A DNA stretch of 62,199 bases, filler included, from Globobulimina sp. (GCA_003354225.1; 28 parts of 28 records of this genome joined end to end with filler, not necessarily neighbours in it), one strand, 5' to 3'; shown: positions 1-62,199, numbered from the whole stretch's first letter. Notes: generated by a model not told the origin, from the letters alone. Numbers and translations are program-made.

Positions 1-659
1 CCACTCCAATACTTTGTAATTTTATCCATGTTCTCTCTCGTATAATTTTTATTGGGTATAATTTTAGTATTGTTTAAAATATGCGATGGAGCTAAATATT
101 GTCGAAAATTTCGAAATGAGGGATATGTGTCATACGTTTGATCGGTTGCGCCGATGAAATAATTTGTGTCAAAGAATTGTGTGACTGTCTGATATCGAAC
201 ACATTTAAATGAGGTTGTTGTGTCTCCATTGTATACTCTCTTACACTTCGAATCATAGCCATCTAATATGCTCAATTTATATTCAAGCTCATCCATCATT
301 GATAAACATTTCGTTTGCATCAATCCATTGCCATCTTCATCATCATTCAGAATGTATAATAATTTGAGGTGTACATCTGCAGAAACTGATTGTTGTAAAG
401 TGCTCGTTGCAACTCCTCGTGGTTCGTATGATGCATCCAATTGTCCAGCAATTAGTGCATCTCTTGCTTCGTAAGCTTTTTCATCACGAATATACATTGG
501 AACATCTGATGAGGCTGACAGTAAATTACCAGTTTGCGCCAATGCCAGGACTATAACACCGCTAATTAGAAACAAACCTAGAGCTATGCAAAAGGAACAT
601 TTTGGGTATTTATCCATTAATGAGTGTAACTTATATGGTGTAATATTATCAATTGAATG

Positions 660-699
660 GTCGTCATGTGATTCGTCGTCATGTGATTCGTCGTCATGT
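660..699. repeat. 15-bp tandem repeat (~2.6 copies) encoding HDDES on the minus strand
   Basis: The unit gtcgtcatgtgattc is repeated. Confidence 0.9.
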
Positions 700-728
700 T
701 TTTTTTGAACACGGGGGGCAACTTTGTG

Positions 729-1411
729 AGATTTAATTTAAATAATTATTTGGGAACACTTGTGTATGAAACAGCAATCGTATACATCCTTTTCACGTGG
801 ATCAATTGCAAAGCAATATAGGACGATCTACGATCTTAAGCTGTACCATACACACAATAAAACAAAACATAACATCAAACAAATTTAAACAAAAGTAAAA
901 TCAATCAGTCAATCAATCAAAATCGATGTAAAACACATCAAATAAGATAAATAAAACATAGTATAACAGAAAAAAACAAATTAAATTAAGCCATACGTGC
1001 ACAATTTTGCTATTCCTCAATCTCAATCCTCTTCGTATCTAATACATAACTACATATTTCGTACAAAATCTCCATTCGCAAATTCAAAAACTTGTTATTC
1101 TCCAAAACGTTTCTATTCACATTTATGTCCATTAATTCGTCTTGATATGGGAATAATAAATTGAATAATAAGGCTGTATCAGCACAGCCAAAGAGTTTTT
1201 CATATTTTTGATCAATTTCAATGATATTCTCTCTCATTATCTTCCTCTGACTGCTGTATCTCTCACACTTGCATATAAAATGCAGAACATCTTCAATTGT
1301 GTCGACATTCAATGTTCGGCAAAAGTCACAATTTCTCGTCTTGAATCCAAATTTTTTCTGTCCATTCAATAAAGTATGGCCAGCTCGTAACTGTGCAATG
1401 TATGGCCAGCT
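729..1411 (-). mobile_element. 5'-truncated non-LTR retrotransposon (LINE): ORF2 C-terminal zinc knuckle plus 3' UTR
   Basis: IAQLRAGH...CDFC...EDVLHFICKCERYSSQR matches the C-terminal CCHC-type motif of non-LTR ORF2. The stop is at 1010, followed by a T-rich UTR ending in an A/T-rich tail near 730. Confidence 0.75.
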
Positions 1412-1745
1412 ATGTGATTCGTGTTCCACTTCCACTTCAACATCATTTTCATCCACAGCATTATCAGTTCGATGTTGTTCATCAGCTTTACCAGCTTCAT
1501 CGGGCGTGTCGCCTTGTTTGTTCACTTTGGTTTCTTGTTCCAGTTCAACATCATTTCCCAACAAACCACGCTGGGTTTGGGGGTCGCTATTATCTTGCTG
1601 CACTTTCTCGACACTAGCGGAATGTCCAGACATTGATATATCAGTGTGTTTATTTGGAATAGTTTTGCACACTCTAGTTTGGACTAGTTTTTGTGGACTA
1701 CCTCCAACATTTTTTGAGAAAACGAAGTACAGCTAATCTTTTTGC

Positions 1746-2014
1746 ATGGCTTACAGCCAAAGTTTTGGGTGTATTGGTGCAAATAGTGGTACGTATACAT
1801 GGTTTATAAATGATGAGTCATTAATTAGGAATATATTAAATGCTGGAAATGGCAAACTATTTGAAAGTGAGCCATTCATAATGAGAAATATGAGTTGTAG
1901 CATAAGATTATATCCAAATGGTGATACAAAAGAATATACAGGAAATGTCGTGATCTTTTTAAAATTGCTATCGATACCACAAGTAATTGATGCGGTTGTG
2001 TTATATTATTTAAG
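1746..2014 (+). CDS. MATH/TRAF-like domain protein, first exon
   Basis: YTWFI...FESEPF...IRLYPNG...GNVVIFLKL is a MATH pattern. There is a GT donor at 2015. Confidence 0.7.
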
Positions 2015-2127
2015 GTAGTTGTGTACTTAAGATCGGTGTTTTTGTGTGTTTTCGGGTTTATCCAAATGAATCCATGACTATTCATCAGATTGATTCAACA
2101 CTTTTATTCATATCACTGTATATATAT

Positions 2128-2227
2128 NNNNNNNNNNNNNNNNNNNNNNNNNNNNNNNNNNNNNNNNNNNNTTAATTAATTAANNNNNNNNNNNNNNNNN
2201 NNNNNNNNNNNNNNNNNNNNNNNNNNN
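2128..2227. other. Artificial contig linker N44-TTAATTAATTAA-N44 (first of 27 identical linkers)
   Basis: An identical 100-nt block recurs about every 2.22 kb and carries stops in all six frames. The intervening contigs shrink monotonically from 2127 to 2123 bp. Confidence 0.98.
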
Positions 2228-3453
2228 ATAACATTTAATACTAATATATCTGACGAAGATACTGTAATAACTGGCGATTGCGAGGATACATTCATAGAAA
2301 GAGCAGACAGTTATGGCGACAACTTCATTAAGAAAAAGACCCTCAAATTATTGCAGTTTGATTATGAAGAAGATGATGAGCATCATAAAAGCAGTCATAA
2401 TTATAATATTACAGCATATGATAATGATATCCCAGGGATGGATGACGAAGATATTGATTTGGATCTGATAGAATGGTTAAAAAATAACGATTTAACAGAT
2501 ATCAGAGATGCATTAATTGCAAAGAAATATCGATTGCTTACATTCAAATATTTAAACAGTGACGATCTGAACACAGTGATTGACGATTTAAGGTAGCTCA
2601 GCAACTATAAATAACTACATTTGTATGATAATATAATTCAGAAACAGAAACACTTGAACATTGCGTTTGTTTTCTGTATATTATGTATGACAAATTGAGT
2701 TATTTAATTCCCATATTCTACCTTTAAAGAATACACTTGACAGTGCCACAAATATTACGTTTTAAATCTGCAGTAAATAAGTTATCAATCATAGCATCAG
2801 CACCAAGCCATTCGACTGTAGATGATGATAATAAGCATTTGGAAACAACACAGACCATAACAATCATTGGTGGTTCACGCGTTGGCAAATCATCCATTGC
2901 CGATGTTATTATTGGACATGGATTTGATGCAAAGAGGTTTCCGACCATTCGAATGACTGAAAAAGCGCAATTATTTAGCAAAGAAACTGGAAATATGACC
3001 ATCAAATATCGCGTCTGGGACTGTCCGGGACAGAAAGCATTGGAACATATACCACCGTTATACGTAACGGGTGCAATGGCGATATTAATTGTGTACGACA
3101 TAACAGATAATGTGACCTATGAAAGAGCGAAGGAATGGATGGTTTATATTAGAGACGAAGGGAAAGGATATAATAAAGTGTTGGTGGTGGGAAATAAAAA
3201 GGATTTGGTGGATGAGAGAGTGGTTTACTATGAAGAAGCCAACAATTACTGCATGCAATTTGGATATAATTATATCGAAACTTCTGCAAAATCTGGACTT
3301 AATATGGATACTTTACAAGATTGGTTGGATTCTCACACTCAGAATAAAGTTGAAAAGGAAAATGCAAATATGTGGGAACATGAACGGATTTATTTGGAGC
3401 ATAATGTTAATCAATCAACAAAAGATAGGGAATCGACGTGTTGTGATTTTTAA
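2228..3453 (+). CDS. SAM domain fused to a Rab-like small GTPase; 5' partial; intron 2593-2729
   Basis: SAM-like LIEWLKNNDL...DDL|RIHLTVPQILRFKSAV. G-motifs GGSRVGKS, PTI, WDCPGQ, NKKD and ETSAK. C-terminal CCDF. The GT-AG intron joins the exons in frame. Confidence 0.8.
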
Positions 3454-3974
3454 AAAAACTTGCTTGAGTTACTAGTGTTTATTTTTGCGATTGGTTTGAA
3501 TATATATATAGATCATATATGCCTTATAAGAACAGTGTATCTTATTCTTGTATGCATGTTTATTTTTCCATCAGTTTTCGTTAATTCATCCATCAATCGA
3601 TGCCTGACCCTGCGGTGATACTGTATACCGTTTCTGGATTTGCAAAGCGTTTCTCAGATAATTGAATCAAATGTATACAACTAATCGACCAGGGGTGGGG
3701 TTATCTTTTGGAATATATCGTTCACATCGGGCCTTCGGGTTCGAATCCCTGAAAATATGCTGTCACACTCTATGGCAATGATGTAGTGAAACTACAAGAT
3801 ATGTTTTATAATGTGCAGTTGCGAGAAGGAGTTATAAATTATAATGAGAGGATTAGATGAAGTGAGTACGGTAGAATTCTTACATAAGGGTATTAATATT
3901 ATATAAATTAATAAAAAGGTACGTTTTTAATATTATACATCACATTATTCATATCAATGTACGTTTTTGACGGG

Positions 3975-4354
3975 TTATAATTTTGATTTTTTGACCGGTT
4001 TTCTTAATCCCAATACATCCGCTTTAACGCTTAATATTTTTTGGCTGACCTCATCGATATCTTCTTGTGGAATATTAAATTGTTTAAATGTTTTCACTAA
4101 ATGTTGGAAAACCCGATCGAAATGTTTTTCATTTATCCCACTGCCAAGGCTGCGAACTCGCGAATGAGTGTAATACATCAATCGCGGCGAATATTTGCCG
4201 GGTCCACCAAATGCAAAAATAAAAAATCTAAATTAGTGTGTTTTTCGTCTCCAAACGTTAACAGTATTATATTATTATAGCACACCTTTTTTGTCCACGT
4301 TTTAATTTTGTCATATCAGAATTGACAAAGAATGGTTGAAGCATCGGGTCTGAT
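3975..4354 (-). CDS. Group I truncated (2/2) hemoglobin; 5' partial; intron 4228-4285
   Basis: The spliced product is DPMLQPFFVNSDMTKLKRGQKRFFIFAFGGPGKY...THSR...GINEKHFDRVFQHLVKTF...I. It has the FGGP motif, a proximal His and the HFD motif of TrHb1/GlbN. Confidence 0.85.
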
Positions 4355-4454
4355 NNNNNNNNNNNNNNNNNNNNNNNNNNNNNNNNNNNNNNNNNNNNTT
4401 AATTAATTAANNNNNNNNNNNNNNNNNNNNNNNNNNNNNNNNNNNNNNNNNNNN

Positions 4455-6581
4455 AAGAATGCGGAATTAGGTGAGATTGGGGATAGATTTGAGGCAGAAA
4501 GAGAGGAATATCGCGGAGAGAAAGTGTTGTTGGAAGAAGAAATAAATGAATTTAAATCAGATGTGTCGCAGTACGAATCCATTATGGATCACATGAAATT
4601 ATCCAACCAACAGTTAAAGACCGAAGTGAACAGTTTGCGCGATACTATAAATTCGTTACAAGAAAAAGTGAAAACCAATAAAAAAAATAAAAATAAAAAA
4701 GATATACAATATAATAAAGCCAATGAGATATTAAGTAAATATTTTACTGTTGCAAACCATAAAGATATTGAAATGAATGATAAACAATTACATGATACGG
4801 AGAGCAAAATCGAGAAATTATCACAAAATATTGTTAATGTCACGCAAGCCTATGAACAGTTTACTGGCCACAATTTTAGTTTGGACCCATTTCCTATAAT
4901 ACCGACCAGTCCAATCACGCCCATCACGCCAATAACGCCAATCACTCCACTCACTCCGATACATAATGGCGTACGTAACCCGCCACCGGCATTTGGTGTT
5001 TTTGATGAGGACTATAAAACTGAACATGTACAGGGAAAAAAACTAAAACTGAAAAAAAAGAAATCAAGCAAAGCATCGGCGGCGTTGCAAAATAGAATGG
5101 CAATGTTTGGCGGTGGCCGTAGTAGCCCCAAAGCAAAGAAAAAAGGCAGAAGAGCAAAAACAAAAAACAAAGCCAAAGAATACACAGACTCCATCGTCAA
5201 AATAGATCGTAAAAAGAATTTAGTGTTCCAAGCCGAGCGATTAACCCATTACTTAAACAGTGCTATGACGACCATTGATAAACAAAAAAAACTGCATAGT
5301 GAAGAATTAGAAGATAAAATGAATAAAAACAATAAAATTATCCGCAATTTAAGTGTCGAAAATAAAGGCTTAAAAAATAAGTTAGACACTGAATTAAACA
5401 GTGCAAACACAGAGATATCCGCATTAAAGAAAGAAATTGAAGATTTAAAATTAGCGTCGCAAAACGCAATGTTGTCCCAGAATATGACAGCGAGTGGGCA
5501 TGAAACCGAGGATGAATTTGGATTCGATGATCAAATCGCGTACTTATCCAATATCGGCAAAGGTTTATATGACGAAACTGATGCAATGCAAGTGACTCAA
5601 CCCTCGCAAGCGCAATACGCACACAATCCGACCCAACTCGCATTGTGGCGGCAACACTTACAGATTGGCAGCAAATTGGACTGTTTGGACGAAGCTTGTT
5701 TATGGTGGACCTCCAGTGTACGAGACAGCGATGGCTATCGCATCCTAGTTCGCTATGACGGCTTTGACGCGCGGTGGGACGAATGGGTCGATCGGGGCAG
5801 TACGCGAATTGCCTGTTATCTGAGCAAAGCAAAAGGCGGTCGCGAGTCCAAAGGTGTTTCTGTAAACTTAAAAGTCGTAGCTACAAAAAAGGATAAACGC
5901 ACTGGTCGAACCCGCAACATTTACAAACAAGGATTCCTGGTCAAGCAGGGAAAGCGGTTCAAGTCGTATAAAACGCGGTATTTTACCCTTATGGATGATG
6001 GCACGATGGATTATTTCAAGAAAATGACAGATCAAACACCGGCGGGTTCCTTTAATATTTGCGACATGATTGAAACGCGCCGGATCGCGTACCCCAACAA
6101 GAAGGATTTGTATGGCTTTGAGATAGTGACTAAAAAGCGGACGTGGCGGTTTCAGTCGCACTCTGACGAAGTAGTTGCGGATTGGATTGGAGTGATTCAT
6201 GCCGTATCTCAAGGGGTAGAACCCGACGATGACAATGGGCAGCAAACAGTTATCTATTCAGGATATATAAAACAATCTATATCTACAATTTATACTAATG
6301 GTGAGAACCTTGCAATGAATGGCTCCCAAGTGCAGCCACCACCTGTCATACATTGTAGACATAGCCGAGGTTTATACATTCAGGAAGAGTCCAGCTCGTA
6401 TCAACCCATCAATCGGGCCGCTTTTTCGCAGCTTCTGGAGTCGCCAGTGCCGTGCGCCGAGAATGAATGTGAAAGTAAGCAGAGTGACACGGAAGAATTA
6501 AGTGTGCCCTCTAATAATAAATCGCGTGCGGAGGAGATAGTGGAAACGGGCGGGGTGGACGACTCTGATGAGTTGGATCTG
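4455..6581 (+). CDS. Coiled-coil protein with a Tudor/MBT-like barrel and a PH domain; both ends partial
   Basis: Tudor/MBT-like: LQIGSKLDCLDEACLWW...LVRYDGFDARWDEWV. PH: KQGFLVKQGKRFKSYKTRYF...FEIVTKKRTWRF...DWIGVI. Also PIT repeats. Confidence 0.8.
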
Positions 6582-6748
6582 NNNNNNNNNNNNNNNNNNN
6601 NNNNNNNNNNNNNNNNNNNNNNNNNTTAATTAATTAANNNNNNNNNNNNNNNNNNNNNNNNNNNNNNNNNNNNNNNNNNNNCAGAATCAAGTAAAATGAG
6701 TGGGAATGATGTAACAATTTGGTTGTATTTAGTCATGCAGTTTTTTTT

Positions 6749-7566
6749 TTATTTTTTGCAGTTTATTCGTGTTGATAAATACTTATATGATGCGATAACA
6801 CTGCTAAATACGGTCAAATTATCAATCTCAGGAATAGGTAGGCTCTCCGTTAACATTGCAACAAATGTAACCGGCACTAGTTTTTCCATAAAACAATAAA
6901 ATGACATCTCTTTTGGTATCCATCCGAAGTGCGCAAAATAAAAATAAAAACAAGTAGATAAAGGCATTGAGGTTACAAAGAATGACAGTGAACCACCAAT
7001 TGTTTTATTCCTATTCCATGGCAAGGAAGCAATGGGATATTTTTGCCCTAAAATAGTAGCAAATCCATCCCCTGCACATAATATCGATAATGCAGTGGCG
7101 CCAATTAAATCTCTCCAATAAAGAAGCGTTGCGGATATAAATACAAATCCATACAATGTTGGTCCTTTCAATATTTCTCTTGGATCACCTGAACGGGACA
7201 TTATTTTTACAGTATTTTCATCCTTCGATAAATAAATAAAAAAATAAATTAAAATAATCAAATATAATGAAATAATAACCAAACTTTGATGTAACCGGAC
7301 CCAATCACAATAAATTGAGTTACAATGCATGCTGGAATACACGCGGCAAAATATTTTGCATTTGTATCATTGGCAAATAACGGCCATGTTGTTAAGAATA
7401 TTGGTCCAATTGAAATATGTAAGAATTTTCTTGCTACTTTTGTTGATATATATGAGCTCTTCCGTAGATATTTTATTATTTCAACAGTTGACACAGCAAT
7501 ACCGGATGCGATAAGAAACGCTTTAGTGTTTGTGTAGAAAGCATTATGTGTGACAAACGAAGACAT
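6749..7566 (-). CDS. Phytol/farnesol kinase (CTP-dependent polyprenol kinase family, VTE5/FOLK-like); intron 7223-7284
   Basis: Motifs RKFLHISIGP, MSRSGDPREILKGPTLYG, CAGDGFA, LPWNRNKTIGGS and ESLP..IDNLTV. Confidence 0.88.
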
Positions 7567-7704
7567 GTGCACAGTGACTCACTTTAGAAAATAAAAATGA
7601 AAGAACTTTGAGTATTTAAATTAATTTCAGAAAGAAATAGAAATAAAACAAAAATAATTATAAATAATAATAAAAATACAGAATGTATGCAATGTATACA
7701 ATGC

Positions 7705-8808
7705 TCATCGAATTGGAATTTCGGGCATTAACAATTTATCAATATCTCCAACAACATCTCCTTTATATATATTCCCAATTTTCCATTTTTTAATTTTAAA
7801 TAATGCTAAATCATGATCATTAACAACAATATTATCATTATTTTGATTATTAAAACATGAAATATTAAAATTATTATTTTTTTTGCTGTTATTATTGTGA
7901 TTGTGATGGTGATTGTTTTTATTATTATTGCAGAAATGTCTAAATCTCCGTATCAGTGTTATCTCAATCAAATGTGGACAATAACTAAACCACGACATAA
8001 TTAATTGTTCTATTTCAATTTTAAAATTGTTTGAAATGCGTAGTATTTCGCCATAGTTTTCAAATTTTTTGGTTATTTTTCTATTATTTTCAAAGTCTTC
8101 AGTTGACATTTCATTAAATGTTAATTTTAATGATTTTATTGTTTTTTTAATATTTTTTGAAGTTATAAAGTGATAAAACCACCAAATATCCAATTTTGGT
8201 TCAATCACATAATCACAATTTGTATTTTGTATTAAATTTAATGATAATTTTGATAATCGCTGACATTTTGATAGATATAAAAACAATTTTTTTATAGGTT
8301 TTGAACTTGAATTTGAATTTAATTGAAATGATAATGTTAAGTCTAAAATAATCAAACAATTTGACCATAACTTTGAAAAATAATCAAAAAAGGAATCAAA
8401 ATATATAATTTGTTTCAAATGTAAGGATTCAATATATTGCGATTCAAATATTTTCTTCCAATTTAACTGATTTAAGTTGCTAATGTTCAAAAACAATTTA
8501 TTTATGGGACAGTATTTATTTTCAAATATTTTAAATAAATTAAAAAATCCACAAATATTCTCTGCATTAAAATTATTTGGAAATGATATCGCCAATGAAT
8601 GCAACCCCAAACATTTATTACTGTCAATTGATTCATTCAAATAATTTAAAATTGCATCGAATATCCCATTTAAATAGTTTGTAATTCTTAAAATTGTATT
8701 TGATTTCGAGCTTGATTTATAATTTAATGATAAACAAAAATCCGTAAAAATCATTTCCAAATTAGAGAGTGTCTCACAATTATTTAATAAAAACAATTCA
8801 AACTCTTT
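7705..8808 (-). CDS. LRR/RNI-like, Asn-rich hypothetical protein; 5' partial
   Basis: ORF of 363+ aa with recurring LxxLxL segments (LHSLAI, LSKLSLNL, IKSLKLTF). Confidence 0.5.
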   Translation of the reverse strand, partial: KEFELFLLNNCETLSNLEMIFTDFCLSLNYKSSSKSNTILRITNYLNGIFDAILNYLNESIDSNKCLGLHSLAISFPNNFNAENICGFFNLFKIFENKYCPINKLFLNISNLNQLNWKKIFESQYIESLHLKQIIYFDSFFDYFSKLWSNCLIILDLTLSFQLNSNSSSKPIKKLFLYLSKCQRLSKLSLNLIQNTNCDYVIEPKLDIWWFYHFITSKNIKKTIKSLKLTFNEMSTEDFENNRKITKKFENYGEILRISNNFKIEIEQLIMSWFSYCPHLIEITLIRRFRHFCNNNKNNHHHNHNNNSKKNNNFNISCFNNQNNDNIVVNDHDLALFKIKKWKIGNIYKGDVVGDIDKLLMPEIPIR

Positions 8809-8908
8809 NNNNNNNNNNNNNNNNNNNNNNNNNNNNNNNNNNNNNNNNNNNNTTAATTAATTAANNNNNNNNNNNNNNNNNNNNNNNNNNNNNNNNNNNN
8901 NNNNNNNN

Positions 8909-9989
8909 CGTTTTCTCTCTTTTTCCATATTTCATGATCTTGGCAAATATATTTAATTAATAAATCAATCCGTTCTCTATGTAAAGAATTTAATATTTTT
9001 GGTTTTGTTCGTTTTTGCACAAATCGTCGCGTCCATTTACCAGCAATTTTGCATCTTAATTTATTGTGTGTGAAATCTTCAAATTTACACAATGCCTCAA
9101 AATCATTATTTTTATCCAAATCTTCAATTAATTCGTTCCAAAATGATTCATGCGACTCTTTGCTTGATGGAGAATCACAACGTGCTGTAAACCATAATTC
9201 CGATTGATTTGCTTCACATTTTACAGTCTCTCTACTTTCATCATCTATGTTCATATCATGTTTCTCCTCCTCATAATCAATAACATTCAAATTATCTGTG
9301 TGTGTTATAACATTTACTGATTGATATTGCTGAGAATAATTATAAGTCGGTGCATCATTCAACAGATCGTCAGTAACAATCAAATCTTGCATATTAATGA
9401 TATTTGTATCACTCTGTTCTGGTGACTGCATAATTGGGTTATCCATATTTGCCGCAGTCAACCATTTATTTGTAAAAGATTCCCTTTCTCCGAATCTTGC
9501 TTCTTGTGCTAAATCATAAATTGTAGCATTTCTAGGTACTGGTAAATATCCGGTTGGCCTTAGACTTAAAGTGGAAGAATTCAAATTATTCAATACTGTA
9601 TCATCTGATTCTGTGTTTATTTTATGTGCATTTGGTGATTTTACAGATCTTATAATCTTATCTTCAGCATTGTTGATTGATAATTTTGTTTCTTTGTTTT
9701 TAGCATTGGATGGTAACGGATTTGTTTGTAATGTGTTTTCAGCAGAATGAGCAGATATAAGTGCAGAATCTTGGTGTGATTGAATTTGTTGTCGCTGTGG
9801 GCTTGGTCCAGAATAAAGTTCGGATTGTTTTTCTTGAAGATTTTCTGGCGTGTTTGGTACAGAGGGAGGGGTTGCATCCTCGTCAGTGCTTTCCTCGATG
9901 AGATAGGTTTTGACTCCCATTAAAAGAGAAGGTCTCAGCGAGTCATATACGCACTGCTCTGTGGTTGGCACCTCATCTTCGTCATTCAT
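8909..9989 (-). CDS. Hypothetical protein with a disordered N-terminus; 3' partial
   Basis: Long ATG-initiated ORF running to the contig end; no family recognised. Confidence 0.6.
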
Positions 9990-10093
9990 ACACTATATAT
10001 CAGACAGACACTGTTTGCAAAAATAGTTGAATGATGATCAGGGTATAAAAGCGAGTCATAATCAGTTGTGTTGACAATTTCATAATCAATCAA

Positions 10094-10822
10094 TCAAATC
10101 ATCATAAACTCCAATTCGACCAACTCCGAGTCTTTGGCATATAATTCACTTTGCGGATAAATAATAAGTTTATCATCCAAATTACCTCCAAACAGACTAT
10201 CTATTGCTTTTCCATAGCAGTCAATGGGTATTTGTGCTATTCGCAATTTCTGAGCACGAGCCATTGCGGCAAAGCATGGAACATAGCCATTATGCGTTCT
10301 TTTCTTGGCTTTGATGTATTGCCCAGGCTTTATCAAACCAGCAATTATTGTTTCGTGCCTCGTATCGCCCATTCTAACCACACAAATCTTCAATACACCA
10401 TTGCCAACATCCAGCAATATATCAACTTCTCCGATACGCGCACCAATTTCTGCAAAACTGTTTGGGTCAAAAGCATTGCATTTATGATGATATGGGGATT
10501 GATAGTTGCAGACCGCAGTCAGTTGGTAAGCTCCAATGGGCGATGTATCAGTATAACAATCACTATCTAACCATTCCAACGGCTTTTCAGCCACTCCCCA
10601 TAACACATATCGACCATTGGTCACTGTATAAATTCTCCAACAATGAAGTCCAGATTGAACAGCCGTTATATCGGCATATACAAAATCCACACTCCAGTCT
10701 TTCTTCTGCGCACATTTCCCATTATCAGAGAGAGCAAAACCGTCTGCTTTTGCAAAAGTCAGCTGTTGCCATGGACGATGCAAAAATAATAATAATACTT
10801 TGATTATATCCAATGGATTTAT
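10094..10822 (-). CDS. SPRY/B30.2-like beta-sandwich protein (probably has an upstream exon)
   Basis: PLDIIKVL...SGLHCWRI...WGV...VDILLDV...GYVP resembles divergent SPRY proteins. There is an AG acceptor just upstream. Confidence 0.55.
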   Translation of the reverse strand: MNPLDIIKVLLLFLHRPWQQLTFAKADGFALSDNGKCAQKKDWSVDFVYADITAVQSGLHCWRIYTVTNGRYVLWGVAEKPLEWLDSDCYTDTSPIGAYQLTAVCNYQSPYHHKCNAFDPNSFAEIGARIGEVDILLDVGNGVLKICVVRMGDTRHETIIAGLIKPGQYIKAKKRTHNGYVPCFAAMARAQKLRIAQIPIDCYGKAIDSLFGGNLDDKLIIYPQSELYAKDSELVELEFMMI

Positions 10823-11135
10823 CTATATATTCATCCGATTCTTTTGTGTTTAGACTCTGACAACTTAGAGCGGCGGGAGTTGATTGGGATTGCATTTTCA
10901 ATTCGCTTTTCTTACGTCGCTGTAAGGATTTGTACAGTTTTGTCTATAAAACATTTTCACTAAAACTTAAAACATCTTCTCTACAATTCTTTCTTTCTCG
11001 CACTTTGTAAATATTTTTAACGCATGATGAAATATNNNNNNNNNNNNNNNNNNNNNNNNNNNNNNNNNNNNNNNNNNNNTTAATTAATTAANNNNNNNNN
11101 NNNNNNNNNNNNNNNNNNNNNNNNNNNNNNNNNNN

Positions 11136-12185
11136 TGTAATCCAACTGTATTATCCGTCACCTGTTGTCAGTGGATAGCATCAACATTTGCCTGCTGTTT
11201 ACAAACACCACAAACTGCCAACGGAAATGCACGCGACTCATTAAAAAAAGACAACCCTTTGGAAAGACTCATATCTGGGAAAATTAAACACAGTGTCCCT
11301 TCGCCACAGACATTTCCCGTGGACCAAATTCGTGCATCTACAGTCTCTCCAATATCTCCTTATTCTGTCAGCCCACAACATAACACTAATCCATATGATT
11401 TGGTGAGGCTCGAATCCGAATTCAACAGAACAAAAATAAAAATCACAAATGCCATTAAAAATCCATTTCTCAAATCACAATTTAGACATAATACATCTGA
11501 TTCTTTTTTATTAGTTTTAAATGGCAAACATACCATATTTGATTGTATACAAACTAGCAATCAAACAATAAATGAATTAAAAAGAAATAAATTATTATTT
11601 TTTCAATCAGAAAACTATCCAAATACAATCAATGTAATAAGACCTCATTTCATTGAATTTATTCACAAATTACAGAACATCGCAGCTGAATTATCTGTGG
11701 CATTTTACTCAAATGATATTGAACAAAAAAATCATGAACAAATACAAGAATTAGTATCAATTCTTGCGTTCATTGAAACTTATTATAATAATTTGTTTAA
11801 TCATCATCTAAAATCATTTGAATTTAATTTTGTATTTTTTCAAGATTGTGGGAAACCAAAACAATTTCAACATTTGAATGATTTGATTGGTTGTGATAGT
11901 TTGTTAAGGGTTTACAAGAAAATTATTGTTATTGATCATGTTGGAGTGTCATCGTGGTCATGTCAGCGGCTTAGTTATAGAAATGAGAAAATACGGAATT
12001 ACATCATTCCTATCCAACCGACATTATTTAAATTCGATTATAGTACAAGTTTAGAAAATTATTGTAACGATATTTATTTCCAAGTATTGGCTGCAAACAT
12101 TGACAGGTTTTGTTACAAAACGCCTATAGGTATTGACCTAAATAATTGGATTGGAGCAAGTGAATCGATGGAGGTAGAAATGTGA
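11136..12185 (+). CDS. Protein with a degenerate FCP1/NIF (HAD-like) domain; 5' partial
   Basis: LLVLNGKHTIF ... VIRPHFIEFIHKL ... VAFYS ... IIVIDH parallels the FCP1 motifs LVLDLDETL, RP..EFL and IIDD, but lacks DxDxT. Confidence 0.5.
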   Translation, partial: CNPTVLSVTCCQWIASTFACCLQTPQTANGNARDSLKKDNPLERLISGKIKHSVPSPQTFPVDQIRASTVSPISPYSVSPQHNTNPYDLVRLESEFNRTKIKITNAIKNPFLKSQFRHNTSDSFLLVLNGKHTIFDCIQTSNQTINELKRNKLLFFQSENYPNTINVIRPHFIEFIHKLQNIAAELSVAFYSNDIEQKNHEQIQELVSILAFIETYYNNLFNHHLKSFEFNFVFFQDCGKPKQFQHLNDLIGCDSLLRVYKKIIVIDHVGVSSWSCQRLSYRNEKIRNYIIPIQPTLFKFDYSTSLENYCNDIYFQVLAANIDRFCYKTPIGIDLNNWIGASESMEVEM

Positions 12186-12972
12186 CTTTCTTTCAAAAAC
12201 TACACAACAATTCATTTATATTCAATTATTATTCTTTTTGTGTTCATTATAGCAAACATGAAACAGTCGCATAGTTGTTGTTACTGCGATTATGTACATC
12301 ATAAGAATGCGAGTTTCTACGTATTTGCTTTCAGGTTTTCAATAACTTCAACACATCCACTCAAAAATACTTGGAAATGGTGATACTGGGAAATGGTTTT
12401 ATCGATATATTGATATTTTTTTTTTGTACTAAATAAATTCACTTTTAAATAGTACAAAAAATACCAATAATTAAACAAAATATCCCAATGGATAAATATT
12501 CCCGAATATTTGGAGATTTCGCCATCTCTTTACATGTAATATCAATGATACGATCGATGTCATTTGCAATCTCTAAAACAATTATATATTTTTGCAATTA
12601 TTGATTTAGCAGCTGCCCAATTCGTGTGAGAAGAAAACCGCAACGTACCATATATGTCCGAAGAAAACCGCTTTCATGTGATACCTATATGTCCGATATA
12701 GCACCAATATTTCCATTATAAAAAACGGTCTGAATCCTATAGTCAGCTTTCGGATTTTGCACTTATAAGAAATATTTAATCATGACATTATATAATTGAT
12801 TTTTTATTTCTTTATCATTCTGATGTTGCAATAATTGATAAAATGGAGAAACAAACAAATATAAACAGCACAGAGCTATCATATGATATGCAAGAATCAT
12901 TGTTTTTTGTTAATATGATTTGAAGAGAATTATAATGTTTTTAATGTTTAGCTGTTTTGATACAATCTAACC

Positions 12973-13261
12973 ATGTTAAACAGTGTCAAGTCCACATTTA
13001 CATTAAATGATGGCGTAAAGATCCCAGTGATAGGATATGGTTCTTATTTTGAAGCAATTGCAACATCAAACACTGTACACGACATCAAAGAGAAAGATTA
13101 CAAAACAATAAAATCATATTTAAAAACAGTCATAATCGAGAATGGCTACATTCATATCGATTCAGCAGAAAGTTACAAATCCGAGATTGCAATTGGTCGC
13201 GCAATAAAAGAATTAAATATCGATCGTACCAAATTATTCATCACCTCAAAGATATGGACAA
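12973..13261 (+). CDS. Aldo/keto reductase, N-terminal part
   Basis: TLNDGVKIPVIGYG, HIDSAESYKSE and LFITSKIW carry the catalytic D, Y and K. Confidence 0.9.
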
Positions 13262-13361
13262 NNNNNNNNNNNNNNNNNNNNNNNNNNNNNNNNNNNNNNN
13301 NNNNNTTAATTAATTAANNNNNNNNNNNNNNNNNNNNNNNNNNNNNNNNNNNNNNNNNNNN

Positions 13362-13416
13362 CACGCACGCACGCACACACACACGCGCACACACACACAC
13401 ACGCGCGCGCGCGCGC
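13362..13416. repeat. (CA)n/(CG)n microsatellite at the contig end
   Basis: cacgcacgcacgcacacac...gcgcgcgcgc. Confidence 0.9.
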
Positions 13417-14708
13417 AGTATCCATGTAGAGCTGTGCAGCGCCCCATGGCTGACATATGGCCGGCTATTTTGTGTCGAGACTATGGATGGCAATGAAGAC
13501 GCCGATTTGGATGCAATATTTCCATTTCGATGATTTTTTTTCTCCTCCTTTTCTTTGTCTTTATCCTTATCCTTATCCTTATCATTGTTTTTATTTTTAT
13601 TTTTGTTCTTGGTCTTGTCATCCTTTTTTTTCTTGCCGTTTAACAATGATTGACTTCTGCGGTGTGACTGTGACTGTGGCTGTGACTGTGGCTGTGTGTG
13701 GTTATTGTGGTTACTATGTCTGTGGTTATACGCATGTTGCAATTTGGAGGGAAAGGGTTTGCACAAATGGATGCCCATTTTGCTGATGCGACAACAGGCC
13801 AATATCTGTTCCGGTAATTGCTGGTTGCTGTGGCCCTCAATCACCAGTCCTATGTCATAGATGGCGGTCTGAATGGTGTCCTTCACGAAGGACAGTCCCT
13901 GGCGGGCCGTATAACCAAATACATGCACATCGATATCCGCGGCGAAATATTGGCACGGCTCATAATAAAATGTAGACGAAGTGCGTGCTAAAAATGGTTT
14001 GCCATTATACCTTTTCAGTAATCGGTTGGCTAAAAAACCAAAATCTGTATAGGATGGATTCATGACACGGGCGATCACTTTGAATCTATTTCGGATCTCA
14101 GAGTCGACCAAATCGGAATGAATGAAGTCGCGCAATAAGGTGACCGCCGGTCGCTGTGCTTCTTCTTGGAGCGTATTAATTTCTTCCTGTACTTGTGTGG
14201 TCAAATGGGCGTAGAGCACGAATTGAAAGCCTTCGCCATCCGATTTAGAGCCAATTACCTCCGGCGGATAATTTGGTATCATGCAATTTAAGATAAATAA
14301 CGGTGGTAAAATATGTTTGGTTTTCTGGTTAGAACAGGCATATTTGGCGATATATTTATCAATGTTTATGAAATCCCAGATTTTATGCATTTTGTTTGGT
14401 AATTTGTAGGCATCCATAGCAAATACGCTGTATAGGGCTTTTTTAGATGGTGATTTCTGTCCGGATCCGGGTTTGTAGTTTGGACCACGCCGTACATTGA
14501 ATGTCGTGGCATCGCAATTTGACCACGAAGCGGGTCGGCCAGTGGCCTCGATTTTGTTTTCATCCATGCTAAAATTCTCAATTTCGTGATGTTGTAACAT
14601 TCCTACTTCCAATAATTCTTTCAATTCATCATCGTCATTCTCATTCTCTTCTTTCTCATTCTCTTTTTTATCCTTATCGTGAGATATATGGCCGTTTGAT
14701 AAAGACAT
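13362..14708 (-). CDS. EDR2 C-terminal (DUF1336) domain protein; 3' end uncertain
   Basis: Motifs WS..DATTFNVRRGPNY, RFKVIARVMN, YNGKPFLAR, DIDVHVFGY and IEGH...LPEQILAC. Confidence 0.85.
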
Positions 14709-15324
14709 TCCAGTTCTTATCGCCTTTTTTTTTCAATTTTTTGCGAATTTGCGAGTTAGTTGAATGGTTTGCAAATTGCGTGTAAATACATACATGCAAC
14801 TTTCACCAAAACAAAGTGGCAACGAAGCGATGGTTTCAAGAAGTTAAAGATGTTTTGGAAATGAAAAAAACCCACCAAAAAACTATGAATGTTGGGTCAA
14901 TCCGACCACGTCCGTTGTAATGATATTTTGATGCTGGATTTGATTTGATTTGATTTCGTTATTTCGCATTGCTATTTTGTTGTTGCATCACTGAGTTTTT
15001 TTTATTCAATAAGTAAATATTTAAAATAAAAATAATTAAAAACAAATATTAAAGTTTGCACATTTTTCATTTTGGTTGCAATTATCTTATTTAATTTTAT
15101 TACCAATCAAATATTTATTATTTCTTTTCTATATATTCATATATTAATTTTGTTATTGATTTTGTTTTCCTGTGATTCTGTTCCTCTGTTTCTGTCGTTG
15201 TAAACATTTGTTTACTTATTTATACATCAAATATGTGCTTTTATGTATGGTGTAATAACCATATATTTTATAAATCCCTTGTGTGATTGTAATGGCGTGA
15301 GTCTTTGAATGTGTTTATTTAAAT

Positions 15325-15487
15325 TTATATATCAACGGCAGTTCCCCACAGGCCTAGTTCATCGAAAAAAAAAAAATGTCTGCCACTCACCGCATTGTAA
15401 CTCACTGTCACATTGACAGAGACAGGAGGTCGGATTGAACTGTTTTGGCGAAGAGCATGTCGGTGTGATTGGGCATTGGCAGTCACA
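15325..15487 (-). CDS. C-terminal fragment of a CXCXC-repeat cysteine-rich protein
   Basis: Translates from the contig edge as CDCQCPITPTCSSPKQFNPTSCLCQCDSELQC. A possible short intron is followed by GLWGTAVDI*. Not in the ORF track. Confidence 0.6.
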
Positions 15488-15587
15488 NNNNNNNNNNNNN
15501 NNNNNNNNNNNNNNNNNNNNNNNNNNNNNNNTTAATTAATTAANNNNNNNNNNNNNNNNNNNNNNNNNNNNNNNNNNNNNNNNNNNN

Positions 15588-17713
15588 CACATTATCTTCA
15601 ATATTTTTATCAATATTCACATTATTTCCGTTTCCAACCTCATTTGTTTGTGTTCCATTTAATTTCCTTTTTTTTCGAATATTCTCCATTTCGACATCAT
15701 TCGCATTGTTGTCATTATTTTCATCATTGTCCTCATCATCATCCTCATAAATGTCTTCATCGTCAGAAGCCGCAAAAAGATGATTTATTTTTCTTTTCCG
15801 ATTGAGTTTTTTCGATTTTTTGATTCGTTTATTTGAAGTAGACATTACCGACAACGAACGCGTATTTATTTGATCTTCAAGTTTCGACAATGTGTTGTTT
15901 TTATTATATAGCTTTGGTTTCAATTCCTTGGCAAACGACAACGACTGTTTTTTTTTTAATTCATAGCATTTCCTATGAACAATGGCCAAACGCTTACTAT
16001 TATTTTTATTCTCTTTCGAATTGGACGTACTCCCATCGGCATAACACGCATTCTTTAATATCCAGTCATCTTTCTGTGCATTGTACTCTTTATTTGTTTT
16101 CGCAAACTCCTCCTCGCAAATGGCACAGACCACAATCTGTGAGATTCCATTTAACAAAACTTGCGATTCGCGATATAAATCCGTATCATTTATATTTTTA
16201 TCTTTCTTCTCCTTCATATTCATAATTGGCTGAGACGGGGTTTGAATGCCTTGGAATGGATTGATTTCATCGTTTAATAACTTGTTATCGGCTAAATTGG
16301 TATCACTGCTCGTGATCCACGTCGCCGATTTCTTGTACCAATTCCTATACATTCCATATTGTTGCGATTTAAAGCCAGACTGCCTTTTTTTCATTAAAAT
16401 ATTATTCCGGCGATGAAAATGCCATTTCATATGTTTAGAAAAAGAATCCGCAGTGATCCGCAACGAACAATTGGGACAAATCTTTAATTTTTTGCTGTAT
16501 AATAATGAGATACTACGACCATGTTTTTTTTTTAATTCCTCCTTAGTACCAAAATAGGTGTAAAATGTCGCGATTTTCAAATCACTGCACTCGTCAATAA
16601 ACTTAATGTCTTTGTATTGATATCGGTTTTCAACTTTTTCCAACAGTTTGCGTCTGACTTCAGCCTCAAATCCAGTCACATGCAAATATTGACAGTTTGA
16701 GCCTGACCGACAGCCATCCACTGAATTAAAAAACTCGCAAATCGAGATATTATTACCATTCTTATGTTCGTTGTTATTGCCATGCGAGTCAATAAAGGGA
16801 CTTATTTTACTTAATTTATTCTGCCATAGCCATGTATTGCAACCTTGGTGTTTTAATTCCGTGCAAATAAAGTATAATTTCCTAGTTATATCCACCTGAT
16901 ATTCATTAAACTCATTGACACATTTATTGAATTCGGATATGATTTGTTGTGGACAGGTCCAATTTGCATTTTTTAATTGCGGAGTCTCTACAAATATGCC
17001 ATTGCGGTAAGAATACGGAGACTTAATAAAGCTTGAGATGGATGCTATCAACTCTGTGATCACAGACTCATATTCAATGGCTGATATATTATATTTCTGG
17101 CACATTGCTTGCCATTCATTCATTGGTTGCGAGTGTGAGTGTGGTGGTTGTTGTGGTGGTGGCGGATGGTAATATGGTGCTTGTTGTGGTGGTGGTTGAT
17201 AGTATGATGGTGGTGGCGGTGCAGAGTAGTATGAAGGAGGCGGTTGGCGCGGAGCATGGTAGTATGCAGTGGGAGGACGCTGTTGATTATAGGATTGGTT
17301 GTATGGCAATTGCTGATTATACATTGTGTGATTATTGTTGCTATCATTATTTTGATGGCTATTGTTGTTGGGTTTGGTGCCTGAACTACTTTTTATTGTG
17401 TTGTAGATGTTACGCAGGATTTCAATGGGAAAGATGTTGCGTGACTTCCAGATATTTAATATTTTACATAAAACTTTTCTGATTTGTTGATTTTAGTATG
17501 AAACTATGAGAGTATCAGTGCAAGGATGGGAGGAGGAGAGGATTGATGACATACCGTGTTTGCGATGAACCGTAGCGATAAGTTGTCTCAATTAATGGGA
17601 AAATGTGCTCTTCGAATAAAGGAACATATTTACCACCAACATTTTGGCATATTGAGTCTATTAAATATAAGCCAGCCAGTCTGTCATCAGCATTTTTATT
17701 GACAATAAAAGAT
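15588..17713 (-). CDS. PCF11: Pre-mRNA cleavage factor PCF11-like; both ends partial; intron 17479-17554
   Basis: CID motif LYLIDSICQNVGGKY...LF. C-terminal Zn region CPNCSLR...HMKWHF, RNWY...W and CAICEEEF...DWILKNA...IVHRKC. Confidence 0.85.
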
Positions 17714-18462
17714 NNNNNNNNNNNNNNNNNNNNNNNNNNNNNNNNNNNNNNNNNNNNTTAATTAATTAANNNNNNNNNNNNNNNNNNNNNNNNNNNNNNN
17801 NNNNNNNNNNNNNTTGGAATGTAGCGATTATTAAATGAGTCTGTTTAGAATTTGATTCAATGCAAATAGTTCGGGCATGTGCATGCAATATTTTTTATTT
17901 ATTTTGTTACACAACATACAGCGTTTGGCGTTTTAAAAGCGAGATTGGAAGCTATGTTTGATCCGAGCCACAATGCCGATGTTATAAAACTTCGGGTCAA
18001 TGCCGATTTGTTGAACACTGAATATTTTTGTTTTATTGACAGTTTGCAAATTAACATACAGACATACGTTTAGATTTAGACTGTTTTAAGCTGTATTTGT
18101 TTGCGGTTCTGAATAATCCGATAAAAAGATGAATTGATAAAAACCAAGCACTCGTATAGCTGGTTAGTACTGTATTAATTTATAGAATTAAAAAAAGTGA
18201 AAATTTAATTCGCAAATTAATTGGTGGATAAGTTTGCATATACATACATGAGCATGGCCAACGTTTAAGTGCATCAGATACTAAGTAACCTTGAGCGTCC
18301 CAAATTACCAAGCATACAAATGCTGCAATAAATCCTTTGAAATGCTGACATGTTGTCGGTTTCATGTAAATTAAATCATTTTTAAAAACTTTAGACAAGA
18401 AAACTTACCTCAACTTATTTAGCAACTGTCACTGATACAGACTCTAAACACATAAATTAAAT

Positions 18463-19701
18463 ATGACAACCTTAGAATCAGATGTACCATCTACAAAAAA
18501 AAGAAAAAGAGGAAGCATTATTTATAATAACAATAGAAACAATGATGAAACTCCAAACAAAAAACGTAAAACATCATGTGCTGTAACGCTCCATTCAATC
18601 GATGAAAAATGTGCAATGCAATCAAATACAAAGGGTAACAATAATAATAATATATTCATAACTAATATCTATAAATAAAACTATATAGTTTCAGGCACAA
18701 ACACCGTGCTAAAAAACGACAAAAAAAAAGCGACAAACTATCAGCTGCCATTACGACGAAGTCCAAGATTTAAAAATAAGCAAAACAACCACAACTGCAA
18801 CATTTCAAATAAATCAACATCTGCTCCTTTATCAAAATTAAAACCCAAACCCAATAATAAACAAAACAAACACAACAACAATGATTGGAGTGACATTTTA
18901 TCAGAGTCAATAAAAACAAAATACAATGCTGCAGCCACACCGTTTAAAAGCAGTTTGAAAGAGCGAAATAAGACATTTTCACGCATGAAAGAGTGGCGCA
19001 AAGTGAATTGGGGCACCGTAGAATGTAGAAAATATGAACAAAGATGCGGCATATTGTCATGTGGTGTGCCCAGTGTCTATGGTCCATCCTTACATTTAGG
19101 CAAATTAATATCGCAAACCACGGGCAATATCGATGAATATGGCCATACAAATACTAATTATTACTACCAATTGTCAACGAAAGAGAAAATAAAAAGAGTG
19201 AAACGATTTTGTTGCTCTGATGTCAATAAACAAAAATTAAAACAAGATATGAATGAAATTAAACTATTAAAAGAAAGCAGGATTGACATTGGATGTAAAT
19301 GTAAATCCATCTATAAAATGAAAAAAAATGAGTTGATTGACAGCATTTGGTGTTTGGATAAAACAATGGAGAAAAAAGCATTGCATCGGTTGAAGAAAGA
19401 AAATGTATTTAGTTTGTTAACCAAATTACAATTTGCAAAGTATGGAAGATATGATGTTTGCTGTATTGGTGAGGAATGTTACTGTTTTCAACAAGGAATT
19501 GAATGCCAAATTGATGACGATTGTTGCCAGTGTGGTGGCAATGTGATATATAATAACAATGAGGGGAAATTAAAAAGCGGCTATGAGAGAAGAAAGGATA
19601 AAATGGATTCGTTGGGAATAATTTATATGAGTTATTTATCATGGGCCTTTTTATACCGTACGGCTGTGGTTGACCTATGCCTTGGCTGCTGCGCACCCTA
19701 A
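18463..19701 (+). CDS. Cysteine/serine-rich nuclear protein (CSRNP/AXUD1)-like; intron 18635-18688
   Basis: KVNWGTVECRKY...GVPSVYGPSLHLG, LKESRIDIGCKC and CYCFQQGIECQID parallel the CSRNP blocks V.F..V...SVPSQGG.SLG, SREECGCDC and C.C...GIKCQVD. Confidence 0.65.
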
Positions 19702-19788
19702 GCCATATATCCCACAACCACGTAAAAAAGCCATCCCCGCCAACAAGTTGGCCTCATTTCCCATGATAAATAACTCATATAAATTATT
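19617..19788. repeat. 172-bp element bounded by perfect 29-bp inverted repeats (MITE-like)
   Basis: aataatttatatgagttatttatcatggg lies at 19617-19645 and its exact reverse complement at 19760-19788. Confidence 0.8.
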
Positions 19789-20264
19789 TTGAGGCCCTGA
19801 CGTTGCCCGACGCTGTACGCGACGCTCACTGGCTCCCTCGATGCATTGAAGGTGATGGTGTGACGCTGCTCGGACGAATGGATACTCGATGCTCGTGTAC
19901 ATGCTCGGACGAATGGATGCTCGATGCTCGATGGCTATNNNNNNNNNNNNNNNNNNNNNNNNNNNNNNNNNNNNNNNNNNNNTTAATTAATTAANNNNNN
20001 NNNNNNNNNNNNNNNNNNNNNNNNNNNNNNNNNNNNNNGTTGGAGTTAATGAACAATTTACTACACATGTTTTATTTTTACATGAATAGCCATTCACAAT
20101 ATAAAGGGCTGACGTTAAAAACGTCATCATCATAACCAAAACATGTGCCATTAGAAAAGTGCGGCGGCACGTACAAAAATTGAAAAATGGTAATAAATGA
20201 AAAATTAGAATTATCTAGAAAACAACACTGACAATATTAACAACACACATTGATTTCACAAGAT

Positions 20265-22163
20265 TTAACTATCCAAATAAATCATTATTTTATATCCTGT
20301 ATTCCCATTTTTATTATGTTTTATTTTCCATCCTTTTTGCTCAAGTTTATATTTTAAATTTATATCTAAACCATCAGGATCTGTAAATATGTTATAATTT
20401 GATGGTTTATTATTCTCCTCATTTATCTCTGTCACTTTGTAATCGTAATACAAAAACACAATTTTCTGAATTGAATTGTTTTTTTTCTCAATTTGTTTGA
20501 TTAAATTTCGCAACACTTTATCCGTAAACTTGTATTCATTTATAAAATGTATCTCTTTTACGTTTGGATAAACAGTCACAATCTCACCAAAACATATGCT
20601 CCATCTCTTTTCTTTTGTATTTATATCTTTGTCACCACTTTCTTCCATAAAAAATCTCTTCAAATGTTTAGATATTGAATCAAATTTAATTCGCTGTTTA
20701 ACGTTTGGTGCCAGCCGGAATTCATTAAATTTGTCCCATAATACTGCAGTAATTTTCTGTTTCCTATTTTCACCATCTGTCAAATTGATCATTTTGAATG
20801 TTTCAGATTTATTATGTGCCATTTTGCAAAGAGGACCACACATATTTGACATATCCCAATCAGCAAAGTGACCACATTGATTTTTATATTTTGCAATTTG
20901 CTGTACATTACAACATTGTTTGCGATTAACTTTCAAAAACTGAGCTTGTATTCTTTCCAAATGCTCACTCATTGAAAATATCTGTTCTTTAAATAGATGA
21001 ATCGCAAAAAATATCTGTCTCACCCACGACGACAACGGTATCGTCCTTGTTAAATTCTGAAATGATGCCAGATTGTCAATTAATTTTCGCGTTCGTACTT
21101 CCAGCAAACGAACATACATAAATCCAATTAACCACTCTTGTTCTTCGGGATAATCACTAATGACACTCGCATCAAATGCATTGCAATAATTCAACCGCGG
21201 GAAATGCGAAGTGATCTGCAATACCATTCCTTTGCCGGTGGCAAATGTTCTCGCCACGTGGTATGATGACGAGGTTGATAACGGACCGCTAAACGCAAAG
21301 GTTTGCGAGGGTTTAATTATCATTTTTGTATTGACGCCGTGATATAAAACTATATTATTGGTGCCGTTCAATTTGGTGCCAAATTTATTTAATACAATCA
21401 ACAATCCACCTGTCAATATATAAAAACATATTTGTTCGAATGAATCGAATGAATCAAATAATGAGTACATACCTCTCCAATGCCAGAAATTCCGCAGTCT
21501 ATGTTCTAAATCCTGCTTTGTTTTATCATCTTGTTTTTGTGCGGCAGCTTCACCATTTTTCCCATTCAAAATATCATTCACTGTCTCAAATCGGAAGCTC
21601 TTTTTCAAAACAAATTGCAATTTATCAAAATCTGTATATAATTTTAATGTGATTATTTCTTGCATTGTAATATCGATTCCTTGGTTCCATGTTTGTTTAT
21701 GTCCCGTTATTTGATCATCAAACAAGCCCTTATTTTGCGTTCGCACTTTTTGTCGCGCCCAACTTTCATAAAATATTTGCCCTTTTCTTAATGTCTGATT
21801 CCAATTATCTTTCGACAATGCTTCGTAATCATTTTGCAATGCTTCTCTGTATATTGGTTATTGCAAATGTAGAAATACTAATATTTTACCCATATACTAA
21901 ACTCTTTAATATTTTTAAATTTTGGTTTGTAATGTCCAATCTCTCTATTTTTCTCAGCTGCAAATCCGCTAAATATTAAATATCAAATTAATATCAGAAA
22001 GGATAACTTTTATACAACATACTGAGGATTCTGCCATCTAAAAACACCGCAACCTTCAACAAGAATGCGATATATTTCATCTTGAGATTGTTTTGCGTCT
22101 TCTCTTGGTGACACCTTACTACACCACAAATCACTCTGTTTTTTGCCAATATATACGTGTTTA
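20265..22163 (-). CDS. ADP-ribosyltransferase-fold (ARTC/R-S-E-like) protein; multi-exon, 5' partial
   Basis: LKLYTD helix, then LYHGV, GPLSTSSS..VA..FA...GMVLQI and SDYPEEQEWLI (ExE). An in-frame 63-nt intron lies at 21410-21472, with further exons upstream. Confidence 0.7.
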
Positions 22164-22263
22164 NNNNNNNNNNNNNNNNNNNNNNNNNNNNNNNNNNNNN
22201 NNNNNNNTTAATTAATTAANNNNNNNNNNNNNNNNNNNNNNNNNNNNNNNNNNNNNNNNNNNN

Positions 22264-23560
22264 TGCTTGGGAAGCGGATACGATTTGTAAATCTGTGTTA
22301 ACACGAAATAAAAGGATTTACAAGTTGATCAGAACCATGTTTAACAGTGAGATATTAGATACTTTGGACATTTTGAATAACAATCTTGCTCATTATGACG
22401 ACTCAGACATCAATTTATTGCCATTGGATGAAGGAAGAAAAACAATAATCCAACGAATGAAGAGCACGTTTCTGGAACACAAATATGAACATTTTTGGAA
22501 TAATTATGGACATATTTTACCCAAAGACTGTTGGGATATTATTATTAATCAATATGATGATGTCGAAGCATGTTTGCTGCCTTCAAAGACATTATTTTCT
22601 ACAAACAGTTATGGAATGAAATACGATTATAAACTTTATGCAAATATGTCAAATTTATCACAGATTATTGGCGTTCTAATTTTGATTTTAAATCCGTATT
22701 TTATGGATGATTATCGATTAATACTTTGTATTACTTTGTGGATAATATGTTTATTGCATATTGTTATTGGTTTAATGATTTATGAGACACATTTTAGTCA
22801 TAAATATATTGGAATGCTGCATCGGTGTAAGAGAGCAATGGGCAATGATGTCGATTATCGAGACATTGAATTATTTGAACCATTTCAAGAATGGTGCTGG
22901 ATGCCATTATCTTGGAATGTTTGCATTTATCATAAAACATATTCATTGTACAGAAAATATAAAATTATAAGTGCTAAATCCGCAAATGGTTTGTTATGGA
23001 AATACATAAATGTATCAATATATTTATTTTATTCAATCATGCATCAAATATCTGGTGATACAGATGGAAGTATGGTTTTTTATGAATGTTTATTTATTGT
23101 ATACACCGGATGTGTATTGCCAGTATATTTTATGTGGAATAATTGCATTTATTATAATCATTATTCGTGGTATAAAAATTGGTATTATTTTGTCAATGGT
23201 TTGTTTATTGGTGTTATATTATGCATTGTTATTATGGATAATTATCATGAAATGCCCTATTATTTTAAATATGTTATGTATTTACCATCAATTGTGTGTG
23301 CTATGCATTGTGTCATTATTCATGGATTCAAAGTTCTATCGTTTGGTATAATATGTATTTGGTACCTTTATGTGTTGATTATTTATACAGACAGTTGTGT
23401 TACCAATGATTATTTATATCATATTTTATTTGTTTCAAATGGATGGATACATTGTTTATTGCGATTATATGTTGCAATCATATTATTTGCTGATTTATAT
23501 TTTAAACACTTATGGAATTATCTCAAATGGATAATTGTAAATAAACAAATCCTATATTAG
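22264..23560 (+). CDS. Multi-pass membrane protein, hypothetical; 5' partial
   Basis: ORF of 421+ aa with several hydrophobic, aromatic-rich segments. Confidence 0.6.
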
Positions 23561-23673
23561 TGCCATTCTTGCGTTAACCTGTTAACGTTTGCAAATTGAT
23601 TGTGTGTGTTACAAAATTAAACGTTCAAAATAAAAACTAAAGATATTCTTGTCAGTAGCTGTAATAATTAATC

Positions 23674-24388
23674 ATGGCGCTGGAACTTGAAGACCAGGCC
23701 GTTGTCGAAGTATTGGTAAAGCGAGACTCGCTGACTGACGATGCAGAAACACGTTACGATTTAAACTATACACCACCAAACCATTTAAAATTAAAAGATA
23801 AGAATGGAAAACGAAATGTGTTGATGAGATACGACCAATTCGTAGCGCTTAATTTTCCGAGCATTCTACAATCGATTGTCGCCTTTGTCACATTCAATGC
23901 ATACACCAACCAAACCAGATTTGCGTGGGCTTATCCCGCGTTGACCTTAGATCGCGAGTTGAGGTACACACACTGTGCACGGATATATACTTCTAACACC
24001 ACTTAAAAAGTCAAGATATTGACAGGATTATATTTGCTTTTTTTAGGTGTTGGTAGAAGATGATATTGCACTGATTGATAACTACAAGGATCCCGCCAGG
24101 AACCATTATGCTTTCCACTGCTATCGCGGGAATTTTGTATCTTAATTTCTATACAATCATGGATTATATCTCTGAAAGGGAGTATTTTGATGTAAACACG
24201 AAGTTGTTGTATGTGTTGGCGATATTAGCTTTGTTATATGGATTGAATTTTACAGAGAGCATTGAAGCGCCGGTGGAGGGAGAGGTTGATAAAGAATATA
24301 CAAAGAGCTTAACCGATGCAAAGCCGTATTTGGGAGTGTTGGTGTTTACTTGTTTTGTGCTTTACGGCTTTGTATATCCTCTCTGGAC
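23674..24388 (+). CDS. Hypothetical membrane protein; intron 23964-24088; 3' partial
   Basis: The GT-AG intron joins ...DREL to RIPPGTIML in frame. Several TM segments follow. Confidence 0.6.
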
Positions 24389-24488
24389 NNNNNNNNNNNN
24401 NNNNNNNNNNNNNNNNNNNNNNNNNNNNNNNNTTAATTAATTAANNNNNNNNNNNNNNNNNNNNNNNNNNNNNNNNNNNNNNNNNNNN

Positions 24489-25839
24489 TGGTAAAATATC
24501 ATTATTTGAACAATCCTCAAAGTGTATCCGTATACAAATAAACAAACTATGGAATAATTTCGGATCTACTTATTATTCAATCGAAACATTGTCAGACGGG
24601 AATGGTATAAAATCAACTGGGGAATATCCGGGCGTATATTTGAATGTAAAATCATTTATATCATCCACTCAAAATGAAGGTGGAATATATGGAGATAGGA
24701 TGTGTCTATTATCAATATCTGACAATACAAATAACCCCAAATCTTGGTGCTGTGATATCGATATTAAAGAATTAAATAATGACAACAGTTTAAAATGTAA
24801 TGATTTGCAGTATACAAACGCTATAAACAGTGATGAAAATTATCAAAGATTTGAAACCTGTGTGGTTTATGATAGTTTAAATAATATGTTGTATCAAATT
24901 GGTGGTTATTATGGTCAAACTATTTTCGATTCAATTTTATGTTTTGATTTAGAAACTGAAAAATATTTAAACAATGACGAATGTAAATATATGAAGTTAC
25001 GTAAACCAATGTATAGTGTGGGATGTACTGTGATGTATGGCAATGACAATGGCATTGCATATGATAATAAATCAACAATTGTTAGTGTTGGTGGTTTAGA
25101 CACATTGTCAAAATCATCAACAACAACATTCAGCGATGAAATAAATATTTGTAATTACGATGAATGTAAAACAAGCATGCATTTAAATGACGGAGTATTG
25201 AAAACACGTGTTTTTGCAATTGATTATTGCCACATTGGTATTGTAGGTGGTATACTGCGAATTGATGGTTTACCAATAATTTCGTCAAAAATTGATATTG
25301 CAAATATTTGTACGCAAGAATGGATTTACAGTGATATTTTACCGTTACCGTTATCCGAAATGGGTATTATCAAAACAACCGATGTTTTTTGTTTATATGG
25401 TGGTATTTCAGTTGATAGCCAAAAAGATTTGCCACAATTATCAACCTATGCTTATTGCACCAATATAGGTAATGATATGCCATTGCCATCATCTCAAACA
25501 CCAACAACTTATTTACCGACAGAAATGGCCACGGAGCAATCATCTCAATTATTGAGGACAACAACAATATCAGTATCAAAATCAAAATCAAAATCAAATA
25601 ATCAAACATTGGAAATAGTAATAATAGCAATAATATTAATATTGACATTCTGTGCTATTGGATGGATTTTATTTATTTTTATTCGTAAAATGAAAATAAG
25701 ATTAAGTGATATTAATCAAATAAAACAACAAAAAGGAAAACATATCCAACTAAATGCGATGGATGGAGTCCATCATACTATTTCTCGATTATCTGATTCA
25801 GATAATGGTGATACAAATAATATTATATACAAATGCTAA
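24489..25839 (+). CDS. Kelch-like beta-propeller type I membrane protein; 5' partial
   Basis: Repeated hydrophobic-GG blades (YQIGG, VSVGG, GIVGG, LYGG), then a T/S/P stalk, a TM helix and a short tail. Confidence 0.75.
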
Positions 25840-26107
25840 TTATAATGAATATCAACTATAAAAATATTTCGGTTTTTTCTTGTGTTTCTATTTTTAATAT
25901 GTATGACTGTGTTTTAACGTACATTTTTCTTTCTTTCTTTTTAGTTTTTTCGAGCTTAGGATGACCAACAAAAAAATGGTGAAACTCACCGTGATTAAAA
26001 ATAAAATATCAACACAAAATAAAATTAACACACATAAACAAAATAAATTAAAATATAATTATAATGAAACAAAATAAAATAAAAAAACAACAAAAATATG
26101 TGCTAAT

Positions 26108-26613
26108 TTATTGACAAATAGTAATTGTTTGAATTCCATCTGCCATACAACATTTATATATATATTCATTTGTCTCGTCATGGCTTAGATTTCTTTGCAT
26201 TATAATTTCATATTGATCCGGAAAATTTGAAATCCACGAAATATCGCAACATTTGTTTGCCTTTGACGTAAATGACTTATTTATCTCAATCAACACATCC
26301 AATTCATTCTGATCCAGTGTACTTAATTGCACCTCTTTGTATTTTGAACCAATAATATATGTTTTAAAACATCTATCTTTGTACATTTTATTTATATTTA
26401 TTGACATATTTCCATCTAACAATGTTTTCTCTGAATGTAACTCATTAAAAACATAAATTATTGGCTTGCTGGAAAAATATATCGGATATGAAGCAAACTG
26501 ATATTTACTCAGTTTATCAATCGCATCATATAAACATCGATCAAACCATTTCCATTTTAAATAATTTCCATTCAATTGTGTTTCTGATAAATCTTTCATA
26601 CATTTTCCATTTA
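26108..26613 (-). CDS. Degenerate ART-fold protein, C-terminal part
   Basis: WKWFDRCLYDAI..L, FKTYIIGSKYKEV and CCDISWISNFPDQYEII follow the layout of the ART-like gene at 20265, with altered catalytic motifs. Confidence 0.5.
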
Positions 26614-26713
26614 NNNNNNNNNNNNNNNNNNNNNNNNNNNNNNNNNNNNNNNNNNNNTTAATTAATTAANNNNNNNNNNNNNNNNNNNNNNNNNNNNNNN
26701 NNNNNNNNNNNNN

Positions 26714-27210
26714 AAAAGGAAAACTCGTTTTTATTGATGTGCGCCGAAGATATGCACTTATATAACAAAATTATTTTGGCCTTGCGCAGACCGGGCGGTT
26801 TGAAGAAATTGGAGGTGAATGAAAGATTATTTCTTGAGATCAGAAGACAAGTGTCGATCTGCAAAAAAATTGCCGGTTTGGAGTATAATCGAAAGAGAGA
26901 AGATCGGAAAACAGCGAAGTTTGAAAGGATGGCAGCATCGGCGGGCATTGAATTGGATGAGTTGAATTGCCGCGCTTTGGGTATTATGAAAACGAATCAT
27001 AATTTTCGGAATGATAAAGCGAGCGTAAAACGCAAAAATTCCAGAAATAATCAACATAAATCATTTGAATATGGAATAAAAAATAAGCAAGAAAATCATG
27101 AGATAGATCAAGAAATTAATTCGTTGAGATTTGAATTAAAAAAATTGAGAGCGAAGAGTGATTTTAAAAGACCAAAGTCTTCATATTTGACAAAAGGATA
27201 TGTTGTTTGA
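26714..27210 (+). CDS. C-terminus of a DEAD-box helicase, DDX24/MAK5-like
   Basis: EIRRQVSICKKIAGLE...FERMAASAGIELD...ELKKL resembles the DDX24/MAK5 post-helicase helices. The core motifs are not on this contig. Confidence 0.5.
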
Positions 27211-28409
27211 TAAATAGTGTAAATTTGATTGCTAGTTTTAATTATCTGAGTTATAGGAATTTCATTCCCAATCATACATTTTACCCTTACAATTCTTAAC
27301 AAATGATGTTGTAGAAACACTTCGTTTTAGAAATTCGCACATTCGCAAGGGATTTTGTTGGAGCTTGGTGATGAGATCGTCACCAAGTGGTTCATTTTTC
27401 CAAAACGAACTGTTTCTAACTAAAGTAATCGTAAAAGAAGGTTACTAACAAAAAAAACTCTTTCTTTCTCATCCTCTCTTCACAAAATTCGACGTGCAAC
27501 TGAAGATGAAAAAAACTTGTCCGTGTTATTGGTTCAAAGTTTGATGAATTCGAAATGGTTCCTCAATGAATAGATTTATTAGCAGAAATTTCGTACATTT
27601 TCTGATGATATGCATTTATACAGTCAACAAATTAATGGGCGGGCGGCGTGATGGAATTTGATGAAAAGAGAAAATTAAAGGTTTGTATTTGAATAATTGT
27701 ATTGTATTATAAATTGATGAGAAAGTATTTACATTTTGTACTGAATAATGAGTGATGATACGTAAATCTGCCATGATGATCTGACTTAGCACGAAATAAA
27801 TCAAATAATTACATTTTCATACTCTATTAATTTACTATTTGTTTAATAATTCAATTGTTTTTGTTTGATTTATAAATAGGTACTTATAAATATATAATTT
27901 ATGGATATTAAATGATGAAAATTTGCTTCCAACTATTCTGAATTTCGTCGTGTTTGAAAATATCAATCAAATATCTATCGTCATCAAATTCGGTATGTTA
28001 TTTTTTTTATTTATTTGGGACAAAATGATGACAAAATCTTAAACTGAAACGATTTTTGTTGAAATATTATAAAAATTAAGAAAAGTAACTCTGATACAAT
28101 ATGTTTCTATTCTTTTTTTATTTATTTGTGTGTGGATCGGATTGGATCGGATTATGAATGATTTGTTTATTTTTTACACAGATTTGATTTGATATGGTAT
28201 GTAATTGCAAGAAAATTATTGATTATTGATTGTTGTTTGTGTTTTGTAATTAATTATTATGTGTTTTGACAGATAACTCAGATAACCCTCACGCAGTGCA
28301 GTCCCTTTGTATATTCATGGAGCATGTTCTCGTCTTTATAACAAACTGTATTCCAAAAGATATCCAGAAACACTTTGCTATAGTTTGCCTTGAATTTGTC
28401 CTGGTTTGT

Positions 28410-28838
28410 TATAACTTTGTCTTGGGTTTGCAAATCCCATCATTTTGTTTTATAATCCCATCATTTTGTTTTATAATATTTTATTTTAAGTCTCATCGTT
28501 TACCGCGATATATTTTATGGTTTATATGGTGAACGACAAAGTCGCTTTTTAACGCGATATAGAATTTATTTGATGACGATGCAAAAATTGTTGTGATGAT
28601 AGCTTATGGATAGAAGACATTTGGGTACAAATCACAATCATTTTTTTTATTTATTGTTCTTAATAACGTAAAAGAAACGTTTAGATTTTACTACGTGCAA
28701 AATCGTGAAACGTTTCTATTTTTTACTGTCAAAAATATATCGCGGTAAACGAGGAGACTTAAAATAAAATATTATAAAACAAAATGATGGGATTATAAAA
28801 CAAAATGATGGGATTTGCAAACCCAAGACAAAGTTATA
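28410..28838. repeat. 107-bp inverted repeat (28410-28516 and 28732-28838), each arm containing a 21-bp tandem duplication
   Basis: The arms are reverse complements with one mismatch seen. The right arm runs into the contig end. Confidence 0.9.
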
Positions 28839-29185
28839 NNNNNNNNNNNNNNNNNNNNNNNNNNNNNNNNNNNNNNNNNNNNTTAATTAATTAANNNNNN
28901 NNNNNNNNNNNNNNNNNNNNNNNNNNNNNNNNNNNNNNGATAAGATATGGAATACATTGATGAGCGGATGTGTCAAATATAACCACACATTGTTAGCGCA
29001 ACATGTTTATAATCAAATGGAAAAACGATTTCAATGCGCATCGAATACTATGACACTTGCAGATCTATCACTTTCTAATATATATTCTGTACATACACAC
29101 TCCCAATGAATCACTCATTTTACAACATTTTAATTTACCCATCATTTTGTATATTAAACATTTTTTTTCTTCAACTTGACTTGCA

Positions 29186-31034
29186 ATGGCAACTCAAGAT
29201 TCTTACCATGACACAGTCTCTAAAATGGCTAAAAAATACAGTCAATACAGACTCCCCGAACCTTCTGAATTATTCGATTCAGACGATGACAATAATAACC
29301 ACAACAACCGTCTGAAGAGTAGATCATTAAACGACCTACATATGAACAGCAAGCCTGTAGCTCCCATCCACGTAAACAATCCTCATTTATCCAATCACAG
29401 CGACATCGCACACGAATCAAATGATGAAGAAGATGAAGATTTATTTTCAGAGACCAACACCATGATATCACACAAATCCTACGCCTACACACTGCCCCCT
29501 AAAAGCAGCAAACTGAGCAAAGTAAGTTTTTCATTTGAACCAACAACCTACAATCCAATGGAAGAGATCCGCGGGATCCAAACCGACAAAGCTTTGTTTA
29601 TCCACATCTTTGATAAATACTTTGATGAATCCAAGGAAGGCGATGTCGATTTCAGTGAGTTTAGAAAAGGTCTATTTAAGTTGGGGCATACTGGAAGCAA
29701 TCAGCATATACGAAAACTGTTTGACATTTTGTTAATGAATGGCGATGTCGATGTAGCTCTGCAATTGCATGGCGTTGATAGCGGTCAGTATTTACAAAGT
29801 GATCAATTCTCTGATTTTTTAACCCGAAAGTTTGACAATCCGCAGCTGATTGCATTTCAGCAGCTGTTGTTGAATATTATTGTTCCAAATACAAAGAGGA
29901 ATGATAGTCGACAGAGTTTGATCAGTGCGCATGATGCGGTGCAGTGGGACGCTGCCAAAGTATCATTGACTGAGATCGAAATGAGGTACAGTACAGTACA
30001 TATTATATATTTTGTTTTTAGTTTCGGAATAAAATATGCATTGCATTTGCAGACAAGCGATGGAGCAAATGGTCGATTCCGAGATGTCGAAAATCAAAAA
30101 AACGAGTGAATTTCAAGAGGAACTATCGCGAAGAATGGCGGACCCACAGTTTTGCAACGATTTAAACGCAGAAAATTGGGACTACTATGAAGTGGCTTAT
30201 TGGGTACAACAAAATGGATATAAGTATTGCATGAAACGCTTTTTTGATCAACAAATTGATGGAAATGTACTATTGTATGATATAAATGTTTCTATGCTGG
30301 TGAATACATTGGGGGTCACCACCTTGCATAGTAACAAATTTATGCGCAATTTAGTTGATTTGAAAACGAAAATAAATCAAAATAAAACTGTTTTAAATTG
30401 TGATTACAACGTTTGTGATATTGATATAGCATCAAATCCAGAGGTTTATGGAAAGAAAATCAACGCTTTGCACTCTGAGAAAGAGACATTAAATGAAAAG
30501 ATATTAGCTTTGCAGTTCGATTTGAATGGAAGCAAACAAAAGTTATTGAACGCTCAACAAGAAATTGTTGCATTGAGTAAAATTATGCAGTCGAATAATA
30601 CTAAGTTAATTGATTACGATTCCATGAAGTCATTATATGATTCGGTGTGTAAACAGCTGAATGACACAAAGATTGAATATCAAAATACAAAACATACACA
30701 TGAATCTCATATGGAACTGTTAAAAAAACAAAATGATGGTCAAATGTCTGTGTTGAAACAGGAAATTGCAAAATTGAGCAATATGAATGATTCCCTGTCG
30801 GACGAAAATGTGCAATTAAAAACAAAAATTAATATTGCAAATGTTCAACAACGCTCTGCCGCAGTTGAAGAAGAGGAAAAAAATAGTTTGGACAATATTG
30901 ATTTTGCTAAACGCGAGGAATGGAACGGCGAGGAAGTTGGATATTGGTTGGCGTCGATTGGGATGAAAATGTACATCAAACAGTTTGAACAGTTGGATGT
31001 TGACGGACAGATATTATTTAATGACATAAATTGA
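29186..31034 (+). CDS. EF-hand + SAM + coiled-coil + SAM protein; intron 29986-30052; 3' end uncertain
   Basis: EF-hand FDESKEGDVDFSEF. SAM motifs WDYYEVAYWV...IDGNVLL and WNGEEVGYWL...VDGQIL. Confidence 0.8.
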
Positions 31035-31163
31035 CACGCATGCTCCGCAAATGCAGTATATATNNNNNNNNNNNNNNNNNNNNNNNNNNNNNNNNNNNNN
31101 NNNNNNNTTAATTAATTAANNNNNNNNNNNNNNNNNNNNNNNNNNNNNNNNNNNNNNNNNNNN

Positions 31164-33288
31164 TAGAAACATCAACAATCTGAATATAAAATTATTGAAT
31201 TCATTGATTGATTTTTATGGATATTTTGGTGATATTGAGAACGCATTGGCGGTCTTTGATGGTGTGAGTGATGACAAAAAAGATTTTGTTTCCATTGGGT
31301 CAATGATGAATGCATTGATAATTAATGATAAGAATGAAAGTGTTATTGTATTGTATGACAAATATAAACCATTGATGGATGATACATCGTTTGCATTGCT
31401 ATTTAAAGCCTGTATTAACAGTAAGAACTTTGAAAAAGGACAAACAATTTATTACAATGTGATTACACACAGGCAAAATATAAATATTTCACTCTATAAT
31501 ACATTAATTGATTTCTTTGGTAGTTTCAATGATATTACACAAGCAACGCATATATTTGATAATGTTCCTTGTAATGCAATAGATGTAGTAACTGTTGGTA
31601 CCATAATGAAAATATATATAAATAATGAGGAGAGTAGCAAAGCATTATTGTTCTACGACAAATATGAATTATTACAGGATAATATATCACATACATTGGC
31701 CATTCGAGCAAGTAAAAACATGAATGATTTTGCAAAAGGTAAAGAAATTCATGATAAAATTGCAGCAGATTTAAATGATGCAGATATCCAATGTTATAAT
31801 ACATTGATTGATTTTTATTGTCACTTTGCTGACATATTTACAGCGACTCAAATATTTAATGGTATATCAGAAAACAAAATAAACTCTCAAACTATAAATA
31901 TTATAATGAAGGCATATATTAAATGTAAGTCAAACTATTGTGATAAAGCATTAATAATTTATGACAGATTCCATTCATTAAGTAATGATATATCTCATTT
32001 ATATGCCATAAAAGCCTGTATTCTGTCTGATAATTTTGAGAAAGGTCAATTTATTTATGATTACGTTACAAATAATAATGCCTTATCCGATACCTTTGAT
32101 AATATAATATTAAAGAATGCATTTATTGAATTGTATGGGCATTTCAACAAAATTGATACTGCCATATTCATATTTGATTCCATTAATGAATGTGAAAAAG
32201 ATACGACCACTGTTAACGCATTGATTAAGTGTTTAGTTTCGAATGAAAACACATTGACATTGACATTTTATCGAAAATATTATGAATTAACGGATGATTT
32301 TTCGCATATATTGGCGCTGAAATCATGTAAACGTAATAACAATAAACAGTTTGGTTTCGATATCTATGAAGAAACACATAAAAATGCGACAATTATGCTA
32401 GAAAATGCTTTTATAGATTTCTTTGGATATTTTGGCGATATTAATTTTGCAATAAAAGTATTTGAAAATGTGGTTAACAAAGATAGTGCAACAATAAATT
32501 CAATGATCTCTGTTTTTGGTGATTGTCAACGATATTGTGATTGTATAGCAGTGTATGATAAAAATGAAATGTTCCAAGATGACATTTCACATTTACTAAT
32601 AATAAATATTTGCGCCAAAAGCGATAACTTTGAAAAAGGAAAGGAAATTTATCTCAAAATAAAAGATTTGGATAAAAGCATTGCATTACAAAATACATTA
32701 ATTGATTTTTTTGGAACTTTTGGTTGTATTTCCAGTTCATTATCAATATTTAATTCAATTCCAAATGAAACAAAAGATATTTATAGCATTGGTGTAATGA
32801 TGAATGCATATTGTAATTGTAAAATGTATATTGAATGCATTAAGTTATTCGAAAATATTGAGAATTATAATGCCAACTTAGAAGCGAATGTAGTGTGTTA
32901 TTCAAATTTATTTAAAGCCTGCACGCAAAGCACTGCATATCATTTTGGCAAACAAATTCACGAAAAACTAGAAAAAAAGCTAGATAATAAATGGATGTTA
33001 TCAGAAACGGAAATACAAATAACATTAATTAATATGTATGGCAAATGTTCAATGTTAAATGTTTGTAACGAGATATTTAATCCACAGACTGCTGAACTTG
33101 GAGTATGGAATGCCATTATTTATGCGCATGGACGAAATGGTTTTATTAATAAAGCATTGGAATTGTTTGATATTATGAGAAATGAAAGGAAATTAAGTGG
33201 TGATTATCGAACCTTTATCGTGTTGATAAATGGCTGCAGTCACAGTGGTAATATAGAGGAAGCGCGAGATATTTGGGAGAATAAAATT
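31164..33288 (+). CDS. PLS-type pentatricopeptide repeat protein; both ends partial
   Basis: Six ~100-aa triplets (N.LIDF.G.F / TI..MM.A / SH.LAIKAC...FEKG), followed by LINMYGKC, WNAIIYAHGRNG...ALELF and TFIVLINGCSHSGNIEEA. Confidence 0.9.
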
Positions 33289-33388
33289 NNNNNNNNNNNN
33301 NNNNNNNNNNNNNNNNNNNNNNNNNNNNNNNNTTAATTAATTAANNNNNNNNNNNNNNNNNNNNNNNNNNNNNNNNNNNNNNNNNNNN

Positions 33389-35513
33389 ACCCGAAATCTC
33401 CGATGCAACCTATTATTATTCCAAAACCAGCAATCAATTAATTATTTTTGTATTGTTAAATACATCACATATTTATTATCAATGTGATTGCAATGAATTG
33501 TGCGAATCTGTCGATTTACAAAATAAATTAAATATTAATAAATGTCATGATGATATATGCAAAATAGAGGATGCGTTTGCTGCCTTTACCAATGAAGAAG
33601 CATTGAATTTATATATCAATAATACTGTTGATGATTTTTTACAACATCAGCCTGATAATAATGGCACAGAGACATTCATTAATGATTATAAACAGCGATA
33701 CGACTCTTATATTCGCGAAATATCCAAAAAAGCAGAAAATGGTTCCATTTATTTTAGCAATGCTTGCAACACATTGTTTATATCATTGCCATGTCCGGCT
33801 ATTAAATATCATATAAGTCACAGTTGGTCGCGCAAAACATTTGCAGTTAACTTTGAAGATATATATAATGTAAAAATACGAAATTGCCAGTTATTGCTTC
33901 GTAGAAAAGGAGACAAAAATAAAACAAAAAAGAATAACAATAACAATGGTAATATAGCAATGGCAACAATTGATTTTGATGAAGACGACGATGATGATGA
34001 GGAAGATGACGATGATGATTCGAGCGAGGAAGGAGATGACGACGATGATGATGACGAGGATGAGGATGAAGAATCTTTATATGATAACATTGTAATAATA
34101 GACCAAGACGAGGATGAGGATGAGGATGACGAGGATATTGATATTGATATGTCCGGCTCCAATAAAAAAAAGGCGAAAAAATCTCCGAAAAAAAGCAAAT
34201 TAACCAAACAAAAAGAGAGTCACAATGAGCAAAAAGAAGAAATAATGAGAGAATCGCCATATTTTTCGTCATGGATGGATTTACCGACAGAGCAATCATG
34301 TTGGCCCGGAATTGTTGTCTTATCCATTCACGACACACGGAAAGGAACCTTGGTAAATCCGACCGGATGCTTTGTAATACAAAAAGTCAATGATAAATAT
34401 TATGTGTCCGATATTCAGAGCTCGTTAGAATCGCGATATGACAAATGTAGACCGGTTGGTGTATCTAAAATACATTTGGATGCTTATAATCCACGCTGTA
34501 CACTGTCCGCATTGAATTGTAATATGGGATTTTTAGCATTATTTGAAGACGGCTCATTGCACCAAATTGGATTTAAATCGCAAAACAACAATTTTAAATT
34601 CAGTCAATATGACTGGAATGATAATACGTTTGGTTTTTTGTCCGCGTGGTTTAAGTCGCAGCCATGGCAGAAATTGGTAGCACCGGAGAGGATTCATGCC
34701 GATGTTACATTATTTGAACAATATACAAAACTAAGAGCCGACGAGTTCGATGTACACGGTACAATATCACAAAGTAAATTAAATGAGTTTGGATCTCAAT
34801 TACCGCAGAAATGTGCCTATGTGCCACTGGCCGAAGAAGAGAAACATTATATAACTATCAATACGCATTCGAGAGATAAAATTATTACCGGTATTAAGCT
34901 ACAATTTATTGACCAGTTACATACTCCAAATACCGTCGTCATAAACGGTACCTCTTATCCCTGCTATTATTCATCAGCTCGAGTCAGATGGAATGATATC
35001 AGATTACCCAAACGGAATCAGCTCAGAAACGTACGTATTGATGTTCCGATAATGCCAAATCGGGAGACACCAATTTTTAATAATATTGAAGTTTATTGTA
35101 ATATTCAAAATTCTCGCAAAAGGAATTTAAAACGAACACAACAATTACTATTACAACAAATTCCTGTATTAACTAGAAATGTTTTGTATGATTATTTAAA
35201 AAATTTATGGAATCACATTAATCAGTTTGAGCCAAAGAAAATACACTTAACTGAATATAACAAAACATGTGATGATGGCAATGATAATAAGGAGGGTGCT
35301 ATCGATGATATGTTGGATTGGTTATTAATTAAATCGAAAGCACAGATATTAAAATTAAATAAACAGCAATATACAAATGAATTATTATATATTTTATCGC
35401 AATTGAATGAGAAACCATTTGTACTGAAAAAAGAATTAAATCCGACCGTAACCAATCACGTATTTCGGTCTTTAACCCAGTTAATAAATAATATTAACAT
35501 TTCGTTCGGCACA
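33389..35513 (+). CDS. Internal fragment of a UBR4/BIG (p600)-like giant protein, with an acidic insert
   Basis: The blocks GSIYFS...LFISL, LFEDGSL, ITGIKLQF...RWNDI and PIFNNIEVY occur in the order I recall for UBR4/BIG. Confidence 0.55.
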
Positions 35514-35613
35514 NNNNNNNNNNNNNNNNNNNNNNNNNNNNNNNNNNNNNNNNNNNNTTAATTAATTAANNNNNNNNNNNNNNNNNNNNNNNNNNNNNNN
35601 NNNNNNNNNNNNN

Positions 35614-35889
35614 TTTGATATTGTTGATTGGATTGCCCCTGATTCTGGTTCATCACTTACAAGTTTATCGGTTGGCTCTGTGTTATTGATAATATGTGTT
35701 GTAGTATTATTGACGTATTGTATTTTAGGATGTGCGTATAACTCATTCTATCATGGAAGGGTTGGAATGGATGCTGTGCCAAATCGGGAAAAATGGGGCT
35801 ATCTTGGTAGATATACATGTGCCGGATGTGAAGTTACAAGAGAAACGTTATGTTGTTCTGGCGCATCTGGTCCATATCAGGAATTGTAG
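35614..35889 (+). CDS. Mannose-6-phosphate receptor/ATG27-like C-terminus
   Basis: LSVGSVLLII TM helix, Y..LG..YN....G..G...VPN...W, and a terminal YQEL sorting motif. Confidence 0.75.
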   Translation, partial: FDIVDWIAPDSGSSLTSLSVGSVLLIICVVVLLTYCILGCAYNSFYHGRVGMDAVPNREKWGYLGRYTCAGCEVTRETLCCSGASGPYQEL

Positions 35890-36359
35890 AATTGTAAAGA
35901 TGACAATAATGTTTACAAATCAATATTAATTCAATAAAATCATTTAATTGCTATCATATCCTATTCGATTATAAGCAAGGCGCGACCAAAAACTGTGTTT
36001 TCTGAAACCACTGCAGTCAGAACTGTTGAGCTAATTTTTATTTTTGTGATGTGACTTCAACTTTTGGAGTTAATCGCTCATACAAGTTTAGAATATCAAT
36101 CACAAAAAAGTGAATTCAAAAAAGTTTAGAATATCAATCACTAAGACGCAAAAATTAAAAAAAAAAATAAAAAAAAAATTATACTTGATTTATTTTTTAA
36201 TAAAAATACTAAATTATAATGTCATATGTGCATCAAAAGCAGAAACATGCGAAAAAAAGAAAACAACAAAAGCAAAAGTTTACCAACACAAAAATATAAT
36301 AAAAGGAGCAACAAAACCACTGCCAAAGCAACAAACTGTAACAAACACAGAAAATGCCA

Positions 36360-37601
36360 TTATAAAATAATACATAAATGGTACTGTACCATAGCAGACG
36401 CACATTTATTAAATCCATGTTTTTTATCAATATCATTATCATCACTAATATTTGAAGCATTATCACCTGCTCCAAATTCATCGCCATCATCATCCAAATT
36501 TTCATGCTCTGCCCTGTAATGCTCATTAATTCGAGAATCAGGTTTATAATTTTTCAATATTAACATTAAATGGTCGCAACAATCAGAATAATCCTGTTCT
36601 GAGACCAACATATCATCCAACTCTATCATAAAAAATAAAGCAACACAATTTAAGATCATATCCAAACCGGCATGCGAATAATCCAATGTTCCATCATCAT
36701 TTGCTTCACCTTTATTCGATACAAAAATGATAAAATATGATCCAAACACTGCAAAGAAGCACACGTAATAATTGATTGCTTGACCTATTTGTACCAACCA
36801 CAAAGAGATATTACTCACTCTTTTCATATGTTGCAAGGACAACGTATCCATCATTTCATATAACCCGTTATGTCTTATTCCATTCATCATAAATCCGATA
36901 AAAAATGTGATTGTTAAACTTAACAAAAATGATAAAATTTTTAACGAAAATACATCTGTCCATCGCTGTGCTTCCATAACACATAAAACATCAGACACTC
37001 CACCGGCAAAATAGCCAACCATCAATTTATAGACAACCACTGAGATTCCAAAAGTTTGCGTTAATCCAACAATAATCGCTGTAAATAACGTACGAGAGAA
37101 CATTGATAATGCAATAAATTGCGTATTTATACCAATTTTATTAAATGGTTTAAAGCCTGTAATTCTCCGTGATGCTTCATCATAATATCGGACTGCTAAC
37201 ACTTGATAGACATCGAATCCATTCGTATCTTTACAACATCGAATAGCATGTTTTAACACTAACTGCACTGCATCTTCATTATACTTTAGTTGTTCCACCA
37301 ATGATCGATCGGTTTCAAGTCTACGAATATTTAAATCATCAATTTCATGAACATCAATTTCATCAATTGCATCCATGCCACTTTTATTTGGAACAACGAG
37401 CTCTGCGGCCTCTGCGGTCTCTGCCATTTCAATTTGATTAATTGCAGAAAATGATGGTATTTTGGTGTGTCTGTGTCCTGCGCGACCGCGACCAGTGCTC
37501 TTTGCAACATTAGGCAGTGTTCTTTGTGAGAATGTATTCTCACTATTTCTAATATATTGTCTCCATTTATATATGTAATATATTATAAATATTAATATCA
37601 A
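36360..37601 (-). CDS. Multi-pass membrane protein with an LDMILNCVALFFMIELDD motif
   Basis: 413-aa ORF with several TM segments; the start codon is uncertain. Confidence 0.65.
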   Translation of the reverse strand: MILIFIIYYIYKWRQYIRNSENTFSQRTLPNVAKSTGRGRAGHRHTKIPSFSAINQIEMAETAEAAELVVPNKSGMDAIDEIDVHEIDDLNIRRLETDRSLVEQLKYNEDAVQLVLKHAIRCCKDTNGFDVYQVLAVRYYDEASRRITGFKPFNKIGINTQFIALSMFSRTLFTAIIVGLTQTFGISVVVYKLMVGYFAGGVSDVLCVMEAQRWTDVFSLKILSFLLSLTITFFIGFMMNGIRHNGLYEMMDTLSLQHMKRVSNISLWLVQIGQAINYYVCFFAVFGSYFIIFVSNKGEANDDGTLDYSHAGLDMILNCVALFFMIELDDMLVSEQDYSDCCDHLMLILKNYKPDSRINEHYRAEHENLDDDGDEFGAGDNASNISDDNDIDKKHGFNKCASAMVQYHLCIIL

Positions 37602-37632
37602 ACCAATACACGTTCCAAACAGCGTTTATATT

Positions 37633-37703
37633 GGAACCAGATATCTGGTTCCGGGAACCAGATTTTATATGTAGGAACCATGGGGAACCAAGCATTGGAA
37701 CCA
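37633..37703. repeat. Cluster of six GGAACCA motifs including a perfect 20-bp palindrome
   Basis: ggaaccagatatctggttcc at 37633-37652, with further GGAACCA at 37654, 37674, 37684 and 37697. Confidence 0.8.
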
Positions 37704-37838
37704 GTGTGTTTTGACTGAGCAAAAAGCGTTTTTCATTTNNNNNNNNNNNNNNNNNNNNNNNNNNNNNNNNNNNNNNNNNNNNTTAATTAATTAANNNNNN
37801 NNNNNNNNNNNNNNNNNNNNNNNNNNNNNNNNNNNNNN

Positions 37839-39659
37839 TTCACCAACAACATTTCTCATCGTTTGCAGCATTCTTTCCTTATATTGAGGGACATATTTAT
37901 ATACAGATCCATCAATACCAACATTAACATATTCATATCCATTACCATCCTCTTTATATTCGTCCAGCAGCACAAATCGATCAACTTCGTCATTCCCAGA
38001 TCCATTTCCATTGTCATCACAAATATATAACCCGGTCCTCTCCAATGCGCCCAACAACAATGTCGCTGCCAAATCAGCGCTGCGATTTGCAATCAACACA
38101 CATATTTTACCAAATATCTCCGCATCTGATAAATTTAACTCCGTCAATCCACATTTATCACATTGCAAAATATCTAAAATGCCTTGCATATTATCCTCAT
38201 AATAATGACCTAACACTGCACTTACACTCTCAGATTCAAATTGCCATCGAAAATTAAAACATGTATTCTCGCCATAATTACTTATCTTATCTCCGAATAC
38301 TTCAATACTTAATGGAAAGTGTACATGTTTCTTGTATATAATTATGAATATTGCTAATAAATAATTGGCAAAATCCTATAATGCAGATCAATAGGCATCA
38401 TATTTTGCAAATTGTTTATACGAACATTACTATGTAATACAGTTTGCATATAAATGTACTGCAATTTTATCTCATATACAAGATACAAGACACAATCAAT
38501 CAAATCCAGGACTACCTCAATAATCTGACCAACTCTCCCAAATAATATCCAGACATCATCTTTTCGCAATATTGTACACCTGGATTTGCTGTGTATTCAT
38601 CCAAAACAAAATCAATAGACCGTCGTGGCAATAATTTGTCAAAATTGCCCCATTCAATATTAATAATCTGGCCACCGCCAATATTATCTGGTTGAATATA
38701 GGCTGCGTTGCTCCCAGTACCCAGTATCAAGGCAGCACGCACATTGTCAGTATCATAGGCACACGCTAATAATGTACCAACTGAATCATTACACACCGCA
38801 TGGATCTCTGCATTTATCTTGAGCTTATTAAATGATGTATGCATTAATTTTACCACATCCTGCCCCACAACGCCAGGCACATCAAATCCTTTGGTCCATT
38901 CTATCAATGTACCTATACAAAGTGCAACAAATTAACATAAAACACAGATTATTCTACAACAAATGCACTGCATTGATCAAAAAGCATTTATCCATTATAT
39001 AATTATTATAATGAAATAAATTACGAAAAAAATGGAAGTTGGTTTTATAATATTTTAAAAGTGCTCTGACGATCATTTTTTTCGTGTAAGTTATAATTAT
39101 TCCATATAAGTTATAAGTGCTTAAAAACAGAAGAAAAACCTTGATTCAGTGCAGATTGAACCATAGGGAAAGAAAATGTGAATCCTATGCCATATTTGGT
39201 ATTGCTATCAACACCGTCAGCAAGCAATTTGTCACTTAAATGTTGAGCTAAGTGATTAAATAATTCCTCTGAACTCGCACATTTCTGATACTTGGCTTGA
39301 ATCGATGTCTTAAATTCTGATGTCTTTGGTGTTGAACCCTTTTCACCGCTAAATTCGATGCGTAATACGCGATAATTAGAACCACCCCAATCCAGTGTAT
39401 AAAATACACCTTTTTCGGTGCCGTTTGGTATTGAGCGTATATGTGATGATAACATTTTTAATGATGATTTTTTCTCACTTTCATGTAAATAATCGTCTTC
39501 GCTTAAACCAACTGCCATTTCTTTCACAAAAGCTTTCCGTATTTTTCTTGATGATGTGACTGATGTTTGATAATCGCATTCAATTTGTGAAAACTGTTTG
39601 GAGGATACTGTGTATTCATTGTTGTGATGTTTTGGTACAATTGAAGCGACACAACCCAT
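37839..39659 (-). CDS. Hexokinase; exons 39659-39140, 38912-38516, 38307-37839; 3' partial
   Basis: Motifs LDWGGSNYRV, GFTFSFP, WTKGF, NDSVGTL, ILGTGSNAAY, INIEWGNF, EKMMSGYYLGE and GIDGSVY. GT-AG introns restore the frame. Confidence 0.95.
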
Positions 39660-40222
39660 GTTGTAAAAAACAACAAAAAAACTTAATCTTACTCCACTAA
39701 AAAACAACAAATCTTACTCTTTTGTATACATATCGATCAATATAAAATTTGCATTGGGTTTGCATTCACTTTTCAAACACATGGCAGGCGGGGTAGGTTA
39801 TATATTTTAAAACTCATTGTAAAGTTTTTTTACTCTCACTACTCGTCATTAGGGTTTTTGCTTTTAGTTCATTTCTTCAATGAACGCTTTGATAATTGAA
39901 GAAAAAAAAACTTTTGTCATTTAGAAACATAACATTTTGCTTTCGTCATGGCACTCAGCGAATNNNNNNNNNNNNNNNNNNNNNNNNNNNNNNNNNNNNN
40001 NNNNNNNTTAATTAATTAANNNNNNNNNNNNNNNNNNNNNNNNNNNNNNNNNNNNNNNNNNNNCAGACTTGTGTTCTTGTTTAACTTCATTTTCATCTGT
40101 GTTAATCTCCTCATTTTCTTTCTTTTGGTCTTTCTTTTTGAAAATGACTGATAATGCCATGAATAATTTACTTAAAAACAAAAACTTTCTTGTAAATTAA
40201 ATTTAACTTTCCCAAGTCGAAC

Positions 40223-41914
40223 ATGTTAACGTTCTCTGATACTGATAATGAACCAATGACATCAGCGTCACCACCGCCCAACGACCAACCTGAGGCAGTA
40301 TCATCAATCGCATGGTCCAAAAGAATTTTGTTATCATTACTGTCGTTATTATTAATTGTAAGCGTTGCAATTGAAATGATTGGATTCAAGAGCACTGCCA
40401 CTGCTTTCCCATTCAGCGTATGTTTTTTTATAATTTATACCTTGTGCTTTGCTCAAACATTAGAAACAATACATTTCCATCAGGCGTGCTTTATCATCTG
40501 TTTATTTTGCTTATTTCACTCATTATTTTGGTTTTTAATCTGCATTTATAAAATCTACATTGTGCACACTTATAATCCATCCATATTACGATTACATCCA
40601 TCTGCACGCCGTAAATATATTATTTTAGGCATATTACGTTCATTATCCATCTCCGTGATATTTGTCACAATATCTCGCGATATCCCTGGTTCATTATTGC
40701 TGATATTATTGCAATTCCCCACACCTCTCTCCATTATAATATCCAGATTCATCTCATCCATATCCAACAACATTAAACCACTCTCATTCGGACATTGGAC
40801 CGCTATCATATTGATATTCATCGGTGTCATATTTGGATTTATCTCCTCCTTTTTTGGCAATTTAGGCACAAATTATATCGATTATAAGCATGAACACAAC
40901 GATAATATAAATGCTTGGTGGTACACACCCATTGCCATTGTGGCCTGTGTGCCGCAGGCAATGTCCATATTATATTTGGAAATCAATGTAAATAACAATA
41001 ACAACGATGCAATGTGCATAACAAATGCATGCGTATCATTGGTGCAATGTTTATTTACCTTTCTATTGTCACCGATTTTAATTTATTTAAGTGATCCACA
41101 AATATTATTTGCAAACGACTGGTATTTATTTTTTAAAAACGCTTTTTTATGTTTATTTAGTTCGAATACAGAGAGTGACGCCTCATTGTATTGTCCCAAT
41201 GGCACTCTACAGACAAGCATACAATTTGTAAGTTGGTTATTTGCCTCCATTTCTGTGTTATTATTGACGAATTATATAAATGTAAACATATCGCCATTGC
41301 TCTCACGCTTTTGCATCTTATTTGGTTTATTATTGGCTTTCAGTGGCTTTCAAACCGGTTTCCCGTCGTTTGTGATTGCAGACGGCAGCGATGCATTTGA
41401 TGAATGTTTATTGCTGGGCATTTTGTGCAGTTTTGTGGGTTCTATCATGTTATTAATTGATTTCAATCCAACGCGGCCGAATACATTATTGGATTCAGAG
41501 TCGATACAGTTTGACGAATTTAGCAGTTCAAAGCGGAAAACAATTAAATCACAATTGTTAACATTAAAAAAACAGCATGATGCTATTAATGTGAATATGG
41601 AGTTTGGAGCGGAAACTGAAACAAATACAAATGATTATGTTTTTTATTTGTTAATGCAGCAACAAAAAGAAATCATTCAGGAAGAATATCAAATAAAATT
41701 AAAAGAATATGAAGAGGCTGAAAAACAAAGATCGCAATCATTCCATTCGGAATTTTATAATTATGCACAAAACACATCAACCACAACATGCATGAAAACA
41801 AGTAAAACAAAGAAGAAGAAGAGAAAAAAGAAAAAAAAGAAAAAAAAATATTATATGGATGAGCAACAAATGAAGGAATATTATAAACTGATACAACAAC
41901 AAAATATTATTTAA
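40223..41914 (+). CDS. CRT-like (DMT superfamily) transporter
   Basis: About 10 TM segments with IPGSLLLILLQ..PLSII, ACVPQAMS..Y.E, SLVQ..F..LL.P and a Cys-containing loop (FLCLF...C). Confidence 0.65.
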   Translation: MLTFSDTDNEPMTSASPPPNDQPEAVSSIAWSKRILLSLLSLLLIVSVAIEMIGFKSTATAFPFSVCFFIIYTLCFAQTLETIHFHQACFIICLFCLFHSLFWFLICIYKIYIVHTYNPSILRLHPSARRKYIILGILRSLSISVIFVTISRDIPGSLLLILLQFPTPLSIIISRFISSISNNIKPLSFGHWTAIILIFIGVIFGFISSFFGNLGTNYIDYKHEHNDNINAWWYTPIAIVACVPQAMSILYLEINVNNNNNDAMCITNACVSLVQCLFTFLLSPILIYLSDPQILFANDWYLFFKNAFLCLFSSNTESDASLYCPNGTLQTSIQFVSWLFASISVLLLTNYINVNISPLLSRFCILFGLLLAFSGFQTGFPSFVIADGSDAFDECLLLGILCSFVGSIMLLIDFNPTRPNTLLDSESIQFDEFSSSKRKTIKSQLLTLKKQHDAINVNMEFGAETETNTNDYVFYLLMQQQKEIIQEEYQIKLKEYEEAEKQRSQSFHSEFYNYAQNTSTTTCMKTSKTKKKKRKKKKKKKKYYMDEQQMKEYYKLIQQQNII

Positions 41915-42446
41915 ATTTGTCTATTGTGACTTGTGAGTGATCGTGTGATACTTTTCGGAATTGTTTTAAGTAAATTTACATCTATTATTCATCGTTGCTG
42001 TTGAGACGGACTAAAAAGGAAAAAAAAACTTTTTCTAACAACTAGCAAGATTGCGAATCCTTGTTGGCAGACCGAAACCTATTCAACATATACTGTATAA
42101 CGTAGTGAATTTATGACGCCTGTATTCAATGTGACTATGTCAGGAATAATGGCATATAATATAATGGAATATAATGCAGTGTGACAANNNNNNNNNNNNN
42201 NNNNNNNNNNNNNNNNNNNNNNNNNNNNNNNTTAATTAATTAANNNNNNNNNNNNNNNNNNNNNNNNNNNNNNNNNNNNNNNNNNNNATCTTCGAGTTTC
42301 CAATCTAAATGATATGACAGTATACTATTGTATCAGTGTAAACTTATGCTTACAATGCAAACAACAAAAAAAATACACAAAAAGAATAAAATTAAACAGA
42401 TAAACAAAATAAATAATGATATGATTTGTAGTCGGTCAGTATATAT

Positions 42447-44411
42447 TTATACACTGATCCCATCATCATTCCATTCCCATCCTGTTGTGGTTTTATTGCC
42501 ATCACCATCTTTTTCTGGTGTCTTCATCTCTGGCTTTGCAGCTGTCACATCGATCTGTGGCGTAGGAGTAGCACTGGGTGTTAAGCTCACAATGTTAGGA
42601 TTAAATGTATGTGAATAGGTTCCTAATGGCTGATGTTTCGGTACTTGAATATGTGGCATTGCTGCAGATACAGCCGCCGATACTAAATCTTCTCCTTTCC
42701 CGCTGAAGGTAGTACAATCAGTAAATAATGGAATTTGTAAACGATATTTATATTAAATTTGTGTTGTACATAGTATTCAGAAACAGCAACAAATAATACG
42801 TATTATAGAAACATTGGTTGCTGTTTCTGAATATTATATATGTTATAAATTCCATTATTAATTTCATATTTACCCTAATTCGACTTCGATATCATTTGGA
42901 TGCATTTTTCTTTTTTTATAAAATATCCAACATAATAAAGCTAAAACAACCACAAATAATACAATCAATACAATAGTGATCCAAAACCATGTTTGAACAT
43001 AAATATATTCTGTTTTTTCAATGTATCGGTCTGACACTGTATTCCCACTCGGCGACAATGTGCGTGCCCTATCACATAATATATGAAATTCGTATGTCGA
43101 TTGACTTATTCCTGTTTGGGTATCGCTATCGATCCAGATCTGCGACAATGGCACAAAATGAGCACCAGACTGTGTATTATATAATTTATAATAATCATCC
43201 TCTGCACTATGTATTGATATGATCCATTCCCTATTCCCATTAAAGTACACAATGCCAGTGTACCCATCGTCACATCCTTCACTATAATCATCAATATTAT
43301 TGTCACAATCTATTGTCCAATATGGATACGCCGAGTACATTACACCTTAATTGTATCAACATCAAAATGACGACATGGTCTCAGTGAAAGTTTTCCAGTA
43401 CTTACCTTGTAAAATGAATGGCGACTCGAAGATTTTCGTAACGACTGCATCCCCGAACCCATCCGGGACCACAATCTGCAACGCATCACATGTTTGCGTG
43501 GGATGTAAAGTGGGTGACACAGTTGGTGTCATTACCGGTGTGCCGGTTGGTTGTATTGTGGTGGGAATGAATCCAGGATCCAAAGTCGGTGTAGGTGTCG
43601 GTGCCATTATCGGTGGATATGTCGGGGAATTTGTGGGCCAATCTGATATTACACCGGTTATGTAAAACTCCATACGATTTGAATCATCATTGGTGTCATT
43701 AAAATATAACCATTCGTCAAATGGGGGATTGCCTCCATATCTCCCCGACGCATACATGGTAATTGGATTTGTGCTGATTGCTATATGAATTTCCCAGCCA
43801 TTTTCGACTGAATATTGCAAGGTTGAAAAGTATATTGAACTGCCAAGATATTTAAAATAAGCTCGCTCATTATATATGGAGACGTTGTGGAAAAACCAAT
43901 TTTCAAATAGTGGATTGTTAACGGCTGCTCTGTCTCGGATAAAAACTCCAAAATAATTCCTTGTCGGAGCTGATGACTGTCGTTTTTGTTGTGTGTATAC
44001 AATGTATTTGTTAATTTTTATCAAATTTGTTGAGAAAATAGTGAGAACTGACTTTTTATTCACTTTTTTTTATAAAAAAGTTGATAAAATTTTTTAAATA
44101 TACTGTTTTTACACTGAACTGGAGCAGATGAAGGACTTTTTGTCGGTGCCGGAGTCGGTGAATATGATATGCTACAATCAATGTTTACGACTGCTGTGAT
44201 TTTCTGTGTATTATAATGATTCCATGCATGAGTACCAATGGGTGGATAATTATCGACGTCGTTCTTTGATATAAATGTTAATGTTCCCTTATTAATACCA
44301 GATATCACCCAATATGATCCTACATATTTTATCCACGCACTGTAACTATTCACATTTGCGCTCAATTCATTATATCCAATCCAATCATCATAGCCATACG
44401 ATTGTGATCCA
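42447..44411 (-). CDS. Multi-exon type I membrane protein with PT-rich repeats; 5' partial
   Basis: PTxxPT tracts, a TM helix WFWITIVLIVLFVVVLALLCWIF followed by KKRK, and GT-AG introns linking the ORF pieces. Confidence 0.7.
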
Positions 44412-44511
44412 NNNNNNNNNNNNNNNNNNNNNNNNNNNNNNNNNNNNNNNNNNNNTTAATTAATTAANNNNNNNNNNNNNNNNNNNNNNNNNNNNNNNNN
44501 NNNNNNNNNNN

Positions 44512-45709
44512 AGTAGTGGTGATATTGTTGTAATACGTAACAGTTTTGAAAAGTTTGTAAATCCAATTTCTTGATACAATGCTCGTGCACATAACTCATA
44601 TTTTGTTGCTGCTAACAATCCTTTGACAATCACATCACTTTTATCTCCATCCACTTCCATCACTTTTGACTCTGAAATATTATAATTATCCATTTTCTTC
44701 TCGTCTTCGTCTTCCACCACCAAATTGTACTTAATTTCATATTTCTTCACTTTCAGCTTATTCTCTCTGTTTTTAATGGTTATGTTACATTGATTTGCTT
44801 CGACATTCACCACAGAAATTATTGGCGGTTTGATGCATCCAACAACAAATCCAAACTCTTTTATGTCATTTAATAAAATATTGTATTCTTCGTCAGCTTC
44901 AAAGAAAATCTTATCAGAAACCATTGGATGAATAATATCATATTTTAATTTGCCGTCAATGGCTTTGTTAATATCATTTATATTCTTTTCAGTCCGTTGC
45001 TGGTCTCTTAATGATTCATTTTCCAATGTTGCCTCATATTCCTTTTTTGCCTTTTATTTATTTATCACATTTATTTGTCACAGAATATTAATAGAATATA
45101 ATTATTATTGTAATACACTGTGGACATAACTGATTGCAATGCATTTCTGTATTTTATTAATTTATTCAATTGTTGCTTGAATACAATTTCTTTTCCTTTT
45201 GAAATATCATTTGTTTCTTTTATTAATTCACTTTTCCTATTTTCTAAATCTTTATATAACAAATTAAATGTTGTATTGATTGATTTTAAGGTATTTTCTC
45301 GATTTAATTCTAAATTATTCATTGCTGTCTCAATATTATTACTTCCATCTGATATATCTTTATATGCTTTGCATAATTTATCAAATGCTTCACTTTCTTG
45401 CGGTGTTACGTAAATTTTCACATATTTTCTATTTTTGTTTTCTGTGAAGATGGTGGATTTTTGTTCCTTTGTTTTCAAATATTTAATAATTCTGCCAATA
45501 AATAATGATTTTATCTGTAAATCAGACAAAGTGTCTGCTAAATATTTTTCTGAAAATCCCATTATATCATCAATCGATACGTCCTCTTCTTTTAATTTTT
45601 GTTCCACTTCAATCACTTTTTCCGTTCGAGTGTTTAGACTCTTTGCCAAGAATATATGCAACGGATCTCCTTCTTGTTGAGTCTCGGTTGGATTTACTGA
45701 AAAGCTCAT
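44512..45709 (-). CDS. SAM-like + coiled-coil + fibronectin type III protein; 3' partial
   Basis: N-terminal SAM-like helices, then a coiled coil and an FN3 motif VKGLLAATKYELCARA. An intron lies at about 45053-45130. Confidence 0.65.
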
Positions 45710-46106
45710 TGGTATATTGGATATAGTGTATATTTGGGAGTTGAATATTGCTTATTTTAAAGACATTGACATTAAAAATGTAAAAACAAATAACTTCAAA
45801 AACAGTTTATTTGTCATGCAACCGTAAAATCAGTAAAGACGATGAAAATAGTAAAATGATACAATGAGACCATAAAAGACAGCATACATTCGCCACAAAT
45901 ATAAAGCGTTTATCCCCTACATTGCCCTACAATCTAGCTCTATGGATTTTATTATTTTTATGCTGGGTAAATATAAGCCAATGATTGCGTACATTTTCAA
46001 TGGTATATATATAAATATGTTACATTGTTTAACCGTATCAATAGTGATTGTGAAGTGGATCGCTGCTGTGATTGCGATGCAGAAAATCCCAAATATACAC
46101 TATAAT

Positions 46107-46635
46107 CTAGTCTGTAATAGAATATATATACTCATAGCATGATACAATTGTGATAGAATTAGAATGGTCAAACAATGTTAGTGCAATTTTATATTTAATA
46201 GTTTCATGTTTTGGAATATTTGTAAATACAATCTTTGTACATTCCCCATTATTTTTATCCAATACAATTTGTCTCTTTGCTAAATCCAATATAAATGTAA
46301 CAATATCACCAGTCGTACACTCGACAACATTCGCTCTGTCCACTGTCCCATCAATATACGTATAGCCACTGTTAAATAAAGAATATGAATGATGTGACTG
46401 GTAAAATGATTTGTTAATATCTTGATGATGTCTGTTATTTATTATTCCCAAACCCATCGCAGCGCCACCATCAAGAAAATTGAGTTGCAACGTTAACTTA
46501 ACAATTTTATTTTGATTTGATTCAATCCATTCTTTGCTATATATTGAATTATCCCATCCATTATCTCCAGAGTCATTTTTAGTGATTGTGTTATTATCGT
46601 ATCCAGAGAACACCAAACACTCTGGTCCATCATCA
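46107..46635 (-). CDS. SPRY/B30.2-like domain protein; 5' partial
   Basis: MGLGII...TGDIVTFILDL..RQI...NN...F.NI....YKIAL. Confidence 0.7.
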
Positions 46636-46849
46636 NNNNNNNNNNNNNNNNNNNNNNNNNNNNNNNNNNNNNNNNNNNNTTAATTAATTAANNNNNNNNN
46701 NNNNNNNNNNNNNNNNNNNNNNNNNNNNNNNNNNNTATCATTTTTTAACAATTTTTCCATCCTTTTACGCCTTCTAAGTATAGAATTATTGGCACCCATG
46801 TTAACATTAAAATAATCACTGAGACAAAAGCCAAAAACCTTTTGTTTAC

Positions 46850-48859
46850 ATGGCACATCAACAACAAGATACGTCAACATCATCCGTAGGATTTGAGAAC
46901 TCAGTACGACAAACATGGAGCGCAGGCAGTAAAGTCAAAATATTATCGTCCCAATCAAATGATTGGGTCATCGCACATATTGTTACAATACACAAAGACT
47001 GGTTATATTGTTTATTGGATGACGGCGATACCAAAAAAATCGACAGATGGGACGCCACCGTACAACCGGTTGGTACTAACGAGCTCGGCGACGGTGAAGA
47101 TGACGATGACTTAGTTAACTTTTTTCCTAATCCCTTTTGAATATATACACGCAAATTCGCAACAAAAACATGTACATCACGTTATAGTTTTGGATGAAGG
47201 ATGGTTTTGGAGCCACACCATCCGGAAACGACAATGACTTATCCGGTCAGTCCATGAGTTTAGGATTCAGCACATTGGCCAAGAACATCGGCACTGGCTT
47301 CAGTTCCTTGCAATCGCCGCGTGCCATTTCGGCAGAGAGAGAGTCCAAAAAATTAAAAAACGAACAACAGAACATGTGCGGCTATACCATTTGGGTGCAA
47401 TGGTGTGACAGTTCCGAATTGCATGGCTTTTATCGATGCGTCGGTTTGCGAAACAACAGATATCATTTCAGGCATCGCCGTGATTCGTTGGGCGAGCTAT
47501 TTGCCGACGACAAGGGATATTGGTACTTGATGTATGACAGTAAATGTCTCTACAAATCCAAGAAAAAGGGCCACGACGACCCACCGCCGAGACAATGGAA
47601 ATGCATCGAAGGCTCGTTACCGCCTCCCGGCGTTTCCCAAGTGGCCTTACCCGACGACAGCACCCCAATGGTCATTATCGACGAAGAGAAGAAAAAACAA
47701 TCCATGGAGAGAAGCTTTGGCGACGACGCCGACGATGACTCTGAAACAGGGAGCAATTACTCCGCCATATCGCGTGCGACCACAGTCAAGTACCATAGCA
47801 GTATGACTTCGGGTTTACAGGCTCCAAAAAGCTCCAAATCGCACAGTAAAAAGAAGTCCAAGTCGAAGAAATCCAAAAAATCCAAGAAAAACAAGTTAAA
47901 TCTGGCCAAGTTACTGATGGATGAGTTCGATGTGGCCATCGATGTGGTGGACTTCAATTTTGATGGCAGCAAACAAGTGGCTTTCCACCTCAATATAGCG
48001 CGCCATATGGAAGTGACCAAATGCAAACAAGGCGGTCAGGCCCAGACATTAGGCGTGTTGCAAGGCGACATATTGCTGAAAATCAACGACGAAGACATCA
48101 GTAAAAACTGGGAGAAGGCCACCAATTTATTGCGTTCCTACGTGAGCAACAAACAGCAGTTCACCATCACTTTCGTGCGCCGCAAAGTGGAGACTTTGAT
48201 GATTACGGTGGTGCGGGCCGGCAACAGTGAGTTTAATGGCAAGTATCAATTTTATAAACGCGACCCTGACGACGAGCAATGCCCTGTTTACGTGAAACGC
48301 GACGACGACTTTGATTTCGACGTAAAACAGGCGGACACCGACCCATTAAACAGCGACAGCGAATCTGTGCATATCATCCAACGCGTATACAGCAATCCGG
48401 ACAACTTTGAGGCGCTATGGGTGCTGAAGAACGGTAAGGATGAGCATTATTATATGTGTGTGACCAATGAGTACTTGCCACCGCAGCATGGATGGGAGTT
48501 AGTGCCGGAGAGTGCGGCTAGTTATCCTGCGCCGGGGCTGCAATTTACGTCCACAGCCTCCACATTTGACCATGTCAACCGATTGCGCGGCTATTCCAAC
48601 AATGAGGCGAAGGATGAGGAGAGCCACGAGGCGGGGAATAAAGCGATTGAACATCAGGTGCACGATGCGCTGAATATCAATAACCGGAACCGAACCAATA
48701 TCCATAGACACGAAAAGACGTTGACTCGCATGCGGGCCACCTTGGGCAATGCGGCGGAGTTCAACAATGCGGGGAAGAATGCCCAGCGATCCCGTACTGG
48801 CGGGGCCAGCGGGTTCATGCCGTCGCGACCGGGCCAGGCCTATGCCACGCAAAAAATGG
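46850..48859 (+). CDS. SH3/Tudor-like + PDZ protein with two unnamed PPxxxW modules; intron 47114-47187; 3' partial
   Basis: WSAGSKVKILS...W (SH3/Tudor-like). PDZ: VTKCKQGGQAQTLGVLQGDILLKIND. Two G.Y...W...Y...PP..W...P.P modules. Confidence 0.75.
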
Positions 48860-48959
48860 NNNNNNNNNNNNNNNNNNNNNNNNNNNNNNNNNNNNNNNNN
48901 NNNTTAATTAATTAANNNNNNNNNNNNNNNNNNNNNNNNNNNNNNNNNNNNNNNNNNNN

Positions 48960-49239
48960 TAAAAATTATTACTGTCCCTATGAAATCAATATAAATTATA
49001 ATCAAAGGAAAAAATTAATGAATTTAATGGTGAATAAAGAGAAATGGATCGAGAATGTTAATAATGCGCTGGAAATATCTGGATTTGAACAATTGTATTC
49101 CTTATTTGATCATTGTATTTTGGAAATGTACGATTTAATGTCTCACTCTTTTCAACGATTTAAAAAAACGCCGCAATTTGCAAAGTTGGATAAAAAAATA
49201 TTTTGTAAATCTTCATTTCCTGACACTTTTTTAAATTAA
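48960..49239 (+). CDS. RGS domain C-terminal part
   Basis: YEININYNQRKKL...LFD....EMYDLM..SFQRFKKT. Confidence 0.8.
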
Positions 49240-49541
49240 TTTCGTTTTTTTACAAAAATATTTACTGATATTATACGAAATGGTTTGGGTATTTTAAAAT
49301 TTAAGCGTTTTTTTTTCAATCTTTCTTATTTTGTTCAGTTTGTATAAACTTTTTTTTTTGACCTTTTTTTTTTGTCATTTTTTACCTTTAATGTAATGAT
49401 TTGTGTCTTTAATCTTCTTCTTTTTTTGTTTTTTCTTGTTAACATGTTTTATTGTGATCGTTAATTATTTTTTTAAGATTATTTTACTTTTAAAATATAA
49501 ATATATTTCTCTTTCAGCACTGTAGAGTCGGGATTGATCGA

Positions 49542-49593
49542 TGGAATGTTGGTAAATGGTCCAATTTTAAGTACGTCATTTACCAACATTCCA
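49542..49593. repeat. 17-bp perfect inverted repeat with an 18-nt spacer; member of a dispersed repeat
   Basis: tggaatgttggtaaatg / catttaccaacattcca, with a related copy at 59831-59865. Confidence 0.8.
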
Positions 49594-49724
49594 CAGTGGA
49601 GACGGTGTTTGTAATAAACTGGAAACAGTTTTGTTTGACTTTTAATTGTTTTCATAGGCCTAGGACGTATACATGATACGTTTTAATTATATATTTATAT
49701 AGACACACAGACAAAGAACAATCA

Positions 49725-50986
49725 TCACACAGATGCTTCGTACTGGTTATTTCTATTACGATCAGCATCGTCATCAAGATGGTCAAATTCTTGCTCCTCA
49801 TAATCATAATAGTCACTCTCTTTTTCCTCAGTAATATGAATAAGATCGGTAGGTATGTCAAGTTTGTCCGTTGCAATGGGTTTACCAAAGCTCACTGTAC
49901 TGAATGCGAGACTTGCCTGACTTGCTGCTTTTTTATGTCTACGCCCACCACCACCACCAATTTCATCCTGATCTCCAACAATATTTAGTTTAGCATTGGC
50001 TGCTGCATTGAAAGCATTATTCCATTCATGTCGCATTGGTGATGTCGCATACTTTGCTTTATAAACAGTTGCTTGTTGGGGCGCATTCGGGTCATTTTCA
50101 TCTGGCGATGATACGGATTGATTTGTTGTATATTGAAATAAACCTATTTCAGGTCGTATGCTTTCATTTGGTCCAGGATTCCTTCTTTGAAATATACTAA
50201 TTCTGCTGCTACCAGTCTTTGCCTTCATTATTGATGCGGGGATTATACTACTTTCCAAATGTCGATAACACCAAAAACAAGAAAAACAGCATAAACACAA
50301 CAATATAATCAATCCACTAAATACAATCCAATCATACAATCGATAATTGACAAAATCAAACGTTTTAAATCCAAACAGTCCTGATTGTGTAGTCTCATTT
50401 TCTGCAGTTTTGTTGCTAGTCAATCTCAATATAGATGCTGTTTGTTTATATATTCACATTTTATTGTTGTGTAACGAATGTATAACATACTGCTATGACT
50501 GTTGCTTGACACATTTCCATGGTACCCAAATGAGAGCAGCCCACTGGCACTAAATGCCCATATTATATCCATATCAGTGGCAACGCCTGGAAATGTATAA
50601 TAATTTTCGGAAAAGCCAGTTCTGTTTCGTTTGATTGTTATGCTTCTCTCATTATTTACGGTTTCATCATTTTCAATATTTATAGTTGATACTAATTTGG
50701 AGCCTGCATTATGTGATCCCAATATGTGTTCTGTTGCAGTGTTTGTTCCGTCTGTCTCGCTGATTACTATCGAATATGTGTTTGTCATTGTTTTATTCCC
50801 AAAACCAATACCAAACCATCTGTCACTGGGAATGTTTGTCATTGTTATATCTACAATATCAGTGTTAGTGTTAATGTTGAGTGTAATGACAATATCTTCT
50901 GTGCTCACTGAGTCGGTTGCTGTGTATGTTGCAGCATTTGATGTTAATGCTGCCAGATAAAAACATAGTGCTAATGACGAAAGCAT
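49725..50986 (-). CDS. Signal peptide + DOMON domain + single TM protein; intron 50438-50490
   Basis: WFGIGFG...M....SIV, EH.LG and IIWAF...GYHG give the heme-type Met/His pattern. TM helix WIVFSGLIILLCLCC. Confidence 0.8.
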
Positions 50987-51183
50987 GGTGAGAAAAACGC
51001 TGGTTTTTTATAGTAGTTACACTGTCAATGCGAACACAATGCGTTCTTTGACCTTGGTGGTTTTGTGTGTATTATTAATAGATNNNNNNNNNNNNNNNNN
51101 NNNNNNNNNNNNNNNNNNNNNNNNNNNTTAATTAATTAANNNNNNNNNNNNNNNNNNNNNNNNNNNNNNNNNNNNNNNNNNNN

Positions 51184-51685
51184 TTTAATTACTTTGAAAG
51201 AAATAATGAATGGTATTGGAAAAGGTCATAATTTGAGGGATTTTGCTGAAAAAGGTGCAGTGATCAAAGTTAATTGTGACTGGAAATGTGAGTTAGATGA
51301 AGGTCGTTGTTACAACAAATATCGATATCGAAGGTTAGATGATGGCGATGGGTATAATTATTGGATAAAAATTAATGATAATGATTATGGAAAAAATAAA
51401 AAAGTTGAGAAACGATATGGAATTAAATTGGTATTTGCTACAAATGGTATTGCTGGGAAATTTGATTTGTTTCAGACATTTATTTCTTTTGGTGCTGCTT
51501 TAGCGTATGTTGCAGTGATCCGATTATTGACTGATATGGTTTTAATGTATTGTGTTCGGGAGAAAATTAAATATTATAACCAAAAATATGAACATTTATA
51601 TCAAAATGATGATGGTAAATGGACACTTGGTCATTCGTTAGAAACCACAGACCCTTTCCCTCCGGATCCAATGGCAGTGATATAA
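51184..51685 (+). CDS. P2X receptor family channel, C-terminal part
   Basis: GAVI.V..DW.C.LD...C..KY.YRRLD, GYN, K.YGIK.VF...G.AGKFD, a TM2 Asp, and the YxxxK motif YYNQKYE. Confidence 0.88.
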
Positions 51686-51840
51686 AATTAATATTGATTG
51701 TGTTTTGTTTGTTAATTATTTTTGTTTATTATGATACACTGAGTTGAACAAATATTTCCTTCGTAAGTTTAAATCCGATCACGTTTGATTTTTAATAATT
51801 AATTTGGACGCACAAAAACTTTATTTTTAGTGAACTAACC

Positions 51841-52676
51841 ATGTTGAAGGAAACGAAAAGCACAATGATACTCCGTAAATTTCGAACATTCCCAACTGTA
51901 TTGTTTGCATTTGCAATGACATTGACTGTAATGTATACGACGATGTTTGCCTATTTAATGGTATTGAATATATATACGATTTATATAATTTATTAAAAAA
52001 TATATGATATGTGTTAATGAATCAGGATTTCTCATCTTTACCAGATGAGCAAGTGCCAGTTTTGAGACACAAACATATTGAAACTAATTCAGAGAATGCA
52101 ACAGCAGAATTAGAGAATATTTTAGATTCTGTGGAAATTGGGCATCGCACTGAATTGTATAAAATATTAATTCAAGTGCCATGGTTTCGTATTGGAGTTG
52201 AAATAGGAACTTGGAAAGGCGAGTCAGCCATTGCTGTTTTACAGAATTGGAATGGCACTTATTTTATGATTGACCCTTATATGCATTTGGCAGATTGGCC
52301 CATGGGTTTCAACAAAGAAAATGATACTTTTCGACGGATCTTTGACAAAGTACAGAAAGACATAAATCAAACCAAATACGGCGACAAAGGCAAGTTTATT
52401 CGGAAAACATCGATTGAAGCACATAAATTATTTGAGGATGAATATTTTCATTACATTTTCATTGATGGAGACCATACATTGCAGGGCATTGTGGCAGATT
52501 TAGTTAATTGGTATCCAAAGATGACAGAGAATGGTTTAGTTTGCGGCCATGATTATGTGACAAAGGACAAGTTTCAGGTCAAAGCTGTGGTGGATGCTTT
52601 TGTGAGAGCCAAACAACTCAAACTTCATACTTATCGTGATAGGGTCTGGTGTTTTATAAAAAAGAATTACTTTTAA
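51841..52676 (+). CDS. Membrane-anchored class I SAM-dependent methyltransferase (Methyltransf_24-like); intron 51961-52025
   Basis: N-terminal TM exon, then motifs GVEIGTWKGES, IDPY, IFIDGDHT and GHDY. Confidence 0.85.
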
Positions 52677-53407
52677 GATTTACAATTATATTTCTATCCC
52701 ATCACACGGCAATAGACAAAGTGCATTTAAGTGAAATCACTAATTCAGTGTCATTTCATTCGTCTTAGCAACGATATGGCTCTTTTCGTAAAAACGTTAC
52801 CTTTTTGAATTGAACTCTGTTTGTTTGCTTCGATTTATAAATATATAATGTTTCTCTTGTACATTGACTTGTTTATCAATAACTAGCATCAATGTTCAGT
52901 CGCGGATCGTTATATCAGAAATTGTCGCTGCATCATACCAATCTGACAGGTAGCTTTATAGGCACCAATTCGCAATTAACATTTTCCAAAAAATGTCAAT
53001 ATTGATATTGCAAGACATCACGCTGAGGCACATATTGATCCTGTACTATCAAATAATAGGTTGTACAATTTAACTGTTTAAATTTTGTTGAATGATATTG
53101 AATTTGTAAATAAATACAATTGATGATATATATTTTATCTATATTGGTCATTGGTGGTGATAATATTGTCTAATTATTGTGGAGTGTGTTTACATAATAT
53201 GAGTGAAAAGGTTAAGAACAAACACACGAAAGAACAAACACATAGATGATTTTTTGTTTGATTCATACTACTATTATTTCCCGCCTTTATTTTTATTTTT
53301 GTTATTGNNNNNNNNNNNNNNNNNNNNNNNNNNNNNNNNNNNNNNNNNNNNTTAATTAATTAANNNNNNNNNNNNNNNNNNNNNNNNNNNNNNNNNNNNN
53401 NNNNNNN

Positions 53408-53808
53408 TGCACAAATAGGCGACGATGGCGGTGAGGGCGTCGGGACAAAAATAGGTGCGGAGGCATCTAAAAATTTACTCTCTTGGTTCTCTGTTATTGT
53501 CGCTATATTAAAATGTGTAAAGCAGTAAAAGCACGCACATATTAAAGCAGTAAAGCACGCACATATTATATACCTAAATGTTGGATATCGGCATTTTTAT
53601 TTGGATAACATGTGATTTGTTGTTCTGTCATGTTATTTGCCGTGTTGTCTAAGGATGAGTTGGGATAACTTGTACCCAATAAATATGTTAATAAGGCTTT
53701 TGCATTGAATGTAATGAGATGTCGGTTGTTCATCACGCCGGTTACAAATTCGTTTAATTCACGTTGTAATGATGGATCGTGATCCTTTTGCACAGAGTGT
53801 GGATACAT
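53408..53808 (-). CDS. Hypothetical protein with a PAM2-like motif; intron 53503-53573; 3' partial
   Basis: The spliced product contains SKFLDASAPIFVP. Confidence 0.5.
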
Positions 53809-53966
53809 TTCAATTGTAGTTGTTTCTATTAATGGTGGTTTAATTGGGTTTTTCTTTCGAGAGGTAAGGAATTAAAGTGTTAAAGAAAAGCACTTAAAAA
53901 GTTTAAATTTAAGTTACTTACTTACTTACTTTGACACATCTAACTCTACATTATATTACGATTAAA

Positions 53967-55530
53967 ATGGCAAGTAGAAGAAGGAAGCAACGAAAGAAGC
54001 ATTCACAAAGAAGCCCAAATCAAATAAAAGAACCATTAAAAGCACCGCAGGATATTATTGACTGCATTGTGAATGATAGCTCATTGAATATTAACGATAT
54101 CAACATCGGGTTGCAACAATCCAATATTAACGAAATAACAGAAATTGCATGGGATAAATTTGCCAGCAGTCAAGTTGCCAACGTAATATATTTAGATATA
54201 AAAGTCAAATCATTGCGAAATAACGAAGAAAGCAAAGTAATGTTATACGACACAAGAAGTTGTTTAGACAGAATAACAGGTTCTGGCATTACAAAACCAC
54301 AACAATTATGGATAGAAATCAGGAAAAAATATTTCGATAAAGATATTATAAAACACTCATTACACAAACAACAGAAACGAATTCCAAACCCAACAACAAA
54401 AATGACAGTCAATCAAAATATGGATTATAAACAAGAAAAGAAAATGAATAATATTGATTATACAACAAACACTGCAAATAACATCACCGTCTCAATTCAA
54501 ACTGAACTTAAAATGAATTTAATTAAATTATCTCGCGATCACTGTGCGACAATATCGTCGGAAACTGTGTCTATCGCAAAAAGAGGATATTACAAAATAT
54601 ACAAACCAAACACTGAGAAGATAACATATTCGCAAATTAATATTGGTTCACTACAATACAAATCACAAAATAATTCGATACTATATCACCATGACGAAAA
54701 CTACACATTCTGTGATTTTAATAATAAAAAAACAAAATATAATCTCTTCAAACATATCTACATTGAAATTATCAATGAAACCACTTTGAATGGATGTTAT
54801 CAGCTGTCAATGGATACAAATATATCAAATCCGGTGGCTCTCAATTTCGCATCAGCTAAAAATCCAGGTATGATATGATGCTCTCACAATTATTTACAAA
54901 TATATACACATGAACGTAGGTGGTGGCTTTTTAAAGGGAAGTAATGCTCAGGTATTATATCTGCATAATTTGGGAGAAACACCTTTGTAGAATTATTTTA
55001 TGAATAAAAGGAAGAGTCCTTGGTACGGAATAGTGGATTATATAGCACATTGATTAAATATGAGAAAGAGTTTTATGAATATCATAAATTTCATTGTAAA
55101 TCAATGTTATATTCACATTCTATGATTTATTCTCCAAATGTACCAATATTTAGAGATGATAATGGAAATTTATTAAGTAAATGTTATGTGAGTTCATTTA
55201 TAACGTCGCCAGCTGTAAATTGTAAACAATTTATAAAGCGTTGCCGTGGCAAAAATAATAAACATAAAGGCGATGCGGATGAGACTGTGTCAAATACAAT
55301 GAAATATAGAATTGATAAGATATTGGATATTGCTGTTAAGTATAACCACGACTCAGTGGTGCTTGGTGCTTTTGGATGTGGTGTGTTTGGGAACAATGCA
55401 AGTGTTATAGCTCATTTATTCGGATTGTTGTTGACAACAAAATATAAATTTAGGTTTAAAAGGATAAGGTTTTCAATTTTGAAAAGAAACGAAAAAGATA
55501 AAATATTTAATGAGTTTGTTCAAGGAATCA
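53967..55530 (+). CDS. TIGR02452/DUF2263 bacterial-type PARG (macrodomain); introns 54868-54919 and 54952-55010; 3' partial
   Basis: Spliced LNFASAKNPGGGFLKGSNAQEESL, plus IYSPNVPIFRD and LGAFGCGVFGN. Confidence 0.92.
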
Positions 55531-55681
55531 NNNNNNNNNNNNNNNNNNNNNNNNNNNNNNNNNNNNNNNNNNNNTTAATTAATTAANNNNNNNNNNNNNN
55601 NNNNNNNNNNNNNNNNNNNNNNNNNNNNNNCATTATGCTAACTGTTGCTAGTAAAAATGTGTTAGTAAAAAATAATAAATA

Positions 55682-57753
55682 TTAATCTTGATTTGCGCAT
55701 TTTGATAAAGATTGCGCTGTTGACACAGTCAATCTTTGCGAGACAGCACCTTGGAAATATTTCGGTTGTCCGCCACCAGCATAAATGAGAAAATCTCCTT
55801 TCTCGATGTTAACATCTGGCTGGAAATAAGTTGGTGATGTTTTGTTATAGACGGCAGAATGATATCGCGGCGTCAAAATCAAGTTAACATCTCGCGTTGC
55901 TCCAGGCGCCAAATCTTTAACTCTTTCAAAATCCGCCAATCTTATTCTTGGAACGGGCACTGAAGCACTCTCCGATTGATCCACATACAATTGCACCACT
56001 TCATCGCCTCTCACATTTCCTGTGTTTTGAACTGACACTGTCACGCCAATAACAGCACATCCATCCAATGCATTATTCGTGGCATTCGTTCTTAAATTGG
56101 AATAGCTAAACGTCGTATAACTTAGCCCAAAACCAAATGGATACAATACTTGACCTGTAAAAAAGCGATAAGTCATTCCCTTTCCCGCATATTCATTCAT
56201 TTCACCTGGCGGAGCTAAATCAGCTGTTGATTGATAAAATGTCACTGCAGCTCTACCCGCCGGGCTTTTATACCCTAAAATAACATCAGCGATGGCATAG
56301 CCACCCATTTGTCCCGGATACCAGGCATCCACCACAGCATCGCATTGATCCGCGGCATTGCCTAAAGCTACAGCACCGCCATGTAATAATACACAGATCA
56401 GTGGCACTGGCACAGCCGCGGCAGCATTGTGATTATAGACTGCAGCGACTAAATCATTTTGGTGTCCTGGTAACTCAATTATGGTCCTATCATGTCCTTC
56501 ATTCTCTTGTCCCCCTTCTAAGCCAAGCATAACAATGATAGCCGACAAGCCATTGCCTGTTCGCATATTTGTAATCAAACCAAGTGCCTGTTGGAAGCCA
56601 GAGATATCATCACATCCAACGTTGTTGCATCCATTTGCATTTTCAACTTTTGAATTTCTATTTTTATTCAAACATTGTCCACTTGTTCTGCCATCACTAT
56701 CTACTTTGCCATCAGCTGTCTCTTTGAAATAACACGTGTTTTGATATAATGTCCAATAATTACAATCCGTTTGTTCCAAACATAATGAGCAACATTCCTC
56801 CACTGAGCTCGCTCCAGTGCCTGGACTGCCGTTTTGATAAAAGTCTACATTTTCAAGCACTGTACAGTTTGCAATCACATTCTCTCGCAACCCGCTGCGC
56901 AAACCCTCTAAAATTGTTTTACATCCTTTATCTGGATAATTTGCATAATTTCCTGCTAATATGCCTGGATTAATGGCCTGTGGCCCAATCACAGCAATCC
57001 CTGCATGCATATACAAAATTAAATTTATAATTATATTTTTATAAATGTTAAAATATAATTATACATATTCACCTTTGACAGTGTTTGGATCTAAAGGCAA
57101 TGCATTATTCCTATTCTTATACAAACAAATTGAATCCGCAGCAACCTGTCTCGATAAATTTAGATGTTTATCACTCTCAACGTCTGCGGAAGTTATATTA
57201 TTATAAGCCACATCTAACGGCGGATCGAAGAAACCCAACATAAATTTGGTACGGTACAATCTACGAAAAGCTGTATTCACGTCATCCTCCGTCATTAAAC
57301 CCTGCTGAATAGCAGCTGGAATTTGGTGAATAGCGCCAGTTCCACCGCCTTCCTGATCACAACCTGCTTTTATAGCAAGCGCCACAGCCTCAGCCATAGT
57401 GGAGGTATAATGATGCGTGTTTAATATATTCGCCATAGCGTCGTAATCAGACACCACAAATCCTTCAAAGCCCCATTGTTGTCTTAACACAGTGTCCAAT
57501 ATATTTTTATCGCCGCAGGTCGGAATGCCATTGATGGAGTTATAAGAGCACATAATATGCTGCACTTGGGAGCGGACCACACATTCACGGAATACTGGCG
57601 CATAGGTTTCTGCCCAACTCACCGCGTCAATAATCGCATTGAAAACCACTCGGTTCGCGGGAATAGTTTCTAAGTCATAGGCAGCAAAATGTTTGCAACA
57701 AGCAGCTAATAAAATATATTTGTCATTTTGTCCACCACCAAATTGATAGCCCT
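55682..57753 (-). CDS. Glycoside hydrolase family 3 (beta-xylosidase/glucosidase type) with an inserted PAN/apple domain; intron 57001-57072; 5' partial
   Basis: Motifs CCKHFAAY, MCSYNSING, GFVVSDY, EGHDR, WYPGQ and YPFGFGLSYT, plus an Fn3-like tail GDEVVQLY. Confidence 0.95.
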
Positions 57754-58096
57754 NNNNNNNNNNNNNNNNNNNNNNNNNNNNNNNNNNNNNNNNNNNNTTA
57801 ATTAATTAANNNNNNNNNNNNNNNNNNNNNNNNNNNNNNNNNNNNNNNNNNNNTGTATGCTAATTTTTGTGTTGATGTATCAATTGGAATATTTACTTTT
57901 ATCGTTTTTCAATTTCTTTGAATTCCTCTAATGAGTTATGGGTAATATTGCAGGGTTTTGGGTTCAAGGAAAAAAGTCATGACAAAGCCTTTGTCATAAC
58001 CAACATTTGAAAACCCTGATTAAACCAACATGCATTTAATATTAAACCAACCAATGTTTACAATTTATGTAAATAAAAATATTTAATCAAACCATC

Positions 58097-59626
58097 TTAC
58101 AAAACAATACAATCATCTTTACCATTTTTTTTCTTCTTTCTTTTTCCTTTTCTATTTTGATATTGATTGGCATATTGATCATAATTATGTGTATAAACAT
58201 TATTATTATTCTTCTGATTATTGTATGGATTGTTATTGCTGTTATACGGATTATTGTATGGATTATTATATGGATCATGTGCATTGTTATATGGATTTGA
58301 AGATAGTACATCATTAGAACCTCCATTACCATTTCCATATACATTGCCATATTTAGGTTGCTCGGTAATTTGCTGTTTTTCCAATTGTTGCATTGCTTCT
58401 CTTTGTTCTCGTTCAAGTTTTTCCAATTCACCAGATTTTAAACCTAATTGTTGTTCCAATGCTATTCTTTGTGCAATTGCGTTATCCACGGCATCATCAC
58501 ATTTTTTATCCATTACCTTATCATTCTTATTATTGCTATCATTGTCATTATCTGTTAATTTCTTATTAGTTTCATCATATTGTTTCTGTAAATATGCGTC
58601 TTGATCAGCTATAGAAAATCCTTGCGCTTGCTGTTGTTGCTGCTGTTTTAGTGTGTTGTTATACGATTCAATCTGAGCTTGCTGGCTATCATTCTGTGAG
58701 ATAACATTAAATTTATTGCTTACGAATTGTTCGTCGCCAGACAACTGTGATAATGATTGCCATGTAATGCGTCCATCCGCATCAACAATGCCTTCATCTG
58801 TCACCAACTCCCATATACATCCTTGCCGTTTATAGATTGCTGAAAAATGATTATTACGGAAAAATATTGCTATCTCATTCTCATTCATTACTTCGTGCAT
58901 TCGAGTCAATCCATGTGCGGTTAATTGCTGTTGGTACTTTTTTATGTGTAATGTTAATCAAAGTACGCGTATTCGGACAATGTATGATTTTGAATGACAT
59001 ACATCAGTGAGAAATTGTCGGATCATATCCTTTTCTTGCTCAATTTCAGCAACTTGGACATCGTCGAGCTTTGAATCAGTTTCAGAAGTTAACAAATCAA
59101 CGATTTCATTGTACGACTTATCGTGCATAATAGTGTATAATTGCTTGTCTTGCGGATCAATACACCATCCATGGAGTAACCGTATATTATAATTATCAAA
59201 CATGGCGATGGCCGATGTATATTCAAAATTTATTACATCATCAAATTTAATATTTATATCAAGTCCTTCTTCTAATTTGGGGAACAATTGAACACAATCC
59301 TCAATATTCTGTATTGCGTTCGCCATTTGTGATTCATTGATGTTATCCTTGCTTCCCATATTTACTTCAAATAGTTTGGTTAAATGATCTTTTAAACATC
59401 GCGTTAAATCTTTGAATTTTATTGAAGATATGTTTTGATTTACACGAATGTCGTTGTTTAACAACAATGCATTGCATAATCCCAACAATGGACACGGACC
59501 ACCCACGTTTTGGAGGATACGATGTGTTTTTTTACCCTTTTTTCTGCATTCTATAATAACACATTACATAAAATACATAATAATATTACATACATTAAAG
59601 TGGATTAGTTGGATTTTATACTCCAT
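58097..59626 (-). CDS. MINDY-1/2 (FAM63) family deubiquitinase with a C-terminal CAAX; multi-exon
   Basis: Motifs QNVGGPCPLL, GLDINIKF, LLHGW..DPQD, FFRNNHFS and LVTDEG; the protein ends DCIVL*. Confidence 0.92.
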
Positions 59627-59718
59627 GATTAATGTTTTACGTATTTAAATACGTAAAAGCTCACAAAGGACGTAGCTTGTATGTAACGGATGGTCCAGAC
59701 TGTAAGAAAGTTTTTTTG

Positions 59719-59865
59719 CATATAAATGCATTTTTTGATGTAAATACTATGTAAATATCATATAAATGTATTTTTTGAGGTAAATGGCCTATGTTAAGCC
59801 AGAATTTTAGCCATTTACCATGACGGTAAGGGAATGTTGTTAAATTACGTAATTAAAATTTGACC
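59719..59865. repeat. Composite repeat region: direct repeat with 40-bp period, a 10-bp hairpin, and a copy of the 49.5-kb repeat
   Basis: catataaatgYattttttgaKgtaaat at 59719 and 59759; ggtaaatggc/gccatttacc at 59779-59819; 59831-59865 matches the reverse complement of 49558-49592 at 31/35. Confidence 0.7.
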
Positions 59866-60076
59866 CTAGGTCCTAGGTCCTACATTGTTGCAATTTGTTA
59901 CAATGTGAAAAATCTGCTTCAACTCCTTTACAATCCTTTAAGAAAAAAAGTTTGAAGTTGTTACAATTTGTTGCAANNNNNNNNNNNNNNNNNNNNNNNN
60001 NNNNNNNNNNNNNNNNNNNNTTAATTAATTAANNNNNNNNNNNNNNNNNNNNNNNNNNNNNNNNNNNNNNNNNNNN

Positions 60077-60469
60077 CAAGTCACGAGATGCATCGCTAAA
60101 ATTATTATTTAGATAATTTAATGATAACTTATAACTGTTGTTATTTAAACAAAGTATTTTATTAAATATAAAATTGATTAATTCATCCATTACATCGGAG
60201 AAATTCGGGGTTTTTCTTTCCATTTTATTTAATAATTTTAATGCATTAATCTCTGTTTGTTTATGGTGAGCTAATTTTTGTAATTCTTGTGATATCAATA
60301 ATGATGAGTCTGTGCACGCAGTATCTTGCTTCAATAGTTTTTTATTTTGAAGCACATTATCCAATGTTTCGATTAATGCTGTTTCAGATAAATGTGAATA
60401 ATCATAAATATCATCATCAGAAGTCAGGTCTTCACTGCTATCAACATCTTCAGACATTATGATCTTCAC
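60077..60469 (-). CDS. Hypothetical protein N-terminus; 3' partial
   Basis: ORF open to the contig edge with an acidic N-terminus; no family recognised. Confidence 0.5.
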
Positions 60470-60613
60470 ACAATAATAAGATAACAGGTTCTGTCAAATT
60501 AAAAGGTTTTCAGTGTTTAACTCAACTGCAACTTAATTCTGCTGAAAACGCTATAAATATAATCAGTATTTTATCACAAGTCAATAAAATCGTGCCTGGG
60601 AATTTGGATGTCA

Positions 60614-61252
60614 TTATTTTTGCGTAGGATGTTTTCGAGCAACATGTTTTGCTAAATATTGAGAATTTGTGCCACAATTCTTCTCACAATACGGACAGAT
60701 ATGTGCTTTAGGGCCGGATGGAATCGTTTTCATTGTAACAGTGTTTTTCTTAAATAACTCCAATTCAAGTTTCATTAATGATTTCCAAAATGATTTATTG
60801 GGCCTTATAATTCGTCTTTGTTTTTTACAGTGTTGGTATGCTTCCAATAATGACCATTTTTTATATTTCATCAAATATCCCAAAACCATTGAAATTGATC
60901 GACTTTTACCTTCCATGCAATGCACCAAACAAACTTTATTGTTTTTATCAACACATTCTGCAATAAATTGCATTCCATCCTCAATATATTTTGCTAGTTT
61001 CTCTGATACCATATCATCCATACAAATATGTTTATAATTGGATAGCTTCATTTCCTCAATCTCATCCTCTCCATGTTTGATTTCAATCGCACAGTTCAAT
61101 ATGCAGTCTATTTTATATTCCTCTAAAAAGCCATACGCAACAATGCCGCCAATATATAATCTTGGAATTACTAAGTCCATGCAATTAACTTCTTTTTTTT
61201 TCCTTTTCTTAGGCACAGCCTCTGTTTTATGTTCAACTGCTGGTTGCGCCAT
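60614..61252 (-). CDS. Dual-specificity phosphatase with a C-terminal C2H2 zinc finger
   Basis: LYIGG, DD loop, VHCMEGKSRS and RPN..F..L, followed by CPYC...LAKHVARKH. Confidence 0.9.
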   Translation of the reverse strand: MAQPAVEHKTEAVPKKRKKKEVNCMDLVIPRLYIGGIVAYGFLEEYKIDCILNCAIEIKHGEDEIEEMKLSNYKHICMDDMVSEKLAKYIEDGMQFIAECVDKNNKVCLVHCMEGKSRSISMVLGYLMKYKKWSLLEAYQHCKKQRRIIRPNKSFWKSLMKLELELFKKNTVTMKTIPSGPKAHICPYCEKNCGTNSQYLAKHVARKHPTQK

Positions 61253-61393
61253 GTCAGTGTACGCTGGCTGTAATGTGAAGTTTTGAAGTTTTGTAGTTTT
61301 GCTGAGTGGAAATACTATTATAACAAATTCATGCACGTTCCAATAATTAAACAAAAGTAAATTAATTACATCATTTATTAACATATTGAAGCA

Positions 61394-62199
61394 ATGAAAG
61401 TGATCCTAGCCACCGCAATGTCGAAATTTACGGCAAAGAGTTTCTTTTCGATAACTGCGGTGTCGATGGTTCTATTCCTGCTCTTAAATATAAAGATACA
61501 GACAGTATTAGATGAGGAGAATGGGAGATCACTGAGCAAATTACAAATTGTTTTCGAGTTTCCCTCCCCATTTACCGACGATTCACCGATACACGACGAC
61601 GATACTGACATTATAAGCAATCAAGACAATGATAACCAGGGCAATAATAATATCAACAACAACCTCAATCTAAATATAAATACTAATCATAATCATAAGC
61701 CCAACAACAACGATAATAATAATAATGCCTCAGGAGACATGGTGCCAGCACCACGTACAAATTTCAGCTATCTATTCGATACAGTTCCGCATAATTGTGT
61801 CATGGAACAAGACTGCCATTTGTACCTATCCGATAGCCCACACTTTACGGGCAAAACCATGGTGGTTCTTGGCATGGTCCGTGACTCAGAAAAGGACATA
61901 ATTGCCACCTTGCAACAATTGGATGAGATATCATGCATATTTGATAAAATTGTATTCATTTTTTATGAGTCGAATTCCAAAGATAATACACCGTTTATCT
62001 TACAAGATTGGCGTATGATGTATCTAGACGGCAAACACTGTGACGCTTTTCGGTATAATCCAAACACAAATATCTCAAAAACAGGTGTAATACATATATA
62101 TTTTGTACATATTATACAATGCACGCATGCTATTTCTATACAGCCTTAATTGACGGACATGAACCGACATTGATAAAAAAGATATTATTTCACGATTTC
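61394..62199 (+). CDS. Type II membrane GT-A glycosyltransferase (CAP59/GT69-like); 3' partial
   Basis: N-terminal TM and Asn-rich stem, then VVLGMVRDSE and FIFYESNSKDNT..IL..W. Confidence 0.65.

Follow-up and report, generated by a model that had tools for sequence, protein, structure and literature searches.

We identified, on a contig of foraminiferal DNA, the internal part of a PLS-class PPR gene, which with a probability of roughly 0.6 encodes an organellar RNA site-recognition factor of the PLS-E type that carries no DYW domain. The contig belongs to a stretch of 62,199 bases (the whole of the DNA analyzed here, referred to as the window), and the 708-codon translation of the gene fragment is named P0001. 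The original prediction for this locus, which was made from the sequence alone, described an array of PPR motifs and proposed a PPR-DYW-type system with its own recognition code; the observation was confirmed, whereas the interpretation was partly supported. The fragment comes from a gene of a known protein class, and no new system is involved.

Open Reading Frame and Host Organism

The window is composed of 28 contigs, each 2123–2127 bases long, which are arranged in order of falling length and separated by artificial spacers of the form N44-TTAATTAATTAA-N44 (e.g., 31064-31163 and 33289-33388). These contigs are unrelated and merely joined, and two features lying on different contigs are therefore not neighbors in the genome. 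Positions 31164-33288 correspond to exactly one contig of 2125 bases. Its frame 31165-33288 (plus strand) contains no stop in 708 codons, for which the chance calculated from base composition is 1.4e-30, and the remaining five frames have 30–109 stops each. It had been stated that the contig ends right after the last visible motif. This is true, and the contig also starts just 2125 bases earlier, so that the PPR frame is cut at the 5′ and 3′ ends alike, not at the 3′ end alone.

Logan contigs from the runs of two separate studies carry the PPR stretch at 99–100% identity, indicating that it is not an artefact of a single assembly. Compared with the PPR contig, X1 record 5 showed 1 difference over 968 nt and X2 record 14 showed none over 429 nt. 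Two other records go beyond the contig: X1 record 1 extends 240 nt before 31164, and X3 record 24 extends 179 nt beyond 33288. An exact 30-base search of metagenome contigs for an extension of the PPR gene gave no match, and a search of metagenome contigs for related loci gave 55 pattern matches, none of which was confirmed. Among the runs containing the PPR stretch, no RNA run is on record, and the 62,199-base window contains no mitochondrial DNA.

Positions 31190-31241, which encode the core of an S motif, are the only part of the PPR contig matched (at least 90% identity) by many Logan contigs of four runs, which diverge from it on both sides. Such local matches give false joints inside the PPR contig. 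A number of paralogs probably have this DNA motif in common, and it may account for assembly breaks within PPR genes.

With regard to the host, a frame encoding an EDR2_C domain (13362-14732, minus strand) shows 77% identity to a protein of Nonionella stella/Bolivina argentea, 69% to one of Ammonia sp., and 50% to one of Reticulomyxa filosa. Judged by sequence identity, the host belongs to the Foraminifera and is closer to rotaliids than to Reticulomyxa. Further contigs contain ordinary eukaryotic genes, encoding Ras-type GTPase, PH, SAM, hexokinase, MINDY, DSP phosphatase, and GH3 proteins in addition to EDR2_C. P0001 itself is 30–53% identical to foraminiferal-type relatives and 19–24% identical to named plant proteins. 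A species name was available for 12 of the 26 PPR relatives examined, which are from N. stella (11) and B. argentea (1).

It is very improbable that the PPR contig represents plant contaminant DNA or a dead copy. The P2-L2 signature by itself is plant-like, and otherwise no support for contamination was found; the difference in identity between named plant proteins and foraminiferal-type proteins, the origin of all 12 species-named relatives, a G+C content (28%) in line with that of neighboring contigs, and the presence of the stretch in two studies all speak against it. The lack of stops over 708 codons and the conservation of code residues between P0001 and its closest relative, P0105 (see below), likewise count against a contaminant or dead copy. 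Plant contamination was thus ruled out by the EDR2_C and PPR identities and by the named relatives, and the protist origin assumed in the original prediction holds.

Two genes on other contigs, encoding a GH3 glycosidase (55685-57751, minus strand) and a MINDY deubiquitinase (58100-59563, minus strand), are both interrupted, in each case by one in-frame stop. A variant genetic code was considered for these stops and rejected, as they lie in short AT-rich stretches resembling introns. The G+C content of the GH3 contig (0.385) is above that of neighboring contigs.

Architecture of the PPR Array

Profile searches of P0001 gave matches above the curated cut-offs for both Pfam families of PPR repeat proteins, PPR (PF01535; E = 1.7e-27, 94.1 bits, cut-off 25) and PPR_2 (PF13041; E = 4.5e-18, 65.5 bits, cut-off 30), as well as for NCBIfam TIGR00756 (E = 6.1e-25, 85.8 bits, cut-off 20). 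BLOSUM autocorrelation of P0001 revealed peaks at offsets of 100 (z = 7.8), 202 (z = 5.9), and 302 residues (z = 3.3); the highest z in 200 shuffles was 4.5. When the sequence was anchored on the core of the S motif, units of 100, 100, 106, 96, and 96 residues were obtained, followed by an end of 203 residues that contains two more units. In total, P0001 consists of seven S-P-L triplets, or 21 motifs, preceded by seven residues of another motif (table 1). About 21 motifs in a three-motif period had been predicted, and the 100-residue period and the seven triplets bear this out.

In an alignment of 308 near-complete triplets from 78 relatives and P0001, the S motif is approximately 33, the P-like motif approximately 32, and the L motif approximately 35 residues long, and the earlier description of the upstream triplets as short and divergent is thus right. 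On the basis of the period, the seven units, and the motif lengths, which together make up regular P/L/S triplets, P0001 is almost certainly a PLS-class PPR protein. The array closes in P2-L2 as had been proposed: Residues 646-708 align with the P2-L2 region of ten relatives, all of which continue into S2, and 27 residues of L2 precede the contig end. The strings quoted in the prediction (LINMYGKC; WNAII.AHG.NG...ALELF; TFIVLINGCSHSGNIEEA) are all present in the P0001 translation.

Table 1. Features of the PPR contig and of a second PPR gene in the window. Nucleotide coordinates of motifs and triplets were derived from residue numbers.
Feature	Position	Strand	Details
Internal fragment of PLS-class PPR gene (P0001, 708 codons)	31165..33288	+	Open frame, Pfam/NCBIfam; both ends cut
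Triplet 1 (S-P-L), residues 8-107	31186..31485	+	Code pairs S = ND, P = GD
Triplet 2, residues 108-207	31486..31785	+	S = ND, P = GD
Triplet 3, residues 208-313	31786..32103	+	S = NN, P = NN
Triplet 4, residues 314-409	32104..32391	+	S = ND, P = ND
Triplet 5, residues 410-505	32392..32679	+	S = ND, P = ND
Triplet 6, residues 506-616	32680..33012	+	S, canonical-length long P1, long L1
Last S motif (core LINMYGKC), residues 617-645	33013..33099	+	Alignment of relatives
P2 motif, residues 646-681 (36 aa)	33100..33207	+	Best Pfam PPR stretch 647-673
L2, first 27 residues (core CSHSG)	33208..33288	+	Stops at contig end
End of second PPR gene: E1, E2 stub, TGA stop, no DYW	28939..29109	+	Homologue alignment

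Closest Relative of P0001

A word-indexed search limited to proteins of 389–1239 residues gave 62 matches, the best of which had 36% identity. When 1.84 billion representatives were scanned in full with phmmer, 7814 matches were obtained at E <= 0.001 (784 at E <= 1e-30), with P0105 (1273 aa) at the top (E = 6.1e-280). This protein was missed by the first search because it is longer than the size range covered. In BLASTP, residues 7-708 of P0001 align in register with residues 467-1170 of P0105 (375/712, 53%), whereas the best off-register alignment has 33% identity. The two sequences also form a pair (SH-aLRT 96) in a tree of 79 rows that was calculated by maximum likelihood from the last 185 residues.

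P0105, an automatic gene call on an ENA contig of 11,098 bases, is complete whereas P0001 is a fragment. Upstream of the region matching P0001, it has 466 N-terminal residues that include three further triplets and whose start, examined by eye, is basic and rich in serine/threonine. Downstream are 103 residues comprising the rest of L2, S2, E1, and about 10 residues of E2, followed by the stop. Pfam detected no DYW domain in P0105 and no match to E_motif, and the E1 and E2 stub of this protein were recognized by alignment only. When shorter proteins were searched for a match to residues 600-708 of P0001, none was found. Considering that the two proteins are collinear, are sisters in the tree, and have 11 of 12 code pairs alike, P0105 reads as the counterpart of the P0001 gene in what would be another organism.

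A second PPR gene end, with which the neighboring contig begins at 28939, is also present in the window. The next ATG is at 29186, 77 bases past this end, and thus there is no room for a DYW domain after it. It fits 41–47 residues past the end of P0001 in homologue coordinates, which prompted the idea that it could be the 3′ end of the same gene. This idea was rejected: The fragment is nearest to P0173 (31/50, 62%), with P0105 outside the best 25 matches (20/45, or 44%, when compared directly), whereas the last 185 residues of P0001 are nearest to P0105 (57.8%), with P0173 at rank 72 (32.6%). By these comparisons they are two different PPR genes, and the presence of pieces of both in a random set of 28 contigs is a hint that the family is large.

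Downstream of the second gene end, the region 29186-31031 (plus strand) contains two overlapping frames of 307 residues (no Pfam match) and 332 residues (with a SAM domain at its end). These frames may be parts of a single gene that is interrupted near 30036-30109 by a frameshift or a short intron.

Occurrence of the DYW Domain in the Family

To define the family, a profile of the region from S2 through E1 to the start of E2 was built from ten relatives and run over 189 gathered proteins, 78 of which scored at or above the cut-off of 60 bits. DYW is present in 8 of the 78. Most of the others (49) stop within 25 residues past the E2 stub; 18 stop just past E1, 1–22 residues after an incomplete profile match, and contig ends may have truncated part of this group; the last 3 have other tails of 46–64 further residues without DYW. 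Counting paralogs had been proposed as a check on the predicted PPR-DYW system, and the result is divided: 8 of the 78 relatives with the S2-E1 region have the domain and 70 do not. Foraminifera nevertheless hold a sizeable PLS-class family, with at least 11 named members from one N. stella transcriptome.

The DYW domains of these eight are intact. Pfam DYW_deaminase matched P0008, P0032, P0035, and P0109 at E = 1e-25 to 4e-31, with HSE and CxxCH present, and at least seven DYW members are from the N. stella transcriptome. On the other hand, transcriptome-derived proteins of the same species, such as P0003, likewise end at the E2 stub, which indicates that unspliced introns are not the cause of the stop. 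Two relatives, P0037 and P0039, have a divergent DYW (Pfam E = 1e-11 and 2e-08) and about 400 other residues between the PLS array and DYW, an architecture unlike the usual L2-S2-E1-E2-DYW.

The DYW member P0008 is collinear, motif for motif, with P0222, starting at the PLS array and continuing through to the C-terminal residue. P0222 is a canonical PLS-E-E+-DYW protein, which matches Pfam E_motif, Eplus_motif, and DYW_deaminase and has the canonical tripeptide at its C-terminus. This unbroken alignment implies that the foraminiferal architecture is homologous to the plant one, although Pfam E_motif mostly fails in the former. No match to E_motif at E <= 0.01 was found in twelve relatives, including P0105 and P0002-P0008, and P0109, at 26.9 bits, stayed below the cut-off of 27.3.

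In the tree, the DYW-bearing rows are scattered, and four of the eight have a DYW-less sister (support 89–99). Either DYW was lost repeatedly or some gene models are truncated. As DYW status flips between close relatives, the lack of DYW in P0105 is a good, though not conclusive, guide to the P0001 gene, which quite probably lacks the domain as judged by this relative.

The alternative, in line with the original prediction, is that the gene runs on into a full E2 and a DYW of its own, forming a one-protein C-to-U editing factor. Over the last 96 residues, which include the S-P2-L2 end, P0001 scores best, P0105 aside, against the DYW-bearing P0008 (46/95, 48%) and P0032 (42/96, 44%), compared with 35–42% for most DYW-less relatives, and the cores YGKC and CSHSG are common to P0001, P0008, and P0032. 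The flips between sister rows and the eight DYW-bearing relatives also speak for such a gene. We nevertheless consider it unlikely, since the domain is missing in the closest relative and in 70 of 78 family members, and tblastn of five DYW proteins against the 62 kb window matched PPR parts only and gave no DYW-like stretch. The statement that DYW is not visible here is therefore borne out for the whole window. Regarding the PPR-DYW system as such, the lineage does have PPR-DYW proteins with intact HxE and CxxCH, whereas the nearest relative of P0001 has no DYW.

Recognition Residues of the S and P Motifs

The residues at position 5 and at the last position of a motif select the RNA base in the plant PPR code. 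Across the 308 aligned triplets, position 5 of the S motif is T in 39%, N in 35%, and S in 10%, and the last position is D in 48%, N in 27%, T in 11%, and S in 5%. The most frequent S pairs are ND (69), TD (49), TN (45), TT (16), NT (14), SN (13), SD (13), and NN (12), and those of the P motif are ND (116), NN (43), GN (33), and GD (28). These alphabets are those of the plant PPR code, and a private recognition code is thus not needed. The predicted code of its own is therefore not supported, given that position 5 of the S and P motifs draws on the plant-type alphabet T/N/S and the last position on D/N/T/S.

In P0001, the S pairs are, in order, ND, ND, NN, ND, ND, and ND, and the P pairs are GD, GD, NN, ND, ND, and one that is uncertain. 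Over the six triplets common to P0001 and P0105, 11 of the 12 S/P pairs are equal and follow one another in identical order, and the residue at position 5 of the L motif agrees in 5 of 6 cases. The twelfth pair, which differs (GA against GN), is located in the long P1 motif, which is poorly aligned by the triplet model. Under the plant code, the pairs of P0001 and P0105 predict that the S and P positions would read mainly pyrimidines, and mostly U. Near-identical code pairs at an overall identity of 53% are as expected from a conserved RNA target, which argues for such a target of P0001 and P0105 at the level of sequence and speaks against a private code.

Possible Function

Plant E-class PPR proteins lack DYW and recruit the deaminase in trans. 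By analogy, we suggest that P0001 is the middle of a foraminiferal nuclear gene for a PLS-class PPR protein of this kind. If modeled on P0105, the complete protein would be longer than the fragment by about 460 residues in front, with a basic, presequence-like start and three triplets, and by about 100 residues behind, representing the rest of L2, S2, E1, and the E2 stub, with no DYW. The seven S-P-L triplets of P0001 would form a superhelix that reads single-stranded RNA with one base per motif, the base being selected by position 5 and the last position of the S and P motifs. The protein would thereby bind, in a sequence-specific manner, to a pyrimidine-rich stretch of a mitochondrial transcript and most likely mark a C for deamination, and the deaminase would be borrowed in trans from a DYW-bearing paralog of the same family. 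We infer the mitochondrial location, RNA binding, editing role, and trans recruitment from the plant system and the make-up of the family. For the P0001 gene itself, the chances that it serves editing are, by this analogy, about even.

It is also conceivable that the gene encodes a PLS-class PPR protein with a non-editing job, such as the stabilization or processing of mitochondrial transcripts, assistance in their translation, or the handling of the fragmented rRNA pieces that are found in retarian mitochondria. The absence of the deaminase from most family members would agree with such a role, as would the monotonous code of P0001, whose S motifs are almost all ND. In foraminiferal mitogenomes the rRNA genes are fragmented and nad1 is split, and C-to-U editing is not described for them in the available text of PMC10127745. 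We regard a non-editing job as rather improbable. Against it, the family retains the P2-L2-S2-E1 end, and intact DYW paralogs are present within the same transcriptome of N. stella. In plants, this C-terminal end accompanies editing.

The preferred reading remains a DYW-less site-recognition factor. At the level of the family, plant-style code residues have been kept and a deaminase is present in approximately one-tenth of the members. This make-up predicts C-to-U editing in foraminiferal mitochondria with the deaminase acting in trans. Our suggestion that foraminifera run a plant-like, two-part mitochondrial editing, in which many DYW-less PLS proteins with an E2 stub, P0001 among them, pick the sites and a DYW minority acts in trans, is a tentative one, and we consider it possible rather than probable. 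If true, two-part editing would alter the reading of foraminiferal mitochondrial genes and of COI barcodes.

Comparison with Known Systems

Few PPR editing factors of the plant type are known from other eukaryotes, and how they arose there is debated. In the literature searched, we found no paper describing PPR or DYW proteins of Foraminifera or reporting C-to-U editing in their mitochondria. The available text of PMC13386178 covers DYW-type PPR proteins of bdelloid rotifers and gives a tally of "31 DYW in Rhizaria" without naming Foraminifera. For paradinid rhizarians, mitochondrial C-to-U editing has been described and called the first in Rhizaria (PMC11946409, available text). Retarian mitogenomes are reported to have fragmented rRNAs, a split nad1, and, in Miliolida, a cox1 frameshift, and the accessible part of the same report mentions no C-to-U editing in foraminiferal mitochondria (PMC10127745). 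In Naegleria, DYW-type PPR proteins are present and mitochondrial editing has been shown, and 16 DYW-type proteins are listed for Physarum in the available text of PMC4758236.

The foraminiferal family resembles the E subgroup of land-plant PLS proteins in its P/L/S triplets, in the terminal P2-L2 followed in P0105 by S2 and E1 without a deaminase, and in the S motifs, where T/N/S occupy position 5 and D/N/T/S the last one. It differs from this subgroup in its host and in its low identity to named plant proteins (19–24%). In addition, the inner P-like motifs are shorter (about 32 rather than 35 residues) and do not have the tryptophan that is usual there, and E2 is reduced to a stub of about 10–25 residues, with Pfam E_motif unmatched at E <= 0.01. 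On the other hand, the DYW members keep HxE and CxxC, as do the DYW-type PPR proteins of Naegleria gruberi, Physarum polycephalum, bdelloid rotifers, paradinids, and fungi of the Agaricales. The repeats of Physarum are mostly of the "LS-type" according to the available text of PMC4758236, whereas the foraminiferal family has full three-motif triplets. Unlike the other non-plant DYW-type PPR families, the foraminiferal one consists mostly of members without DYW.
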